A stretch of 64,000 nucleotides of DNA from Candidatus Heimdallarchaeum endolithica (lineage in GTDB: Archaea > Asgardarchaeota > Heimdallarchaeia > Heimdallarchaeales > Heimdallarchaeaceae). The stretch covers positions 1,088,001-1,152,000 of the forward strand of contig CP084167.1 of assembly GCA_021513715.1 (NCBI GenBank). Direction: 5' to 3'. The notes under the pieces were generated by a model. The model ran no database searches. It was not told the DNA's origin and worked only from the letters and a program-made list of their open reading frames with translations. Below, in pieces: positions 1-64,000 of the stretch. Both the position numbers and the translations under genes were made by a program. Within the stretch, counting starts at the first letter, position 1, and each line of letters opens with the position of its first letter.

Positions 1-2
1 TT

Positions 3-3000
3 CCTAATCTAATTCTTTCTTCTTCATTTCCAGAAGAGGAACAAGTCTATGCGGGAACGATTGAACTTGAATGTGATGCATATTCTACCACTAGTATTAC
101 TAATTTTAGCTTGTACATTGATAATATACTAGTTAATTCGACAAATACTAATAGATTAACTTATTCTTGGAATACTTTATCTTATTCTAACGAATATCAC
201 ACTATTTATTACCATATAGTTAACTCAAAAAGTTTTAGTAACCAAACTTCAAAAAGAATACGCATTGCCAATAATCCCCAATTCCACACTTACTCACCCT
301 CAAACAATACAATGGTTTATGGTACTATTTTCCTAAATACCACAATAACTTGTGGTAATGCTTATTCTTACTCACAAATTTATATTGATACAAATTTACT
401 TACTACAACTTCAAATAGTTCTATTTATTATCCTATTAACACATGGAACTATGATGATGGTTTCCATAAGATAAAAATTATTGCATATGATTCACTAGAC
501 AACTCCAATTCTACTTTATTCCAGCTTACTTTTTCAAATGTGGCTAATATCACAACTAGTCTTACTGATGAAGAAATAATTTATAATGATTATTTACTCA
601 ACATTTCGATTGATAGTAATCCAGAGATATCATCATTAAAGGTTTACCTAAATGAAACAGTCATCTATTCTGGAACTTCAAAATCAATTTCATTACCCAT
701 TGATACATTTTCATGGTCTGAGGGCAAATATAATTTTACTGTACTTGTTTTAAATGAATTTGGACAAAATTTCACAGATAAAAGATGGATATACATTAAG
801 AATTATCCTGAACTGCAATCTATTAATATTGTGTCAAACCAGAAATTTAATGAGAATTATACTATTACTTTTGACGTATTTTCTGCACAAGGAATACAAG
901 TGTCTGAACTTTATATCAATGGTTCATTAAAATATTCAAATTCAGGAACTTCTAATTCCTTTATTTGGCAAACGAGAAATTATGAGGATGGGATATATAA
1001 TATTACGATTTGCATCAAAGATATAGAAAATGATCAAACAATATATCAGTATATAGTAAAAGTAATTAATCACCCCCACATTATTTTCAATCAAAAACTT
1101 CCCCTAAACAATTCTATTGTTACAGAAACAATCGTTTTTGATATTTCAATCGATGCATATCCCTATATTGATCAAGCTGCTATTTATATAAATGGAACAA
1201 TAAGAACTCTAACTAATTCAGACCAATTTATATATAAATGGAATACAAAATTAGTTCAAGATAATTTATATAATGTAACAATATTTGTTGAAGATGCCAG
1301 CGGAGATAGAAAAATTTTAACTTACTTTTACACTGTAGATAACATTCCACAATTAGATTGTGAAGTTCCTCCAGAAGGATTATTGCTCGAACCTGTTTAT
1401 CTAAATGTAACCGGGAGTGGAGGAAATAATATTTCCAAAATTGAAGTTTATGAAAATGATATTTTAGTTGGCGTTGCATATTCCAACGAATATAGCTACC
1501 TATTTAATACCCTAGTCAAAAATGATGGCTTTTACACAATTTTGTTCAAGATCATTGATGAAATGGGGAATACTAACTCTTCTGCTTTTTCTTACTTAGT
1601 TGATAATTTAGCTTCTATCAACATTTCACCTGATATTACAACAGAAATTTTTGGAAATCTTACTTTATCAATAACAATCGAGTCACAGAGAGAATTTAAT
1701 TCAGAGATTTATATTAATGGAACAGTCATTTATAGTAATAATTCTTCAAGTTATGAATATCTATGGGAAACTTTTGATTATGAGGATGGTTTATATAATA
1801 TTACAGTTTTAGTAATTGACATTAAATCATTTAAAAATTCTACAACACAATTCTACAGAGTCAATAACAATCCGGATATACAATTTATTAATATTACAAA
1901 TAACGCTGTAGTATTTGACACAATTACAATCGAAGTAAATACCTCATCGTACTATAGTATTACCTCAAATAAACTATTAATAAACAGTAGTGAAGTATTT
2001 CAAACAAATAATAGCAACTTCGAATATGACTTAAACACTCTTGATTATGAAGAGGGTGTTATTATAGTACAAGTTATTTCAACGAACAACCAATCTAGAG
2101 TTTCTTCCTCAGAAATAACATTAATAATTGATAACTTTCCTAAGATTACACTCACACCATCAAATAATAGTATAGTTTATGCAGATACAATTATCACAAG
2201 TGAAATATCCTCTTATGTTTCAATAATAAACCAATCATTATATATTGATGGTAATTTAATTACCACTTCTACGACCACAATTTTATCATATAACTGGAAT
2301 ACTACTTTATATGCTGACGGGTTGAATAATATAACTATTGTCGCTTTCAATTCAAATGAAAGAAAAACAACATTAACTTACTTTTATTCAGTAAACAATG
2401 TACCAGATTTAACAGTTAATGTAATAACCACTCCAGCCAACAATTCTATTATTTTTGATACAATAACACTAGCTTTTGAAATTACAACCTTTAATGAATT
2501 AGATAATGTTCAGATAATAATTAACGATACAGTTGTTCTATATCAAGCATCAACAACAATTCAATATAACTGGAATACAATAGACTATCTCGACGGTACC
2601 TATAATGTTACTTTTTATGTAATAAACACTTTTGGTTTTTGGAATAAAACAACATTGGTATATCAAGTTTTCAATATTCCTGAAGTAACATATACAATCA
2701 ATGACAATAATGGTTTCTTAGTAAACGACATTAACATGCAGGTCAATAGTTCTGTAGGCCCGGGAATAAATAATATAAAAATAAAGATAAATGGGAGTTT
2801 ATTATATCAGAACTTTTCAGATAGCATAAACTTTACTTATGACAGCCATAACTTTAAAGATGGAAATTACTTAATTACAATAGACGTAGAATCCAACTCG
2901 CAAATAACAACCTCTGTATTTAATTACTACACTATTAAGAATTTACCAGAAGGATCATTTGTTACACCAACCCCAGCTAATCATTCAACAGTATTTGGAA

Positions 3001-6000
3001 CTATAAATACAATTAATGTTACTTCTAGTTCGCTAACAGGAATAGATAATATTACACTTCTAATTAATTCAATTCAAAGAAATATATCTTTTAGTGATAA
3101 TTTAGAATATAACTGGGATACAACTTTAGAAAGTGATGGGTTATATAACATTACTGTGGTAATTACTGACCAAGAGGGAGATAATTTTGTTCTACATATT
3201 GAAATAGAAATAAAAAATAATCCGTTTACAGCATTAACTAATCTTTATAATATGAGTGTTGTTTTCCATGATGTAAAGTTAGAAATTAGAGGAGAATCAC
3301 TTTCATCATTAAAAAAACATCAGCTGTACATTAACGGTTCACTTGTAAATTCAACAACAAGTTTAAATCTTTCTTACTTATGGAATACAGAAATTTATTC
3401 TGATAATTGCTATAATATAACTATACTGATAGAAAATATTTATGGCTTCCAAAACTCCGTTACATATTATTTGTTTGTTAGAAATGTTCCACAAATAACT
3501 CTACATTCACCTCTCAACTATCAAACGATAACTGGTGAAAATAACATTACAATAACTATTTCTATGCCCTCAGGAAGTAATTTTACTCAACTTTTTTTGA
3601 ATGGTACATTAATATTACAAACTTCGTCAACAGAGATTAACTACTTGTGGGATACCTTACTATATAATGATGGAATTTACAATTTAACAGTCTACTCTGA
3701 AACTATCTACAATTTCAACTCTACAAAACAATATATTTTTACTGTTGACAATATTCCACAGTTGACTATTATAACACCTAGTGAAGGTTCTATTCTTTAT
3801 GGTTCAGTTATCGTAACTGCTGAAGCTACAGGTGGGAACAATATTTCTAAAATAGAATTATATGTTGATGAAGAATTATATGTTTCAGAAAATTCATCCA
3901 GTTTCAATCAAACCATCTCTAGTTGGATTTTTGACGACGGAATGTATCTACTTACATTTCGCGTAATAGATGTCGAAGGAAACTATAATGACTCTGCTAA
4001 AATTTCAGTAACCATCAATAATATTCCAAATATTGATTTTGTATATCCTACACCTCCTGAAAAATCTATAATTTATGGTTATATAGAAATAAACATCTCA
4101 GTAACAGATATTAACAATCCTATCCATAATACAACATTGTTAATTAATGATCAAATAAAAGCTGTTGTTAATGATTCAATATTGTATTACCTTTTCAATA
4201 GTTCAATCTACAATGATGGAGTATGTACAATTAAAGCAATTGTCTATAACAATTATGGCTACATAAATTATACAACACATATATTACAAATAGATAATAT
4301 TCCAAATATTCAAATCGAAGGAATATCGAATAATGAAGAAATTATTGACATAAAGACCATCACAATACAAACAACTAGTGGTTCAAATATTACTAATACC
4401 TCAATCTATATTAATTCTATTCTTCAAGCTTCGAATAATAACAACAATCTTGTTTTTGATTTTAATACACTATTATATTCAGACGGCAATTATTCAATCA
4501 CTGTAACTACAGAAAATGAAGATGGATTTTACAATTCTACAACTTTATTTGTAATCATAAATAATATACCAAATTATAGTTATTCAGGACCTCAATATAA
4601 TGAAAAGATAACAAATTCCAAAGAACTTTATATTTCAGGATATTCTCCTAGAGGAGTAGACTTTATTCTACTGGAGCTAGTATCACAAGAAAACCATTTT
4701 ATTCTAGCCAATTATTCTAGTGATACATTAAGTTATACTCTTAATACTTTACTTTATCCAGATGATAACTATAATCTAACTTTAACTGTAAAAGATAATG
4801 GTGGCTTTTTAAACTCTACAGCAATTCCAATAATTATTGATAATATTCCTCAAATTCATTTAGATCAAGGAATGTTAAATCTCAATAATTCAATAGTCAT
4901 TGATGTTATATCACTAAATTGCACTGCAACAGGTGGAAATGATATTTCTCACATAAAGCTTCAAATCGATGATGAAATATATTTAATATCAAACAATAGC
5001 ACTCTCTCTTACCTTTGGGATACTATTTTAGAAACTGATGGTAATTATAAAATTGAATTAACTGTCACAGATACTTACTCTAACGAAAATAAAACAATAC
5101 TATATTTAACTATAGATAACTATCCAGACCTATATATTGACTCGAAGCCATCAGAATCATCTCTTATAGGGAATAACAGTTTTATTTATCATGCTACAAC
5201 TCAAAGAACAATAGCATTTATGGAAGTTTGGATCGATAGTCAACTTGTTAAAAATATTTCAGCAAGCTCTGACACTTTTATTTGGGAAACAGAATTATAT
5301 CAAGACAATATTTATTCAATTTACTTTAAAGTGTATGATAGTGCAGGATTTACAAATTACTCAAATATATATATTTATAAAATAACAAATATTCCTGATA
5401 TTAATTTCAGCCATTTTGAAGATCTTTCTAAAGATAGATTAATCGATACAATAAATGCAACAGTAACTATTTCTGAAGGATGGACAATTCAGGAGATTAG
5501 AATATTTATCGACAACGTGTTAAAGGTTTATAGTCAACCAGGAGAGAGAAATCTCATATACTATTGGAATACATTAAATTATTCAGATGGAATCCATGAA
5601 TTTAATGTTACAGTGATTGATGAACAAGATCATTATAATTCCACAGTATTATCTTGTAATATTGATAATTATCCACAAATAGATGACTATTCACCAGAAT
5701 ATGTTTATGTACGAAATTCAGTTGTTTTAACAGCTTCAGGCAGTGGAGGAAGAACTATCGATAATATTACATTACTAATTAACAATTCAATTGTACACGT
5801 CACTAATTCTCCTATATTTTCTTACGTTTGGGAAACAAATGATAGTTATTATTCGAATGGAGTATATGAAATAAAATATCTGATATATGACGTTGAAGGA
5901 TATATGAATACTACAATTATCTATTATATAGTAGATAACGAAGAGCCTATAATAACTATAACCAATTTATGTGATTATCAAGGAGTTACCTCAACATTTG

Positions 6001-8513
6001 AATTAATGATTAGATCTCAAGATGAAATTGGAACAAAAACAATGTATTATGAAATATACTTTGGCTTAGAATTATTGCTTCGAGAAGAGTTCATCGGTAA
6101 TGAAACTGTAATTTCTGAATGGACAATAACGGTAAAACTGGAAAACGCAAGCTTAGAAGACGAAATACTTTGGTTACAGGTTACTGTTATTGATTTAAGT
6201 GGTAATCAAAATTCAACCTGTATTTATTTAGTTTATAACGATATTCCAGATATTCAAATTTATAACGTCAATGAAGATGATGTTTTATTTAGTAGCTCTT
6301 ATTATATAAAATTAGGAATTTTTTCTGGAATTTCATCAGCAAACGTTGAAGTCCAATTATACGACATAAATACAGATAATTATACAAAAATAGTAACTTT
6401 TGTAATCGATGATGCTAATGGTCCCCTATATGCAAATGAGAGTTTTAATTTGGATACAAGAGTTTTTGATGATGGCCTTTATTATTTAAGGATTGTCGTT
6501 TTTCCAAGTGGAAATTCAGCTATTGGAATAAAAAGAATAGCAGTGGAAATTGATAATCACCCAAACATCTTAGTAGATAAGAAAGAGAACTCTGAACTCG
6601 CAGGAAACAGCGAATTTAATATCATTATTTCAACAAAAAATCCAGCTAATATCTTTGTTGTAGACTACTTTAAGATTTACATTAACGAAAAGTCATCTGA
6701 CAATTTATTATATAAAGAAGTGAGAAATGATGTATCAAAATCTTATTTTGAGTTTTATTTCTTATTTAATACAACTGCATATAACGATGGAGTTATTACT
6801 TTGATTTTTGAATTCTATGATGCAATTAATGAATATTATAACTTAACGACATTCTCCTGTTATATTCATAATAATCCTGAAATCATTCTACCAAATATTT
6901 TAGAAAATCAACTAATAGGCTTCAATTATTCAATTTACATAGATACCAACTATTATGGAGACTTCCAAAGTGGATCAATTTATATTAATGATAATTTAGT
7001 TAGCTCATTTGATACTTCAAGTTTTATTTGGCTATGGCAAACAGAAAACTATAAAGATGGAAATTATACACTAAAAATTACGGTTTCAACATTAATAAAC
7101 AATACATATTATTTCATCACAGAAAAAGAAGTAAATGTAATAATTCAAAATTATCCATCTTGGACTTTTAGTTCAACTCCACTAAATGGTTCGATAATTT
7201 TTAACACAATAGAGCTTAAATTTACTTTCATTAATGGAACACCAATTAATAATTTTTATATCTATGTTGATAATTTTCCAGCGCTAATTATTAATATGAG
7301 TGCTTATAAGGGTTCAGCAACTATAGAATTTAATACAAAGACTATTAATGATGGATGGCATACTCTTTTACTTTTATTGGAGACTTCCTACAATTACATA
7401 ATAAATAAGACTTTAACTGTGCTTTTTGATAATAAACCAAATATTTACTACGTTAGTGATAATATTAAAGAGAATGGTTTTTACAATAATGAGATCGATA
7501 TATCTTTCAAGGCCAACAGTACAACTAGCGTTTTCAGATTAGGAATAGATGTTGTTGATGATATTACAAATATATCAATTTCAGATTTTCCAATTGAGAT
7601 AAATAATAATGAAACATTCTCAACAATAATTAATACCACCAAGTACACTACAGGAAATTATCAAATACTAATATATGCTATAGATAACGAATATGATATG
7701 ATAATCATTAAGTATAAAGTTACTTTCGATAATGACATCCCTGAAATTTACTCAAATAATGGTCTGTCTTTGTATTCAAATGTTTCTGAAAAAATAGTAT
7801 TTACTTCTAGAACAGCATACATTAGCTTTACAACAGAAGATTTTTCGCCAATAGAAACTATTACAATTTATGCAAATAAAGAACAACAAATTGTTCACAA
7901 AGATTTCAATGACCCAAGAACAGTTAACTTTGGATATTATCATTATATTACTATGGATGGAGAGACTAAAATAATAAAGGTGATTATCACCGATAAAGCG
8001 GGGAATATACGAGAAGCAGAATACAAAATACAGTTTATGCTTAAGCCATTTATAAATGAAGTAAGCTTTGGTGTTGACGTAAATACAACTATAACTAATG
8101 TTGTTTTCAACATAAACATCTCTATACATGATGATAGAGGACTTTCATCAGTTTATGTTTTATTAATTGGAGAAGAAAGAAATTATACAATAACCACAGA
8201 ATTTGAAAACTTACCCCTAAACAAAACAGACATCAAAGAAACCATATTGTTTTCAGATACGATTATTAGAAAACTGAATAATAAAAAGTTAAAAGATGGA
8301 AACTATACCTTTGTAATAGAAGTTGTTGACATTGATGGCTACCGCACATCTTATAAGCAACCTCTTTCTATAGAACGTATAAACAGAAAATCGTTTATAA
8401 CCATAATGCTATGGATAGGTTTATCAACACTAGCTATTGGTTTGGCAGGATTTGTAATGTACAAAAAGAACTTCCCTGCAGCCCTATGGGATCGTATTAG
8501 ATATGAGTGGTGA
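3..8513 (+). CDS. Giant cell-surface protein with about 30 tandem Ig-like (Big-type) repeats and a C-terminal membrane anchor; 5' end lies outside the window
   Basis: Frame is open from position 3 (PNLILSSSF...), so the TTG at 111 is not the true start. A roughly 88-aa unit recurs (WNT..Y.DG.YNITV...D..G......V.N.P), with many N-x-S/T sequons and a C-terminal TM (FITIMLWIGLSTLAIGLAGFVMY) followed by KK. Confidence 0.9.
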   Translation, partial: PNLILSSSFPEEEQVYAGTIELECDAYSTTSITNFSLYIDNILVNSTNTNRLTYSWNTLSYSNEYHTIYYHIVNSKSFSNQTSKRIRIANNPQFHTYSPSNNTMVYGTIFLNTTITCGNAYSYSQIYIDTNLLTTTSNSSIYYPINTWNYDDGFHKIKIIAYDSLDNSNSTLFQLTFSNVANITTSLTDEEIIYNDYLLNISIDSNPEISSLKVYLNETVIYSGTSKSISLPIDTFSWSEGKYNFTVLVLNEFGQNFTDKRWIYIKNYPELQSINIVSNQKFNENYTITFDVFSAQGIQVSELYINGSLKYSNSGTSNSFIWQTRNYEDGIYNITICIKDIENDQTIYQYIVKVINHPHIIFNQKLPLNNSIVTETIVFDISIDAYPYIDQAAIYINGTIRTLTNSDQFIYKWNTKLVQDNLYNVTIFVEDASGDRKILTYFYTVDNIPQLDCEVPPEGLLLEPVYLNVTGSGGNNISKIEVYENDILVGVAYSNEYSYLFNTLVKNDGFYTILFKIIDEMGNTNSSAFSYLVDNLASINISPDITTEIFGNLTLSITIESQREFNSEIYINGTVIYSNNSSSYEYLWETFDYEDGLYNITVLVIDIKSFKNSTTQFYRVNNNPDIQFINITNNAVVFDTITIEVNTSSYYSITSNKLLINSSEVFQTNNSNFEYDLNTLDYEEGVIIVQVISTNNQSRVSSSEITLIIDNFPKITLTPSNNSIVYADTIITSEISSYVSIINQSLYIDGNLITTSTTTILSYNWNTTLYADGLNNITIVAFNSNERKTTLTYFYSVNNVPDLTVNVITTPANNSIIFDTITLAFEITTFNELDNVQIIINDTVVLYQASTTIQYNWNTIDYLDGTYNVTFYVINTFGFWNKTTLVYQVFNIPEVTYTINDNNGFLVNDINMQVNSSVGPGINNIKIKINGSLLYQNFSDSINFTYDSHNFKDGNYLITIDVESNSQITTSVFNYYTIKNLPEGSFVTPTPANHSTVFGTINTINVTSSSLTGIDNITLLINSIQRNISFSDNLEYNWDTTLESDGLYNITVVITDQEGDNFVLHIEIEIKNNPFTALTNLYNMSVVFHDVKLEIRGESLSSLKKHQLYINGSLVNSTTSLNLSYLWNTEIYSDNCYNITILIENIYGFQNSVTYYLFVRNVPQITLHSPLNYQTITGENNITITISMPSGSNFTQLFLNGTLILQTSSTEINYLWDTLLYNDGIYNLTVYSETIYNFNSTKQYIFTVDNIPQLTIITPSEGSILYGSVIVTAEATGGNNISKIELYVDEELYVSENSSSFNQTISSWIFDDGMYLLTFRVIDVEGNYNDSAKISVTINNIPNIDFVYPTPPEKSIIYGYIEINISVTDINNPIHNTTLLINDQIKAVVNDSILYYLFNSSIYNDGVCTIKAIVYNNYGYINYTTHILQIDNIPNIQIEGISNNEEIIDIKTITIQTTSGSNITNTSIYINSILQASNNNNNLVFDFNTLLYSDGNYSITVTTENEDGFYNSTTLFVIINNIPNYSYSGPQYNEKITNSKELYISGYSPRGVDFILLELVSQENHFILANYSSDTLSYTLNTLLYPDDNYNLTLTVKDNGGFLNSTAIPIIIDNIPQIHLDQGMLNLNNSIVIDVISLNCTATGGNDISHIKLQIDDEIYLISNNSTLSYLWDTILETDGNYKIELTVTDTYSNENKTILYLTIDNYPDLYIDSKPSESSLIGNNSFIYHATTQRTIAFMEVWIDSQLVKNISASSDTFIWETELYQDNIYSIYFKVYDSAGFTNYSNIYIYKITNIPDINFSHFEDLSKDRLIDTINATVTISEGWTIQEIRIFIDNVLKVYSQPGERNLIYYWNTLNYSDGIHEFNVTVIDEQDHYNSTVLSCNIDNYPQIDDYSPEYVYVRNSVVLTASGSGGRTIDNITLLINNSIVHVTNSPIFSYVWETNDSYYSNGVYEIKYLIYDVEGYMNTTIIYYIVDNEEPIITITNLCDYQGVTSTFELMIRSQDEIGTKTMYYEIYFGLELLLREEFIGNETVISEWTITVKLENASLEDEILWLQVTVIDLSGNQNSTCIYLVYNDIPDIQIYNVNEDDVLFSSSYYIKLGIFSGISSANVEVQLYDINTDNYTKIVTFVIDDANGPLYANESFNLDTRVFDDGLYYLRIVVFPSGNSAIGIKRIAVEIDNHPNILVDKKENSELAGNSEFNIIISTKNPANIFVVDYFKIYINEKSSDNLLYKEVRNDVSKSYFEFYFLFNTTAYNDGVITLIFEFYDAINEYYNLTTFSCYIHNNPEIILPNILENQLIGFNYSIYIDTNYYGDFQSGSIYINDNLVSSFDTSSFIWLWQTENYKDGNYTLKITVSTLINNTYYFITEKEVNVIIQNYPSWTFSSTPLNGSIIFNTIELKFTFINGTPINNFYIYVDNFPALIINMSAYKGSATIEFNTKTINDGWHTLLLLLETSYNYIINKTLTVLFDNKPNIYYVSDNIKENGFYNNEIDISFKANSTTSVFRLGIDVVDDITNISISDFPIEINNNETFSTIINTTKYTTGNYQILIYAIDNEYDMIIIKYKVTFDNDIPEIYSNNGLSLYSNVSEKIVFTSRTAYISFTTEDFSPIETITIYANKEQQIVHKDFNDPRTVNFGYYHYITMDGETKIIKVIITDKAGNIREAEYKIQFMLKPFINEVSFGVDVNTTITNVVFNINISIHDDRGLSSVYVLLIGEERNYTITTEFENLPLNKTDIKETILFSDTIIRKLNNKKLKDGNYTFVIEVVDIDGYRTSYKQPLSIERINRKSFITIMLWIGLSTLAIGLAGFVMYKKNFPAALWDRIRYEW

Positions 8514-9481
8514 TGATGAGTATCACAAATAGATTTATTCAAAAGAACACAATGTTTAACTTAAAAAGATTATTTTATATAATCTTAACTTTAGTTTATT
8601 TAATAGTTTATTTAGGTGTAGAGTTCGTTGCTCTATTTAAAAAATATGATTATACACATATTAAGCACGCAGTTATTTATATACTGTCATTTCTAAAATA
8701 CGTTGATACGTTTTTATACATTATCTTGTTAATCAGTCAAATACCTTTTGTTCTATTAGTGTTAAATGCTTTAGTTTTACTTTTTCTAAGCTATATCATA
8801 CCGTTAATCCCTGTTGAAAAAAGAATAAAGCAAATTCTTGGAGGTTATATGTTAAAAATTAAACATGAAAAATCTTTGATTTTTCAAATGTCTATTTTTA
8901 GCGGTTTATTTTCTTGTTTTTTTAACATTTTCTTTATTTTATTACGACAATACAACATTTTACTTTTATCAGCGACCTATGGAAATAGACTGTTTCTAAT
9001 TTTAACTCTTTTCTATATTCCACAATTCATCACGTCAATCTTAATGTTACATTTCTATTCTTCGAGCTTTTTAGATAACTTCTTGCTAAGTATAAAACGA
9101 GATATGAATTATGTAGCATATACACTAATAAATATGAAGACTGATACACAACAAAGAGAATTATTTATTCCAGTAAAACAAATTGAAGATTATATCAAAA
9201 TGGACAATCGTAATTTAAAAAAGGAACAAGAAATCATTCAAAGGATAGAGAATTGTTTTCTTGACATATTTTCTGGATCTGGTTTCACTGATTATATTTC
9301 TAAGTCAAGAGAGAGAGGAGAGACAGATTTGCCTGACATCGGAGTAACATTTGAAAAAGAAACAATAAATAATAATGAATATTTTGTGTTAAAAATAGGA
9401 ATCAGTGAAGAAAGAGTTGAGTTAATAAAAAGAATACAGGCTGAAATAATAAAATATGTATTAATAACAAAGATATACTAA
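8507..9481 (+). CDS. Membrane protein (about 4 N-terminal TM helices, soluble C-terminal domain), translationally coupled to the giant protein
   Basis: 324-aa ORF overlapping the upstream stop; hydrophobic segments in aa 20-185. Confidence 0.75.
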   Translation: MVMMSITNRFIQKNTMFNLKRLFYIILTLVYLIVYLGVEFVALFKKYDYTHIKHAVIYILSFLKYVDTFLYIILLISQIPFVLLVLNALVLLFLSYIIPLIPVEKRIKQILGGYMLKIKHEKSLIFQMSIFSGLFSCFFNIFFILLRQYNILLLSATYGNRLFLILTLFYIPQFITSILMLHFYSSSFLDNFLLSIKRDMNYVAYTLINMKTDTQQRELFIPVKQIEDYIKMDNRNLKKEQEIIQRIENCFLDIFSGSGFTDYISKSRERGETDLPDIGVTFEKETINNNEYFVLKIGISEERVELIKRIQAEIIKYVLITKIY

Positions 9482-9777
9482 CTCTTATTCTTAATAATTC
9501 AAATTTATTTTTTTTAATTTTTTATGTAATACTAAACAATTAACACATTATAGTCTTGCTTTCTCTACATTTGTTATCATATTATTACTTACTCACAACA
9601 AAATTAGAAAATCTTGTTTTACTTTTTTGTACAAGTTAGTAAAAGAGAATAAATGAAGCAAAGAGAATTGAATTTAGGTTTAAATAGAGAAAAAGAGATA
9701 GAATAAGTGATAGAGAAAATTGAACAATTCTTGTTTCATTTGGAGTTAAAAAAGAGAGGGATAACTAATTTAGTTTC

Positions 9778-11865
9778 TTAAGCTATTACCTCTAATCCTT
9801 CTTCAGTTAAATAATTAATTACTTTTTCTCTGAAATTATTGTAATCTATATTCAGCTCATTTATATCTTTACCTTGATCTACTTTATCACAGAAATCTTT
9901 GAAATAAAACCCCCAAATTTCGAAAGGTGCAGATTTTTTGAAAGTATTGTAAATATTATGAAATGTCTGTAAAAACTCTTTTTCTGTTGCATTAAGGTCG
10001 TTAAAGAATCCACCAAAAAATTCATGGTTTAGCCTGTCAATACACTCTTCAAATTCATTGCCCTCTACCTTAAGACAGTTTGGTAAATTATGCACACTAT
10101 CGATAACATCTTTTATTTCTTTAAAGAACTCCGCACCTTTAATCTTAGAACCTAATCTCTTGAATTCTTCATAAATTTTGATTAAAGATTTAACAAATAA
10201 CCAACAAATTTCCAATATAAAGGGGTTTACTATTCCAATGAACACCATATTTGACTTAATATTTGGTGAATAATTTTGTGTCAAAGATTCTGAAATATAA
10301 TTATTGCCTAAACCCAAACCATATTTCTGATATAATTTTTGTTTATTTTTGTTTCCATCGTCAAGTAGTTCATAAAACTGTTTAGCTAATTTTTGTTCTG
10401 CAGTAGATGGTGCAATAATCAATCTTTTTGAATAGTTTTGTGATATAAACTCAAATTTTTCTTTAATTTTTTTCTTCACTTCTTTGCTTTTAGTATCAGA
10501 AAATTTAATCCAAATTACATCCGCAAATGTTTGTTTTGAAAGAGCAATATCCATCCATTGTAATAAATTTGTATTTTTCATATCTTTAGAATAAAAAACT
10601 GCTGGTACAATGATATAATTCCCTTTTAGAGGTCCATAATCCTTATATGTTTTTTCATCAAGCTCGTTCGGTCTCCTAAATATGTCAGTCGAGCTTATTT
10701 TAATATAATCGTTGGCCACTCGTCCTTCAAGAATATCGTTGACATCAAACATCCCAATATTCATTATTGGAGCGAGAACTAACTTTGTTATTGCTTCATT
10801 TATTTGAAAAAGTATATTATCTTCGCACTGAAAAGGATATAATATGTCATAGTTGAATGGAATAATTGTTTCTTTGATTTTTTTGTTTGTTACAAAGTAA
10901 TTCATTAAAGTCAAGGGATGTCCTATTTCACAAAACAAAACTCTTTGAAGACCAATTAAACATGAGACTTCGTCCACATAAGCGCCTTCTCCGAGAATTG
11001 AGAAAGCAATAGCTTTCTGTGGGCTCGCTTCTTTATAATGTTGTATTATTTTTAGTGATTCAAAAAATTTTTTACCTTTATTATTATAGTTTTTGTCATA
11101 TTTTAAAATAAATGGGTCATGGAGATAAGTAATTAATTTTCCTGTTAAACCAGAACCAGTTCCTCTTCCTAGTCCGTGAATATAAAAGAATATCGTTGCT
11201 TTTTTTTGTATGTCTGTTGTTTCGTCTCCATGCGAATATCTAAATAAATCAGGTGGCCAAAGACGATTAGAAATATCTTGCTCAAAAAGTTCTGTTTCGC
11301 TATAATTTTCAGGATTGAAAAAGTCTTCTGCAACTTTACGACCACCATACCAAAATCCTCCTGCACCCAATCTGTCTACAACTGTTGGATCTATACTAAT
11401 TCCTACAAAATTATACAAAAATTCTTCTTTAATTCTAGTTTTATTTAATAAATCACTTTGCTTTCTAATTCTTCGTGGAAAATCTTCTGTTGGAGGTTCT
11501 GTTTTAACATTCTGTCGCCACCAATTATACGCGTAGACCAAATATTTATTTTCTAAACGATTACTGTTTTCTGCATCATGAACAGCCCCTTCCAAGGAAG
11601 TATTTATAAACCAAGCACCAATAACCTTTGAATTCTTTTGAAATTCAATCTGGTAATTTGATCTAAGTTTAGCTTCATGATTTAGATAAGTTACCAATAC
11701 ATTGCATCCACAATCACCTACACCAAAAAGCATAGTTGCAGAATTTATATTTGTTTTATGTATTATCCAAGAATTTTTAATTCCATTTTCATTATTACTA
11801 TTTTTTTTGAAAATTTTTTTAGTTATCTTTTTAATTGCATCTAGATATGTTTTAAGTTTAACCAT
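9778..11865 (-). CDS. Divergent tubulin/FtsZ-superfamily GTPase with insertions and a helical C-terminal extension
   Basis: T1 GVGDCGCNV, T3 GAGGFWYGG (cf. tubulin GAGNNWAKG), T4 HGLGRGTGSG (cf. HSLGGGTGSG) and a T7-like MFDVND, in the correct order. Confidence 0.85.
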   Translation of the reverse strand: MVKLKTYLDAIKKITKKIFKKNSNNENGIKNSWIIHKTNINSATMLFGVGDCGCNVLVTYLNHEAKLRSNYQIEFQKNSKVIGAWFINTSLEGAVHDAENSNRLENKYLVYAYNWWRQNVKTEPPTEDFPRRIRKQSDLLNKTRIKEEFLYNFVGISIDPTVVDRLGAGGFWYGGRKVAEDFFNPENYSETELFEQDISNRLWPPDLFRYSHGDETTDIQKKATIFFYIHGLGRGTGSGLTGKLITYLHDPFILKYDKNYNNKGKKFFESLKIIQHYKEASPQKAIAFSILGEGAYVDEVSCLIGLQRVLFCEIGHPLTLMNYFVTNKKIKETIIPFNYDILYPFQCEDNILFQINEAITKLVLAPIMNIGMFDVNDILEGRVANDYIKISSTDIFRRPNELDEKTYKDYGPLKGNYIIVPAVFYSKDMKNTNLLQWMDIALSKQTFADVIWIKFSDTKSKEVKKKIKEKFEFISQNYSKRLIIAPSTAEQKLAKQFYELLDDGNKNKQKLYQKYGLGLGNNYISESLTQNYSPNIKSNMVFIGIVNPFILEICWLFVKSLIKIYEEFKRLGSKIKGAEFFKEIKDVIDSVHNLPNCLKVEGNEFEECIDRLNHEFFGGFFNDLNATEKEFLQTFHNIYNTFKKSAPFEIWGFYFKDFCDKVDQGKDINELNIDYNNFREKVINYLTEEGLEVIA

Positions 11866-11872
11866 GTTTGTT

Positions 11873-13894
11873 TTACCTCCATATTAAGCGACTACTTCTA
11901 TTCGGTTTTTCCATTTCTTCAATAACAGTCTCCAAAAACTTGTTAATATTCTGATAATTTCCAATCGCAGAAACTGGATCCTTTAGCATAAGCAATTCTT
12001 GATTTACATTGTTAAGATATTTCTTTAAGAAACCAATAAAAATATAATTCAAGCTTCCTTTGTTTCTATCAATAAATTCCTCTATTTTATTTCGTAAATC
12101 AAGATATTTTTGTTTTTCTTGTGATAAACTAGTACTATAATCAGAATCGGTAATCTGAATTGAAATAAGCAAATCTTTTAAAATTGTTTGAATGTTCTGA
12201 GATAAGTCTTTTTTAGATGAAAAGTTTTCATTTGCATTAGCCAATTTAGAAATCGTTTGATCAACAATTTTTTCTAAATTCGATCCAGTACTACTTTTTC
12301 GTTCTTTACTTATTTCCTCAGATATTTTTGTTAGATATTTATCAAATTGTTCTTCTTGGGCTTTTAAGCTACGTAATAACTCAGTTTTTTCAGCTATAAA
12401 CAATTTATAATTAGACTTAATAATATATAAAACAACAGCGATAATTAAAGTATCACTAAATTCATGTTCATGCTTGTATTTATTTGCAAAAATATTACTA
12501 AAAACTGATAAAAATGAATCTTCCTTTTTAACTGGTAAAAAATTAAAAAACATATCTAAATAGTCTTGAAATTCCGTTCTTAACGCTTCATAGGATTCAA
12601 TTTGATATTTATCTAATTGAGATTCAAAATTTTCCAATATTCCTTCAACTAGAGCGATAATATCATAGAGTATATTTTTTTCATATTCAATACTCTTTAT
12701 TGCTTCTAATGCTTTAGTTTCATTCTGTGATATTATTTTTCGAATACCAATTTGTGATAATTGATTGAAATCAACTGCTTTTTTGATATCTTCACCAAAA
12801 CAGTTCTGAATAGTTTTGCAAAGTTTTTCAATATTTTCAAGCTCACTCTGGTTTATCTCAAATTCAAATAAGTGTCCAATTGCTTTTTCTGGTGTGAAAT
12901 ATGTTAACTCCTGAAATGATTCTAAAATATCCTCACTGATAATTATTTTTTCTTTCAGAAACCTATTTTTAATTGAAGAAAGATTTTTTTCTAAAATTTC
13001 AATTCGTTTTCCTAATGAGCTAGTCTCTAGTTTCTCATCTATAACCATATCTTTAACGATGTCAGAAAGTAATTTAGAGTAGTTTATCAATAACTCAAGA
13101 AAGGAGATAATTAACTTTTGAGAACAAAAAATAAAAGGATAAAAATCACCTGTATTACTTTTGTCCGCTATTGAACGTAATTTATCATGATCATCCAAAA
13201 TGTAACTTGAACCGTTGCTAATTTCTCGAAAGGTCGCAATAATACTAGATAGATATCTAGAGATATCTTTCATTACATTATGTATTTTATTCATTTCTCT
13301 ATTTATTTCTTTTAAGTTTTTTGAACTAACAATTTCTTGATATTCACTATCTGATGAAATATCAGAACGAGAAATTTCCTCTTGATCTTCATCATACTCA
13401 TCGGATTCATCCCTAACAGTTTCACTAGTGAGTCTAAAAGAATCAGAAACCATAGTATCGGATACTGAGGTAGCATCATCAGAAGTATTATGACCTACTA
13501 AAATATTCGTTATTTCTGTTTTTAGTGTTTGAAGGAAATTTATATCTTGTTTCTTTTGCTCTTCGATTTTTAAAATTAGCTTTTCTGACAACTCAAATAA
13601 TTTTTCACAAAGTTTCTTAGGATTTTTTGCCATTTTTTCATCCTTTAAATTCAGTTTATCATCAATATTATTCTTAAGTAATTCAATAATTCTCATTGAA
13701 GCATCAGATATGGTATTTCCATATAAGTGTTCAATGAAACTATCTTCAACTGAAATATTGTCTAAGTTATAATCACTAATTAATCTTGAAAACAAACGTT
13801 TTAAAAGCTCTAGATCCTGCTTTTTTGTTAAGAGAAACTTGTACCCAAAAATTGTTAATTTCAATTTTTCTTTATTATATTTGACAATTTTCAT
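11873..13894 (-). CDS. Large alpha-helical/coiled-coil protein in the tubulin-like operon
   Basis: 673-aa ORF rich in E/K/L/I with an acidic linker; 7-bp gap to the GTPase gene and 1-bp overlap with the upstream gene. Confidence 0.75.
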   Translation of the reverse strand: MKIVKYNKEKLKLTIFGYKFLLTKKQDLELLKRLFSRLISDYNLDNISVEDSFIEHLYGNTISDASMRIIELLKNNIDDKLNLKDEKMAKNPKKLCEKLFELSEKLILKIEEQKKQDINFLQTLKTEITNILVGHNTSDDATSVSDTMVSDSFRLTSETVRDESDEYDEDQEEISRSDISSDSEYQEIVSSKNLKEINREMNKIHNVMKDISRYLSSIIATFREISNGSSYILDDHDKLRSIADKSNTGDFYPFIFCSQKLIISFLELLINYSKLLSDIVKDMVIDEKLETSSLGKRIEILEKNLSSIKNRFLKEKIIISEDILESFQELTYFTPEKAIGHLFEFEINQSELENIEKLCKTIQNCFGEDIKKAVDFNQLSQIGIRKIISQNETKALEAIKSIEYEKNILYDIIALVEGILENFESQLDKYQIESYEALRTEFQDYLDMFFNFLPVKKEDSFLSVFSNIFANKYKHEHEFSDTLIIAVVLYIIKSNYKLFIAEKTELLRSLKAQEEQFDKYLTKISEEISKERKSSTGSNLEKIVDQTISKLANANENFSSKKDLSQNIQTILKDLLISIQITDSDYSTSLSQEKQKYLDLRNKIEEFIDRNKGSLNYIFIGFLKKYLNNVNQELLMLKDPVSAIGNYQNINKFLETVIEEMEKPNRSSRLIWR

Positions 13895-14523
13895 TAAATC
13901 ACATCCAATATTTTTTTGAGGTTTTTATCAAATTTAGATAAATATCTAGAAACTTTTTTTAATTCTTCTTTCAGTTCTTTGTTTTTCTTATTCAGTTCTT
14001 TGTTTTTCTCACTCAGTTCTTCGTTTATCTTATTCAGCTCTTCGTTTTTCTTATTCAGTTTCTTTATCTTATTCAGCTCTTCATTTTTCTCACTCAGTTC
14101 TTCGTTTATCTTATTCAGCTCTTCGTTTTTCTCAGTCAGTTCTTCGCTTATCTTATTCAGTTCTTTGTTTTTCTCACTCAGTTCTTCGTTTATCTTATTC
14201 AGCTCTTCGTTTTTCTCACTCAGTTCTTTGATCATTTTTACTTTTTTATACTTTAACTCATTTACCTGTTGAGATAACTCAGAACGCGCAGACTCTGACC
14301 CATTTTCTTCTTGAGTTAACTCAGAACGCGCAGACTCTGACCCATTTTCTTCTTGAGTTAACTCAGAACGCGCAGACTCTAACTCACTTTCTTCTTGAGT
14401 TAACTCAGAATTCGCAGACTCTAACTCACTTTCTTCTTGAGTTAACTCAGAATTCGCAGACTCTAACTCACTTTCTTCTCGAGATAATTCAGAATTATTG
14501 TTGGAAATTTTATTCACCACCAA
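13894..14523 (-). CDS. Coiled-coil protein built from heptad tandem repeats
   Basis: (ELTQEESELESANS)x~5 followed by (EELSEKN/EELNKIN)n; stop overlaps the start of the next gene. Confidence 0.75.
   Translation of the reverse strand: MVVNKISNNNSELSREESELESANSELTQEESELESANSELTQEESELESARSELTQEENGSESARSELTQEENGSESARSELSQQVNELKYKKVKMIKELSEKNEELNKINEELSEKNKELNKISEELTEKNEELNKINEELSEKNEELNKIKKLNKKNEELNKINEELSEKNKELNKKNKELKEELKKVSRYLSKFDKNLKKILDVI
13958..14229. repeat. Intragenic 21/42-bp tandem repeat encoding EELSEKN/EELNKIN heptads
   Basis: Recurrent ttattcagctcttcgtttttctcactcagttcttcgtttatc units; boundaries approximate. Confidence 0.9.
14268..14493. repeat. Intragenic 42-bp tandem repeat (about 5 copies)
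   Basis: Recurrent ttcttcttgagttaactcagaa(cg/tt)cgcagactct(aactcact/gacccatt) units; boundaries approximate. Confidence 0.9.
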
Positions 14524-15188
14524 TATAAATCAGTTTAGTATAAATACTCATAATCTAGTAATTAATCTTTCTACTTTATCTTTGTACTAATTGTTCCTCG
14601 ATTGAGAAATAATGCATTAATTAAAAAACCACAAATAACTTTTAAATTTTATGGGATTTTGATCTAGTTTGCTTTCATACAGAATTTGGTTATAAACAAG
14701 TAAATAAGTGAAAAATAAACGAGTAAAATCTGGGCTTTATAACCTTTTCCTATTTTAGTATTTGTCTTAGTGCTTTTGAATACCTAATAACTTTTGATAT
14801 TTTTTAAATTTTTTAGGAACCAAGCCGCTTATGGTCGCCACTAACAGAGGAAAAATTGTTTGGGTCTTTACGTCTTTTTGGTATCCAATGGTGAGTTGTT
14901 CAATATAGAACTAGTTTTAAATTAAACAATTCATTGCCACATTTGGGATTCCGCTGGTCCAACCAACCCGTCTGTCTTTTTTCATTCTCTTTCAGAGCTA
15001 TTTATAGTTCTTAACATCTCTCAAGTTTTCTTACCATCTTTAAGCTATTAGTACATTCTTCTTCTCCACCAGTTTCTCAGACTTTCTCTATTTATTCCTT
15101 TTCACACGGAAAGTAGTTCAACTATATATTATCAATAAATTGTATCAGAAATATTTATAAATTTTAATTGGTAGTATTTTTGATTGGT

Positions 15189-15884
15189 ATGAGCAGAAAA
15201 ACAGTCAGGCTAGATGCTAGGAAGCAACAAGAAAATGCAATAAGAGCACTTAAATTACAACTTAAAAGTTACAATAAGCTATTAGATCGCAGAGAAGAAT
15301 TCAATAAAACGTTTAAAGGGTTAGGAATTAAAAGGATTAAAAGTTCAACAGACTTTGATGACCCAAAAAGAGTTAGTATTAGAGAACTTACTGCAAAATT
15401 AAAAACAAATAATAAAAGAGGGCAACTTGAGTTAATAAAAAAAATCCAAGAAAAGTACAATGAAATTGATAAAGGGGAGAGTTATTCTGATACTTTTTCT
15501 GAAGAGGAAAAACAGATATTACAAGATGCTTTAATAGATGCAGCAGACAATTTCATTGAAAGGTTTAAACCTGGTTTAGAAATTGAAGGATTTATTATAG
15601 AGGAAAGAAAGGTATTAGATTCATTTAAAAAGAACTGGATAATAAAAGCTTCAAAAGATGATCAAATATTAACAACATATATAACAATTTTAGATGATGG
15701 CTCGATTTGGATAAGACAAGAAGAAAATTATGAACAGAATGTTTGCAAGGGTTTTGTTAAAAGAATCTACGATATTTGGCAAGATGAAGTTTTTGATGCA
15801 ACGCTTTTAGCTATTGAACAGTTAGCAGAGGAAGAAGAAACTGAAAGTGAAGAAGTAAGTCAAGTAGAATATGAACTTTCATAA
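15189..15884 (+). CDS. Hypothetical protein (N-terminal helical region, acidic tail)
   Basis: ATG at 15189 (MSRKTVRL) downstream of a TATA-like tttataaa; about 231 aa. Confidence 0.7.
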   Translation: MSRKTVRLDARKQQENAIRALKLQLKSYNKLLDRREEFNKTFKGLGIKRIKSSTDFDDPKRVSIRELTAKLKTNNKRGQLELIKKIQEKYNEIDKGESYSDTFSEEEKQILQDALIDAADNFIERFKPGLEIEGFIIEERKVLDSFKKNWIIKASKDDQILTTYITILDDGSIWIRQEENYEQNVCKGFVKRIYDIWQDEVFDATLLAIEQLAEEEETESEEVSQVEYELS

Positions 15885-15909
15885 GAATTAATTTAATTAG
15901 GGGATCAAC

Positions 15910-16425
15910 ATAATAAGCTATTATCATTCTTTTTTTGGTGAAACTATTGATTTTAATATAAATCTTCTCATAAGTGAATACTTAAATCTGCATAGTCTTT
16001 TTTCCAAATCCCAAGATAGCCATAAAAAAAGTAAAGAAATAAGTAATAACGAAATCAACAATCTATATTACCAGTTGATTGATTCCTTAAGATGTAATAT
16101 TATAAGAGAGCTCTCATCGTTTTCTAGCAATACAATCGAATTGTTTGGAAAACGCCAGATATGGCTCTTTTTGGGAGAAAAAGCCAGCTACATTGGTTTT
16201 CTTTCTCCTAATTGTGACTTTTCATTGACTTCCAATTACTCACATAGTAAAATAATACAGTCAGAAGATTTAGTTAGTAAGATCAATAATTCATTAATCA
16301 CTACTGTAGAAAAAACAATCGAAGAATTTGTAAATGAAAAATGTTCTATTTTGGATGAACAAATAATTTTTGAACTAATAAAAATTATAAGATTAAAACA
16401 ATCATTTAGAAGAATATTTTGTTAG
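15910..16425 (+). CDS. Hypothetical protein, probably starting at a non-canonical ATA upstream of the called TTG at 16075
   Basis: Frame is open from 15901 to 16425; SD-like aggggA at 15899-15904 precedes ATA 15910; stop abuts the radical SAM gene. Confidence 0.5.
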   Translation: MISYYHSFFGETIDFNINLLISEYLNLHSLFSKSQDSHKKSKEISNNEINNLYYQLIDSLRCNIIRELSSFSSNTIELFGKRQIWLFLGEKASYIGFLSPNCDFSLTSNYSHSKIIQSEDLVSKINNSLITTVEKTIEEFVNEKCSILDEQIIFELIKIIRLKQSFRRIFC

Positions 16426-17409
16426 TTGATAATAATGATTATTGCTAGTGGGCCTTTTCAAGAATTGGATGAAATGAGAATACAATGTAATATATGTCCC
16501 CACAACTGTGTACTTAAAAATGGAGAAACAGGTTTATGTAAAGAAAAAATAAACATTGAAAATTCGTTATATACGTTAAATTTTCGAGAGATTACAATAG
16601 CTGAACCTAGACCTATAGAACAAACACCTTTTTTTGAGTTTTATCAAGAAACAACAGCTCTCAATTTAGGTGGATATTCATGTAATTTTTGGTGCCCTTT
16701 TTGTTTAAATTATGAAATCAGCTACAACACTTCTTCTGATTTACGTAGCAAAACTTTTTCTAATAACGATATTTTGAAACTTGTTAAAGAAACAAATAGT
16801 AAGGGAGTTGTTTTTACTTTTAACGAACCGGCAATTATGCATGAAACAGTAATAGATATTTTTTCGTTTATAAAAAGAGTTGATTCATCTATTTACACAG
16901 CAATTCACTCAAATGGTTTTATGAGTAAAAAAGTAATTGATTTAATTATAAAATATACTGATGGATTTGTTTTTGACATTAAAGGAGATGATAGTTTTTA
17001 TCTACAAATGAGCGCAACATTTGACAGTATATGGAACAATATTAGAAAGATTAACAACAAAAAAAGACATTTAGAACTTGTAATTCCATTGTTTACAGAA
17101 TTTATGAACGATAACACAATAACAAAGATAATGAATAAATTAATTAATGACAATATAAACTGCCCAATCATAATCTTAAAAGGAAGACCAATAACAAAAT
17201 ACAATAACTTTACCCAAGTTAGTCAAAAAAAGGCAGAGGATATCGTAAAGTTATTTAAAGAAAATGGTTTTCATGAAAGTTATCTAATGGGATTTCCTGG
17301 TTCTAAATATGAATCTTCTTATTGTAAAAAATGTGGAAAAATCACTTTATACAGGTACGATGCTGTACCTATGTTCAGAGAAGATATTGATTATTGCAAA
17401 TGTAAATGA
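16426..17409 (+). CDS. AmmeMemoRadiSam-type radical SAM enzyme (PFL-activase-like)
   Basis: N-terminal CxxCPHxC...GLC, PIEQTPFFEF, CxxxCxxC (CNFWCPFC), FTFNEP, HSNGF and a C-terminal CxxC. Confidence 0.85.
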   Translation: MIIMIIASGPFQELDEMRIQCNICPHNCVLKNGETGLCKEKINIENSLYTLNFREITIAEPRPIEQTPFFEFYQETTALNLGGYSCNFWCPFCLNYEISYNTSSDLRSKTFSNNDILKLVKETNSKGVVFTFNEPAIMHETVIDIFSFIKRVDSSIYTAIHSNGFMSKKVIDLIIKYTDGFVFDIKGDDSFYLQMSATFDSIWNNIRKINNKKRHLELVIPLFTEFMNDNTITKIMNKLINDNINCPIIILKGRPITKYNNFTQVSQKKAEDIVKLFKENGFHESYLMGFPGSKYESSYCKKCGKITLYRYDAVPMFREDIDYCKCK

Positions 17410-18083
17410 TTTTTTATGTTTAAAAGATAATTTTTTGATAACAAATGAGCAATAAATAAAGGTTTTGGCAATTTGTGTTCTGGTTCTAATAACTCAATAA
17501 CCAAATTTAATGCAGAACTTACAGAAATTTTATTTCCTGGAGAAACAAATATAGGCCTCCATTTTTTTTCTGGAGGGTAGGAGATTCTATTACCTACAAC
17601 TTTTCCTTTTATCATAACATCGTCAATAATTAATTCTTTCTTTATTCTACTATTACTATATTCAAACATTTTCATAGGATTTTTTGCTACTCCAATTACT
17701 GGTTTATCTATTAAATATCCCAAAACAGTTGCTGACCCTGCATTTAGTGGGTGAGCTATTCCGTGCCCATCCACAACTATTAAATCTGGTTGATTTTCCA
17801 GCAAATCTAATATTTCTAAAAAAGCTGGTACTTCTCTTAAAAAGAGATATCCTGAAACATATTCAAATGTTGGAGTAGTTTCCAGTACTTTTTTTTCTAC
17901 TATTTTCTTTGTCTTTATTTCATATACAACTGCTGCAGTAAAAGCTTTTTCTTCTTTATAGGCTACATCTAACCCTGATATTAAATTTAGTTTTTCAAAT
18001 TCATCATCTATTCTTATCTCTCTTGCTACTTGAATTTGAAGAGCTTTAGCTTCTTTTAAACTATTAGGAAAAAAAATTTGCAT
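17391..18083 (-). CDS. nfi: Endonuclease V
   Basis: GLDVAY, YVSGYLFLRE, VDGHGIAHP, IGVAK and PIFVSPG motifs. Confidence 0.93.
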   Translation of the reverse strand: MQIFFPNSLKEAKALQIQVAREIRIDDEFEKLNLISGLDVAYKEEKAFTAAVVYEIKTKKIVEKKVLETTPTFEYVSGYLFLREVPAFLEILDLLENQPDLIVVDGHGIAHPLNAGSATVLGYLIDKPVIGVAKNPMKMFEYSNSRIKKELIIDDVMIKGKVVGNRISYPPEKKWRPIFVSPGNKISVSSALNLVIELLEPEHKLPKPLFIAHLLSKNYLLNIKNHLHLQ

Positions 18084-18367
18084 AAAAAAGAAAAAAATAT
18101 TCATCAATAAATATATTGTTCTTTTAGATAAAACTCAGCTTTCAAGAAAACATTCTCAACTATGTATGTATTTTAAAACAAATTCTATAAAGATAAAAAA
18201 TTACCATTAGAAGAGCCCACTCAGACCTTTTCCAACATTTATATATGTTTTATAAACACCTAATATATATTACAAGTTATTATTGTATGTTAAAAAATAT
18301 TATTTAACCAAAATTCAAATGAATAGGTTTATAAACATCTTAACAAACATTTTTTTTCGGTGATTTT

Positions 18368-19468
18368 ATGAACACCACAAAAAAAGTTGCATTGTTGTTT
18401 GTAACAATATTCGCTACAATGAGTGTAGTGAGTCTGGTTGTATCCGGTGATTACTGGATTACAAAAAACGAATGGGTAGATCATGGATCAACCCTTGTTG
18501 AAACGAAATGGATCGATATCTTTCCTACCTATCAGCAGTTCGTTATTCGACCTGAAGTTGAAGGAACAGCTTATTCTACTTATGCTACAGCAGTATGGTT
18601 TTCCTTAAGTTCAACAGTAACGATTTCAGCAACTGTTTCCTCCTCTTGTGAATACAAAACACCAATCGTCTCTGCTTCAGCAAAAACTGAAAATGGAGTA
18701 TCTATATCTGCTTCAGCTGGTATTACGACATCAAAAGAAGTAGGGCAAACAATTGCAATCGCACATACTTCACCCGATGAAGCCATTTTCTCCGCTAAAA
18801 CTATAAAGCTAAAGGTTCAAGTCTATGCACATCACTGGTATTTGCACAAATATGGATTGGATTTCTTCCGAGGGTGGGTAGATCTTGGTATTGATTCATC
18901 AAAGACCCCATGCCACAAAGTCCAACTGAGTTACAAGATTTTGGATCTAGATGTAGCAACTTATATTGGAGTACCTATAGAAAAAGATGATTATATTATT
19001 ACTACGACTAGACCTATCTATGACATTATTATTGAACCAGATGGTTCTTTGAGAAAAGTAATTGTAGGATGGACTACTTACCAAACGTGGTCATATTCTA
19101 ATGGACCTTATCCGTTTGCAGCAAAAACATACAGGGAAACATATGAATACAACAAAAATATCGCTGAAACAACCTATCCTTATGTAGGAGCATATACAGA
19201 AAATCTTTATGTAAAAGAGAAAGTATCTACCTTTGCATCATTATCACTTACTGTGACTAGCTCAGTTGATCTAGGAGCAGGAATAGGTTCAACTAAAGTA
19301 TCTGTAAAAATAACTGGTTCAATAAAAGTAGAAGCGGCTGCTGGAGCGTCAACAAGTCAAATGTACGGATTTAAACCGGGCTGGTATGATCCAGAAAATG
19401 GTGGCCCAACAAAACATCTAAGAGTAAAACAACTAACTTTTGGAAGTTTATGGGTCCAGTTATATTAG
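18368..19468 (+). CDS. Secreted protein with two Ser/Thr-alternating amphipathic beta-hairpins (aerolysin/ETX-MTX2-like pore-former candidate)
   Basis: Signal peptide and no C-terminal TM; segments SLSSTVTISATVSSSCEYKTPIVSASAKTENGVSISASAG and SLSLTVTSSVDLGAGIGSTKVSVKITGSIKVEAAAG. Confidence 0.55.
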   Translation: MNTTKKVALLFVTIFATMSVVSLVVSGDYWITKNEWVDHGSTLVETKWIDIFPTYQQFVIRPEVEGTAYSTYATAVWFSLSSTVTISATVSSSCEYKTPIVSASAKTENGVSISASAGITTSKEVGQTIAIAHTSPDEAIFSAKTIKLKVQVYAHHWYLHKYGLDFFRGWVDLGIDSSKTPCHKVQLSYKILDLDVATYIGVPIEKDDYIITTTRPIYDIIIEPDGSLRKVIVGWTTYQTWSYSNGPYPFAAKTYRETYEYNKNIAETTYPYVGAYTENLYVKEKVSTFASLSLTVTSSVDLGAGIGSTKVSVKITGSIKVEAAAGASTSQMYGFKPGWYDPENGGPTKHLRVKQLTFGSLWVQLY

Positions 19469-19476
19469 GGAAAATT

Positions 19477-19509
19477 GAGGAGTTCAAATTGAACTCCTCT
19501 GCCTTTTTC
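19477..19509 (+). terminator. Hairpin followed by a T-rich tract after the first gene of the cluster
   Basis: Perfect inverted repeat gaggagttcaa-a-ttgaactcctc followed by tgcctttttc. Confidence 0.6.
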
Positions 19510-19522
19510 TGGCGGTGATAAT

Positions 19523-20851
19523 ATGAAGTTCAAGTATAAAATCATTTCCGTTCTTGCAATAATAACAATAAATATAGTTATTATCTCAAATAATATAGAT
19601 GTTGATGGATCTTTTCTTGAACAACAAGAAAACAGTTTAAGCGATAAAATTGTTTCACAAGAAGAGTGTAAAAAAGAAGAAAAGACGGTTTTTATTACAC
19701 AGAGTTTAGCGTATCAACAAATATGCACCAATGTTAGTACTCTGAGTATGTATCAAAATGAAACTAGAGATATTTCTCTAATGGTCAAAGACATAAATGA
19801 AATTTTAGTTAATGATACCAATATATGGATTTATAGTAATATATCAAAAGAAAGTTATCTTCAAACTGAAGGTTTGACAGGGTCAAATGGTAATTATACC
19901 CTTCATCTAACTTCATCTTATTTATCTGGAATTGTTTCAGGCGTTTATAACATTACGTTTCTATGTTACACATATGGTTATGCCAATGCAACAAAGACTA
20001 TTTTTCTCCACTTAAAATCATATGATGTTACAGCCCCTATCGTTACAATTCTTCAACCTAAACAGAATCAAGCTATTGGTTCTCGTGACCTTACAGTAGA
20101 GTATAAGGTTACAGACGATTTTCAGTTAAGAGAGATTAGCGTTTATATTGATGATATAATTGTAGAGGTTTTAGGCACTGGAGTAATCACAAATCCTGAA
20201 AATCAGTGGGGAAATGCAACTTATATCTTGCGTACAACAGAAGTATCTATTCCAAAAGAAATTGAAGGAACTGTTGAATTAAAGGTTATAGCGATAGATT
20301 TTGATTTTCATTCAAGTGAAAAATCAGCAAATATAATTGTGGATACAAAAGCGCCAACTATTGAAATTCTTAAACCAACTGATGAAGCAACAGTAAAAAG
20401 TAAATCTTTCACTCTATCTTGGTTCGCAGAAGATAATTATGGTATAGATATATTTAAGATCTTCGTGGAAGAAAAATTGGTTTTGGCAGTAAAAACGTAT
20501 TCTGCACAAATTACACTAGATTACAATGAGAGTATTTACTATTATGATATAGAGGTTTATGCTTACGACAATGTAGGAAACTTCGATTTAGATCATATAA
20601 GAGTCCACGTAGAGTTAGAAAATAACTTTACTCCTTCAACTTCATCAGGCAGAATAAATTCTTGGCAAATTGTTCTATTAGGTAGTTTTACAGTTGTTGC
20701 AGGATACAAACTAGTTACTTTTATTAAAAAAGAAGATCAAAAGAATTCTACAAAGAAAAAGAGAAAAACTAGCCGAAGAAAAGGGAATTCTTCTAAAATA
20801 AATAAGAAAGCAAAACAAATTGTAAAAACAAAGATAAATCGACTTAAGTGA
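19523..20851 (+). CDS. Single-pass surface protein with Ig-like domains and a long basic cytoplasmic tail
   Basis: Signal peptide, D.TAP.V.I..P Ig-type repeats, TM WQIVLLGSFTVVAGY, K/R-rich tail. Confidence 0.8.
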   Translation: MKFKYKIISVLAIITINIVIISNNIDVDGSFLEQQENSLSDKIVSQEECKKEEKTVFITQSLAYQQICTNVSTLSMYQNETRDISLMVKDINEILVNDTNIWIYSNISKESYLQTEGLTGSNGNYTLHLTSSYLSGIVSGVYNITFLCYTYGYANATKTIFLHLKSYDVTAPIVTILQPKQNQAIGSRDLTVEYKVTDDFQLREISVYIDDIIVEVLGTGVITNPENQWGNATYILRTTEVSIPKEIEGTVELKVIAIDFDFHSSEKSANIIVDTKAPTIEILKPTDEATVKSKSFTLSWFAEDNYGIDIFKIFVEEKLVLAVKTYSAQITLDYNESIYYYDIEVYAYDNVGNFDLDHIRVHVELENNFTPSTSSGRINSWQIVLLGSFTVVAGYKLVTFIKKEDQKNSTKKKRKTSRRKGNSSKINKKAKQIVKTKINRLK

Positions 20852-20879
20852 TTGAGTAAATAAATAAGGTGAAGAAGAA

Positions 20880-30952: not shown

Positions 30953-32134
30953 ATGAAAATGCGTGAAATAATTAAAAATGTATATTGGTTAGGAGCTGTT
31001 GATTGGGATAGAAGGCTTTTTGACTCCCTTATTCCTTTACCTGATGGAACAAGCTATAACGCTTACTTAATTAAAGGAAAGGAAAAAACAGCGCTAATTG
31101 ACTCTGTCGACCCACCAATGACAGAGAAACTATTAGAACAGCTAAGTTCTATTTCTCAAATAGATTACATCATCTCCCATCACTCTGAACAGGATCATTC
31201 AGGAGCTATCCCTGCCGTTTTAGAGCTCTTTCCTTCTGCTACTGTACTTACTACAGAAAAAGGAAAAGACATGTTAACAAACCATCTTCTTATCCCAGAA
31301 GAACAGTTTAAAGTAGTTGAAGATGGAGAAGAAATATCCTTAGGTGATAAAACTTTACGTTTTATTCATACTCCTTGGGTTCATTGGCCTGAAACAATGG
31401 TTAGTTATCTAGTTGAAGATAAAATTCTTTTCTCGTGTGATTTTTTTGGTTCTCATATAGCTACTACAGACCTCTATGTCACTGACGAGGGGTTGGTCTA
31501 CGAAGCTGCAAAAAGGTATTTTGCAGAAATAATGATGCCCTTTAGTAACATTATCAAGCGCAACATGACTAAAATTGCAGAGTTAAAAATAAAACTTATC
31601 TGTCCGAGTCATGGACCTATTTATGATAAACCAGAATTTATCCTCAATGCTTATGAAGAATGGATCTCTGACAAAAGAGAGAATCTTGTAGTCATCCCTT
31701 ACGTTTCTATGCACGGGACAACTAGAAAAATGGTAGAATACCTTGTAGGAAAATTAGCTGAAGAAGGTATAACAGCTTATCAATTTGATTTAGTAGGAGG
31801 AGATATAGGAAAACTTGCAATAAACCTAGTGGGAGCAGCTACCGTTGTCCTTGGAACACCCACTATACATGCAGGTCCCCATCCTCTTGCAGTTTATGCA
31901 ACCTATCTACTAAATGCTATTAGGCCAAAAATAAAATTCATAACTGTAATAGGTTCCTACGGCTGGTTTTCAAATACTGTAAAACAAGTAGTTGCTATGG
32001 TTCCTAAATTAAAAAATGCTGAAATTTTAACACCAGTATACTGTAAAGGCTATCCAAAAGAGGAAGATTTCAAAGCGTTAGACCAGTTAGTGCAAACTAT
32101 TGTAGAAAAACACAAATCCTTGAAATTACTCTAA
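30953..32134 (+). CDS. fprA: Flavodiiron protein (A-type flavoprotein)
   Basis: GTSYNAYLI, HSEQDHSG, PWVHWPETM, SCDFFG, PSHGP; flavodoxin domain SMHGTT. Confidence 0.92.
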   Translation: MKMREIIKNVYWLGAVDWDRRLFDSLIPLPDGTSYNAYLIKGKEKTALIDSVDPPMTEKLLEQLSSISQIDYIISHHSEQDHSGAIPAVLELFPSATVLTTEKGKDMLTNHLLIPEEQFKVVEDGEEISLGDKTLRFIHTPWVHWPETMVSYLVEDKILFSCDFFGSHIATTDLYVTDEGLVYEAAKRYFAEIMMPFSNIIKRNMTKIAELKIKLICPSHGPIYDKPEFILNAYEEWISDKRENLVVIPYVSMHGTTRKMVEYLVGKLAEEGITAYQFDLVGGDIGKLAINLVGAATVVLGTPTIHAGPHPLAVYATYLLNAIRPKIKFITVIGSYGWFSNTVKQVVAMVPKLKNAEILTPVYCKGYPKEEDFKALDQLVQTIVEKHKSLKLL

Positions 32135-32173
32135 ATTCTACAAAGGTTTAAATAATTTATCATTAATAAATTT

Positions 32174-32776
32174 TTATTTTTTTTCGTATATCTCATCTAT
32201 AAAATTTTTTACAAAAGGCATTTTTTCTATGGATCTAACAATAGATTCCTTTTTAATATCTTCTAGAGCAACTCTATTATAGAGGTATCCTACCATAGAA
32301 CCGAGTTTTTCTTTCCAAGGAGAACGAATACAAGCGATTCTATTAGTTAGTATTTGAATAGAGTATTTTTTTTGAATACTATATATTTGATTTATGTTTG
32401 CAAAGGCTATTTGATTGTTAAATCGAGGTAAAGGAGAGAGAAAAAACAAAAATCGTTTTGTATTAGATGACAACTTCAAAATCCTTTGGATAATTGAATC
32501 TAATAAATTCTTAGGTGGTTTGTTATTTGAATATTTTATTTTATATTGATTGATGATATCCTCTAAAATCTGATCTAATGTGAATATAGGAGAATAAGTA
32601 ATATAATCAAGATCTTTTGGATTCTTTAAATCACAAGTGTAAGTTAAAACAATAAAAGCTGCTTCTTTAGGTTTTATAGGCTGCAATGCCTCAGATTCAA
32701 AGCTGGTAAAAATATCACCCTGACAAAGATGGTCTGGGTGATCTTGAATTTCCAAATACATTCGAGGAAATTCCAA
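32174..32776 (-). CDS. Hypothetical protein with a QGDIF...VLTYTCDL motif (possible PemK/MazF-like fold)
   Basis: Third gene of a coupled operon; start is TTG 32776 or ATG 32761. Confidence 0.6.
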   Translation of the reverse strand: MEFPRMYLEIQDHPDHLCQGDIFTSFESEALQPIKPKEAAFIVLTYTCDLKNPKDLDYITYSPIFTLDQILEDIINQYKIKYSNNKPPKNLLDSIIQRILKLSSNTKRFLFFLSPLPRFNNQIAFANINQIYSIQKKYSIQILTNRIACIRSPWKEKLGSMVGYLYNRVALEDIKKESIVRSIEKMPFVKNFIDEIYEKK

Positions 32777-32789
32777 ATGAATCAACACC

Positions 32790-33167
32790 CTAATCTGTTT
32801 CTTCGTCATCTTCAAAGAGAGATAGAGGAAGGTGAAATTCATGGGTTCTTGCTTCAATGATCTCATTAATTTTATTAGAAAGTTTTTCAATTTCAGTTTT
32901 TAATTCGTTAATTCTTTTACTTGATTCATTGACCAAAAGTTGATATTTTTCTGATAATTGAGAATACTGTTCTGATAGCTGATACAGTTTTTCTGAAAGA
33001 TATTTATTTTGTGCCTTTAGAAGTTCAATTAAACCTTTTTCGGAAATAACCTCTTCTGTTGAAGATGCATTATTATCAATTAATAAGCTAATATCATTGT
33101 CTTGAAATTCACTTGTTTTTTCTTTTTCAATATTATATTTGTTCACTTGAATTGACAAATAATTCAC
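32790..33167 (-). CDS. Small coiled-coil protein with an acidic tail
   Basis: 125-aa ORF overlapping the upstream stop (GTGA). Confidence 0.6.
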   Translation of the reverse strand: MNYLSIQVNKYNIEKEKTSEFQDNDISLLIDNNASSTEEVISEKGLIELLKAQNKYLSEKLYQLSEQYSQLSEKYQLLVNESSKRINELKTEIEKLSNKINEIIEARTHEFHLPLSLFEDDEETD

Positions 33168-33889
33168 CCTTTTGTTCTCTCAATAAACTTTTTTTTAATA
33201 TTCTCTTTAAAAACTGATAAAAGTTCTTTATGTAAATTATCAATAATAGAATTGACTTTTGAAATTTCTCCTTCAATCTCTGTATAGGCATCAATATCAA
33301 TTCTGTAGGTATACTGACCTAAATTATCCTTGATAAGTAAATTCCATAAAGTTATTTTATATTTGTCTGAAGACCATCTATACTCTGATTGAAACTGGTA
33401 AGGAGGATGATTTTCTATAACATCAACAGATATCACAGGATTAAATAGTTCCAATAGTTCTTCGATAAGATCATTTTTTTCTAAAGGAATATCATTAGTG
33501 TATCTGATACCTACTCGTGTATAACGATCTATTTTACAGAGTTTAAAGAACTCAAGAAGATACTTATTAATGTCAGCTTTAAATGCATTATACCCAGGAT
33601 ATTTTGATAAGATATACACTAATCTATTTACATTTACCTTTATTTTTTTATTATTGTCTTTTGATGTAAAAATCCATTCATTCAATTCAGCAGGAGGGTT
33701 GGGAAGAATTCCTGCAAGACCACTTAAATCTATTTCTAAATTCGGAAATTCATTCCTAATCTTTGCTTGGTATTCAGGAATTTTGTTTCTTGTAATTAAT
33801 AGAGTAGGAAATCTAATATCACATGCAACTGACACTAAATAATTTGACTTTAAATTTGATAATGAGGAAACTGATTCCATTAACTTCAC
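33164..33889 (-). CDS. TIGR04255-family protein
   Basis: LVSVACDIRF, YPGYNAF, RVGIRYTN and IDIDAY motifs. Confidence 0.75.
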   Translation of the reverse strand: MKLMESVSSLSNLKSNYLVSVACDIRFPTLLITRNKIPEYQAKIRNEFPNLEIDLSGLAGILPNPPAELNEWIFTSKDNNKKIKVNVNRLVYILSKYPGYNAFKADINKYLLEFFKLCKIDRYTRVGIRYTNDIPLEKNDLIEELLELFNPVISVDVIENHPPYQFQSEYRWSSDKYKITLWNLLIKDNLGQYTYRIDIDAYTEIEGEISKVNSIIDNLHKELLSVFKENIKKKFIERTKG

Positions 33890-34234
33890 TATTATTATTA
33901 ACTAATATAATCTTCAAAAGAACTTATTTGAACCTTTTTATATTTAGTACTTGTTCTACACAAAAATTTTTTTAAATAATAAAAAAGATTGAGGAACTGT
34001 ATTCCTCCTAATTAATAGCACATCTATTGCTTTACTATTAATAGATTTCAGTAGTAATTTACAAATAAAAAGAGAAAATGGGTATTTCTTCTCTTTTCTT
34101 TTTTGTAATATTAAAAAACTAATTTTTCAGAAATTCTCTTATTTTAGAGCTTTGAAAATGTAATTCAATGAAACTTTCTAATTCTAAAAATCAAATGGTA
34201 ATAATTAAATAAGATTTATTTGAATTGACATTAA

Positions 34235-35043
34235 ATGTTAGAAAAAAATGTTTTTTTTTCTCCTTGGTCTTATTTAGCTTTTACCTTAATTTATTCCTGG
34301 TCTTTTTGGTTTATTGCTATATTCTCTAATAAAGAAGCTCTTCAATTTCCCACTGTTATCTTCTATCTTCTTGGAGAAACAGGTCCTGCTGTTGTTTTTC
34401 ATATTCTTCTCTATTTAAACAAAGAAAGTGATATGTAAGAATTTTGGAAAAGAGTTATTAATTTTTGTTGTATTAGTTTTTCTTGGTTTGGCATTATAAT
34501 AGTTGTTACTTTATCAGCTTCACTATTAGCAATTCTAATAGCTTATCTTTTTCAATTTGGTGAGAGTAATTTTACTGGAATAAGAAATTTTTTTACAGAA
34601 CCAAGTTTAATTTTTCTAACAATAAGCTTGAACCTTGTTGCTGTTTTCTTGGAAGAAGTAGGGTGGAGAGGATATGCTTTAGACAAATTACAACTTAATT
34701 TTTCTGCTTTGCTATCCAGTTTATTCCTTGGTCTCATTTGGGCTGTTTGGCATATTCCAATTTTTTTCATTAAAGGAACCTATCAAAATGAGTTAGGATT
34801 CAATAGTTATCAATTTTGGTTATTTATGTTCAACATCATAATCCAATCTATATTAATAACTTGGATATTTAACAACACTAACAGAAGCATTTTAGCAGTT
34901 ATTTTCTTTCATTTTTTTGTTAACTTCTTTGGAGAAATTTTGATTTAGGTGATAAAACAGAAATAGCAAGAGCAGTTATTTTCTTTGTCTACGCATTATT
35001 AGTAATAATTATCTTTGGCCAACAATCTTTCGTAAAAGAATAG
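34235..35043 (+). pseudogene. CPBP (Abi/CAAX) intramembrane metalloprotease pseudogene
   Basis: EEVGWRGY, WAVWHIP and FHFFVN motifs; in-frame TAA at 34436-34438 and a frameshift near 34940. Confidence 0.8.
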
Positions 35044-35183
35044 AAACTATTAAAGAACTTTTTTATTTCATTTTATTTGTTTTAGTTTCAACCTTTTAAT
35101 TTTTTAAATTAAATTATATTTGTTATTTTTAAAATGCGTTATATTTAAATACAGTTATTATACATTTAATTAGATTATTAGAG

Positions 35184-35495
35184 GTGATAAAAATCATTAA
35201 GAATAAAACTGGAATCTTCGTTAACATTAGATTTTGGACCGACTTTCCAGATACAGAAGAAGAACAAAAGCAAGCTTGGGCAGCCGGTACTCTGTATGTA
35301 AGAGCATCAGAACATCATGAAATAACATCAGAAAAATCTGTTCAATTTAACAACTTAGAAGAATTCATGATAAAGTTAGATGAAGTTTTAAAACTCAATG
35401 GAGTTAAATTAGTTATAAGGGATGAAAATGGTAATCTTGTTCCTAGATTGGGAAAGGGATATCCAAAGGGAACCTGGGCTGGAAGATATGAGTAG
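35184..35495 (+). CDS. Hypothetical protein
   Basis: 103-aa ORF with normal composition; gaggtg SD-like motif overlapping the start. Confidence 0.6.
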   Translation: MIKIIKNKTGIFVNIRFWTDFPDTEEEQKQAWAAGTLYVRASEHHEITSEKSVQFNNLEEFMIKLDEVLKLNGVKLVIRDENGNLVPRLGKGYPKGTWAGRYE

Positions 35496-35641
35496 ACTAT
35501 TCAGATTTCAAACTTGAATTTAAGTTGGGGAAATGTATAGAGTGTGATGTTCACGGAAAAAGTTTGAGTGAAGCTAAAAGGATGGTAATACAAACTCTTA
35601 AAGAATGTCAACAAAAGGACATAAGAATCATAGATATCATT

Positions 35642-35862
35642 CATGAGTTGAAATTTTACGTAATTTCTTCAGGACTCTCCCCAACCAACCAACAAACTTA
35701 GCGAAAGTTGTGAAGACTGGCTTAAGAGAACATGAAAGACACAGTCTCAATTAAGTTCTCAAAGGGGTTCATCTCCTTATCCCGGGAACTCATAACTCCC
35801 AAAGGGAAAACCGGGTGTCGTGGGAATGAAACCTACGTCTTTAAGCATATAGCTCAAGACAC
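35642..35862 (-). ncRNA. Putative structured RNA (omega-RNA-like) within copy A
   Basis: Same TATA box and stem architecture as copy B. Confidence 0.55.
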
Positions 35863-36016
35863 TAGATAAATGAGAATTAAATATATAAAGATAGCTGAAA
35901 AGTTGTTACACTCCCCAATATTTTGTATTTTTTATTTAAGCAAATGTGTTTCAGGTTGTTATTGGTCTAATAACTCCACAAACTAAAAATTTAGTTTTTT
36001 ACGTAAAAAAGTATCT
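35646..36016 (-). mobile_element. 371-bp non-coding mini-element, copy A, flanked by CATG/CATG
   Basis: Near-identical (about 7 substitutions by eye) inverted copy at 41111-41481; removal restores the Smr ORF; subterminal TTACGTAA palindromes at both ends. Confidence 0.9.
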
Positions 36017-37392
36017 CATGGTTACAAGAGGGGAAGAGTTCTAAAAGACTATTTCAAGTCGGATTCTTTTCTTAAGGAAACAAGAAAATTGGGATGTGAA
36101 CTAATATACGAAAATGATGATATTTTCTTAAATCCAGGTAGAACTAGTTATTTAATTCGATTCATAAATGGGAATGAAGAAAAGAAATCGATTCTATCAA
36201 AAGAATGGATAGGTTTTATTGCCCATAAAGAATCCGAACAAAAGACAGAAAAAGATTTTCAACAAGGCTTCTATTATATTAAAGAAGAGACACAATTTTG
36301 TGATGAAGAAGAATCAATATTGATGAGTGATAAAGAAGATGATGAACTAGAAGAAGAATACACTCTTTTCACAGATGAAAATGAACAAAAGAGAGAAGAC
36401 CAAAATAATTATGAATTCCTCAGCATCACAGTGCCTGAACGAGAGTACACGATTGATAATATTTCTCCTAAAGATAATATTGCTGATTTAATTCACGGAT
36501 TCAGATTGCGAATTCCAGAATACTCTAGTTATGATTTATTACTAGGGTTAACTTATCAGGGTTCTGGAGATCTAACACTTCGAATTTGTAAATATAATTT
36601 CTATAATCAAATGATTCTACCTAAAGATAATATTGATTTTATTAAATCTGATAAAAAATTGCATTATATACATGATTTTGCAGAGGGGTTAGAAAAAATA
36701 ATTGACAATTTTGCAACTCTTAATAAGATTAAACAAAATAAAGAAAGAAAAGTCTTAAATTCAAGTTTAAGAACAGGAACAAGTTGTTATCTTGTGTACT
36801 CCCTCTGCTATTATAAAGATAATAGACATATTGGAATAGCTTTTTATCCAATCGACAATAAAACAATTTTTCGAATCTTTAGGGTAGATCTTCCTTATTC
36901 AGCTCAATATGAAGTAAATATAAGAACAGATCATTATGGAGGGCACAAATGTATAGACATCTCTATACAAGGATTAAACTACAAAAAATTTATCATAAGT
37001 TTTAAAGAACTGTTTATGAAAATTCTTGAATATTTGGATGAAACAGATACATTATTTATACTTTGAGTTTGGAAAACATTCTTTAAATTGGAAAAAAGTA
37101 TTACCTCTCACGTGTCTGATTTGTTATATCAAACTTGCGATCGCAATATATACCTTTTTCGTGGTCCCTTTGCTCCAGTAAATTGATAGAATACAGGTTT
37201 GTAACTAAGACAAAGAAGAAGATAATACAAAATCATCACACCATAGACTTTCTTGTAAGATAAGCCGTAACAAAACAGCAAAGTGCATTATTATAAGGGC
37301 ATCTAAACATTTCGATAGAAATTAGTATATAGTATAAAACAAAAAGTTAAATAATAAAGCAAACATAGACTACGTCTAAAGGCTTGAAACAA

Positions 37393-38162
37393 CTAAAGTT
37401 TACAACTTTTTAATTTCTCAAATTGTATTAACTTTGTTAATTTTTTCAATAAGAGGTAGTAGTTCTTCCCTCTTTCGTAGAAGTATTTCACTGCCACATC
37501 TTGCTCTTTTAACACTCTAGACTGTATTACTGTTGCTCCTGTTTCTTTTGCGAAATACAACTTGTTGGGTCTATCGTCAATAATTAAAGAATTTTTAGGT
37601 TCAACTCCAGCATGTTCAAACATACGTCTATAAAAAATAGTATCTTTTCCTGCTCTATTTAGGATATCTAGTCCATAAAATTCAGTAAAGAGGTGGACTA
37701 TTCCCATTCCTTTTAAATATCCTTTCAATTCCCAAGAATTTTCAGCTGAAGCCGTATATAGTTTATATCCCTGGTTAGCTAGCTCTTTAACAACTTCAAC
37801 TATTCCAGGAACAGCAGATTGTACTCTTTATCTGATCCAAACTACTGCTTCTCTGGCTAGCTTCAATGGTTTATCAGGAAATTTTTCCATTAAATCAAGG
37901 TAAACAAACTTATCTTTAATCCAGTTGAACTCTAAGAAAGATATTAGTTCTGTATAATCTATGTCAGGATCATCCTTTATTGAGTTGTAATAGTTTTTTA
38001 AGTATCTTTGAAATGCGTATTCGTTTGCTTTACTCCAATCATTTAGTGTTTTTCCATATTTAGGGCAAAAAACTCGTAAATTAGTTTTTGCCATTGTTTC
38101 TCTCTTAAACTATTATTATTCAGCACTCCTCCGTCGTCAAAGAAAATATTCTCTAATTTCAT
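37393..38162 (-). pseudogene. HAD-family hydrolase pseudogene
   Basis: Start MKLENIFFDDGGVL at 38162, frameshift in a T-run near 38070, in-frame TAA at 37828-37830, motif IIDDRP. Confidence 0.8.
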
Positions 38163-38356
38163 CCTAAACGTCTAAATCTTTTTTGTTATTAAGATTTCCT
38201 AATTAACTCACTAGTCAATTACATATTCTTATTTAATTTGTAATAATATAAAATAATATTCTGTAACCATTTTAGTGTGCTTTATTAGAGAAATTATTGT
38301 AAAGTGTCTAGTTTAATAAGCAAAATTTATTATTCCACATATGTGTACGTGTATAT

Positions 38357-38563
38357 ATGGCTACAAAAACTATCTCGATAAAAGAGAAGGTATATAAAAA
38401 ATTAGTAGCAATGAAAAGAGAAAATGAAAGTTTTAGTCAGTTGCTTAATCATCTAGTTAACGAACAAATATCAAATGCTACTTTAGAGAAACTTAGAGGA
38501 ATTATGGAGTTCGAAGATTCAACGTCTCTAATAAAAAAAATAGAGAAAAGGAGAGAAGATTAG
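38357..38563 (+). CDS. VapB-type antitoxin (archaeal DUF217-like)
   Basis: MATKTISIKEKVYKKLVAMKRENESFSQLL. Confidence 0.8.
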   Translation: MATKTISIKEKVYKKLVAMKRENESFSQLLNHLVNEQISNATLEKLRGIMEFEDSTSLIKKIEKRRED

Positions 38564-38569
38564 ATACAA

Positions 38570-38599
38570 ATGATTATTTTAGACAGTGTGTTTAGATAA
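38570..38599 (+). pseudogene. Stub of the cognate VapC toxin
   Basis: MIILDS, the typical first strand of a PIN domain, begins 6 bp after the antitoxin and then stops. Confidence 0.45.
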
Positions 38600-38694
38600 C
38601 CTTGATAAATTTGCGTCTTATACATTTTCTTTAAATTAAATAATGTCACTATTCTTTTAGAAGAAATTTATAAATACTAAGAATAGAAGTATCT

Positions 38695-40380
38695 ATGATG
38701 GGTAAAAGGAATTTAATAGATATTGTTAATATTGGCCCTATCGAAGAAGCAAAAATTGATATTAATAATTTAACAGTGCTAATAGGGCCAAATAATTCAG
38801 GAAAATCCTATGCAATATTATTATATCACTCTTTAATAAAAGGATTAAACGTTTTGTTAGACCAATTTCAAGCTAGAATTCTCAAAAAATTGTATGAGGA
38901 TAAATTTAACGGAAAATTTAAAGCTATAAAAAAAGATGAAGAAAAAAATCTTTTTGAATTTATTATAGAATTCTTTTGGTTCATCATTGAAGAGTTTGTT
39001 TCAAGTGATATAGCAAGTAAAACAGAAATACCTCAATTAAATAAAAATGAGTTAAAATTTTTCAAAAAAGATGGAACTTTAAAGGAAGATCCTGACACAA
39101 TTTTAAAAATATTAGCTAACGAGATTGATGAAGTATGGCAATCCCTTATTAACGAAAAGCAGAATGTTGCAGAGATATTTTATAATAGTTTATATAAGAC
39201 TTTTAGATTAGAGCCCAATCATCTAATTTCATGGGGAAGTAATGAGAATAAATCGCTTATTAAATTGTATTATGATGATTACATTTTACAGATCGAACTA
39301 TTTCCACACAGTAAAGTTACGGACACACTAAAAGTAAATATTTCATATCCTTCAGAAAATTGGAGAAGACATATAATTAATGCTATTAATGAGATTATCA
39401 AATATAAAAGAGGATACACACTGTTCTTTGAAGAAGCTCTTGATGGAATATTATTTGAAGAACATAGAACCTCTAACGGCAAATCATTAATCTATAACAC
39501 AATGAGAACATTTATCTTGCGTAACTTCATTACAAGTTTAAGGAATGAACTAGTATTAACCTTGGTTATTCCTGCAGGGAGAGGAGCATTAATACGTGCT
39601 CATGATGTTCTTACATCTGCAATTATTAAACAATCTACTACAATTGGACTTGAAGAAGCAAGTTTTCCTGGACTTATGGAGCCTATAGCTAGTTTCTTAA
39701 TTGATCTAATAAATGCTAAAGACAAATTAAAAGAACATGAGTCAAGTAAGATAAAAGCAAGTAGAGAAATAGGAAAAATATTATTGGATTTTGATAAAAG
39801 TTTATTGAAAGGAAAAATAAGTTTTGTTGATGATAAGGATCTATTAAGTTCTCTTGGTAAAGCAATATATTATGAACCCTCTAACACAAATGAAAAGATA
39901 CCTCTAAGAAATGCTTCATCAGCGATAGGAGAGCTTTCAGGACTTAGACTGTTTTTAGAATCACATCTAAATGAATTGCATAACTCAATTATTATTATAG
40001 AAGAACCAGAGGCACATCTTCATCCAGAAATGCAAATAAAATTTGTTAACAATTTAATTGATTTAAGTAAGTATGTTAAAGGCATTATTATAACTACTCA
40101 CAGTGACTACATAACTCAAGGAATAAACATTCGCATTTTAGAAGATACAGTAAATAACTTAAAAGTAAGTAAGAAAGAATTAAAAGAAAAACAACCATTT
40201 TACAAAAAAGTTTCCGTTTATTGGATGAAATTTAATGGAAATAATCAAAGCATCACTCAAAAGATAGCAGTAGAGCCCGACGGATTACAACCTGAAACTT
40301 TTCTAGATGTTATTGACGAATTGGGAAATAAAACATCATATCTATTGTCCAAAATAGACAATTATAAAGAAGAACAGTAA
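38695..40380 (+). CDS. ABC-type ATPase (AAA_15/AAA_21, defence-associated class)
   Basis: NIGPI, GPNNSGKS, ASSAIGE, IIEEPEAHLHP, ITTHS. Confidence 0.88.
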   Translation: MMGKRNLIDIVNIGPIEEAKIDINNLTVLIGPNNSGKSYAILLYHSLIKGLNVLLDQFQARILKKLYEDKFNGKFKAIKKDEEKNLFEFIIEFFWFIIEEFVSSDIASKTEIPQLNKNELKFFKKDGTLKEDPDTILKILANEIDEVWQSLINEKQNVAEIFYNSLYKTFRLEPNHLISWGSNENKSLIKLYYDDYILQIELFPHSKVTDTLKVNISYPSENWRRHIINAINEIIKYKRGYTLFFEEALDGILFEEHRTSNGKSLIYNTMRTFILRNFITSLRNELVLTLVIPAGRGALIRAHDVLTSAIIKQSTTIGLEEASFPGLMEPIASFLIDLINAKDKLKEHESSKIKASREIGKILLDFDKSLLKGKISFVDDKDLLSSLGKAIYYEPSNTNEKIPLRNASSAIGELSGLRLFLESHLNELHNSIIIIEEPEAHLHPEMQIKFVNNLIDLSKYVKGIIITTHSDYITQGINIRILEDTVNNLKVSKKELKEKQPFYKKVSVYWMKFNGNNQSITQKIAVEPDGLQPETFLDVIDELGNKTSYLLSKIDNYKEEQ

Positions 40381-40393
40381 AGGAGGGGTTACT

Positions 40394-40963
40394 ATTCTTG
40401 AACAATTAAAAACTATTTACCCAAATTGTACTTGTATACAATGCAAGGAAGAAGGATTAACTGTTTATTTTACCGATAAAGAACTCCCACGGAATTATCC
40501 CCTCAAAAAATGCAAAAAGCAGATATCTGTTCTAGAAAAATTCTCAATTGATCCTCAAGGTACAACAAGAAATACAAATTGTGAATTTCCAATCTCATAT
40601 AATCAAGAAGAAATTTATCAAACAGGTTTTACTGACTTTTTAGCTGTAGTTAATAAAGAAAATAACTTTCCAGAATATTTATGCCTAATTGAACTTAAAT
40701 CTTCATTAAAAATAACAAATGAAACAGAAATGAAGAAAATAAAAAGTAAGTTTGAAAATACCCTTAAAGCTTTAAAAAACGATGGAATAAATCTAAATCT
40801 AAAAAATATTGTCTGTGTAGTATTTTATGGAAAAAAAAGATATTATCCTAAAAAATCTAAAGGAATCTTCATAAAAATGAATATCAATGTTTTCGGAACT
40901 AGTTTTCCTATATTTGAGTTGCAAAATTATAAACCATTATGCACTTTACCTATATTTGAATAA
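40394..40963 (+). CDS. Putative PD-(D/E)xK nuclease partner of the ATPase, with a non-canonical ATT start
   Basis: Frame is open from 40358 to 40963; strong SD aggagggg at 40381-40388 before ATT 40394; motif TDFLAV...LCLIELKS lies upstream of the called ATG at 40730. Confidence 0.6.
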   Translation: MLEQLKTIYPNCTCIQCKEEGLTVYFTDKELPRNYPLKKCKKQISVLEKFSIDPQGTTRNTNCEFPISYNQEEIYQTGFTDFLAVVNKENNFPEYLCLIELKSSLKITNETEMKKIKSKFENTLKALKNDGINLNLKNIVCVVFYGKKRYYPKKSKGIFIKMNINVFGTSFPIFELQNYKPLCTLPIFE

Positions 40964-41110
40964 GGAATTATATGTTTTTCATTATTTTGCAAGTTGATAA
41001 CCCTTCTTGTAAGGAGGTTCTAACTAGAAGAAGACCTTAAGGCAAGATAGAGTAAATTTATTGTTGATTTCATATTTTTCTTCTAATTTCTTGAAGAATT
41101 AATATCCATA

Positions 41111-41481
41111 AGATACTTTTTTACGTAAAAAACTAAATTTTTAGTTTGTGGAGTTATTAGACCAATAACAACCTGAAACACATTTGCTTAAATAAAAAAT
41201 ACAAAATATTGGGGAGTGTAACAACTTTTCAGCTATCTTTATATATTTAATTCTCATTTGTCTAGTGTCTTGAGCTATATGCTTAAAGACGTAGGTTTCA
41301 TTCCTACGACACCCGGTTTTCCCTTTGGGAGTTATGAGTTCCCGGGATAAGGAGATGAACCCCTTGGAGAACTTAGTTAAGACTGTGTCTTTCATGTTCT
41401 CTTAAGTCAGTCTTCACAACTTTCGCTAAGTTTGTTGGTTGGTTGGGTAGAGTCCTGAAGAAATTACGTAAAATTTCAACT
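41111..41481 (+). mobile_element. 371-bp non-coding mini-element, copy B, flanked by CATA/CATG
   Basis: Inverted near-identical copy of 35646-36016. Confidence 0.9.
41238..41245 (+). promoter_or_regulatory. TATA box driving the element RNA
   Basis: TTTATATA about 20 nt before the first stem (G41265); identical in both copies. Confidence 0.55.
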
Positions 41482-41485
41482 CATG
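41265..41485 (+). ncRNA. Putative omega-RNA-like structured RNA (about 220-nt scaffold plus flank-derived guide)
   Basis: Stems GTGTC/GACAC, GTAGG/CCTAC, CCCGG/CCGGG, AACTTAG/CTAAGTT and AAGACTG/CAGTCTT; loop TATGAGTT is complementary to the terminal AACTCATG. Confidence 0.6.
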
Positions 41486-41755
41486 TTTCTGTTGGACATA
41501 AAAATGACAATTGATAGTGTTGAGTATCAAGGAAAGACAAGACCAAAACAACAACAATATGAACTTAAGCATCCAAAAGAATACAAGTTATATTGGGCAA
41601 CTTTTCCTGTAACAGACAGAAAACAAATTGAAGGCAAAGAGAAAATACAAATCTATGTTGATATAAAATTCTTCAGTAAGAAATTCAAGAGATATAAGAA
41701 ATATACAGATTTACCAGAAGAGGATTTAAAGAGGTTCATATATTCTATTCAATAA
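41483..41755 (+). CDS. Small hypothetical protein (true start may be the later ATG, MTIDSV)
   Basis: 90-aa ORF whose first ATG is the CATG at the element end. Confidence 0.5.
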   Translation: MFLLDIKMTIDSVEYQGKTRPKQQQYELKHPKEYKLYWATFPVTDRKQIEGKEKIQIYVDIKFFSKKFKRYKKYTDLPEEDLKRFIYSIQ

Positions 41756-42086
41756 ATTATATTTTAAAAAAGAAGGATTGCAATAGTAATATAAAACTCT
41801 TCGAGTTCTTGTAGCAAACTTTCCGTTTATTGAAAATACTTTCATAAAGAAATATTAAAAATGGGATTTTTTCGAATTAAATATAAACCCCTATTAAATA
41901 ACTATTTTTTTGGATGATTTAGGTACTGAACTGAACTTCAACAATATTACACTCAAACAAGTAATTATACTTACAGTAATTAAACAAGAAGAGAGGATTA
42001 GAGCTAAAAAAAAGTAAAGAATAATATTCAAAAATAGCTTTAAGCTTTAAATAGAGTAAGCTGTTTTATATCCATTTCTCCTTTTT

Positions 42087-42590
42087 CTATTCATGTTCAT
42101 GTTTGCAAAACAATCTATATCTTGTACCTCGGTTTTTCATTTTGTGATGTTCAACATATTCGAAACCAAGTTTCTTGAAAAACCCGTTCACTAATTCTTC
42201 TTTATATGTTTCCAATAATAAACCAATGCTTCCAATATCTTCTGAGATTTTTTTACATCTCTTCTTTGCATCTTTAATTAATATTGTTCCCCAACCTTTA
42301 TTTTGGAAAATTTTATTTACTCCAATTTGCCCAAGCAAACACACAGGTTGATCATATTCTCTTCCTTCATAGTTAAAACGAACAGATTTCATTGAAAGCG
42401 TATAGAAACCTATGAGGTCATTTGTATTCACAAGTATAAACACATAAATTTGAGCATTACCTAATTCAACTTCTTCATAGCTTCTCTGATTAAAATACTC
42501 ATTAACGTTTTCATCACCACAATCAAAGTCTAATAGAGTATGAGATATATTTAGTTTCTCAATTTTATACTCTACTTCATGACTAGTCAT
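42087..42590 (-). CDS. GNAT acetyltransferase (AtaT/TacT-like toxin)
   Basis: FDCGDENVNEYF, IGFYTLS, LLGQIGVNKIFQNKGWGTILI, FFKKLGF. Confidence 0.85.
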   Translation of the reverse strand: MTSHEVEYKIEKLNISHTLLDFDCGDENVNEYFNQRSYEEVELGNAQIYVFILVNTNDLIGFYTLSMKSVRFNYEGREYDQPVCLLGQIGVNKIFQNKGWGTILIKDAKKRCKKISEDIGSIGLLLETYKEELVNGFFKKLGFEYVEHHKMKNRGTRYRLFCKHEHE

Positions 42591-42597
42591 TGATGTA

Positions 42598-43209
42598 TCA
42601 CTTTGAGATTATTTCTAGAAATCTTTTTGCAGCTTCACCTTTCAAGACGATGTCACGTTCATGTTTCATATCACTTGAAACAAACCCTGAATTATCATCT
42701 ACTTTTTCTACAGAATCTAAGTTTACTTTTTTAGTATCAAGATCTGCTTTAATAACAGAACGAACTGTATATTTAGGATATTTTTCGTAAATTTCTTTTA
42801 ACATTGATTTTAAAGATTGAGACTTACTTTTTTTCTTAATATCATCAATTACTTGTTTTTCTTTCTTAGGGATTGTTTTCAAATATTTTTTAGCTTCAAC
42901 TAAACCTTTTTTTGACAACTCATAATGATAATCTCCACTTTTATACAATATATTAATATGATTACTTTTAATCAGTTCGTTAACACAAACAGCAAAACGA
43001 GTACTATAAGGCCCAAAGTGATAAGGATAGAATTGAGCTGCCTTAAATACTTCAGGAGCTAACTGCTTGGTAATCAAAAAGAATTCTTTAGTTATTCTAA
43101 CTTTTCCTTTGATTGAACTATTGTTATCTGCAGCTAACATTAAATAGATCCATTTTTTTATCATTTTATTTTCTTCTTCCGACATATTTTTTGTCGCTTT
43201 TTGATTCAT
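42598..43209 (-). CDS. Putative antitoxin: winged-helix/SocA-like domain plus a DUF1778-like C-terminal helix
   Basis: FYPYHFGPYS, YELSKKG, IYEKYP; tail IVLKGEAAKRFLEII. Confidence 0.55.
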   Translation of the reverse strand: MNQKATKNMSEEENKMIKKWIYLMLAADNNSSIKGKVRITKEFFLITKQLAPEVFKAAQFYPYHFGPYSTRFAVCVNELIKSNHINILYKSGDYHYELSKKGLVEAKKYLKTIPKKEKQVIDDIKKKSKSQSLKSMLKEIYEKYPKYTVRSVIKADLDTKKVNLDSVEKVDDNSGFVSSDMKHERDIVLKGEAAKRFLEIISK

Positions 43210-43237
43210 TTATATCACCTTTTCTTGGATAAATATC

Positions 43238-44473
43238 TCAGAAGTAACTATCTAAAGGCGGATTAATAAACCTTTCAAGCTCAGGATATCTTTTAGATAG
43301 TTTGCGTCTATGTCGTTTTACTAATATTTTTTGTCTAAAATACTCTGAGATATCATTATCCCTAATATTTTTTCTAATTGCCAACATTTCCTGGTTAAAA
43401 CCATTATATTCATGCACTTGTAGAAGTGAGTTTTTATCATGTGTTGAGAGATAAATCCTAAAGGTATCTATATCTTTTGTCTTTTTACAAATGGGACAAG
43501 TACAAGAAAGTTCATGACCAATCCATTTAGTCCGCTCATTTATAGAAATGTAACCTAAAGCTAATTGCTCAAACAAAAACCGTTGACTACGCTTTATCTC
43601 TCTGACCTTTTGTTCTTCTATTTCCCTAGCAGTTGGTTCTAAAGATATATTCTCTGGTGTTGGCAATAAACCATCCTTAATATTTTTCTTGCTGCTGCTA
43701 TACCCATGTTTTTTTTTCAAGGAAATAGTATCAACACTTGTCAAAGGTGCCAAATGCAGTTGGGACACATTCTTATATTTTTTGGATAAGTCAAACAGAT
43801 GAATCCAAATCGGATTATCTGATTGTGTAATCAGATTTGTTGATTTGTGCAAAGTAACTGGAAAATGTGGTCCGTGTGCTCTTAATCCAATGGATGGAAC
43901 TTGCTTATCTATTAACCACGAAATTTTCTTTTCCACATCCAATAAAGGCTGAGCAAGTGAAACAGTAGGCATAAATAGTTCCGATGTTCCAACTTCTTGT
44001 GAAACCTTAGCCTCATAGAGAGATGCGTCCATAGAATCAATCCAAAAGTTATTATATGAACAAGTAGGATCAGGTATTGTTATAATAGAAAATTTGTTCA
44101 TATCAGACTGCAACCTAACAATTTGACATAATTCATATTTGCTAATTTCATTTCCAGCCTTCAAACGAAATTGAACAAAATTCATCCGATCAGATTTAGT
44201 CAAGTTATCTAGCTTGTTACATAATTTTTCTATTTCATCGGAGTTTTCAAATATTTTTTGCGCAGTTAATCTATCAGGTATATGATCACTAATTAATTCA
44301 TTCAGTTTTGGGTTAGGCTCACGACTCCCAACAAGATTATACCCTGTAGTAAGTCGTCTAGTTTCAATATATGTCATTATATAATTTGGTGTTTCTATTT
44401 CTACATTGCCAAGCTTCAACTTTGATTGCCTTAAGGATGCAATTGTATTTTTAACTTCAAAATTAAATGACAT
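43238..44473 (-). CDS. tRNA-guanine-transglycosylase-fold protein lacking the DSGG catalytic motif
   Basis: N-terminal F.V.....R...L.....IETP, IHLF...VDT, and the Zn site CTCPIC...H. Confidence 0.65.
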   Translation of the reverse strand: MSFNFEVKNTIASLRQSKLKLGNVEIETPNYIMTYIETRRLTTGYNLVGSREPNPKLNELISDHIPDRLTAQKIFENSDEIEKLCNKLDNLTKSDRMNFVQFRLKAGNEISKYELCQIVRLQSDMNKFSIITIPDPTCSYNNFWIDSMDASLYEAKVSQEVGTSELFMPTVSLAQPLLDVEKKISWLIDKQVPSIGLRAHGPHFPVTLHKSTNLITQSDNPIWIHLFDLSKKYKNVSQLHLAPLTSVDTISLKKKHGYSSSKKNIKDGLLPTPENISLEPTAREIEEQKVREIKRSQRFLFEQLALGYISINERTKWIGHELSCTCPICKKTKDIDTFRIYLSTHDKNSLLQVHEYNGFNQEMLAIRKNIRDNDISEYFRQKILVKRHRRKLSKRYPELERFINPPLDSYF

Positions 44474-44697
44474 ATATTTCCCTTTTACTCACAATTTTTT
44501 TATGTTTATTTACTCCTCCTTATAGTTAAATAGAAGGATTTAATTATTCTTTTTTCTTTAATTATCATGTTTTAAAACCAATTAAGAGTTTTTAATATAA
44601 AATAGTTTCTCATTTTAAAGAGCAGATGCTCGATTTTTATTGTATTACGATAATAGTTGCCATTAAATATTTAATTATTAACCATCAGTGCTATTTA

Positions 44698-45666
44698 ATG
44701 AATGATAATAATGAAAAAATTGCATTACAAGAAATAGATATAAAAGATATCAAAAGGCAATTAATATGACAATTAAAATATGGATCACAGTATGAGATCC
44801 CACCAGAAAAGAGAGATTTAATATCAGCTTTAGGACTGTTAGATACTGCTGAAGAGGATTTAAGAGCTTCAAAAATTCTATACCACAAGAAACTATATGC
44901 ACAGTCTATTTTCTTCCTCCAACAATCTGTTGAGAAATTAGGAAAATCACTACTTCTACTTACTGGACTGTGTCAAACTGAACGGCTTATAAAAGTTGGA
45001 CATACTTTTACTAAATTCTTCTTCGAAAAACTAAAAGATCTCTATGAATCTTTAGCTGATTATTCTAATGATAACCAAAGAGAAGGATTTTTAAGCATTA
45101 TAGAAGCAATTGACAAATATTTGAGTGATTATGAGCAAAAAAGGAAATCAGAAGAAACTCTGTATCTTGAACACACTACATTAAAGGAAATATTAATTAA
45201 ATACAACAAGCTGTTTTCATTATTTTGGAAAGGAATAAAATCCATAAGAAAAGAAAATTTTGATAAAATTGTGAAAGAAGAGTTCATTAGCATAACAGAC
45301 TATGTCATTCAAACAATCGAACAAGAATATAATATCAAATTGCAAACTGATGAGCGAAGAATGTTGAGAGAAGAATTTATCACACAAATTCAGAAAGAAG
45401 ATTGGTTAGTAAAAATAGAAAGTTATCTTTATCTTATACTACTGTTTGCATATATAGTTATTTTAAGCATGAATTTGGAAAAACATGTTAGTGCTTCGCG
45501 TTATCCTAATTATCATTCAGATTATAAATATACAAAGAATCATAGTATTATGCGTCTTTACCCAATAATGTTAAAAACTATGAGAGAGATGATAAAAACG
45601 TATGATATACTTCTAGAACTATGTATTGTAGAAAACAATGAAAATAATAAATGTGAAAAAGCATAA
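44698..45666 (+). pseudogene. HEPN-domain protein with one in-frame TGA at 44767-44769
   Basis: AEEDLRASKILY...YAQSIFFLQQSVEKLGKS...VGH and a late SRYP; same frame as ATG 44698 and the called ORF at 45121. Confidence 0.75.
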
Positions 45667-46092
45667 AATTACTCTGTCTTGTAGTTTAAAGAGTTCCAAG
45701 AATAATAATCATTTTCTTGAGCATTTGCTCGAAAATAATTAATTAGTATCTCTCAAGAAGTTAATCACTAGGATTTCTCCATCAATCGACTTCTTTCAAT
45801 TATGTATTACCGAACTTTTTAGGAGATTTTTGTCGTCTTAATAATAGGAAATTATGTACTATTTACAAAAATAAGCAAATGAAGATAGTTTGTTTAAAGA
45901 AATGAGTTCATATAGATAACTATATTTGAGAGATAAGATGTAATGTCAAGAATATGGAAGATTATACTTATTGCATAATCAATGACAGAGGAGCTATTAT
46001 TACTTTAATCACAAACTTTTTTTAAACATTACAACTAGCTATTATCTACGTGGGATAAAAAAATTAGAAAGGAATACTAGAATTGTTTGATT

Positions 46093-48497
46093 TTAAATAA
46101 TTTTTAATTTGTTTTTTTTAGAATCCAGAGTAGATAATGTAAAGATTTCTAGTGCTAGAAGAAACATTAACACTCCTGTTGTCAAAGAAATTATCCTCAA
46201 AATTTGTTGTGGAATAGCAAAATAGAAAGAAAGCGTTTGACACCATAAAAGAGATAGGAATGATAGCGGAAAAAGGATGAAAATAAAGTTTGAGGGATTA
46301 TTGTTATTAGCAATCTTTTTCTTTTGCTTACTATAGAGTGTAAAGAAAGCAGATGTAAGTAAATAAGTTAAAATTGGAAGCAAGATCAAGTTTATTGACA
46401 CTTTTACGAAAGATATACTTAAAATGATAAGAGAAGAAAGAAGCAGGTTTGTAGCAATAGAATCATATCTAAAAGTTACTTCATTACTTGAAAACCCTAG
46501 TGAGTAAAAACCAGAACCTAATAAATAAAATAACGCAAAATAAATAACATTAATTAAAACATAGATAATTGTAGAGTAACTTGTTTTTATAATGTCACGG
46601 TAAACAATTTCTGTTTTAAAAAGTGGATAAAAGATAAAATTAATCATTATTGCAGATGAAATAGCAAAAATTCCAAACCATCTAAAAGCTTTCAAATGAA
46701 CACTTTTGTAATTATTATAAGTGCCTTTCCAAGATATCTCTGATAATATTTGATTTCTTTTCATTTTAAATTTAAGAATAAGACGTTCATTTTTATCTCC
46801 TTTATTTTCTATTCTCTTTTTTATTATTGTAGAAACTATTATTATTGATAAAAGGCAGAATAGAGAGAGATAAGTTAAACTTTCTGGAAACAAAATTGGG
46901 AAAATATCAATATTATCTGGTAAAAAATCTTCATCTGTATCTCTATTCAAAGGATCTGTGTTTTTTTTAAATTCTTCTAGGTTTGTTAACCCATCACCAT
47001 CAATATCTTCATTTTGGTCTCCGATATTATTATTATCTGAATCTTGAAGTAATGGATCTGTTTTTGTAGCAGATATTTCATAGCCATCTATAAGAAAATC
47101 TCCATCTGTATCCTTTTTTTCTGGGTCTGTCCCAATAATTTTTTCAGAGAAAGTAGAAATAGTATCTCCATCTTTATCTATTGTAAAACTGTTTCCAGAA
47201 TTGAAGAAATTACCACCATCTCCCTGCCAATAGATCCTGTAACTTGTTTTCAAGGAATTAGTAATTGTATAACAAAAAACGTTTCCACTTTTGGAACCAT
47301 ATATCATCTCAAAACTGCCATCATTATCCAAATCACCAACAGTGATAGAAGTTTCTATTTCTTCATTTTGATTATAAATAGAGATTAAATTTCCCTTTCT
47401 TCCTCCAACAATATACACATTTTTACCATTAAGTAGGACATCTAGTTCGTTATCCCCATCAACGTCTGCCAATGTTGGAGCAGTTCCCCCTAGTATTAGT
47501 TCTGTCTTGAGTGTCCAGAGGATTGTCCTAGTTCTTCCATTAAATGCATAGTAATAAGAATCAGAAGACCCTATAACTATATCCAGATAGCCATCATTGT
47601 TAAGATCTCCTAGAGCTGGAGATGCTCTTATTGATCCCCCAGTTTTAAATTTCCATTTTATTTTTCCTGTGTCACCATCAATCATATAGATGTTTCTATC
47701 ATTAGAACCTATATTATTTCCAGTGTGCTATCACCATCAACATCTCCAATTGCAGCAGGAGCAGTGACGAAGAAATTTGTTTCAAATTCCAAGATTTTGG
47801 AACCATTATAACCATTAAAAGCAAAGATTGATTGTCCACACCCAACTATAATATCGGAAATACCATCATGATTAATATCTCCTAAACTAGACGATGTAAA
47901 AAAACTCTTCATAAAAAACAGTTTATTTTCCCATAGAAGTGTACCATCCTTTCCATCTAATACATATAATAAACCATAAGTAGTTGTTACAATGATGTCA
48001 TTATCTTGATCATTATCGATATCAGTAATCGAAAGTCCCCCTTCAATAGATATAGATCCCCCTTCTTCATAATTGAATCTCCAAATCAGAGAACCATCTA
48101 CACTTGATAAAACGTAAATAGAACCATCTCGTGTCCCAATTATAACTTCAAACGTACCATTATTATCAATGTTAGCTATAAGAGGTCTCATTAAAATTTC
48201 AGAATTGTAGTAATATTTTCTTATATTAAAATCCCATAATACAGTACCTTTTTTACCCTCAATACAATAAAGAACTCCATCTATAGAACCCACTAAAACA
48301 TCAGTATAACCATTATTATTTACATCTAGTAGAGAGGATGTTGAATCTATTCCAGCGCCAGTATGATAAACCCAAAATGGGTTGTTTTCATCATTTTTTG
48401 AAGGTAAAGCAGGGATTAATATTAGTGATATAAAAAAGAAGTTAACCAGAATCAAAGTAGTTAATAGGATTTCCACAGAGTATTTTTGAAATCTCAT
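46093..48497 (-). pseudogene. FG-GAP/PQQ-like beta-propeller membrane protein with Ca-binding DxDxDG repeats, split by a 1-nt frameshift near 47712
   Basis: GDVDGD/GDLNNDG repeats continue across the two ORFs (LEII-[I]GSNDRNIYMIDG); DTDGD..DG.E repeats and C-terminal TMs. Confidence 0.8.
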
Positions 48498-48764
48498 CCA
48501 TATTTTGTAATTCTACAAATTATAAATATGTTATTGCTTAAAATAGTGCTTATTTAAATCTATTTTTCTTATCAACCCTCTTAGTTGTTGTTATTTTTTT
48601 CTCTCTCATCTCTTTTTGTAATCTTTCTTTCAAAAGAAACATATTTTGGGACTAATTAACAAATAATCCATCTATCAACCATTTTTGCTTAACACAAACA
48701 TAAATGAATAATGATATAATATTAATAAAAAAGTAAAAAATAGTTTTTATTTTATTTCATTTAA

Positions 48765-49508
48765 TTATAACTTAAGCATCTTTACAAACCATTTTGGCAT
48801 GATTAGTCCTAAATAACCTATTATTGATCCTATAACTAAAAGTGCCCATCCAATGTAGTATGCAGGAGAGTATCCCCTTGAAAATGCATCTACATAAGCT
48901 ACAAGAATAGAATCTAATGTAAATGAAACAAACAATAGAATCATAAATATTGCGTAGGTACCAATTAAGGCAAAACCTATTTTTGCTATTTTCTTTTTAT
49001 TCATTTTAGCTTCTCTTAAAGACACAATTGCTAGTATTAGGAATATTAATACTGAAAGTATTAAATGGTAAGTAACTATTAACACATGTGATCTCATGTT
49101 TCCCCATTCAAAATTTAATATAGGAACAATCAAACCTATTGTTATTCCACTTAATATAGCAAACAGTGCTACAAAATCTACTCCTTTTTGAATAAATATA
49201 GAGTCTATAAATGAAGCAATAAATACGTTTGCTATTGCCATTAAAACATATGCAAATAAGGTTGTAAAGTCAGTATATGAGAATTGAGTATAGGGGACTG
49301 AAGAGAAATAACCTAACCATCGGCCGATACAACTTGTTAAAGTTGCAAGGTTGTAAAAAAGATATGCTAAAGCCAGATATAATACAGGTTTTTTTCTTTT
49401 TGCAAAAAACCTTGCAAAAACTGTTACTACCATAAAACTTAGTGCTATAACAACCACTAGTTCAAAGATTATAGAGCTTATTGGGATTTTATTTTGCCAG
49501 ACAACCAT
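48765..49508 (-). CDS. Seven-transmembrane protein
   Basis: Seven hydrophobic helices; 16 bp downstream of the longin-like gene. Confidence 0.75.
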   Translation of the reverse strand: MVVWQNKIPISSIIFELVVVIALSFMVVTVFARFFAKRKKPVLYLALAYLFYNLATLTSCIGRWLGYFSSVPYTQFSYTDFTTLFAYVLMAIANVFIASFIDSIFIQKGVDFVALFAILSGITIGLIVPILNFEWGNMRSHVLIVTYHLILSVLIFLILAIVSLREAKMNKKKIAKIGFALIGTYAIFMILLFVSFTLDSILVAYVDAFSRGYSPAYYIGWALLVIGSIIGYLGLIMPKWFVKMLKL

Positions 49509-49524
49509 TTTTACTTTTCACCTT

Positions 49525-49995
49525 TTACCATAATGAATCCTTTATTCTTTTTGTTGCTTCTCTCTCGCTAATATAGTCTTCCCAGTTATTAACTATTTCC
49601 CTTATTTTTTTGGAAATTACTTCTTTTGTTTCACCACCAATTGCGCTAAAATCTTCAACTTCTTGATCAAAAGAAATTAGGGTCTGAATTTCATCTATTA
49701 GTTTATTCATTTCGTTTCTATCTATAGGTTCTTGGTTTTTTACTACAGCTATTGCAAATTTTTCTGTTACATTCATGAAAATTTCATTTTTTTCTGTATC
49801 AAAGAATGATGGAACACCTACATCAATTTCAGCCATGGCTACTTGAATTGCAGATATTATTCCAGAAAATAAAGTCACTGCATCCACATCATCTTCTTGT
49901 GATACAAAATCTACATAAAGTAATGGTAATCCTGTTCGGGAAATAATATAGACTGTTTCAATCACTTTTCTTCTTCCTTTATTTTTCTTTGCCAC
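49525..49995 (-). CDS. Longin-like domain protein
   Basis: VYIISRTGLPLLYVDF...LFSGIISAIQ pattern typical of Asgard longin/roadblock proteins. Confidence 0.7.
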   Translation of the reverse strand: MAKKNKGRRKVIETVYIISRTGLPLLYVDFVSQEDDVDAVTLFSGIISAIQVAMAEIDVGVPSFFDTEKNEIFMNVTEKFAIAVVKNQEPIDRNEMNKLIDEIQTLISFDQEVEDFSAIGGETKEVISKKIREIVNNWEDYISEREATKRIKDSLW

Positions 49996-50053
49996 TTTAA
50001 TAAAAATTCACACAAATAAAAAACTTTTCAATTTATCGTTATATTAATAAAGC

Positions 50054-50098
50054 GATTATTATTATTATTAGTAGTAGTAGTAATAGTAGTATTAGTAT
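50054..50098. repeat. (ATT)n(AGT)n microsatellite in intergenic DNA
   Basis: gattattattattattagtagtagtagtaatagtagtattagta. Confidence 0.6.
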
Positions 50099-50723
50099 CG
50101 TGTGTAGAACATTATTTTTTTGAAAGGTTTTTTGATTTTCTTTTTAGAGGTAGTACTTCCGCAATAAGTTGACCGATTTCTATAGGTTAAAATTATAGGA
50201 GTTCATACTATCATTGTCGTGTTCTCAATTCATACTTTTTGAGATAATTCGGAAGTACTATTAGAGGGGAGAAAAAAATAAAAACAACTTTAAATTTTTG
50301 AAACAGATGAACAATGAGAATTATCTAATCGAACAGTATAAGATGGAAGAAAAAGAGCACAAAAAAATAGCTGACTTACTTTCTGAATCTTTCTTATCAG
50401 ACCCTGCAGCTATTGATGAAGGAGCTTCTATTCTCTTTTCTGACAAAACGATAAAGTTAATTTTTGGTTCTCTAACTGTCAAGAAAAACTATTTTGTTAG
50501 AGCTGTTTACAAGAAAACAAATGAAATTGTAGGATTTTTGGGATTAATTCCTAGAGACTTCAGAATAAAGAAACAAACGTACAATTTCGCTATTCCTGCC
50601 TGGTTAGCTGTTCACCATCAACATAGAAGAAAGGGTTTAGCAAAAATGATGGGAGAAAAGATGTTAGAAATCGCACAAAAAGAATCTTTTGATGGAGGTT
50701 TTGCTTTATTTGAACCAGAGCAA

Positions 50724-50967
50724 CATGATTTACTTTTTGCGAAGTTTGTCGAACTTAGTCTTTCAAGAAAAAAACAAAGAAAGAGAATTGTCAGTTTCTT
50801 GAGAACTTAATCCTAACATACAATGAAAGAAGAAGGATTAAGGCAGACGTCATACACGAATCGTGGGAATCATAAAGAAGAAAAGAGTTGTAAGCTCTTT
50901 CTTCACTCCACGAGAGACAAAAAAGAAACAATTATCCCTAAAATAGAGAAATTATTTTTCTTTTTGT
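50724..50967 (-). ncRNA. Putative omega-RNA of the TnpB element
   Basis: 3' of tnpB up to the element end; stems UCGUGG/CCACGA, GAAGAAGAG/CUCUUUUUC, CUUAAUCCU/AGGAUUAAG and UCAAGAAA/UUUCUUGA; loop UAUGAUU is complementary to the terminal AAUCAUG. Confidence 0.65.
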
Positions 50968-52566
50968 CTACTGGGACTGCAACCAATGGCTGAGTCCTCG
51001 GCAAACAGTGTAGTGAGTAAGACTGAATTTTTGACCAGTAAAATAATCAGTAATAGTTGTAGTACGGGGACGAAAAAGATGACTAAGGAATTTACGAGCA
51101 ATATTTCTTGCCCCTGTCAAATCGGAGTGGAAGGTGTAATTGCAAATGGGACAGTGTACTAACCCTCTAACGGGACGAGAAACTTCTTTTCCACAACGGG
51201 AACAATGAGAAGATGTTCCTCTTTCGTCTAAAGTGAGAATGCGGTGAGATTCAAAACCTCTTAATATCAATGCTCGACGGAGAAGACCAAGAACTAAAGA
51301 AAAATTCCACTGGTGAAGTTTTCTACGAAAATAACGAGTACTTTTTTCTTTTCCTTTTTCTTTATCTTTTCTAACATTTTTGGGGTAACCTACGACGACG
51401 AAAAGGTCATACACTTTTGCATAACTCTCTATTGTCCGCACAACGTCGTTTATAAATTGGTGAATATAGGACCGTTTAACGTTTCTATATCTCCGACGGA
51501 GAAGACCGAGAAAACGATAAATTTGGTGTTTTTTACCCGACTGGTCATTTAAAGCCGCTTTCCTCTGAAGACGGGAAAGTTTGAGTTTATATCTATGATT
51601 GATTCTATTCCACTGTTTGGTATGCCAGAATTTTATTTCTTTAATAGTTAATTTCTTTTTGGGAGTTAGTAACACTCCTGCTGCAGGAATGTTTATCCCT
51701 AGATCTATTCCCAGCACAGCTGGAGGAAGAGAAGAAGAACTTTCTTTTTCAGGAGGATAGAAAGAAGGAGGAGGAAGAACTTTCAATTGGAAATACACCC
51801 ACCATTCACGTGTAGAACGTTTATATCTCAGTTCTAAACTTTTTATTTGTCCTTTCTTCAATTCTTTTTGATGGAAAGTGCTCATCTCTAAAGGTAACCA
51901 CAATCGTTGATGATACCTTGTCTTTCTTTTCCACGTGTCTAATGAGTCTCTTATTCCTACCCACCAACGAGAAATGGAGTTGTTTTTTTCTTTTGGTAAA
52001 TTAGTAAGAATAAATCTTTTTTTATTGATTAGTTGTCTTCGGGGTCTCTTTTTTGGAGGACGAGTGGCTTCAGGTCTATATCCTTGCTCGTACAGTTGTA
52101 CTGCTATATCTCTGCACTCTTGAAACTCATCGTGAGAACAATGGCGAAACATCTTTTTAAGGTCATGAGGAACAGTCTCTCTTCGCTCTTCTACTTTTTT
52201 TATCCTTGATGTTGTTAATGTTAGTTCATCTAACTTCCCTTTATGTACTCTTATTTCTCCGTTCTTTGTTTTCATACACAGTCTTCTTCTGTTGTGATGT
52301 ATAATTTTTACATACTTTTCTATTATCCTCGTGTCTCTCCCTGTTATTCTCCTTAATCTTTCCTTTTTTCTCCTCGTCAAAACTTCATTCTTTATTCTAA
52401 CTTTCAAAGTTTTGACTATCTTCTCCATCTTTTTTCCTCTTATTTTCCTTTTTCTTCTTCTTCTCTTCATTTATTTCTACTATTTTTTCTTATAAAAAGT
52501 CTCTTTTTTTTCTTTTTTTTAGTTTCTCATCCATACTCTCTATCCTAATGTTCGCAAAAAGTGAAA
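50728..52566 (-). mobile_element. 1839-bp TnpB-only element with terminal inverted repeats, flanked by CATG on both sides
   Basis: Ends atttACTTTTTGCGAA / TTCGCAAAAAGTgaaa; CATG at 50724-50727 and 52567-52570; excision restores the host ORF; no transposase gene. Confidence 0.9.
50968..52470 (-). CDS. tnpB: TnpB RNA-guided endonuclease with a rearranged RuvC-II
   Basis: RuvC-I LGIDLG; VVVGYP replaces the canonical V.EDL; alternative Glu in LDERGTSS; Zn finger CSRC..CPIC; RuvC-III HSDLTGARNI; TATA tttttataag about 20 nt upstream. Confidence 0.92.
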   Translation of the reverse strand: MKRRRRKRKIRGKKMEKIVKTLKVRIKNEVLTRRKKERLRRITGRDTRIIEKYVKIIHHNRRRLCMKTKNGEIRVHKGKLDELTLTTSRIKKVEERRETVPHDLKKMFRHCSHDEFQECRDIAVQLYEQGYRPEATRPPKKRPRRQLINKKRFILTNLPKEKNNSISRWWVGIRDSLDTWKRKTRYHQRLWLPLEMSTFHQKELKKGQIKSLELRYKRSTREWWVYFQLKVLPPPSFYPPEKESSSSLPPAVLGIDLGINIPAAGVLLTPKKKLTIKEIKFWHTKQWNRINHRYKLKLSRLQRKAALNDQSGKKHQIYRFLGLLRRRYRNVKRSYIHQFINDVVRTIESYAKVYDLFVVVGYPKNVRKDKEKGKEKSTRYFRRKLHQWNFSLVLGLLRRALILRGFESHRILTLDERGTSSHCSRCGKEVSRPVRGLVHCPICNYTFHSDLTGARNIARKFLSHLFRPRTTTITDYFTGQKFSLTHYTVCRGLSHWLQSQ

Positions 52567-53343
52567 CATGGAATTGATACAGCCTTATCAGTTGCTAAAG
52601 AAAAAAAACTTCAAGTTTTTCGACCATTTGAAACTAAAAAGTTTATCATTAGAGTTTTTGATTCTGAAAAGGTTGCCAGCGTTGTTAAACTTAAATTTTA
52701 CGAGAAATTATTTTTCAAATTAAAAGAAAAAAATAAGAAAATAAAGAATAGTGCTAATCTCAGACAATTTAGAAAAGAAGATATTCCAATTTTATTTGAT
52801 TTACTAGTAGATCTCACTAAAGATTATGAAGTATCAATAGAACCTAATTTTGAAGATTTTAAATGGGTATTAGAACAACCAGCAACTAATTGTATAATTT
52901 ATGAAAAAAGTGAAGAAATAAAGGGATTCATGCTTGCTTGGGAGTTCAAACTTGCAGATTTCGGAAATGCAATTCCTTTTGGTTGGATAGATATTATTCA
53001 CATAAAAAATCTATCTACATCAGAAGCTACAGATTTGAGTCTGTATCTATCTGAAACGAGTAATGCAAAAGGATGGTTGGGATTACAATCCCCATACATT
53101 CCTTATTATAAGTCTAAACCTTTACAAAAAGCTAACTTTGTTTTTTTCCCCAAAAAACTAAGTTTTGACATTATTTTACTTAGCAAAGTGAAAATACCTG
53201 GTAAGTTTAAAGCTGCTTACTTTGATTGGAGATGAACACTCATTTGAAAGAGAATAGAAGGAACTAATGAAAAAAATAGAGGTTAAAGATTTACATTTTT
53301 TCCAAAGGTTTAAAAATAATAAATTGTAAGGGATAATAGAAAA

Positions 53344-53829
53344 ATGAAAAAGAAACAATTTCGATTAATAATTGCTTTAATCATGCTAGCTTTTCTATCT
53401 ATTCAGTTTGTACAAGGCTTAACTACAATTGAAGCTGATGAAGTAAAAGTTGATCTCCAAATTACAAATGCTTACTACTGTGATGCAGATTTTGATGGTG
53501 AAGAAGATGATGTTGTTTTACATTTTGAAACCAATATCACCTTTCTAGAAAATAAATATTTAGTAAAATTTTATCTAGAAATAGACTTGATTTTACCTTC
53601 TGGTATGCAGTTTAGTTATTTATATGAAATATATACCACAAGAACTTTTCTTAATTTTACAATGTTTTTCTACAATCATGCCTTAGAACCAGGAGACTAT
53701 ATAGGTATTGTAACGCTGCATTTATCTGATGATGGCGAATTTATATCTGGTACAGAACAGATTATTTTTGACCCTCCAGGAAAAACAGATGATACAGACC
53801 CTCCAGCAACAGAACTCATTGTTGAATAG
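53344..53829 (+). CDS. Secreted acidic hypothetical protein
   Basis: Signal peptide; DADFDGEEDD and FDPPG motifs. Confidence 0.7.
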   Translation: MKKKQFRLIIALIMLAFLSIQFVQGLTTIEADEVKVDLQITNAYYCDADFDGEEDDVVLHFETNITFLENKYLVKFYLEIDLILPSGMQFSYLYEIYTTRTFLNFTMFFYNHALEPGDYIGIVTLHLSDDGEFISGTEQIIFDPPGKTDDTDPPATELIVE

Positions 53830-53844
53830 GTTAGAAACCTCTGG

Positions 53845-54945
53845 GTGACTACTGTGGATACTTTAGATTATCTTATTCTCTTAGAATTATTAAACAATCC
53901 AACCATAACAGTAACTGAACTAGCCACAAAACTTAATAGTTCTCGTCCAACGGTTTCAAAATATCTTAAGAATCTAAAAGAAAAAGGGATTATTAGAAAT
54001 ACAATAGCTAACATATACCCAGAAAGATTGAATCTTACTGTAATAGATGTTTTATCATTTGTTTCTTCTTATGAAAATTTACTTTTATTGGAAAAAGCTT
54101 GTGATGAACATCCTTACACATATTACAGATCTCGCATTTATGGAGGTAAATTTGGTTTATTTATAATATTTTACATTCCAATGGGTACAACTGCAAATAT
54201 TGATGAATTCTTCAAAAAATTGCAAAAAGGTAATATCATTAATGATTACAGGATTTATGAGAGTAGTGGAGTTTCTTACAGTTCAAGATCGGATATAAGC
54301 AGGTTTAACATTGAGAAAAGTAAATGGGATTTTTCATGGGAAAAATGGATAAATTCAATTGAACAAGAAGATGATAAAATTATTTTTGAGAAAATTGAAC
54401 CAATTAATCTAAAAATCATTAAAAGGACACATTTTGAAATCTTACGGATGCTTACTGAAAACGCTTCAATAAAACAAAATGAAATATCAAAAAGACTTAA
54501 TTTAAGTAAAACAGAAACACATCGCCAATATAATTTTGTTCTTGAAAAGTTTGTCAAAGAAATAATTCAAACTTTCAATAGAGATAATTTTTTCCTAACT
54601 GAAACATTTCTGATAATTGCTCATGACATTTCATTAGAGAAACAAGGAAAATTAATTAACAAAATGAAAAATGACCCTCCTCCATTCTATGGCAGCTTGT
54701 CTATTCTAAAGGGTGGTAAATTTAGGTTCTGGGCAAATATGAGTATAGATCAAGCTGGTACATTCATCTTTTCATTATTTAAAATTTTTAACAATATTGA
54801 AGTATTTACTCTAAATACAAGAAAAAAGAGAAGTGCATCATACTATTTTTATCCGGAAAATTTCGATTTCAACATCAAGAAGTGGAAAGACTCAAAAAGT
54901 TACATGATAAAAGAACCTTTAGAAAGGCTTAATTTAATAATTTAA
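53845..54945 (+). CDS. Transcriptional regulator with two Lrp/AsnC-type wHTH modules
   Basis: LDYLILLELLNNPTITVTELATKLNSSRPTV and a second HTH (EILRMLTENASIKQNEISKRL). Confidence 0.8.
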   Translation: MTTVDTLDYLILLELLNNPTITVTELATKLNSSRPTVSKYLKNLKEKGIIRNTIANIYPERLNLTVIDVLSFVSSYENLLLLEKACDEHPYTYYRSRIYGGKFGLFIIFYIPMGTTANIDEFFKKLQKGNIINDYRIYESSGVSYSSRSDISRFNIEKSKWDFSWEKWINSIEQEDDKIIFEKIEPINLKIIKRTHFEILRMLTENASIKQNEISKRLNLSKTETHRQYNFVLEKFVKEIIQTFNRDNFFLTETFLIIAHDISLEKQGKLINKMKNDPPPFYGSLSILKGGKFRFWANMSIDQAGTFIFSLFKIFNNIEVFTLNTRKKRSASYYFYPENFDFNIKKWKDSKSYMIKEPLERLNLII

Positions 54946-55143
54946 CTTAAATATCTTAAAAACCCCTTATAGGATTTTGTGCTTTAATTTTTTATCAATT
55001 TTTTGTTTTAAATGATTAACTATAATTTCTATGTTGGTCCAGTCTTCTAACTCTTAGCATTTTATGAACAAGTTACTTCAATTTTTAGTTTTTTTGGAAC
55101 TTTTGAAAAAAATTTATAAGGGTTCTTTTACATTTGTTCAATA

Positions 55144-55434
55144 ATGACTTATCAGCTAATTAGTAAGAAAATGATTGAGAGAATAATGGAAAAAAGCAAA
55201 TTTGAAAGAATTGTTCCAGCAGAGAGCAAAAAAGAAGAAGTTGAATTTGTAGAAAAAATGTATTGTCCAATGTGTAAAACAAGTCATTATTGTAATATCA
55301 TTTATGAAAAAAAGAAAGAGGAGGAAAACCAAACCTATAATTTAACTATCATAAGGTGCAACTACTGTTTTGCAGTTTTTCCTTTAAAATTTTATAAAGA
55401 AGAACAACTCAATAGATTTAAAAAACAGGATTAA
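55144..55434 (+). CDS. Small Zn-ribbon protein
   Basis: CPMC...CNYC. Confidence 0.7.
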   Translation: MTYQLISKKMIERIMEKSKFERIVPAESKKEEVEFVEKMYCPMCKTSHYCNIIYEKKKEEENQTYNLTIIRCNYCFAVFPLKFYKEEQLNRFKKQD

Positions 55435-55468
55435 AGATCGAATTTAATGATTTAATCAACTTGATTTA

Positions 55469-55726
55469 CTAAAATGAATATGTTTTTAGCTTTTCAATTG
55501 AGTCTATTTGTTTTTCATCAAAGAAGGTTACTTCATACATTTTATCGCAATTTTCGCAACGTAGCGTATATACAATAAAAGTAATATTTTTTTCTTTTAG
55601 TTCAGATTTAGAAACTATATCTTTCTTACTAGATAGTTTACAAACAGGGCAAAACATGTGATCAATAAATTCTTCCTTTTCATTATCTGTTGAATAGGGA
55701 ATAGGAAACTTTGTCTGTTGCATCAA
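55469..55726 (-). CDS. Small Zn-ribbon protein, paralogue of the convergent neighbour
   Basis: CPVC...CENC; EFIDHMFCPVCK vs EFVEKMYCPMCK. Confidence 0.7.
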   Translation of the reverse strand: MMQQTKFPIPYSTDNEKEEFIDHMFCPVCKLSSKKDIVSKSELKEKNITFIVYTLRCENCDKMYEVTFFDEKQIDSIEKLKTYSF

Positions 55727-55989
55727 GTTATTTTTTTTGCTAGATTTTTATAAAGTTTGTCATGCACAAAAATTGAAAAAATAGTAATAGAAATCATATT
55801 TTTGTGCGAAAATTAGATCGTTTCATAGTTTTGTAATACATTTTTAACCATTAAAAATGCTATTTTTATTAAAATATTTTTTAAAAGGATATATAACTGA
55901 CTAATTAATATTGAATTGTAATACATTTTTTCTTTTGTATTACTTCCCTACAAAGATTAAATAATGAAAAAGAATAAGAAACTAAGCCT

Positions 55990-56883
55990 TTAAACTTTCT
56001 TTTCTGTAATTTTTACTTCTCTTGTATCAGTATTGTATTTTATTACTCCCAGTTCTTGCATTGCTAGAATTTCTGATTTTATTTTCACAGCAGGGGAGTC
56101 TATTTCTTTTGCAATGTCATCTATATTTGATGTTTTTGGGTATTTTTCTAGTAAGTAAAGATATATTTTTCCTTGTAAACTTTCATCTAGCAATTTTCTG
56201 ATGTGAGTATTTTGTGCGATTACAGGCTCCATATTATCTTTATATTCTTTATATTCTTTTTCTACTGCTTTTAGTTTTTCGTTTAGTTCTTTCTTTTCTA
56301 CTTTTAGTTTTTCTATTTTTGAAGTAAGGTCATCTTTTTTGTCTTTTAATGAACCTAGTTGCTCTTTTAGTTTTGTTAATTCATCTTCTAGTTGCTTTAA
56401 TCGTTCTTCTTTTTCTTCTAGTCTTATTGTTAATTCACTATTCTTTTCTTTCAGTTCTTGTATCTCTAAATCTTTTTCTTCTCTAATTTGCTTTTCTTCT
56501 TTAAGATTTAATTTAAACTTTTCAAACAACTTATTTACTTCACTAATCTTTTTCTCTAGATTTTCAATTTGCTTATCTTTTTCATCTATTCTTTCCTTTA
56601 TGATCAATAACGCTTTTTTTGAATCTTCTATTTCTTTAGATAGACTTGATAGCTGTTTTGTCTTCAAGTTTGATAGTTGTGTGTTAATATTTTTAGCTTC
56701 CTTTTCTGAATTTTCAATTTTCTTTATTATTTCTTTATTCTGAGTTATTCTTCCCTCTTTTTCATCAGTTAACATTTTTTCTATCAAACTTGTTTTTTTT
56801 ACTAAATCATCAATTACCTTCACAAGGTATTCCAAATTTACTTTGTCTTTACCTGAATACTCCTCAATGCTCATAATCTTCAC
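55990..56883 (-). CDS. Long coiled-coil protein with a C-terminal winged helix
   Basis: About 200 aa of E/K heptads, then QGKIYLYL...IDDIAKEI...LGVIKY. Confidence 0.75.
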   Translation of the reverse strand: MKIMSIEEYSGKDKVNLEYLVKVIDDLVKKTSLIEKMLTDEKEGRITQNKEIIKKIENSEKEAKNINTQLSNLKTKQLSSLSKEIEDSKKALLIIKERIDEKDKQIENLEKKISEVNKLFEKFKLNLKEEKQIREEKDLEIQELKEKNSELTIRLEEKEERLKQLEDELTKLKEQLGSLKDKKDDLTSKIEKLKVEKKELNEKLKAVEKEYKEYKDNMEPVIAQNTHIRKLLDESLQGKIYLYLLEKYPKTSNIDDIAKEIDSPAVKIKSEILAMQELGVIKYNTDTREVKITEKKV

Positions 56884-56933
56884 AACTAATTATATTCTAC
56901 TAAAATTTAAAAAAGGTTTTGCTGTCTTTTTTA

Positions 56934-57737
56934 TTATTTTTCAGTTAGAATTGAGTAATACTCTATTCTTCTATCTTTAAACAAGTTATTTCTTTCATTT
57001 ATCCACTTGTTTTTTGCTATTTCAGGGTCTATATCAACAGTTTTTAGTTCAACTGTATCTTTTCCTGCTTTCGCTAGAGTTTCCATTTTTGGTGATGTGA
57101 TCTGACTTTGTCCTGTAAAATTTAAGCTAATTTCATCATTTTTTTCTACTCCTATTCTATTTGCTGTTATTGTATAAACAGCATTTTCTACTGATCGAGC
57201 TAGCATTGCTGTTTGACTATAAGGTAAAACAAGATTTGCAGAATGACATATGATTTCAGCTCCTTTTAAAGCCAGTATTCTAGTTGTTTCTGGAAAAATC
57301 CAATCAAAGCATATCATCAATCCTACTTTAGCTTTCCCTATGTCGTAAATTTCCAGTGGTTTATTTCCTGGTTCAAAAAACAATTTTTCTCTGTCAAACA
57401 GATGTAATTTTCTATAAGTTGAGATATATCCTTCTGGCCCTATTAAAACAGAAGAATTAAAGAAAGTTGAACCTTTTTTTTCTGCGACACCAGAAACCAC
57501 ATAAGCATTTTTGTTTTTGCAAATATCTTCTAAATGAAAAATAAACACTCCTTTTGGTATTTCTTCTGCTACTTTCCTTAACTCTTCCTTATTTTTAAAA
57601 ACGTAACCTGAGTTTGCTAACTCTGGTAAGACTAATAAATCAAAATTTTGAGTTTTTTCTAATTCTGATATAATCAGATTAATATTCTCTTCTACTTCTA
57701 GAAATTTTGGTTCAAATTGAAAGAAACCAATTTTCAT
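56934..57737 (-). CDS. Carbon-nitrogen hydrolase (nitrilase family)
   Basis: VLPEL, YRKLHLF and ICFDWIFPE catalytic E/K/C. Confidence 0.92.
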   Translation of the reverse strand: MKIGFFQFEPKFLEVEENINLIISELEKTQNFDLLVLPELANSGYVFKNKEELRKVAEEIPKGVFIFHLEDICKNKNAYVVSGVAEKKGSTFFNSSVLIGPEGYISTYRKLHLFDREKLFFEPGNKPLEIYDIGKAKVGLMICFDWIFPETTRILALKGAEIICHSANLVLPYSQTAMLARSVENAVYTITANRIGVEKNDEISLNFTGQSQITSPKMETLAKAGKDTVELKTVDIDPEIAKNKWINERNNLFKDRRIEYYSILTEK

Positions 57738-57780
57738 ACTAAAAAGACTAATTAGTATTTTTAAAGTGTTACTTTCAGAT

Positions 57781-58437
57781 TTATTCTTTAGCATTCAGTT
57801 TTTTTATTAAAGATACTATTTCCTCGATAGATTCAATAATAAAGTCAGGTTCTTTTTCAACAGCCTCTTCGTACATTGTTGTTCCATATTTTGCTAAAAC
57901 GCTTCTAACCTTCGCTTCTTTTGCACTAACAATGTCAAAGGCAGTATCACCTACCATTAAAGCTTCTTCTGGTTTGCAATCAAATTCTGAAAGTAATTCC
58001 TTGATTGCAGGAGCTTTAGAATGATCTAGTGTTCCTATAGCTTTATCTATAAGATCACCTATCGAATAGTAATTAATCCACTCAATTAACCTTTTTTGGT
58101 TTTTTCTTGACACAATTGCTATTTTACATATTTCTCTTACTTGCTTTAGAGTTTCTTTCACTCCCGGATAGAGTTTACGCATAAGCTTATATTTTACTGT
58201 TAATTCTTGATAAATTTTAGAAGCGTTATCAAGTATGCTCTTTTCTTCTGTTTGCAACAAATGTCTAAAATCATCTATTTGATCAGTATTTCCCCCTCTT
58301 TTATCAAATTCTGAAATAGAAATATTTTTTCCAGATATTTTTTTTATTGTTTCTTGCATTTGTAAAGCGTATGCTCTTTTTGAATCAGAAATTACTCCAT
58401 CAAAATCAAAAATAACAACTTTAATCATCTTAATCAA
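57781..58437 (-). CDS. HAD-family phosphatase
   Basis: IFDFDGVISDS, VSRK, K, MVGDTAFD. Confidence 0.9.
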   Translation of the reverse strand: MIKMIKVVIFDFDGVISDSKRAYALQMQETIKKISGKNISISEFDKRGGNTDQIDDFRHLLQTEEKSILDNASKIYQELTVKYKLMRKLYPGVKETLKQVREICKIAIVSRKNQKRLIEWINYYSIGDLIDKAIGTLDHSKAPAIKELLSEFDCKPEEALMVGDTAFDIVSAKEAKVRSVLAKYGTTMYEEAVEKEPDFIIESIEEIVSLIKKLNAKE

Positions 58438-58507
58438 AAAAACTATTTAAATTTATAAACTATATTTTAATACTATTTTTTTTATTTTTCTTGATTACCC
58501 ACGAGTT

Positions 58508-59245
58508 TTAGTTTTCTTGTTCTTGTTCCTTTTCTTGTTCTTGTTCCTTTTCTTGTTCTTGTTCCTTTTCTTGTTCTTGTTCCTTTTCTTTGTCTTTCAT
58601 CCATTCAGGAGTTTCATTTAATCTTGCTTTCCAATCAAATTCTTGAAATCCAGTCATTCTTTTTTCCATTTTAGAGGCTACTGCAGATTCTATTTGATGA
58701 AATCCGTCATAGAATTCATCTATTTTTTTTACTCTTTCTTTTTGTTTTATTCTTTCTTGTGCTCTTTTTTCAAAATCAAATAAATAAGCGATGTAGCTAA
58801 AAAGTCCCATCTTTTTATCTCTAAGGTGTCTTTTTATTAAATAAAGGATGGAGGCTAACATTAAAGCTCCAGTAACAAAAAATATCCCAATTAAGATTTG
58901 TGAAGACCATTGAGTTCCGAAAAAGGTTAGATATATACTAACAGGTAAATATGTTGCAGCCATAACAATAATAGGTATTGCAACAAAAATATACAAGAGT
59001 TCATTAATTGCACTAGCTATGGCATATCCTCTTCCTGTTAAAAACCGTATCATAACACCTGAAAAGAATGTTCCTGCGAGTATAGCTATAATAACAAATC
59101 CAATTATTTTAAAAAGAGGATTTCCTGAAACAAAACCTAATATTACTGATGCTGTTAAAACTACACCTAAAATAATATTTTGAACTATATTCTTACGGTC
59201 GATGAATTTTTTTCTTTTTGGCACATAATGACCCATTTTCCTCAA
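58508..59245 (-). CDS. Membrane protein (4 TM) with an (EKEQEQ)n tail
   Basis: Hydrophobic N-terminal half; repetitive acidic C-terminus. Confidence 0.75.
   Translation of the reverse strand: MRKMGHYVPKRKKFIDRKNIVQNIILGVVLTASVILGFVSGNPLFKIIGFVIIAILAGTFFSGVMIRFLTGRGYAIASAINELLYIFVAIPIIVMAATYLPVSIYLTFFGTQWSSQILIGIFFVTGALMLASILYLIKRHLRDKKMGLFSYIAYLFDFEKRAQERIKQKERVKKIDEFYDGFHQIESAVASKMEKRMTGFQEFDWKARLNETPEWMKDKEKEQEQEKEQEQEKEQEQEKEQEQEN
58512..58583. repeat. 18-bp tandem repeat x4 (EKEQEQ)
   Basis: (ttttcttgttcttgttcc)4. Confidence 0.9.
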
Positions 59246-59382
59246 CCCTCAAAAATTTTAAACATTTAAAGAGTTTTGTATAGGAATAAAAAATCTGTAT
59301 TTACCCTATTATAACAGAGTAATTTTAGAAAAAGAAAAAGTATAAACATTTTTCTTTCCTCTAATTTCGATATTTATTTTAC

Positions 59383-60063
59383 TTAAGATAGCTTTGCTCC
59401 GCAATTTGTACAGAACATTGCATTTTCCTCGTTTGTTGCACCGCAATTTGTACAATACTTTGATGGCGTAACTGGTTGCTGATAAGTCTGATGTACTGTT
59501 GAAGATGTATCATAACTACTATATTGTGGAGGTGGTGCATATTTTGCTGGAGTCTGTTTACTACGTTTTACTATAATTAAGACTACCAATCCAACAACTG
59601 CTGCAATGATAATAACCCAAACAATCCAATTAGAAGAAGTATTAGTAACTTCATAGGTAAATCTAATTATAGCATAGGAAATATTAGCATCTACACCTTC
59701 AGAATTAGTATTATCAAAAGCAAAATCATATGATCTTTTTTCATCTAAAACAAAACTTAGTGTAGTAACCAACACATTATAATTTACATAATAAACATCT
59801 ATTTCTTCTCCATCTGCATAATTTTCTGCATCACCCTCATCAGATACAAAAAACAATAGAGTTTGATCACTACTTATTTCAAGAGTTACTTCTGTTTGCT
59901 CTGCAGGGGTTTTTTCACTAAAGTAATAAACATACCCCCATTCAAAAATGATGTCATATTCTTCCAATACTGTTTCAGTTGTTGTTTCTCCTTTTACTAG
60001 AAAAGAGAAAGAACTAAACAATAATGCAATAAACAAAAAAACTATGAATGATTTTTTTTTCAT
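59383..60063 (-). CDS. Single-pass membrane protein with a Pro/Tyr-rich tail and a double Zn ribbon
   Basis: Signal peptide, TM, CTNCG...FCTNCG. Confidence 0.8.
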   Translation of the reverse strand: MKKKSFIVFLFIALLFSSFSFLVKGETTTETVLEEYDIIFEWGYVYYFSEKTPAEQTEVTLEISSDQTLLFFVSDEGDAENYADGEEIDVYYVNYNVLVTTLSFVLDEKRSYDFAFDNTNSEGVDANISYAIIRFTYEVTNTSSNWIVWVIIIAAVVGLVVLIIVKRSKQTPAKYAPPPQYSSYDTSSTVHQTYQQPVTPSKYCTNCGATNEENAMFCTNCGAKLS

Positions 60064-60209
60064 TATCTTTCCTCTTACTCTATTTAATTTTAGAAGTTTC
60101 AGTATTTAAAGTGTAAATATTGTTTATAAACTGTTTCATTTAATATGATAAAAATAAGTATAAAAGTTTTTTAAAAAAACTAAAAAAAATAAAAGAAAAA
60201 GATAATACT

Positions 60210-62687
60210 TTAGTTTTCTTGCCTTTTTCTTCTTTGAATCACAACAATTGATTGAATTATGAACAAACTTGCTGTTATTCCTATTAATGTAACACTGTCA
60301 AAACCTGTTTTTTCTGTAGTTTCAGAAACTATGTGTATTTCATATGTTTCTAGGGTCCATTTTGAATTTCCTAGTTCGTCTTCAGCATATATTCGATAAG
60401 TTATATTAGAATTGGAACTAAATTTACCTAATTCTAACTCAAATACTCCAGTTGTAATATTGTAAAACATTATATTATCGTGTGTTTCATTTCCTTCTTT
60501 TGTTATTAATGTCCAAGAAATATTAACATAATCTCTTCCATCTATTTTTGCCAAGTTAGCTGTTTGGTTTTCTACTCTAACTTGCACAACAATATAGTAT
60601 TGGTCATAATATACACTTGTATAGGTAAACTTGTCAGATCCTTCAGCTCTAACGACGACTGTAGGTTTTTTAATTATTATTGGTGTTTTATCAGAGTATT
60701 CAATAACATAAGTATTATTGTTAGATACTGTACTTTCAGACCCATAAACTACTCTAACTCTATAAGTTATTTCCATGCCGTATTCCAACTTAGGTATTGA
60801 AGATTTGTAGATATAGATCTGACCAACTGATGATACGATTGTCATTTCTACAGATGTCCAATCATCATCAAAGTTTGACATATAGTCAAGATAGGCAGAA
60901 ATTAAAAGTTCTGATGGTTTATAGATTTGTGCTGTAACATTTACAATCATTGTATCATCAGGATCTGAAACATCTCTTTCAACAACACTTATTGCTGGAG
61001 GAACAATATATTTTTCTGATAATGGATGATTATCATAGATTTCAACATCTTTTCCTTCATAATTTACAGAATCTATGTAAACTGATTCTTCATTTACTTC
61101 ATCATAATAATTTCCATGAATTGTGCCATTAGAAACTTCATATTCGAAATTGACTATACAATCAGTTATGCTTCCGAATTTTCCAGTAATGTTGTAAAAG
61201 TTGTTGTGATAAACAATAGAATCATTGCTATCATCGAAAATTATTGCGTTCCCTGAAATATCTTCGAATGTATTTCCACTTACTTCAAAATTAGGGCTTT
61301 CTACTACTTTAATACCACTATCAACATTATTTAACAATCCATCAACAACTTTTGTTGTTTCTGTATCTACAACATAAACCCCTAGTTCAGAATTAGTAAA
61401 TTCATTACCTAATAATAATCCTCCTGAAACAAGAATTAACTCTGTTCCAATGTTTGAGTTGACTATATTATTACTTGATAAAGCAGGTGATGTTGAAGAC
61501 CATATTGATATTCCGATATTAGTTGTAAGGATATCATTTGCAGTTAGGGTTGCTTTGTCAGAATCTTCAATGTAAATAGCAGTTTCAGAGTTTACAATTG
61601 AATTGGCTATTACATTTATAGATCTTGAATGTTCAATATCTACGGATAATAAAATATCTGTTAGTTTATTATATTGAATTGCAGAAGCTCTATTTTCATT
61701 TAATTTTATACCAATAGAGCTGTTAGTTATTTCATTGTTTAACACATCAACGTAATCTGATTCTAGAATTTGCAATGCTATTTCAGTTAAATCGTCTATT
61801 GTATTGTCAGAAACTTCAGAATAATAAGTTTCAGACAAGTCGATTCCATACTCACTATTTGACAAAGTGTTTGTGGATATAGTTACATAACTAGAATCTA
61901 GTGTCATAATAGCTTTAGAAGCCTTATCAAAGTTGTTTTCTTTAATTGTAACTTGCTTAGATTGTTGAATAGTTATTCCACGATTAACATCAGTAAATTC
62001 ATTGTCTTCTATTGTTGCTCCTTGTTTTGTTTGATAAATACCAGTTTCTGCAATATTGTTGAAAGTATTTCCTTTAATTAAAATGTCAGGGCTTGAGGAT
62101 ATCGATACTCCAACATCTAAGTTTTCAAATGTGTTATTTACTAACTGTATTGAGGAATAAGTTAGTGATAAACCAGTTTCATTATTTTTAAAAGTGTTTC
62201 TTGAGATTAAACTGGTCTCTGGTAAAGTCAAGAATTTCATTTCATAACAGTTGTCAAAAACTGAATCAACTATTGTAACTTCTGCACTGTTAACGTTAAT
62301 ATCAATGTTTTCAACTATAGAATTATCTATGATAATTTCATTTCCTATTAGACTCTTGATTCTTCCGTTATAATCAGGATTTTCTGATAATATTTGACTG
62401 TCAGTAATATTCAAAGTATCTCCTACTTCTAAAACAACCTCATTTGTAGCATTTGCTTTAAAGATAACAATTGCGTTATAGATTGTTAATTTAGCATTGA
62501 AAAGCATAGACTCATTAATGTAAACTGTTTTGCCTTCCCAGATTGTATCCTCAGTAATTGTTTCTCTAACAGAAGAATTTTCTTCTGAGCCGATCTGAAT
62601 AGCAGAAGATGTAATCATTCCCACTGTTATTAAACTTAAAATTATTACAGAATTAATCAGTACTTGTAACCGATTTGTAAATTTCAT
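60210..62687 (-). CDS. Surface protein with a right-handed beta-helix (NosD/pectin-lyase-like) and a C-terminal anchor
   Basis: Repeating I..N.F.N...GI.I motifs; signal peptide; C-terminal TM followed by RRKR. Confidence 0.85.
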   Translation of the reverse strand: MKFTNRLQVLINSVIILSLITVGMITSSAIQIGSEENSSVRETITEDTIWEGKTVYINESMLFNAKLTIYNAIVIFKANATNEVVLEVGDTLNITDSQILSENPDYNGRIKSLIGNEIIIDNSIVENIDINVNSAEVTIVDSVFDNCYEMKFLTLPETSLISRNTFKNNETGLSLTYSSIQLVNNTFENLDVGVSISSSPDILIKGNTFNNIAETGIYQTKQGATIEDNEFTDVNRGITIQQSKQVTIKENNFDKASKAIMTLDSSYVTISTNTLSNSEYGIDLSETYYSEVSDNTIDDLTEIALQILESDYVDVLNNEITNSSIGIKLNENRASAIQYNKLTDILLSVDIEHSRSINVIANSIVNSETAIYIEDSDKATLTANDILTTNIGISIWSSTSPALSSNNIVNSNIGTELILVSGGLLLGNEFTNSELGVYVVDTETTKVVDGLLNNVDSGIKVVESPNFEVSGNTFEDISGNAIIFDDSNDSIVYHNNFYNITGKFGSITDCIVNFEYEVSNGTIHGNYYDEVNEESVYIDSVNYEGKDVEIYDNHPLSEKYIVPPAISVVERDVSDPDDTMIVNVTAQIYKPSELLISAYLDYMSNFDDDWTSVEMTIVSSVGQIYIYKSSIPKLEYGMEITYRVRVVYGSESTVSNNNTYVIEYSDKTPIIIKKPTVVVRAEGSDKFTYTSVYYDQYYIVVQVRVENQTANLAKIDGRDYVNISWTLITKEGNETHDNIMFYNITTGVFELELGKFSSNSNITYRIYAEDELGNSKWTLETYEIHIVSETTEKTGFDSVTLIGITASLFIIQSIVVIQRRKRQEN

Positions 62688-62809
62688 CTATTAAACCTCT
62701 TATGTATACAATACTGAAAACATCGACTTAAGAACATTTAAAAAGTTTTGCAAAGCAAATTAAACTTAAAATCGATGAATTTTTATATTTAATTTTAAGC
62801 AGAAGTCTA

Positions 62810-63283
62810 ATGATTTTTCTTGAGCGAAAACACTACTGTACAAATTGCAAGAAAGAGATTTTTCTATTCAAATTGACCACAAGAGAGAAGGATATTCTGG
62901 AAAAACATACATGCCCAACTTGTTCAAGTGAATTAATATCATATTGGTATGAATACCCTAGGTTGTATATTATTCCTATGATAGCTTCAGGCGCATTTTT
63001 TATGTTTGCTGTGATTTACTCCTTATTACGTTTTTATCAGGGTATTAAAGAGAGCGTTGATATATTTATTGCAATAAGTAACATTATCTTTGGTGGATTA
63101 GTAGAAATCTATGCTTCAACAAACAGAAAAAAGGTTTTCCCTCCTGAAAAAGAAGATAATTCTTTAGGAAAACTCTTGATTTTTAGGAAACAATTTGTTG
63201 ATGTTCTTTTCATCACTGTTGTCAGTTTTGCTATTGTCACTGCATTAAATAGTCTAATCTGGATACTCTGGACATATATTTAA
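62810..63283 (+). CDS. Membrane protein with an N-terminal Zn finger
   Basis: CTNC...CPTC followed by 3 TMs. Confidence 0.7.
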   Translation: MIFLERKHYCTNCKKEIFLFKLTTREKDILEKHTCPTCSSELISYWYEYPRLYIIPMIASGAFFMFAVIYSLLRFYQGIKESVDIFIAISNIIFGGLVEIYASTNRKKVFPPEKEDNSLGKLLIFRKQFVDVLFITVVSFAIVTALNSLIWILWTYI

Positions 63284-63290
63284 TATTTTT

Positions 63291-64000
63291 TTACTCTAAG
63301 TATAAGTTTTTTTCTTTTTCAATACCTTTTGTTGCTAAATAGACTAAAATTAAAGTTAAAGATATAATTTCCACAATGTAAATTGCCACTTCAAATGTGA
63401 ATTTTTTAGAAACAACTAGTAGTACTAACCTATATGGCCAATAAAAAGGATTAATTATCAAAGCTGTTGAAAAAGCAAAGGGATTAACTATTATCAAGAA
63501 ATAGAAAAAGAAACTAAAGCCAATTGATATTAAGGGACTTAATCTTTCACTTGCTTCTCTTGTTAAATTACAATCTACTGCCATTGTCATTAAAGTAGAG
63601 AGAAATAGAGCGATGATTACACTCAATATTACTAATAATACATCCCAAAAACCTAACAATTTGAAATTTAAAGAAAAAATATTAAAAAAGTTTGTATCAG
63701 AGTTTCTATTAATAACTAATGTTGCAGCTCCTATTCCCAGAAAGTAAGAAAGTGTTGAGCCTACAGAAGCTACGACTCCTGTAATAACCTTAGAAATAAT
63801 TAAAGAACGGTGATTAATTGTATAAGCGAGCATAATTTCCATAGTACGCATTCTTTTTTCTCTTGCGAACCCTATTAGACTATTGGATGAAGAGTTTAGT
63901 GCAATAAGTAAAAAAATCATATATCCAAGAGGATAGGCAATAATTGAAGCTTTTACACTTAAACTTTGTTCTCCGGTTCCAGAAGTTGGAGAAACTTGAA
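63291..64000 (-). CDS. ABC-2-type transporter permease (5' part outside the window)
   Basis: REKRMRTMEIMLAY...IISKV and INPFYW; multiple TMs. Confidence 0.8.
   Translation of the reverse strand, partial: QVSPTSGTGEQSLSVKASIIAYPLGYMIFLLIALNSSSNSLIGFAREKRMRTMEIMLAYTINHRSLIISKVITGVVASVGSTLSYFLGIGAATLVINRNSDTNFFNIFSLNFKLLGFWDVLLVILSVIIALFLSTLMTMAVDCNLTREASERLSPLISIGFSFFFYFLIIVNPFAFSTALIINPFYWPYRLVLLVVSKKFTFEVAIYIVEIISLTLILVYLATKGIEKEKNLYLE

Follow-up and report, generated by a model that had tools for sequence, protein, structure and literature searches.

A three-gene operon encoding a probable, highly diverged tubulin/FtsZ-superfamily member in a strain-specific island of a Heimdall-group archaeon

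RESULTS

Three coupled genes on the minus strand

Three open reading frames (ORFs) of 209, 673, and 695 amino acids lie in one row on the minus strand of the analyzed stretch of Candidatus Heimdallarchaeum endolithica DNA (64,000 nucleotides; here called the window), as seen from the ORF listing of the window and its translation. The encoded proteins are designated P0003, P0002, and P0001, respectively (Table 1). A previous sequence-only reading had described the genes as coupled, with an overlap of 1 bp at one junction and a gap of 7 bp at the other. The junctions bear this out: the P0003/P0002 junction reads TAATG, and P0002 and P0001 are separated by TAA, 7 nucleotides (nt), and ATG. Judging from this spacing, the three genes are probably cotranscribed. 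A TTTATA hexamer upstream of P0003 could serve as an archaeal TATA box, from which the operon would be transcribed without a leader, and a six-T run downstream of P0001 is a candidate archaeal terminator. The P0001 gene has a G+C content of 29% (genome, approximately 31%) and comprises 695 uninterrupted codons, whose usage deviates less from the genome mean than that of 94% of the ORFs of similar length. The intact frame, native codons, Shine-Dalgarno-like motif, 1-bp overlap, and T-run terminator indicate that P0001 is a real, maintained gene.

Table 1. Positions of genes, signals, and protein motifs in the window
Feature	Position	Strand	Description
P0001	9778..11865	-	695 aa, ATG start; diverged tubulin/FtsZ-superfamily GTPase-like protein (probable)
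P0002	11873..13894	-	673 aa, ATG start; acidic helical partner (putative)
P0003	13894..14523	-	209 aa, TTG/GTG start cluster; coiled-coil protein
Six-T run	9748..9753	-	25-30 nt past P0001 stop codon
GGAGGT Shine-Dalgarno-like motif	11875..11880	-	Within P0002 3' end, 10-15 nt upstream of P0001 ATG
TTTATA hexamer	14539..14544	-	16-21 nt upstream of P0003 TTG/GTG/GTG start cluster
Basic amphipathic helix, P0001 residues 3-21	11803..11859	-	Hydrophobic moment 0.65
T1 loop GVGDCGCN, P0001 residues 48-55	11701..11724	-	Preceded by hydrophobic strand
T3 loop GAGGFWYGG, P0001 residues 167-175	11341..11367	-	Tubulin-type aromatic at position 6
T4 signature GLGRGTGSG, P0001 residues 231-239	11149..11175	-	R234; GRGTGSG is residues 233-239
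T6-like FVTNKKIK, P0001 residues 324-331	10873..10896	-	N327; E-INS-i alignment with FtsZ, Asg.Tub, and tubulin; motif level only
H7 helix and T7 loop, P0001 residues 345-380	10726..10833	-	FDVND at 373-377 (D374, D377); FtsZ-profile domain 337-380
Hydrophobic segment, P0001 residues 540-558	10192..10248	-	In helical tail; Kyte-Doolittle 19-residue mean 2.16
P0003 tandem array 1	14250-14494	-	42 bp x 5.8, 92% match
P0003 tandem array 2	13970-14228	-	21/42 bp, 80-89% match

Motifs and domains of P0001

P0001 consists of an FtsZ-like core (approximately residues 40 to 460), in which long inserts separate T1 from T4, and of a helical tail of about 235 amino acids (residues 461 to 695). The four motifs proposed for it earlier (GVGDCGCN, GAGGFWYGG, GRGTGSG, and FDVND) can all be read in the translation, and T1, T3, T4, T6, and H7/T7 are collinear with the family profiles; hmmalign placed local pieces only. 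T1 aligns with the T1 loops of FtsZ, of the CetZ-like Asgard group Asg.Tub (GIGECGSN; Santana-Molina et al. 2023, PMC9871819), and of FtsZ-like 2 (FtsZl2; GLGRCGSN; Makarova and Koonin 2010, PMC2875224). The T3 loops of the Asgard tubulins used for comparison read GAGNNFAVG or GAANNWARG, and the T3 and T4 block of P0001 matched the FtsZ profile with an E value of 3.9e-4 (hhalign). Within T4, GRGTGSG deviates from the strict signature [SAG]-G-G-T-G-[SA]-G at position 2. This arginine, which had been called unusual, is indeed present but turned out to be less exceptional: bona fide FtsZ reads GLGKGTGTG in four genomes from this archaeal family, with a lysine at the position of R234, and likewise fails the strict tubulin signature (GKGTGTG). 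R234 should therefore be tolerable. In T7, one of the aspartates of FtsZ is missing in one of two possible registers.

Outside the core, the basic helix at the N terminus is a candidate membrane-targeting helix, for which OdinFtsZ1, bound to the membrane through an amphipathic helix at its N terminus, provides a precedent (PMC12583498). The hydrophobic segment of the tail may correspond to a buried helix or, alternatively, to an insertion into the membrane.

P0001 as a probable member of the tubulin/FtsZ superfamily

Motif census and hidden Markov model (HMM) ranks were based on the 3,463 ORFs of at least 100 amino acids in the genome. The T4 pattern G.GTG[STC]G was matched by two of them, FtsZ and P0001, both of which also fit the T1 and T3 patterns. 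Therefore, the motifs of P0001 are not expected to be due to chance. Against Pfam PF00091 (Tubulin), P0001 scored 22.4 bits (E value, 1.6e-4) over residues 222 to 250, which cover T4 only, and did not reach the gathering threshold of 33 bits. A six-frame search of the genome with PF00091 returned it as third best (14.6 bits) after FtsZ and an FtsZ-like gene. With a profile built from Asg.Tub and a single Asgard tubulin, P0001 ranked second of the 3,463 ORFs (15.3 bits), next to FtsZ (16.0 bits) and the FtsZ-like gene (14.8 bits), and the following ORF scored 7.2 bits. The FtsZl2 profile placed P0001 first in the genome (10.8 versus 5.8 bits), and an FtsZ HMM of our own gave it only 4 bits (rank 20). 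The hhalign scores of P0001 were 38.3 for FtsZ, 38.2 for FtsZl2, 35.5 for FtsZ-like 1 (FtsZl1), and 33.1 for Asg.Tub, with low probabilities (12 to 36%) across the profile alignments. With the three profiles other than FtsZl1, 26 ORFs drawn at random from the genome scored no higher than 20.9, 23.8, and 24.8.

Comparison by a protein language model (ESM Atlas) pointed in the same direction. The ten best feature matches of P0001 that carried a family assignment all belonged to the tubulin clan (best match, 0.88, 178/256), while the control protein P0002 gave no usable match and random folds. The structural neighbors listed for the Atlas model of P0001 were all tubulin family or tubulin-like, at TM scores of 0.32 to 0.43 and for a poor model (pTM, 0.45). 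P0001 was also folded with AlphaFold2 from the single sequence, because an alignment with FtsZ or tubulin would impose the fold; the pLDDT was 34.5 for the whole protein and 31.4 for residues 36 to 470. In the description of P0001 as a divergent tubulin-like GTPase, superfamily membership is thus backed by several independent profile tests, and the AlphaFold2 values add nothing to the structural part of that claim. P0001 is very probably a very diverged member of the tubulin/FtsZ superfamily, whose fold and GTP binding are predicted from its sequence.

Helical partner proteins

The other two genes had been described as encoding coiled-coil proteins. This applies to P0003, a near-continuous coiled coil with 86% of its residues in heptad-like windows, encoded largely by two in-frame, heptad-phased 21/42-bp tandem arrays. 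P0002, on the other hand, is a helical protein with seven separate heptad-like segments of 28 to 66 amino acids, which make up 46% of its length (between the 95th and 99th percentiles of the genome), and with an acidic, disordered Ser/Asp/Glu-rich linker at approximately residues 135 to 190. Coiled-coil genes of unknown function adjoining tubulin-like genes have been described in archaea (PMC9871819).

Comparison with described families

P0001 fits no described tubulin/FtsZ family. In a tree that sampled four clades (FtsZ, FtsZl1, FtsZl2, and Asg.Tub; CetZ, TubZ, and artubulin were left out), P0001 was placed outside FtsZ and outside the FtsZl1 (support, 100), FtsZl2 (support, 99), and Asg.Tub (support, 100) clades. 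Its branch is very long (2.9 changes per column) and arises from an unresolved polytomy, so that the tree excludes P0001 from the four sampled clades and gives no sister group. P0001 had no match to TubZ, PhuZ, or CetZ models, nor to any PHROGs or NCBIfam model, including those of TubZ, PhuZ, and RepX. The suggestion that it may not match described Asgard tubulins is in line with its position outside the Asg.Tub clade, the lack of a Tubulin_C match, and the partial PF00091 match. Compared to the eukaryote-type Asgard tubulins (OdinTubulin and AtubA/B), which have full-length PF00091 and Tubulin_C domains and a GQxGNQ T1, only the T3 tryptophan and the T1 cysteine of P0001 (GVGDCGCN) are tubulin-like.

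In its architecture, P0001 resembles FtsZl2 and FtsZl1 the most. It shares with FtsZl2 its size (695 versus approximately 705 to 750 amino acids), comparably long inserts between T1 and T4, a GxGxCGxN T1, an FFYIxxxGxGTGSG block spanning S4 to T4, a DxND T7 (LDANDL in FtsZl2), and a noncanonical C-terminal region of approximately 250 to 300 amino acids. However, P0001 scores only weakly (10.8 bits; hhalign probability, 24.5%), the FtsZl2 clade is monophyletic (support, 99) without P0001, and the T3 of P0001 is tubulin-like instead of GGAGNAP. FtsZl2 proteins are also proteobacterial and solitary, without associated genes, whereas P0001 is archaeal and part of an operon. We discarded an apparent end-to-end alignment of P0001 and FtsZl2, which took in a tempting motif of the C-terminal region, as identity was at the chance level (104 of 452 conserved columns, compared to 73 to 103 for shuffled P0001 and 82 to 100 for other ORFs).

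FtsZl1 (Pfam Tubulin_2, PF13809) is likewise long, with an FtsZ-like N-terminal domain carrying inserts between T1 and T4, a helical C-terminal region, a GAGGxxxxGR T3, and lineage-specific partner genes; its hhalign match with P0001 spans T1 to T4 (E value, 8.8e-4). In contrast to FtsZl1, H7/T7 is recognizable in P0001, and coiled coils are encoded by separate genes instead of in cis. Neither PF13809, even at an E value of 10, nor an FtsZl1 HMM of our own matched P0001, and no partner gene for a vWA-domain protein, an FtsZl1 trait, was found nearby.

The Asg.Tub group shares Asgard origin, a G[IV]G[ED]CGxN T1, an aromatic residue in T3, and a row of three co-oriented genes that also encodes large helical proteins outside any known family, and it gave P0001 its best score among our own HMM profiles (15.3 bits). 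Asg.Tub proteins differ by their length (454 to 459 amino acids), their passing of Pfam (64 bits), and their conservation across Asgard lineages. Their GTPase is the middle gene, flanked by proteins of approximately 1,170 and 359 amino acids. As relatives of P0002 and P0003, these flanking proteins were ruled out by hhalign. No Asg.Tub gene was detected in the host's family among the genomes searched.

The canonical FtsZ encoded elsewhere in the same genome is collinear with P0001 in T1, T3, T4, and H7/T7 and has a basic residue after the first glycine of the T4 GxGTGxG (K in FtsZ, R in P0001). It reaches 153 Pfam bits versus 22 for P0001, which is about 300 residues longer and whose T1 cysteine and T3 tryptophan are tubulin-side features. 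The type III partition and phage spindle proteins TubZ and PhuZ are divergent tubulin-like GTPases with a long C-terminal extension that work with adaptor proteins on accessory DNA. They differ from the present case, which lacks a TubR-like gene, iterons, and plasmid or phage relatives.

A singleton module in a strain-specific island

P0001 found only itself in a word-indexed search of 5.8 billion clusters, in a full phmmer search of 1.84 billion representative proteins, and in 41 related genomes, and only chance-level matches were obtained in 400 Asgard genomes. No relative was detected in genome contigs and IMG/VR, by tblastn of plasmids and phages, or among PDB sequences. P0002 was retrieved only as itself by cluster search and from 47 genomes of the order, and like P0001 it had no homolog among the 1.84 billion representatives or the 400 Asgard genomes. 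As far as these searches reach, the three-gene module is a singleton, and P0001 and its partners have no detectable relatives.

The operon is located inside an island of approximately 31 kb that is missing from a sister genome with 90 to 97% identity around the island. The site is a replacement hot spot; the sister genome carries at the same slot a gene for a 687-amino-acid EutA-like ATPase, which is unrelated to P0001. Neighbors in the island encode a transglutaminase/AAA_13 protein, a double AAA+ ATPase, and a giant surface protein. The window also contains a gene for an AAA_15/AAA_21 ATPase. No integrase, replication, or capsid gene was found in the island, no tRNA in the window, and no small DNA-binding TubR-like gene or iterated centromere-like repeats in either flank. 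The presence of FtsZ and the sister genome without the operon suggest an accessory role. A singleton module in a strain-specific island is therefore no conserved Asgard cytoskeletal system.

DISCUSSION

We consider it somewhat more probable than not that P0001 is a real, extremely diverged superfamily GTPase and that the operon constitutes an accessory, dispensable filament system with helical partners. P0001 keeps T1, T3, T4, T6, and the acidic residues of H7/T7, i.e., the set needed for polymerization-dependent GTP hydrolysis. Probably translated from one transcript together with P0002 and P0003, it would polymerize, possibly at the membrane via its N-terminal helix. P0002 and P0003 would bundle or cap the filament or tie it to cargo, and gain or loss of repeats would set the length of the P0003 coiled coil. 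P0001 is strain-specific and is distinct from the division FtsZ, whose gene lies elsewhere. GTP binding, polymerization, membrane binding, partner interactions, and the biological role of the operon are what we infer from these features. A further-reaching proposal, which we put forward tentatively, is that P0001 is the first member seen of a new tubulin/FtsZ lineage and part of a working three-component filament system with one repeat-tunable partner, recently gained by this Heimdall-group strain from an unsampled gene pool.

The orphan status of P0001 (no relatives among 1.84 billion representatives, 5.8 billion clusters, and 400 Asgard genomes), its absence from the sister genome at a replacement hot spot, the T4 arginine in place of glycine, and the branch of 2.9 changes per column would also suit a fast-evolving or decaying relic, i.e., a nonpolymerizing pseudo-GTPase or a gene being lost that was kept by chance in one strain. 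This is unlikely: despite the AT-rich DNA, the frame runs uninterrupted over 695 codons, its codon usage is native, and the translational coupling signals are in place. Moreover, the nucleotide-contacting motifs, which relaxed selection would erode first, are all kept, and the family's own FtsZ has a lysine at the equivalent T4 position. Even less credence is given to a chance assembly of glycine-rich motifs in an unrelated helical protein without a tubulin fold. Each alignment is indeed short and of low probability, Pfam stays below its cutoff, and the AlphaFold2 models (pLDDT, 34.5 and 31.4) are uninformative. However, four or five motifs occur in the correct order at plausible spacing, P0001 ranks first to third genome-wide with three independent profiles, hhalign scores exceed the random-ORF maximum by 8 to 17 units, and the language-model neighbors are uniform, unlike those of P0002.

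Two readings that concern the operon as a whole appear improbable to a similar degree. The operon might be a type III (TubZ/PhuZ-like) partition module that belongs to a plasmid or virus integrated in the genome, with a filament that segregates the mobile element and the coiled coils as TubY-like adaptors. The strain-specific location would fit, and TubZ-type proteins are very divergent and act with adaptor proteins. Against this, neither flank has a TubR-like gene or centromere-like repeats, and the approximately 31-kb island has no integrase, replication, or capsid gene; the window has no tRNAs, codon usage is native, and PHROGs/NCBIfam models, tblastn of plasmids and phages, and IMG/VR gave nothing. 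The operon could instead belong to a conflict (defense or counterdefense) system, whose rapid turnover would explain the lack of relatives. Such genes typically lack relatives and are restricted to single strains, and the variable island with its transglutaminase/AAA_13 protein, double AAA+ ATPase, and giant surface protein, as well as the AAA_15/AAA_21 ATPase in the window, would fit. Against this, PADLOC returned nothing for P0001, a weak Csx1 match for P0002 (16.7 bits), and nothing but generic coiled-coil matches for P0003, and none of the three proteins has an effector domain such as a nuclease or protease.

As a singleton, P0001 says little on the origins of eukaryotes. The case indicates that the tubulin/FtsZ superfamily in these organisms also includes strain-specific, extremely diverged members that are overlooked by standard annotation and are carried, along with helical partners of their own, in variable parts of the genome. 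If P0001 polymerizes, cytomotive filaments would span a wider sequence space than is now known, and the operon would offer a compact three-protein system for asking how variable-length coiled-coil adaptors tune a filament.

Operon layout and protein anatomy

Window 9778-14523 is taken up by three ORFs, all on the minus strand, which encode from 5′ to 3′ the coiled-coil protein P0003, the helical protein P0002 and the tubulin/FtsZ-like protein P0001. The P0003 stop codon and the P0002 ATG have one base in common (TAATG), and 7 nt lie between the P0002 stop codon and the P0001 ATG; the coupling by a 1-bp overlap and a 7-bp gap, as claimed by the sequence-only reading, could therefore be read in the DNA at both junctions. 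A GGAGGT sequence is located 10 to 15 nt upstream of the P0001 ATG, the P0003 start is a TTG/GTG/GTG cluster with a TTTATA hexamer 16 to 21 nt before it, and a run of six T follows about 25 nt past the P0001 stop codon. The operon is neighbored by a convergent gene at one end and a divergent gene at the other. This layout is that of one operon, and the three genes would be transcribed as one unit.

Coordinates of the operon, the elements of P0001, two genes of the surrounding island and the FtsZ genes compared at T4
Feature	Location	Strand	Remark
P0003	window 13894-14523	minus	209 aa
P0002	window 11873-13894	minus	673 aa
P0001	window 9778-11865	minus	695 aa
Basic amphipathic helix	P0001 res 3-21		N-terminal
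FtsZ-like core	P0001 res ~40 to ~460		holds T1, T3, T4, T6-like Asn, H7/T7
T1 GVGDCGCN	P0001 res 48-55		profile alignment
T3 GAGGFWYGG	P0001 res 167-175		profile alignment
T4 GLGRGTGSG	P0001 res 231-239		profile alignment
T6-like Asn	P0001 N327		alignment
H7/T7 ending in FDVND	P0001 res 373-377		alignment
Helical tail	P0001 res 461-695		one strongly hydrophobic segment, res 540-558
Transglutaminase-core protein with AAA_13 match	L054:8032-10620	minus	862 aa, island gene
Protein with two AAA+ domains	L054:10655-13939	minus	1094 aa, island gene
Canonical FtsZ, same genome	L001 (G000:C1:2129735-2130919)		GLGKGTGTG
Canonical FtsZ, same family	L060, L061, L062		GLGKGTGTG
Canonical FtsZ, sister family	L063, L064		GGG

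All four motifs reported for the 695-aa protein (GVGDCGCN, GAGGFWYGG, GRGTGSG and FDVND) were located in P0001. The reported insertions and helical tail were found as well; between T1 and T3 and between T3 and T4, P0001 exceeds FtsZ and tubulin by about 30 and 23 residues. GGGTGTG is near-universal at FtsZ T4, and the Arg in the P0001 signature had been called unusual. The Arg is present; however, it is less odd than it appears, because canonical FtsZ reads GLGKGTGTG in four genomes from three genera of the same archaeal family (GGGTGTG in the sister family). Of the two partners described as coiled coils, P0003 consists almost wholly of heptad repeats, which its gene carries as two tandem arrays, both in frame. 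The description suits P0002 only in part: in this acidic, helical protein the heptad-like stretches fall into seven separate segments, and one linker is rich in Ser, Asp and Glu.

Superfamily membership of P0001

P0001 very probably belongs to the tubulin/FtsZ superfamily and would share its fold. Its sole Pfam match was Tubulin (PF00091; E 1.6e-4, 22.4 bits), confined to the T4 region and under the 33-bit cut-off; NCBIfam, PHROGs, PADLOC and PDB sequences returned no match for it. We made family profiles from fetched sequences and used 3463 ORFs of at least 100 aa from the same genome as background. A profile of nine proteins of the CetZ-like Asgard group (Asg.Tub) and one Asgard tubulin scored FtsZ at 16.0, P0001 at 15.3 and an FtsZ-like gene at 14.8 bits (next ORF, 7.2), and P0001 ranked first with a profile of eleven FtsZl2 proteins (10.8 bits; next, 5.8). 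The FtsZ profile recovered three collinear pieces, T1 (residues 22-57), T4 (215-239) and H7/T7 (337-380), and hhalign bridged T3 and T4 over a 30-residue insert (E 3.9e-4). Top hhalign scores were 38.3 for FtsZ, 38.2 for FtsZl2, 35.5 for FtsZl1 and 33.1 for Asg.Tub, compared to maxima of 20.9, 23.8 and 24.8 when 26 ORFs picked at random from the genome were aligned with the profiles other than FtsZl1. Across the whole genome, G.GTG[STC]G occurred only in FtsZ and P0001, both of which also matched the T1 and T3 patterns. The ESM Atlas constitutes a line of evidence separate from the profiles: 10 of the 10 best family-bearing feature hits lay in the tubulin clan (best 0.88, 178/256 features), and the listed neighbors of the Atlas's own poor P0001 model were all tubulin-family or tubulin-like (TM 0.32-0.43). 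P0002 gave no usable feature hit there, and its structural neighbors were random folds (TM about 0.2).

Since P0001 has no homologues, no alignment could be built for structure prediction, and two single-sequence AlphaFold2 runs gave no usable model (pLDDT 34.5 and 31.4). A tubulin likeness due to a chance motif match is improbable in our view. Somewhat less improbable, yet still unlikely, is that P0001 is a decaying relic. The T7 register is ambiguous: the FtsZ alignment keeps N369 and D374, and alignment via FtsZl2 (LDANDL) keeps two acidic residues, D374 and D377. Under either register, a putative acidic catalytic-type residue is present.

Family placement and distribution

P0001 fits none of the described families, in agreement with the suggestion that it may not match described Asgard tubulins. 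PF13809 (FtsZl1) did not match it even at E 10, nor did the TubZ, PhuZ and CetZ models. In a tree of the GTPase core, FtsZ, FtsZl1, FtsZl2 and Asg.Tub each formed a clade (support 99-100) and P0001 fell outside all four. Its branch (2.9 changes per column) joined a polytomy that also contained a tubulin, the FtsZ-like gene of the same genome, Asg.Tub and FtsZl2. By sequence, its motif make-up reads as a mosaic: T1 GxGxCGxN is common to Asg.Tub, FtsZl2 and P0001, the Trp in T3 is tubulin-like, and FtsZl2 has a similar S4-T4 block and DxND in T7. In architecture, FtsZl2 and FtsZl1, families described by Makarova and Koonin in 2010, are nearest (PMC2875224). A full-length alignment of P0001 with FtsZl2 was attractive but did not withstand a shuffle control and was dropped.

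No relatives of P0001 were found in 5.8 billion protein clusters, 1.84 billion representatives (full phmmer), 41 related genomes, a six-frame search of 400 Asgard genomes, a one-genome-per-prokaryotic-species set, IMG/VR, plasmids or phages, and none of P0002 in the 5.8 billion clusters or 47 genomes of the order. P0001 is a new singleton variant inside a known superfamily. The Asgard setting combined with a total lack of relatives in the searched collections is striking; known from one genome and from sequence alone, P0001 can be taken further only at the bench.

Other superfamily genes were seen along the way. A same-order Asgard genome carries two tandem eukaryote-type tubulin genes (L014:1246-3211; T1 GQAGNQ/GQAGLQ, T3 GAGNNF/GAANNW), the second cut by the locus end. 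The sole clear FtsZl1 in 301 sampled Asgard genomes (PF13809, 121.8 bits; L011:54-3408) directly follows a 470-aa gene. Asg.Tub genes of 454-459 aa (L055-L059, e.g., L056:4849-10868) are in every case flanked by the gene for a helical protein of ~1170 (or 1023) aa on one side and that for a ~359-aa (or 305-aa) protein on the other, neither partner with a Pfam match. The second PF00091 gene of the genome carrying the operon (L002:141-2601; 379 aa, T1 VGDAACT, T4 GGGTGSAG) starts 10 bp after a gene for a 436-aa polytopic membrane protein.

Proposed function and genomic setting

A normal FtsZ is present elsewhere in the genome, and P0001 is therefore not the division protein. Its motif set would be the one needed for head-to-tail, GTP-dependent polymerization, and the N-terminal amphipathic helix could anchor filaments on the membrane; tethering by such a helix has been shown for OdinFtsZ1 (PMC12583498). 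P0002 and P0003 would be the obvious choices for factors that bundle or cap the filaments or link them to cargo, and uncharacterized coiled-coil genes likewise sit beside other archaeal tubulin-like genes, OdinTubulin and Asg.Tub among them (PMC9871819). We infer this filament working as a whole, membrane and partner roles included. The earlier proposal of a candidate unclassified tubulin-like system is confirmed as an observation and supported in part as an interpretation.

The operon lies within ~31 kb (genome 1,074,056-1,105,445; window -13,944 to 17,445, the part before the window being L054:4056-18000) that have no counterpart in the same-genus sister genome G001, which has only ~3 kb there, an EutA-like gene included; both flanks are 90-97% identical in DNA and 83-99% in protein. 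Besides the two AAA-type proteins listed in the table, the island encodes the giant surface protein with Ig repeats, a radical SAM protein and several proteins of no known family. Integrase, replication and capsid genes were absent from the island, tRNAs from the window and centromere-like iterons from the surroundings of the operon; a partition module of a mobile element is accordingly given a low probability. We rate a conflict system just as low. In codon usage, P0001 ranks with the most typical genes of the genome. Together with the absence from G001 and of mobile-element genes, this indicates that the module is accessory and recently gained or lost, and that it resembles neither a new arrival from a donor of foreign composition nor a recognizable mobile element.

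In G001, the slot adjoining EndoV holds a gene for a 687-aa EutA-like (actin-fold ATPase) protein with an N-terminal extension of ~210 aa (L010:462-2525). EndoV itself, at the island edge, shows just 54% protein identity between the two genomes, and a second insert specific to the operon-bearing genome occupies window 18.1-27.6 kb.

Follow-up and report, generated by a model that had tools for sequence, protein, structure and literature searches.

Gene-less mini-elements in Candidatus Heimdallarchaeum endolithica as probable non-autonomous transposons with a predicted TnpB guide-RNA function

Standalone omega-RNAs of OMEGA systems (Altae-Tran et al. 2021, summarised in PMC10691335) have been shown to function in trans; they are mobilised without an effector or a transposase, occur in genomes that hold effector loci, and have their guide outside the element end. 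PATE-like omega-RNA-only IS605 elements of Geobacillus stearothermophilus (PMC10055086) are also gene-less, keep both ends and carry the omega-RNA at the right end, and they have been proposed to use TnpA and TnpB in trans. Members of the IS607 family such as CboIStron (10.1101/2023.11.20.567912) have a 2-bp core at both ends and a right-end RNA with a pseudoknot between a loop and the 3′ end. The mini-element described here resembles all three in this layout, its RNA and guide being predicted. It lies in the window, by which we mean the whole stretch of 64,000 nucleotides that was analysed (GCA_021513715.1, CP084167.1:1088001-1152000), with positions counted from its first letter. The window comes from the closed genome of Ca. 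Heimdallarchaeum endolithica (3,326,783 bp, 31% GC), which we compared with that of the same-genus relative Ca. Heimdallarchaeum aukensis PM71 (3,081,793 bp). The portion of the genome paper available to us (PMC8813620), which describes the circular H. endolithica genome together with aukensis, reports abundant non-tandem repeats and does not use the term TnpB.

An inverted pair of arms, 35642-36024 against 41103-41485 (383 nt, 98% complementary), holds two copies of the mini-element in inverted orientation with their right ends outermost:

41107-41484, plus strand: mini-element copy B, CAT to CAT, 378 nt (repeat and genome comparison)
35643-36020, minus strand: mini-element copy A, CAT to CAT, 378 nt, within an Smr-domain gene (repeat and genome comparison)
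35492-37066, plus strand: host Smr-domain gene split by copy A (frame rejoined with one CAT, IIH-GYK)
41108-41128, plus strand: left end of B, with the AT core, a 9-nt spacer and the subterminal arm TTTTACGTAA (copy alignment)
41464-41484, plus strand: right end of B, with the arm TTACGTAAAA, a 9-nt spacer and the AT core (copy alignment)

An earlier note on this DNA had described two inverted copies of 371 bp that differ by about 7 substitutions. The inverted pair is real, and its dimensions need correcting: each copy measures 378 nt with both terminal CATs included (373 nt between its two AT cores), and the copies differ at 8 positions within the CAT-to-CAT limits (7 without 41110). The note had also taken the element to be mobile, protein-free and dependent on enzymes in trans, and the count of copies and flanks across the genome agrees with this. 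There are 18 complete copies, 16 of them full-length (85-100% identity) and two of a 364-nt subfamily, plus about 8 partial ones; the flanks of the 18 are unrelated, indicating separate insertion sites, and no Pfam-matching ORF was found inside the element, which has no genes of its own. The mini-element is thus mobile and multi-copy, and it combines the absence of a protein-coding gene with two transposon ends, as standalone omega-RNAs and PATE-like elements do. Minis are also present in H. aukensis (at least 11 matches), where the insertion sites of most copies checked differ from those in the window genome, and seven further stretches were found in metagenomes, with no tnpB beside any of these seven. 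Searching with the mini covariance model revealed gene-less minis of 353-356 nt in sister genera of Heimdallarchaeaceae, six of them in one genome. No CAT-type ends were seen among the representatives listed for the other multi-copy repeat families of the genome, and the viral contigs searched held neither a relative of TnpB nor a mini end.

All 18 complete minis start with CAT and end with CAT. The base 3′ of the right CAT varies among them (G in 12, A in 4, T in 1 and C in 1) and therefore belongs to the target DNA, so that the final G of AACTCATG lies outside the element. The right end of B is the mirror image of the left, with the AT of the predicted circle junction as the axis, and overlaps the last hairpin of the predicted RNA; joined end to end, the two would read, with mirror symmetry, TTACGTAAAA, 9 nt, AT, 9 nt, TTTTACGTAA. 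A second resident family (family 2) starts with CAT and ends with GAT, whereas family 1 ends with CAT, so the core common to both families is AT. Its end layout is the same as that of the mini, but with other arms and 8-nt spacers, and its core-adjacent bases are not complementary, which presumably fits a recombinase site better than the terminal repeats of DDE elements. Insertion takes place at V-C-AT-R with only AT (or CAT) repeated, and the target consensus is VCATR only. Excising copy A in silico with one CAT kept restores the Smr-domain frame (IIH-GYK), and the same join restores the start of a Y1 tnpA that is split by another mini; the genome-wide frame test is weakly in favour of the one-CAT join (5 of 18, against 2-3 for other joins). 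A 4-bp CATG duplication was rejected, since in many copies the 4-mers at the two ends are not the same. The insertion of copy B is not a clean one. Flanking it on the right are the final 90 codons of a 155-residue gene, which H. aukensis has in full; there the two copy-B flanks stand 2.1 kb apart, the right junction likewise reads ACTCATG, and a clean empty site for copy B was not found. The simplest reading is that a deletion at the ACTCATG microhomology may have produced this junction.

The right-hand part of the element contains the features of a predicted guide RNA and its promoter:

41267-41484, plus strand: predicted omega-RNA scaffold of B, 218 nt (covariance model, alignment, folds)
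35643-35860, minus strand: predicted omega-RNA scaffold of A (copy comparison, covariance model)
41267-41290, plus strand: first hairpin of B, a relic of the last tnpB codons (comparison with tnpB ends)
41334-41339, plus strand: pseudoknot loop strand ATGAGT, predicted to pair with the terminal ACTCAT at 41479-41484 (31-sequence alignment)
41238-41245, plus strand: TATA-like box of B, TTTATATA, kept across diverged subfamilies and at the same spacing in sister-genus minis (putative promoter)
35882-35889, minus strand: TATA-like box of A (copy comparison)

By sequence comparison, the 3′ 218 nt of the mini are homologous to the right-end RNA module of an Asgard TnpB clade and stop at the element boundary, as in standalone omega-RNAs, the tnpB 3′ RNAs being themselves predicted. 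A covariance model built from the minis alone scored 41-44 bits (E 8e-10 to 4e-9, about 1e-9) on the 3′ regions of tnpB in relatives, picked up one resident tnpB at E 2.6e-5 and the window tnpB at 15 bits (E 0.06), and gave no match to the resident 504-aa tnpB family; an Rfam search of the mini returned no family. The motifs ATGAGT, GAGATGA, GAGT before the closing stem strand and the terminal ACTCAT are common to the mini and the 3′ non-coding region of Heimdallarchaeia tnpB relatives. All six positions of the pseudoknot are paired in 31 of 31 aligned sequences, with two T-G variants, and main-stem columns show CG17/GC10 and GC20/AT9 swaps, this covariation of stem and pseudoknot being given as alignment column counts in which kin are counted as independent. 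The main resident tnpB family has a compensatory ATGATT/AATCAT pseudoknot and the 504-aa family one with a single mismatch, and constrained folds place the helices in the same order in most mini and tnpB RNAs. The single-sequence fold of the mini RNA is only modestly stable (z -1.67), so the structural evidence is comparative. The earlier note's omega-RNA-like module running to the element end, its palindromes and the complementarity of a loop to the element terminus all hold up under this analysis; the pairing of 41333-41340 with 41478-41485 is also conserved, but only as the 6-mer listed above, base 41340 being G in most mini copies. The first hairpin reads LSYMLKD in the window mini, compared with LSQWLQT or LSHWLQS at the tnpB end in relatives, which marks it as a remnant of the final codons of the gene. 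Because the 3′ part of the RNA overlaps DNA sites required for recombination, some of its conservation is explicable without an RNA function.

The TATA box proposed by the earlier note is present as a TATA-like box, which in B starts 28 nt before the T preceding the first hairpin. In sister-genus minis, the left end of a tnpB element with its TATA box is fused to the first hairpin; the join lies 28 nt after the box start, at the point where the tnpB leader begins in full elements. This spacing of 28 nt is also that of the window minis, whose sequence differs. When the diverged subfamilies are compared, conservation is 54-56% in the spacer (41161-41214), 76-78% in the TATA region and 83-96% in the RNA bins, apart from one variable hairpin at 69%, so that the RNA part is conserved more strongly than the spacer. 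The conservation pattern and the spacing together give good indirect evidence of selection for a transcript that would start near 41266. A bacterial promoter and terminator scan of the mini stayed at chance level, its models being bacterial and unsuited to archaea.

A candidate nuclease for this RNA is encoded within the window itself:

50725-52570, minus strand: related tnpB-only element with the same CAT ends, a homologous 3′ RNA at 50725-50997 and a 500-aa ORF at 50968-52470; candidate nuclease in trans

Complete or fragmentary, a TnpB of 480-505 aa occurs about 18 times in the genome, in 1.8-kb elements with CAT ends like those of the minis, and no transposase was found in these elements. 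Nine family-1 tnpB genes are intact and keep the D, alternative E and D residues; in the window TnpB these are D256, the invariant E416 and D450, the canonical RuvC-II glutamate being absent. Such a rearranged RuvC site has been shown to be active in TvTnpB and Fanzors (PMC10530073). The model of the window TnpB (pLDDT 84) has a fold that matches Cas12f/TnpB structures. The nine intact same-clade genes share their RNA architecture with the mini at a low likeness in RNA sequence (about z 3): the window mini scores z 2.9-3.6 against these nine RNAs versus z 11.3 against a sister-genus TnpB RNA, and sister-genus minis are 90% identical to the co-resident tnpB RNA. Searches of both Heimdallarchaeum genomes and of the seven metagenome matches found no tnpB whose right end resembles that of the mini, suggesting that the cognate nuclease may be gone.

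The element boundary also sets the position of the predicted guides:

41485-41504, plus strand: predicted flank-derived guide of B, its first base being the target's G (from the element boundary)
35623-35642, minus strand: predicted flank-derived guide of A (from the element boundary)

The boundary places the predicted guides in the flank, as the earlier note had proposed, and since the right-flank base belongs to the target, the predicted guides start one base earlier than that note had them (B from 41485, A from 35642 downward). Its dispersed guide repertoire was an overstatement, as each guide matches its own flank: no second match next to CAT was found in the genome for the mini guides, and each points at its own empty site alone. 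This would fit self-maintenance of the locus rather than a repertoire, in line with the published retention model in which guides act on the element's own empty site (PMC10055086). Immediately 5′ of the left CAT, T occurs in only 1 of 18 minis (p 0.004 against a genome background of 35%) and in 0 of 13 tnpB elements, giving 1 of 31 for the two combined (p 2.6e-5), and in 0 of 7 sister-genus minis. TCAT, the sequence avoided as a target, is the right end of the mini and tnpB elements themselves. Family 2 has the opposite pattern, with TCAT targets in 8 of 10 cases and TGAT as its own end. With either pattern, a TnpB whose TAM is identical to the insertion motif would leave the occupied site alone, and the T-avoidance could alternatively stem from a recombinase preference. 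A few genus-4 tnpB elements seemingly start GTCAT, so the rule is not universal.

We consider it probable that the mini is a non-autonomous transposon with a predicted TnpB guide function, which lost tnpB, is served in trans by a recombinase and a TnpB, and is thereby retained at its locus. It would descend from a TnpB-only element in which an internal deletion removed tnpB and left both ends, the promoter and the omega-RNA scaffold in place. Some enzyme whose gene lies elsewhere, a serine recombinase being the likeliest candidate, would cut the mini out by crossover at AT as a circle, which would then reinsert at CATR. Transcription from the TATA box would begin at about 41266 and run past the right end into the flank; the RNA would be loaded by a TnpB produced from another locus, which would cut the empty site (V-CAT plus guide) after excision, and repair from an occupied chromosome would restore the mini copy. 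The occupied site reads TCAT and is proposed to escape cutting for that reason, and the mini would gain TnpB-driven retention without coding for TnpB. The first-hairpin relic, the fusion of promoter and RNA in sister minis and the intact resident TnpBs would count for this explanation, and the distance of the scaffold from the resident RNAs against it.

The weak likeness to resident tnpB RNAs (15 bits for the window tnpB, the 504-aa family undetected), the failure to find a matching tnpB, and the stem pairs broken in several copies (in both window copies, for example, the stem base is A-G) would also suit an orphaned relic, namely an omega-RNA-derived MITE whose cognate TnpB lineage was lost, which spreads via its DNA ends only and whose RNA is partnerless in this genome. 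We regard this as unlikely, if still a serious contender, since the first and second hairpins, the pseudoknot and the TATA spacing are conserved far from the DNA ends, while the subfamily spacers are nearly unalignable, and since the target bias is the same as that of resident tnpB elements. Minis outnumber intact family-1 tnpB genes (18 to 9) and each has a promoter-like box, as might be expected if they were decoy RNAs titrating TnpB, or guides binding or repressing host genes, kept by host selection; such a role appears very improbable given that the guides have no second match beside CAT in the genome, that most copies checked sit at different sites in the two species and copies disrupt genes, and that TnpB has kept its full rearranged triad. 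The inverted orientation with right ends outermost could even suggest that A and B are the ends of one 5.8-kb composite transposon, the interval containing AAA-ATPase, restriction-endonuclease-like and VapB-antitoxin matches and being in large part absent from H. aukensis. However, the flanks of copy A rejoin into one Smr gene, meaning that A inserted alone, H. aukensis shows synteny over 37409-38211 within the interval and the remaining 16 copies are solitary, so that this idea is largely refuted and scarcely credible.

The preferred explanation, a non-autonomous transposon served in trans, calls for a mobilising enzyme, and none of the family-level mini or tnpB loci examined contained a transposase in cis. 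The only Y1 tnpA in the genome is the one interrupted by a mini copy; it is part of an element with other ends, and no Y1 tnpA was found in H. aukensis, which has minis. We rejected Y1 TnpA as the mover, as the AT/CAT at both ends with mirror arms does not correspond to IS200/IS605 and the sole tnpA is broken, and also IS110/IS1111 (bridge RNA), as the genome has no PF02371 match and the target consensus extends to VCATR only. One tyrosine integrase is encoded in the genome. Thorarchaeal relatives of the resident TnpB have a GTTCACTCA motif downstream of tnpB in 19 of 39 loci, to which the terminal sequence of the window mini, TTCAACTCA, is similar; these and other same-order relatives adjoin a divergent large protein with a weak Cas1-like stretch (probability 5.6%), and searches of the ESM Atlas and PDB with the thorarchaeal large partner returned nothing firm. 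The Cas1 genes of the window genome are canonical only, and the Cas1-like partner was not found in the 31 genomes of the family (window genome plus 30 relatives).

Two serine recombinases with the catalytic domain at the N-terminus are resident in the genome, at genome positions 405348-406097 and 316728-317450. Neither tnpB nor element ends lie beside their genes, and no serine TnpA was found next to tnpB in 80 loci or beside the recombinase genes. Of 30 family relatives, 28 have small serine recombinases whose catalytic motifs are intact, usually two in each genome, and these never adjoin tnpB; outside the family, 30 genomes gave one marginal match (E 7.5e-4). The complementary distribution of these recombinases and the Cas1-like partner is suggestive only, kin not being independent. 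We consider it slightly less likely than not that one of the small serine recombinases is the mover. A wider scenario, doubtful when taken as a whole, is that Heimdallarchaeaceae harbour an Asgard TnpB lineage that is elsewhere found with a Cas1-like protein and has no transposase of its own; it would be moved in trans at AT-core sites by a serine recombinase of the host, domesticated and inherited vertically; several promoter-plus-guide minis of independent origin would ride along, and the window mini would borrow the TnpB of a different lineage than its source. If a host-fixed serine recombinase were indeed the mover, RNA-guided elements in an archaeal group near eukaryotes would be mobilised by a chromosomal gene of housekeeping-like character, which would be unusual. 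For an uncharacterised Asgard TnpB clade whose RuvC site is rearranged, the minis also indicate where the guide RNA probably starts (5′) and ends (3′) and what the TAM probably is (V-CAT), so that this nuclease can be put to the test directly.

Compared with known systems, the mini departs from each of its closest counterparts in some respect. Its scaffold, unlike what is described for standalone omega-RNAs, is no near copy of any resident effector's RNA, and the mini is known from sequence alone. PATE-like elements have Y1-TnpA hairpin ends, with the TAM outside and a different TEM inside, whereas the mini has an AT core at both ends and mirror-image subterminal arms. As in IS607, a dinucleotide core lies at both ends and excision would be scarless, the frames being restored around AT, and the target motif extends 5′ of the core (TGGG in CboIStron, VCAT here). 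However, the CboIStron core is GG, IS607 elements lack inverted or palindromic ends and have a serine TnpA beside tnpB, whereas the ends of the mini are dyad-symmetric and no serine recombinase gene adjoins any tnpB in the window genome or in the 80 loci. The thorarchaeal relatives match the Cas1H-Asgard (aCas1-associated) TnpB groups (PMC10691335) by the GTTCACTCA motif and the large Cas1-like neighbour; the window elements, in contrast, have no aCas1 beside tnpB and are dispersed multi-copy insertions at CAT. Guide placement in the aCas1-linked group was left undecided (PMC10691335). The mini thus appears to behave like an IS607-type non-autonomous element, with a core dinucleotide and a pseudoknotted right-end RNA, and would fall outside both IS607 and IS605 on its ends and transposase. 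What is unusual in the window mini is its ends and the missing mobilising enzyme; the type of element is already known, standalone omega-RNAs and gene-less PATE-like elements having been published (PMC10691335, PMC10055086).

A second family of mini-elements without a gene, about 355 bp long, was found at genome C1:2939790-2940145, with copies elsewhere in the genome.
Near C1 699972, 2204557, 2846059, 396767, 2658326, 238535 and 98739: copies of the second mini family.
Identity among six copies is 97-99%, and two further copies are diverged. The family carries a TATA-like box of its own, its target is TC-AT-GA, and in their 3′ 160 nt the minis are about 80% identical to the end of a TnpB family resident in this genome (445 aa), which, judged from sequence, is clearly the predicted resident partner of these elements.

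Right-end-only remnants of the 378-nt mini, 93 bp long, were observed at C1:1184271-1184363 and 1375194-1375285 and at L053:7961-8053. Because their first base lies exactly at the internal CATG of the mini, they suggest that recombination may have occurred at this internal core. The loop TATGAG marks the start of a metagenomic mini copy (L191:1780-1945) that is flanked on the right by reverse-strand sequence of the mini itself, as if an element had recombined into another mini copy at the pseudoknot loop. A piece of the main resident tnpB RNA at C1:2052930-2053091 covers the right end but lacks the first hairpins and the left end; it looks like a truncated remnant and not a complete cassette.

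The sole Y1 tnpA of the genome holds a mini copy in codons 2-3 (C1:925509-925884, L026), and the IS605-type tnpB downstream of this copy is unrelated. Two small serine recombinases are predicted (C1:405348-406097, L028, and 316728-317450, L027); both have housekeeping-like gene contexts and are kept across Heimdallarchaeaceae, one ortholog group at about 75% identity.

Between the flanks of copy B, the syntenic H. aukensis locus (L181) has 2.1 kb that are absent from the window (41107 / 41485), among them an ORF of 448 codons and the 5′ portion of the window gene 41483-41755. The stretch 38357-40963, which lies between the two mini copies and encodes a VapB-like antitoxin, an AAA_15/AAA_21 ATPase and a restriction-endonuclease-like ORF, had no match in that locus and is possibly a small defence island. 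Elsewhere in the window, tandem repeats with periods of 21, 42 and 18 nt lie within ORFs (13950-14494 and 58512-58601).

Directly upstream of the tnpB elements of one genus, in six loci (L069:866-3589 and five similar), lies a HerA-like ATPase gene; its homolog in the genome (2121080) has no adjoining tnpB. Divergently oriented from the thorarchaeal tnpB is a protein of >1200 aa (L125:3-3767, minus strand; similar in 21 further loci), which had no Pfam match and whose N-terminal stretch is weakly Cas1-like; this protein is probably the published aCas1.

Follow-up and report, generated by a model that had tools for sequence, protein, structure and literature searches.

Elements of the TnpB and mini-element types in the window (64,000 nucleotides of Candidatus Heimdallarchaeum endolithica contig CP084167.1) raise two questions: whether an element whose only gene is tnpB and gene-less elements carrying only an omegaRNA belong to one system, and what moves them. 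A sequence-only reading had treated them as one system defined by its ends, and the inverted, AT-centred ends that they share uphold this. The elements appear to be selfish and non-autonomous, mobilised in trans through a serine-recombinase type of reaction with a 2-bp AT core. We give this reading a probability of about 0.6, divided about evenly between two serine recombinases of the host and a serine transposase that is unseen or lost. Coordinates are collected in Table 1.

Table 1. Features of the elements and of their insertion site, in window positions
Feature	Position	Strand	Remarks
Mini-element copy A	35642..36020	-	371/379 identical to copy B
Mini-element copy B	41107..41485	+	379 bp, gene-less, omegaRNA only
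AT cores of copy B	41108-41109 and 41483-41484	+	
TATA-like box, archaeal type, TTTATATA	41238..41245	+	upstream of the mini RNA region; putative promoter
Mini pseudoknot, 5' strand AUGAGUU	41334..41340	+	pairs with 41478-41484; 3' bulge of CCCGG/CCGGG stem
Host gene split by the tnpB element	50298..53235	+	contiguous in metagenome contig; frame restored on removal
tnpB-only element	50724..52570	-	1847 bp, counting CATG at both junctions
AT cores of the tnpB element	52569-52568 and 50726-50725	-	
Predicted omegaRNA scaffold	50725..50915	-	overlaps right inverted end; putative boundaries
Pseudoknot strands of the tnpB element	50873-50868 and 50730-50725	-	
tnpB	50968..52470	-	500 aa, likely start M15; PF07282
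Left flank CCAT (predicted TAM) and left inverted end of the tnpB element	52548..52571	-	

Diversity and distribution of the elements

The genome contains approximately 18 full tnpB elements, belonging to three unrelated TnpB lineages, and approximately 24 minis that are gene-less and carry only a guide RNA. One end grammar is common to all of them within this single genome: the ends are imperfect inverted repeats, symmetric about AT. The tnpB element of the window has 11 more full copies elsewhere in the genome, and of the mini type represented by copy B the genome holds 18 full copies. The RNA of the minis has homologues among the RNAs that this TnpB clade carries in other genera, so the minis are not simple deletions of the window tnpB element.

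The TnpB fold resembles Cas12f/TnpB/Fanzor2 and carries a complete RuvC triad with a rearranged RuvC-II. RuvC-I has D256, the RuvC-II Glu is replaced by Gly (VVGYP) with E416 as the alternative, and a C4 zinc finger and the RuvC-III D450 are present; D256, G361, E416 and D450 are invariant across 26 homologues. There is precedent for an alternative RuvC-II Glu in TnpB (PMC10530073).

The insertion of the window tnpB element is precise. An independent metagenome contig carries the empty allele with a single CATG (joint 50721-52565), and deleting the element in silico restores a frame of 375 codons, probably encoding a GNAT-type acetyltransferase. In the sister genome of H. aukensis, a 200-bp inversion ends exactly at the CATG that the window element occupies; it contains inverted microhomology of 7 bp and may have arisen by repair or through misassembly.

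Ends, core and flanking tetramers

The left end repeats the right end in inverted orientation, with 26/32 positions identical where the copy is intact, a relationship that the earlier reading missed. Its left-end motifs, ACTTTTTGCGAA and ACTTTTTTACGTAA, are present as described, as are the left junctions CCATG (52571-52567, minus strand), CCATG (36021-36017, minus strand) and CCATA (41106-41110, plus strand). Intact sister copies carry a pair of TTTTGCGAA units 10 bp apart; the window tnpB copy carries a single one. Matches to the end motif also occur in viral contigs, and are taken as chance.

AT is the sole sequence common to all junctions, as seen in the flank table and the sister-genome comparison. 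The right end is G-AT in one lineage, the left start is G-AT in another, and one mini of H. aukensis is inserted at G-AT-G. A CAT core, as previously proposed, is therefore rejected: G-AT junctions, empty sites and junction mismatches all give AT. The base following the left AT belongs to the element, and the host supplies the G that follows the right AT. Right ends finish in CATG in all three window copies, but genome-wide only 28/36 copies have G after the right AT. The CATA/CATG mismatch of copy B, formerly used as evidence, is unreliable: copy B adjoins a 2.1-kb segment present in H. aukensis, where its two flanks lie 2.1 kb apart, and it borders a deletion of that length, which makes it a poor witness. 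The broader proposal, that exchange occurs within a short shared core and not by 4-bp duplication of CATG, is nevertheless upheld by the flank tables and empty sites, and the products do look like those of a recombinase. The junctions exclude 3- and 4-bp duplications, while duplication of a 2-bp AT target would leave the same junctions as a 2-bp core.

CCATR does not hold as a general flank, with C before CAT in only 18/36 copies of the genome-wide table. Flanks are not random either; left flanks are lineage-specific tetramers (CCAT, RCAT and TCAT), each unlike the element's own right end. Where the right end is TCAT the left flank is non-T-CAT in 31/32 copies (p = 7e-6), and where it is TGAT the left flank is TCAT in 9/9 (p = 1e-4). 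A left flank that differs from the element's own right end is what a self-avoiding TAM requires, and thus the predicted TAM is better given as a tetramer without R, CCAT for the subfamily of the window copy, with R as the predicted first guide base.

The omegaRNA and its terminal pseudoknot

A structured right-end RNA with a terminal pseudoknot is predicted, with compensatory changes, and the guide is predicted to start at host base 50724. The pairings AUGAUU/AAUCAU in the tnpB element and AUGAGUU/AACUCAU in the mini are found in the sequence as reported earlier. The proposed topology is recovered when the mini 3' end is held unpaired, with AUGAGU in the 3' bulge of the outer stem, but unconstrained folds differ, the same pairing appearing as a nested closing stem. 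What had been described as a compensated G-C insertion is better seen as a 6-bp helix in which a U-A pair has been replaced by G-C, since the majority of minis read AUGAGUG and lose the seventh pair. A lone 6-bp match is weak (shuffle frequency 0.05-0.22); conserved position and covariation across lineages argue for the predicted pseudoknot. Such a terminal pseudoknot is a known feature of TnpB RNAs and not novel; an Rfam search gave no relevant match.

Search for the mobilising enzyme

The genome search for a recombinase or DDE transposase with matching ends, which the earlier reading had called for, found no partner among the enzyme classes tested or the resident transposases. Genome-wide pairing by end profile returned pairs that enclosed tnpB or nothing, no recombinase gene lies inside or beside the elements in a survey of approximately 160 related loci, and no circle joint (right end to left end) is found among the matches listed from assembled contigs. 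The closed genome of H. aukensis, which still carries approximately 11 tnpB elements, has no Y1, IS607 TnpA, tyrosine recombinase, IS110 or ISL2-type match. PF02371 (IS110 DEDD recombinase) was looked for in five genomes, both closed ones among them, and not found.

Two recombinase types were rejected as movers. IS607 TnpA, the serine transposase with an N-terminal HTH, is absent from both closed genomes, and the IS607 ends of relatives differ. The only tyrosine recombinase in this genome matches the primer for the HeimV1 integrase in PMC8813620. DNA next to that integrase shares a 13-bp stretch with the lineage-2 right end, but this was discounted, as no tyrosine recombinase match was obtained in H. 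aukensis.

Each closed genome has only two PF00239 genes, both catalytic-domain-first and both chromosomal; in the present genome they lie at about 317 kb and 405 kb. This pair of serine recombinases is found in 28/30 Heimdallarchaeaceae and in 0/52 other Heimdallarchaeia searched, with both genes in conserved chromosomal contexts; the co-occurrence of recombinases and elements at the family level amounts to a single evolutionary event. No conserved XerA was found in the Heimdallarchaeaceae genomes searched, and the pair may stand in for it. The host pair is the leading, if unproven, candidate for the mover, and we tentatively suggest that the TnpB and guide-only elements form a family in which no member encodes a transposase and two conserved host recombinases provide the power. 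No native chromosomal site convincingly resembles the end motif, and the inner end motif varies between genera while the recombinases stay approximately 75% identical. Relatives have further copies of the serine recombinases, in some cases within small cassettes that look mobile, and these are accompanied by neither tnpB nor AT-core ends.

A model for movement by serine-type recombination

In the proposed mechanism, a recombinase would bind the T-tract repeats that lie 8-20 bp in from either end, releasing a precisely excised circle with a joint symmetric around AT. The circle would then recombine with an AT, preferably within CATG, leaving AT at both junctions; this junction anatomy is directly visible, and the chemistry is the conjectural part. 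The omegaRNA would end at the right-end AU and read into the host flank as guide, and TnpB would cut the empty site beside the lineage-specific TAM (CCAT here), with repair from the filled copy, so that insertions with the right TAM are retained, a step suggested by work on IS605 and IS607 together with the flank statistics. Minis would provide their own guide RNA and borrow TnpB and the recombinase.

Serine chemistry is favoured by precise AT-core inversions and by one-ended remnants. An IS6 copy has an internal 550-bp inversion from a CATG to a TATC site, which share only AT and have no element ends. Remnants with only a right end number approximately 20, against 7 with only a left end, and in 5/8 of the youngest one-ended remnants the host flank runs directly into an internal AT or CATG (p about 0.01). 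Breakage at the left end followed by repair at microhomology could also produce such remnants.

The most serious alternative, clearly less likely than a serine-type reaction, is that a DDE transposase acts by cut-and-paste and duplicates an AT target of 2 bp, its autonomous source being lost or on an unsampled virus or plasmid. IS630/Tc1 DDE transposases duplicate a TA target, and DDE elements typically have fixed termini. The inverted ends covary between genera, left and right switching jointly from TTTTACGTAA to TTTTCCCCAC, and a deletion adjoins copy B, both in favour of this alternative. However, the core-adjacent base varies (G, A or C), which favours the serine reading, one subclade shows next to no inverted repeat, and AT inversions free of elements are not a direct DDE product. 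PF13358 (IS630) has no match in this genome and PF13359 none in either closed genome, and the resident IS481-, IS5-, IS6- and ISH3-like elements have unrelated inverted ends and longer duplications; a comparison with IS4/IS5-type ends gave no partner either.

A mover of the Asgard Cas1 type, which is the reported partner for TnpB proteins of this clade, or of another enzyme class not yet described, is improbable. Known Cas1 integrases leave long duplications, which the junctions here do not match, and the Cas1 matches in this genome are ordinary CRISPR Cas1. Thorarchaeota homologues of the window TnpB (approximately 33% identical) adjoin a protein of 1500-1900 aa in approximately 50 loci and bear a GTTCAC-type motif, as was described in the Cas1H-Asgard groups (PMC10691335), to which they would belong on the basis of that motif and not of the published tree. 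A profile of the large neighbour has no match in this genome (best E 0.11), and the protein itself has none in the ESM Atlas; the downstream GTTCACTCA motif is also absent here, and the right end differs. The TnpB clade has moved into AT-core elements.

Least probable is peel-and-paste of the IS200/IS605 type by a Y1 HUH TnpA in trans, with the left tetramer as TAM and the right as TEM: TAM/TEM-like pairs one base apart (CCAT and TCAT, TCAT and TGAT), strictly lineage-specific left tetramers, the palindrome TTACGTAA within some ends and one Y1 gene in this genome are in its favour, but that gene belongs to a lone IS605 with different ends, itself the target of a mini insertion, Y1 has no match in the closed H. 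aukensis genome or across 19 genomes from the largest genus, the left ends show no more folding than shuffled sequences (z 0.3, -0.5, 0.6, 1.0, uncalibrated) and are pyrimidine tracts in two genera, and the right-flank G bias and the inversions are left unexplained.

Comparison with known systems

The proposed serine-type recombination at AT has its nearest parallel in the IS607 family (IS1535, CboIStron), which pairs a serine TnpA with TnpB. Both have a 2-bp core at both junctions and in a precise empty site, short phased end repeats, and a TAM (here a predicted one) that contains the core, with a right-end motif unlike the TAM that avoids self-cutting (PMC6188088; 10.1101/2023.11.20.567912). 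They differ in the core (AT here, GG there), in the terminal inverted repeats, which IS607 lacks, and in the HTH-serine TnpA, the local IS607 ends being unrelated.

IS1341 and PATE-like members of IS200/IS605 likewise comprise tnpB-only and guide-only elements that share ends and are acted upon in trans (10.1101/2023.03.14.532601), with a terminal pseudoknot, a conserved left-flank tetramer and a similar right-end tetramer; unlike them, the elements here have symmetric ends in which subterminal hairpins were not found. TnpB with inverted ends has been reported from six DDE-associated branches, as has solo TnpB moved in trans (PMC10691335), which would suit the DDE alternative. The IS630-linked DDE-6 branch and the non-autonomous TIR Fanzor2* elements resemble the present ones in that inverted ends enclose an RNA-guided nuclease and the guide is read through the right end (PMC10691335; 10.1101/2023.08.09.552727), whereas here three unrelated TnpB lineages with variable terminal bases share one end grammar and no DDE partner is found.

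The concept of a recombinase-less element that uses a chromosomal recombinase has precedent. CTXphi-like elements exploit the host Xer tyrosine recombinases at a single dif site, whereas many AT sites are used here and the role of the host is unproven.

Significance

Symmetric ends with an AT core are a new end type for TnpB elements, shared in an Asgard archaeon by three unrelated TnpB lineages and guide-only minis, and CCAT, RCAT and TCAT are candidate TAMs for compact nucleases. The question of the mover is sharply framed, two closed genomes leaving few candidates. If a DDE enzyme is responsible, the elements would be prokaryotic counterparts of TIR Fanzor elements and would include gene-less copies. 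If instead the two host recombinases are responsible, they would power a homing system into which TnpB has been recruited on at least three occasions, a new route by which RNA-guided elements spread; a conserved uncharacterised gene pair would gain a function, a small recombinase with loose target needs would be at hand, and the same system would also be a source of AT-centred chromosomal inversions and deletions.

The elements and their TnpB

The genome carrying the window, which occupies positions 1,088,001-1,152,000, is a single contig of 3.33 Mb with 31% G+C, and that of its sister, Candidatus Heimdallarchaeum aukensis PM71, is closed at 3.08 Mb. The former encodes three TnpB lineages: the subfamily of the window tnpB element (12 full copies) with a 54%-identical relative (2 full copies), a 445-aa lineage (3 full copies) and a 424-aa lineage (1 full copy). 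They are accompanied by gene-less elements that carry only the guide RNA (minis), 18 of the window type and 6 of the 445-aa lineage; H. aukensis has about 11 tnpB elements. The motifs listed in the sequence-only reading are all present in the window. Wu et al. (PMC8813620), who list 11 families of transposases or integrases for the Heimdallarchaeum genomes, do not mention TnpB or inverted repeats.

Coordinates of the elements and of other features observed
Feature	Coordinates	Remarks
tnpB element	window 50724-52570	minus strand
Mini, copy A	window 35642-36020	minus strand; 371/379 identical to copy B
Mini, copy B	window 41107-41485	plus strand
Inverted 200 bp adjoining the tnpB insertion site	window 50527-50726; L364:12284-12483 (H. 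aukensis)	element absent there in H. aukensis
Synteny break	window 47678-48704; L364/L365 (H. aukensis)	H. aukensis side has ~9 kb of extra genes bounded by a tnpB element and a mini
Remnant, ~110 bp	window 50150-50265	multicopy in H. aukensis; probably an IS5-like end
Tandem repeats, 21/42 bp	window 13950-14500	inside a gene
Tandem repeats, 18 bp	window 58512-58601	inside a gene
Serine recombinase	L001:1213-1935 (genome ~317 kb)	conserved, chromosomal
Serine recombinase	L002:1201-1950 (genome ~405 kb)	conserved, chromosomal
IS6 copy	genome 141792-142573	internal inversion
Repeats adjoining HeimV1 integrase	genome 30280-30370	13-bp match (TTTTGTACGCCAA) to right end of 445-aa lineage
IS605 element (L003)	genome 923874-925950	only one; Y1 tnpA and tnpB; higher G+C; mini immediately upstream of tnpA
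1500-1900-aa protein, Thorarchaeota	L283:4107-9740; L284:5119-9687	no Pfam match
Stand-alone short ORFs, two related genomes	L350:1441-1884; L351:1486-1809	resemble solely the Cas1 N-terminal domain

In the window TnpB, D256 and D450 are present, Gly replaces the RuvC-II Glu, E416 is an invariant alternative to it, and the zinc finger is of the C4 type. This rearranged RuvC-II site is of the type shown to be active in Fanzors and TvTnpB, and the structure model (pLDDT 84) matches Cas12f, TnpB and Fanzor2. Named homologues are nearly all Heimdall- and Thorarchaeota proteins. Those of Thorarchaeota have beside them a protein of 1500-1900 aa and a motif of the GTTCAC type, which fits the Cas1H-Asgard groups; the neighbouring protein was not found in the window genome. 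It lies divergent beside the TnpB clade at about 50 loci (L019 and L020 among them), and its N-terminus aligns weakly and non-significantly to Cas1 motifs, followed by a PD-(D/E)xK-like motif. Upstream of Thorarchaeota tnpB is a hairpin, preceded by a TATA box, whose complementarity to the GTTCACTC motif at the 3' end of tnpB suggests a split guide or inverted ends.

Ends, insertion core and left flank

Each end has AT on the outside, usually followed by G; further in come 5 or 6 variable bases, then a T-tract, then a short motif that is often repeated with 10-bp spacing. The right end is an inverted copy of the left (26/32 in one intact copy), and as both switch jointly to the TTTTCCCCAC motif in two other genera, the symmetry is maintained. 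One subclade (L142, L150, L153, L154, L157, L159 and L160) occurs recurrently at one site within a gene for a HerA-like ATPase; its two ends show hardly any inversion, and its copies elsewhere retain about 8 bp resembling that flank.

Insertion of the window tnpB element is precise: an empty allele of its site, with a single CATG, was found in a hydrothermal metagenome contig, and taking the element out in silico restores the host reading frame. One CATG in an empty allele cannot by itself give the size of the core, i.e. the sequence common to both junctions. The CAT core of the sequence-only reading fails at G-AT junctions, namely the right end of the 445-aa lineage (left C-AT), the left end of the 424-aa lineage, and an H. 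aukensis mini located at G-AT-G, for which the orthologous empty site in the window genome has one AT. At the left end of an H. aukensis tnpB element, CATG stands in place of the CATC found in the orthologous host sequence. The core is AT, and nothing beyond it is common to all junctions. A clean insertion does not account for copy B, whose two flanks are separated by 2.1 kb in H. aukensis.

C precedes the left AT in 35 of 36 copies and G follows the right AT in 28 of 36. The base before CAT varies by lineage, being C in the window tnpB subfamily (6/6), A or G in its sister subfamily (6/6), T in the 445-aa lineage and its minis (9/9), and mixed in window-type minis (non-T in 17/18). CCATR, predicted earlier as the TAM (the left-flank motif for TnpB), is therefore a partial description of the target and not the TAM. 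In nearly all cases the left tetramer is unlike the element's own right-end tetramer: elements ending in TCAT have a non-T-CAT left flank in 31 of 32 cases (p 7e-6), and those ending in TGAT have TCAT in 9 of 9 (p 1e-4). CboIStron shows a like self-avoidance (TGGG vs TCGG). We read this difference as a probable sign that elements are retained according to their TAM. The mover, the enzyme transposing the elements, could contribute too through its choice of target, because the 445-aa lineage leans toward the palindrome TCATGA and a few H. aukensis left flanks are non-CAT.

A conserved terminal pairing in the guide RNA

Folded with its last seven bases kept unpaired, the mini RNA is predicted to form an outer stem (CCCGG/CCGGG) and an inner hairpin, with AUGAGU in an unpaired bulge, so that pairing of this bulge to the terminal ACUCAU crosses the stem. 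The covarying pseudoknot of the sequence-only reading is supported: the predicted pair keeps its position and reads AUGAGU/ACUCAU (minis and other genera), AUGAUU/AAUCAU (window tnpB subfamily) or AUAAGU/ACUUAU (one relative), with two independent compensatory changes. In the 424-aa lineage the predicted partners are loop GUGGUU and AACCAU. The pairing of the 54%-identical relative contains a single mismatch, and that of the 445-aa lineage is only a possible 5-bp match. In other genera, minis are simple internal deletions, and the 3' RNA that the window TnpB clade has there can be aligned to the mini RNA. A terminal pseudoknot is already known in TnpB and Fanzor2 RNAs.

Rearrangements at AT

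Inside the IS6 copy, 550 bp are precisely inverted between a CATG and a TATC site that share only AT, and the 200-bp inversion in H. aukensis ends at the exact CATG used by the window tnpB element. Right-end-only remnants are about three times as frequent as left-end-only ones, and 5 of the 8 youngest remnants join host flank to an internal AT. Together the inversions and one-ended remnants point to exchange at AT. Recombination of a left end with a nearby AT, followed by precise excision where needed, would explain both inversions, the remnants and the copy B deletion. Some of these products are also explained by microhomology repair.

Candidates for the mover

Resident DDE elements each have their own ends, and those of the IS607 elements of relatives differ. 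The latter (L063-L077; TnpB of ~640 aa, left junction ACYGT, right end GYGT) suggest a GT rather than a GG core, and L038 is a tnpA-only derivative. Across the genome, end pairs enclose only tnpB or nothing, no transposase partnering the Heimdallarchaeaceae elements emerged from about 160 related loci, and searches of closed H. aukensis for tyrosine recombinases and for Y1, IS110 and ISL2-type enzymes gave no match. None of the transposase classes tested has a resident member cognate to these elements. The published HeimV1 primer matches the window genome beside its sole tyrosine recombinase.

In both closed genomes, serine recombinases are limited to two chromosomal genes of 240-250 aa, catalytic domain first. 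They belong to a family present in 28 of 30 Heimdallarchaeaceae versus 0 of 52 other Heimdallarchaeia searched. Tyrosine recombinase matches, mostly strong and XerA-sized, occur in 16 of 16 genomes from other families of the order; in Heimdallarchaeaceae they are scattered (9 of 24 genomes), with no conserved XerA match. It is possible that the two serine recombinases replace XerA in chromosome dimer resolution. As movers the case for them is circumstantial, because it is a single lineage-level coincidence, a search for their native chromosomal site found none, and the end motifs vary more than the enzymes. Extra copies (L416, L417 and L424) lie in a small cassette with ORFs of ~310 and 110 aa, in variable contexts.

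We favour movement by serine-recombinase chemistry, with a probability of roughly 0.6, half of which falls to the host enzymes. TnpB would act in homing, with the minis supplying their own guide RNA and borrowing TnpB. TIR-flanked TnpB, guide-only minis and the pseudoknot are each individually known; what is new is the missing mover and the combination of these known pieces.

Follow-up and report, generated by a model that had tools for sequence, protein, structure and literature searches.

The TnpB gene described here, found within a 64,000-nucleotide stretch of the Candidatus Heimdallarchaeum endolithica genome that was analyzed as a whole (the window), is very probably the cargo of a non-autonomous insertion sequence. 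This OMEGA-type element carries only tnpB and a predicted RNA of ca. 185 nucleotides between terminal inverted repeats (TIRs) that meet the flanking DNA at AT. Its TnpB combines an alternative catalytic Glu (Ealt) with D-Phi-G at RuvC-I, and is very probably not a Fanzor or pro-Fanzor. Members of the TnpB clade come from Heimdallarchaeaceae, and Thorarchaeota contain more distant relatives. The expectation of an Asgard host in the original prediction, which was made from the nucleotide sequence, agreed with the names of the homologues (Ca. Heimdallarchaeum aukensis or Heimdallarchaeaceae). The positions of the features are given in Table 1.

Table 1. Features of the TnpB element and of its insertion site, in window coordinates
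Feature	Position	Strand	Remarks
Host gene, 5' half (N-myristoyltransferase-like GNAT)	50298..50727	(+)	Ends ...FEPEQH at CATG; Pfam Acetyltransf_9, NMT
Putative template for the guide portion of the omegaRNA	50704..50723	(-)	Flank just past the right end; proposed by analogy with TnpB/IS607 reRNAs
Right-end TIR	50724..50754	.	CATG + ATTTACTTTTTGCGAAGTTTGTCGAAC; 12-copy alignment; inverted repeat match; 23/30 in sister copies
CATG at junctions	50724..50727 (right end in tnpB orientation); 52567-52570 (other end)	.	Family-wide, only AT invariant
Predicted omegaRNA scaffold	50728..50911	(-)	Lies in the 3' non-coding region (240 nt); fold shared by 17 copies
tnpB CDS from conserved start M15	50968..52428	(-)	486 aa; D256, E416, D450; G361 at canonical Glu site; zinc finger C423/C426/C440/C443
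Codons of the catalytic site	D256 51703-51705; E416 51223-51225; D450 51121-51123; G361 51388-51390	(-)	
Purine-rich leader	52429..52470	(-)	In frame in the window copy, giving a 14-aa polybasic extension; upstream in-frame ATG in 2-3/22 copies
TATA-like box TTTTATAA	52490..52497	(-)	Kept in all but one of 22 copies; 69 nt upstream of M15 in the window copy
Left-end TIR	52541..52570	.	Shortened by 10-bp deletion relative to sister copies; ends in CATG
Host gene, 3' half	52567..53235	(+)	Reads CAT GGA ATT = H G I ...

Element ends and insertion site

The element is ca. 1.84 kb long (50727-52567), with only tnpB and the guide RNA between its inverted ends. The inverted repeat arms (50724-50743 and 52551-52570) are 20 nucleotides long and 90% complementary, with a perfect core of 12 nucleotides. 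The original prediction of perfect 12-bp inverted repeats with CATG on both sides was thus borne out, as was its description of a TIR element that contains no transposase gene. Other copies have imperfect TIRs of ca. 31 bp, from which the window copy differs by the loss of 10 bp (AAAATTACGC) in the promoter-side TIR. Given this deletion, the window copy may no longer be mobile.

The element precisely splits a gene for an N-myristoyltransferase-like GNAT protein. Removing the element and one CATG in silico yielded an open reading frame of 366 amino acids that was colinear with an intact orthologue of 367 amino acids, and the natural empty site in this orthologue, CAACATGG, contains a single CATG. 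All of 38 elements compared (22 TnpB copies and 16 mini-elements) had AT at each junction without exception, and the outer junction bases varied. The base that follows AT at the right end is G or A and does not track the relatedness of the copies, so that it behaves as flanking DNA. Duplications of 4 bp (CATG) or of 3 bp were rejected because AT is the sole register that matches both junctions in every element.

The TnpB protein

The open reading frame at 50968..52470 on the minus strand encodes 500 amino acids with the polybasic N-terminus MKRRRRKRKIRGKK, as originally predicted. The length prediction did not extend to the family, in which the extension is found in 2-3 of 22 copies and the conserved start is M15, giving 486 amino acids. 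The leader differs in length among copies through indels that are not multiples of three. The NLS-like N-terminus is thus not conserved. The TATA-like box upstream of the gene is a putative promoter element. With 486 amino acids, compared with 408 for ISDra2 TnpB, the protein is not especially compact, contrary to the suggestion that it might serve as a compact editor.

As judged from its sequence, the open reading frame is a TnpB with a D-E-D triad (D256/E416/D450) over three RuvC motifs. PF07282, at 5e-9 and exceeding the cut-off, was the sole Pfam family recognized, and a family profile compared with the PDB matched Cas12f and TnpB chains at 5e-19 to 4e-17. The AF2 model (pLDDT 80) had AsCas12f, ISFba1 TnpB, and ISDra2 TnpB as its top Foldseek matches, with a Foldseek probability of 1.00 to Cas12f and TnpB structures.

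Replacement of the RuvC-II Glu in VVVGYP and a Glu in DERGTS ahead of the zinc finger had been reported, and both are present. VVVGYP comprises residues 358-363, and profile alignment placed G361 at the catalytic Glu of AsCas12f. DERGTS comprises residues 415-420; its E416, which was aligned opposite the Pro of DPQYTS, lies six residues ahead of the CxxC zinc finger (E416-x6-C423xxC426). D256, G361, E416, and D450 were all invariant in a family alignment of 21 sequences, as were C423, C426, and C440, and C443 was nearly so. A RuvC-II site was regarded as rearranged when an inert residue stood in for the canonical Glu and a conserved alternative Glu followed ca. 45-55 residues downstream; the invariant G361 and E416 are 55 residues apart. 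In the AF2 model E416 directly follows a strand at 411-415, which fits the beta-5 position described previously (PMC10691335). By these comparisons the RuvC-II Glu has moved out of strand beta-4, where Gly361 now stands, and is located where beta-5 ends. TnpB is predicted to be an RNA-guided nuclease. Among enzymes with Ealt, TvTnpB and ApmFNuc have nuclease activity, and collateral cleavage was absent in published tests of such enzymes (PMC10530073).

From its motifs, this arrangement is the published 'Ealt + D-Phi-G' type (RIIr/TnpB2-like), not DPG + Ealt. RIIr branches have a rearranged RuvC-II, and in the largest, RIIr-5, the change is Glu to Gly (Altae-Tran et al. 2023, PMC10691335); an example of 'TnpB2' is TvTnpB of Thermoplasma volcanium (Jiang et al. 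2023, PMC10530073). The window TnpB shares with these proteins the Gly at the canonical Glu site, the Glu six residues before CxxC, D-Phi-G at RuvC-I, a guide-RNA region at the right end, and a prokaryotic host. It differs from them in its larger N-terminal half (486 amino acids in total, and up to about 580 in the Thorarchaeota relatives), in being recognized by Pfam as PF07282 only, and in that the element carrying it has TIRs and an AT core but lacks a linked transposase.

In a quick maximum likelihood (ML) tree the Asgard clade (support 100) was sister to the Y1-linked Ealt TnpB of the window genome (support 93), a join of two long branches, and a single change separated the Ealt rows from 14 canonical-Glu rows. 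Eighteen distant TnpBs from viral contigs, which were used as outgroups only, included none that was Fanzor-like, and in all 15 with a readable zinc finger the Ealt position was occupied by a residue other than Glu, which was Pro in 13 of them. A tblastn search of a plasmid collection returned only four haloarchaeal TnpBs with 21-23% identity, which were of no help in placing the clade. The aCas1-associated TnpB groups Cas1H-Asgard-1/-2 also have Asgard hosts and repeat-flanked loci, with a GTTCACTCA motif downstream of tnpB, after a variable region (PMC10691335). In contrast, the GTTCACTCA motif was absent from the window element, and Cas1 adjoined none of the copies examined, which led us to reject it as the mover.

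The guide RNA region

RNA structure at the 3' end of the element is conserved across copies. The consensus fold of 17 copies has 44 pairs, 7 of them with compensatory changes, and 97% of cells were paired, versus 40-54% when the partners were slid. The predicted structure ends in the right-end TIR, and no Rfam family matched the element. The region originally proposed to encode the guide RNA (50967-50705, minus strand) does carry this conserved structure. TnpB/IS607 reRNAs read through the right end (PMC10711439), and by analogy the flank just past the right end of the window element would be the template for the guide.

These features suggest how the element might operate. The structured RNA of ca. 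185 nucleotides, whose gene lies downstream of the tnpB stop codon and extends to the right end, would read through this end into the flank. If so, TnpB would cut element-free CATG sites, with a TAM of about NCATG, or CCATG in this subfamily, and such cutting would favor retention of the element or homing. The element itself would be mobile in double-stranded form, through exchange or a staggered cut at the AT of the preferred target C-AT-G, and the catalyst would be an enzyme encoded elsewhere than in the element.

Copies, selection, and age

The window genome contains 12 full-length copies as well as fragments, and homology with the flanks stops exactly at the element junctions. The closed sister genome has 14 TnpB matches. 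Relatives with 46-57% protein identity also have inverted ends flanked by CATG, of different sequence. The search of the genome for an autonomous version yielded eight further right-end-like sites, which were truncated remnants beside ordinary genes.

The nearest copy to the window copy is just 93.5% identical (dS 0.26), which does not sit well with the original description of the element as recently mobile, and no two copies are more than 96.9% identical. These distances, the 10-bp TIR deletion, and the frameshifts in tnpB in 4 of the 12 copies of the window genome would be consistent with a degenerating relic, a fossil insertion with a non-functional tnpB and RNA. However, the window copy has an intact open reading frame with every catalytic and zinc-binding residue present, and intact copies of tnpB are under purifying selection, with dN/dS of 0.13-0.20 between them. 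The RNA helices are maintained via compensatory changes, and the promoter-like TATA box is conserved. We therefore consider it improbable that the element is a relic.

The mobilizing enzyme

IS200/IS605 elements have subterminal hairpins and no TIRs, and insert 3' of a short motif. It is conceivable that the window element derives from this family as an IS1341-type solo tnpB, moved as single-stranded DNA by a Y1 TnpA acting in trans, with CATG as the target/TAM. For example, the one Y1 tnpA of the window genome adjoins the Ealt TnpB that is the nearest relative in the tree. Furthermore, in the six subfamily-1 copies a C consistently precedes CATG, but at the left end only, an asymmetric flank preference like that for an IS605-type target. 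Such a derivation is nevertheless highly unlikely. No Y1 TnpA was found in the closed sister genome or in the 25 genomes of the genus, 13 of which carry the window-type TnpB, and among the 31 genomes of the family it was present in 4. In the window genome a mini-element directly adjoins the sole Y1 gene, which as a result lacks a normal start codon. Y1 elements in related genomes end in classical hairpins and have neither TIRs nor CATG, whereas the ends of the window element are true inverted repeats (up to 23/30), not direct hairpin repeats, and the base after AT at its right end behaves as flank. Y1 TnpA was accordingly rejected as the mover.

IS607 TnpA is a serine recombinase with an N-terminal MerR-like HTH that recombines matching dinucleotides, GG in ISXfa1. 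Like the window element, members of the IS607 family insert precisely, share one dinucleotide between the two junctions with no longer duplication, and have tnpB and its RNA at the right end. The window element differs in having TIRs of 20-31 bp and an AT core inside C-AT-G. Serine-transposase-linked TnpBs have asymmetric ends (PMC10691335). IS607-type serine TnpA was absent from the element, the window genome, and the sister genome. The IS607 elements of sister genera encode an unrelated canonical-Glu TnpB of 622 amino acids and have different ends, without TIRs or CATG; IS607 TnpA was thus also rejected. Two resolvase-domain genes in the window genome (at about 317 kb and 406 kb) are conserved and single-copy and have no tnpB neighbor.

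Symmetric inverted ends are also found with the TnpBs of DDE (TIR) transposons and with solo TnpBs presumably moved in trans (DDE-1 to DDE-6, PMC10691335), and in these, as in the window element, the 3' end of tnpB lies no more than about 250 bp from the transposon terminus. In contrast to that group, the window genome has no IS630-type DDE gene, and its IS4/IS5-like and IS3-like families were rejected as movers because their TIRs are unrelated to those of the element. We know of no prokaryotic DDE family for which a 2-bp AT duplication is a signature.

A more specific history can be put forward tentatively, although we think it somewhat unlikely: an Asgard-specific Ealt TnpB clade may have become the cargo of a double-stranded TIR transposon that exchanges at the AT core inside C-AT-G, with a mover that is neither Y1, IS607 TnpA, Cas1, nor any DDE enzyme recognizable in the genome. 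Mobilization might then depend on a new transposase or, in trans, on a conserved serine recombinase of the host.

Relationship to Fanzors

The original prediction took the relocated Glu to be characteristic of Fanzors and their IS607-associated relatives, and the protein to be Fanzor-type or pro-Fanzor-like. However, Ealt has been described in two major clades and eight large branches of TnpBs (Altae-Tran et al. 2023, PMC10691335) and across multiple TnpB clades, including the monophyletic 'TnpB2' (Jiang et al. 2023, PMC10530073). A feature so widespread among TnpBs is no marker of a Fanzor ancestor. Nor did the association with IS607 hold, because Ealt is present in the Y1-linked TnpB of the window genome and the canonical Glu is retained by the IS607-linked TnpBs from sister genera.

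The Fanzor fingerprint is DPG at RuvC-I together with Ealt (Yoon et al. 2023, PMC10711439). The same study divided Ealt TnpBs into a D-Phi-G clade and a DPG clade, with Fanzors and pro-Fanzors in the latter, and described pro-Fanzors as TnpBs that are found together with IS607 TnpA and are mostly (in its Discussion, exclusively) from cyanobacteria. At RuvC-I the window protein reads D-L-G. The expression D{P}G...E-x6-CxxC of Yoon et al. was matched by the window protein and 108 of 112 homologues, and the DPG version by 0 of 112; the residue after the RuvC-I Asp among the homologues was L in 105, I in 2, M in 1, and F in 1.

There are real likenesses to Fanzor2 and the IS607-linked cyanobacterial pro-Fanzors that might suggest a close prokaryotic relative, or an ancestor, of the eukaryotic Fanzors. 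Ealt is exactly six residues ahead of the zinc finger, as in Fanzors (PMC10711439), the zinc-finger spacing is shared, and the TIR-bounded carrier resembles a double-stranded DNA transposon, as for many Fanzors (PMC10530073), with likely double-stranded mobility and a dinucleotide core in both cases. Among archaea, the group of the host is the closest to eukaryotes, and ApmFz2 (9b0l) was among the structural and profile matches. However, ApmFz2 ranked 17th by Foldseek and reached 1e-10 in the profile comparison, versus 5e-19 for canonical-Glu Cas12f, so that similarity to Fanzor2 in profile and fold was below that to canonical Cas12f and TnpB. No Fanzor1 chain was matched by Foldseek or by profile against the PDB. 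The nearest ESM Atlas clusters, which provide a lead only, were archaeal or viral TnpBs, with 0 eukaryotic. Furthermore, unlike Fanzor2 and the pro-Fanzors, the window TnpB lacks DPG and a conserved NLS-like N-terminus, has an archaeal host, and neither is linked to an IS607 TnpA nor shares its genome or the sister genome with one. The exclusion of Fanzors is based on the published fingerprint and not on the ML tree. A pro-Fanzor-like identity is very unlikely, and that the window clade was the actual source of Fanzors is more improbable still.

Implications

The weightiest claim for this element would have been that the archaea nearest to eukaryotes harbor an ancestor of Fanzors, and the published diagnostic motif gives this claim no support. 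What the element does offer is a defined family of TnpBs that evolves under purifying selection and has a relocated catalytic Glu, a predicted guide-RNA scaffold, and a likely CATG-type TAM, on a transposon whose ends fit neither IS200/IS605 nor IS607. The capture of an Ealt TnpB clade by a double-stranded TIR transposon, if true, would be an archaeal parallel to the joining of Fanzors with cut-and-paste transposons, and the mobilizing enzyme, if found, would add a new nuclease-transposon partnership for RNA-guided nucleases.

The TnpB protein and its relocated glutamate

The host genome is a single contig of 3,326,783 bp; two circular Heimdallarchaeum genomes have been published (PMC8813620). 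The product of the element's open reading frame is a TnpB. The sole domain recognized by Pfam was a Cas12f1-like TNB zinc ribbon (5e-9), a profile from 21 family members hit PDB chains of Cas12f and TnpB (5e-19 to 4e-17), and the AlphaFold2 model (mean pLDDT, 80) had AsCas12f, ISFba1 TnpB, and ISDra2 TnpB among its top Foldseek matches. Close homologues in a protein database search carried the names Candidatus Heimdallarchaeum aukensis or Heimdallarchaeaceae. The original prediction that the RuvC-II Glu is replaced, with a Glu appearing in DERGTS, was borne out. VVVGYP and DERGTS are residues 358 to 363 and 415 to 420 of the 500-aa ORF. D256, G361, E416, and D450 are invariant across the family alignment, and aligning the family profile to AsCas12f places the family Gly opposite the catalytic Glu of IQMEDL and the family Glu opposite the Pro of DPQYTS. 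Therefore, the relocation is genuine and family-wide.

Features of the TnpB element and related copies in the window
Feature	Position	Strand	Description
tnpB ORF	50968-52470	minus	500 aa
Inverted repeat	50724-50743 / 52551-52570		18/20 complementary; CATG flanks both ends
Candidate guide RNA	50967-50705	minus	
Imperfect palindrome	50915-50969		26 nt; 73% complementary; 3-nt loop; directly after tnpB stop codon
Left-end flank	52567-52575		subfamily-specific base before CATG (tnpB orientation)
Mini-element copies	35642-36020 and 41107-41485		379 bp; gene-less

Relationship to Fanzors

The Fanzor fingerprint of Yoon et al. 2023 (PMC10711439) combines DPG at RuvC-I with a Glu (Ealt) that precedes the zinc finger by six residues. 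It occurs in <1% of TnpB homologues, and TnpBs pairing Ealt with the usual D-Phi-G group in a clade of their own. When the regular expressions of that study were run on the window protein and 112 full-length homologues, DPG...Ealt matched none of them, and D{P}G...Ealt matched the window protein and 108 of the homologues. Thus, the designation Fanzor-type did not hold, and this TnpB is not pro-Fanzor by the published definition. Ealt in itself is not rare among TnpBs. Rearranged RuvC-II sites occur in two major clades and eight large branches, the largest having Gly for Glu and a compensating Glu placed as in RuvX, on beta-5 instead of beta-4 (Altae-Tran et al. 2023, PMC10691335), and TnpB2 is one monophyletic rearranged group whose TvTnpB is active (Jiang et al. 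2023, PMC10530073). The rule that Ealt marks Fanzors and IS607 elements also fails locally, because the genome's only Y1 (IS200/IS605) element encodes a 403-aa TnpB with Ealt (VIGD...SEQYTS), whereas the TnpB of genuine IS607 elements in sister genera, at 622 aa, keeps the canonical Glu (KIERL) and has Pro where Ealt would be.

In a quick maximum likelihood tree of Ealt and canonical-Glu TnpBs, the family formed an Asgard clade (support, 100) sister to the Y1-linked Ealt TnpB of the same genome (support, 93), a pairing to be read with caution because both are on long branches. A single change parted the Ealt rows from 14 canonical rows. ApmFz2 ranked 17 by Foldseek and matched at 1e-10 by profile; Fanzor1 chains were matched by neither Foldseek nor the PDB profile search.

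The predicted polybasic N-terminus is indeed encoded in the window copy's 500-aa ORF, but the start conserved in 22 copies from the two Heimdallarchaeum genomes is M(M/V)E(K/D)(I/V)V, here M15, and an in-frame upstream ATG is found only in the window copy, one sister copy, and one deletion variant. Between a conserved TATA-like box and the conserved start lies a purine-rich leader of 69 to 97 nt, whose length varies through indels of sizes not divisible by three. Database homologues are 481 to 489 aa long, and residues 1 to 14 are disordered in the AlphaFold2 model. The NLS-like stretch arises incidentally, from translation of DNA rich in AAG, AGA, and GAA.

Ends, junctions, and age of the insertion

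The predicted inverted repeats and CATGs coincide exactly with the loss of flank similarity in the genome's 12 full-length copies. Sister copies have ~31-bp imperfect TIRs; in the window copy, a 10-bp deletion has shortened the TIR on the promoter side. Relatives at 57% identity in the same genome and at 46% identity in another genus likewise have CATG-flanked inverted ends, though of different sequence; these ends are a lineage trait rather than chance. In a junction table of 12 plus 10 TnpB copies and 16 mini-element copies, AT was the sole sequence shared by every element at both ends. The next base outward was C, A, or G on the left-end flank; on the right-end flank it was G or A, and there its variation was independent of copy relatedness. 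Target duplications of 4 bp or 3 bp were therefore rejected; the junctions fit a 2-bp core, AT, within a preferred C-AT-G.

In silico removal of the element and one CATG restored a 366-aa N-myristoyltransferase-like GNAT ORF, colinear with an intact 367-aa orthologue of another genus (49% identical); EPEQH|GID, which spans the junction, is conserved. That orthologue's natural empty site reads CAACATGG. The orthologous gene in the sister genome is also broken, by a ~205-bp inversion with no element, and the inversion's right breakpoint is within a few bases of this CATG.

Three other genomes lack the insertion at the homologous CATG, and the interrupted gene still has both halves open. Recent mobility was nevertheless unsupported because there is no near-identical copy: the nearest relative of the window copy is 93.5% identical (dS, 0.26). 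The highest pairwise identity among copies was 96.9% in this genome and 93.3% in the sister genome. At the sequence level, a dN/dS of 0.13 to 0.20 between intact tnpB copies shows a nuclease apparently kept functional. IS4/IS5-like (TIR AAGCATGTCCAAAAATT) and IS3-like 1.0-kb elements have ~22 copies each genome-wide, with identical or near-identical Pfam-domain scores; TnpB elements have no near-identical copies.

Putative guide RNA and mini-elements

The 240-nt region from stop codon to right end has a conserved fold of 44 pairs in 17 copies, with 97% of cells paired versus 40 to 54% when partners were slid, and compensatory changes in seven pairs versus 0 to 3 in controls. Because of this conserved structure, the RNA originally proposed is a reasonable candidate. 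Its outer helix includes part of the right-end TIR, and no Rfam family matched the predicted RNA or the element. The palindrome after the stop codon may act as a terminator or form the RNA's 5' portion.

All six subfamily-1 copies carry C directly ahead of CATG, an arrangement seen on the left-end flank alone; in subfamily 2 that base is A or G, and no such preference exists at the right-end flank. A TnpB TAM (CCATG versus RCATG) would produce just such an asymmetric, subfamily-specific base, but the sample is small and the pattern was noted post hoc.

The mini-element (~18 copies genome-wide, 92 to 98% identity) shares CAT(G/A) junctions with the TnpB elements; its inverted ends (AGATACTTTTTTACGTAA...) are related to theirs, and its core is GC-rich and structured. 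It resembles a relative of these elements reduced to the guide RNA.

Candidate mobilizing enzymes

No mover was found among the transposase and recombinase families examined in the genome and its relatives, and a longer, autonomous version with these ends is absent from the genome. Two resolvase-domain genes neither fit nor fail, because they occur in carriers and noncarriers alike (29 of 31 genomes). Y1 TnpA was found in 4 of the family's 31 genomes. The closed sister genome has 14 TnpB matches and no Y1 TnpA, and one genus lacks the enzyme in all 25 of its genomes, 13 of which carry the TnpB; nearby Y1 elements of the classical kind end in hairpins, without TIR or CATG. A mini-element copy (86% identical; genome positions 925500 to 925884, outside the window) abuts the genome's only Y1 tnpA, so that the tnpA frame has no normal start codon.

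IS607 TnpA (196 aa, with a MerR-like N-terminus) was found in other genera and is absent from both Heimdallarchaeum genomes, and the ends of those IS607 elements differ from the element's. Bona fide IS607 elements in four genomes (G023, G024, G016, and G003) pair the 196-aa TnpA with a 622- to 641-aa TnpB whose RuvC-II Glu is canonical and whose RuvC-I (GVDINR) is unusual, with only ~75 nt from stop codon to right end. None of the three Cas1 loci adjoins any TnpB copy examined, the genome has no IS630-type DDE gene, and the abundant IS4/IS5-like and IS3-like elements were rejected, their TIRs being unrelated.

The element is a true transposon with TnpB as its only gene; it belongs to an Ealt/D-Phi-G clade restricted to Asgard archaea, and its AT-core inverted ends are unusual.
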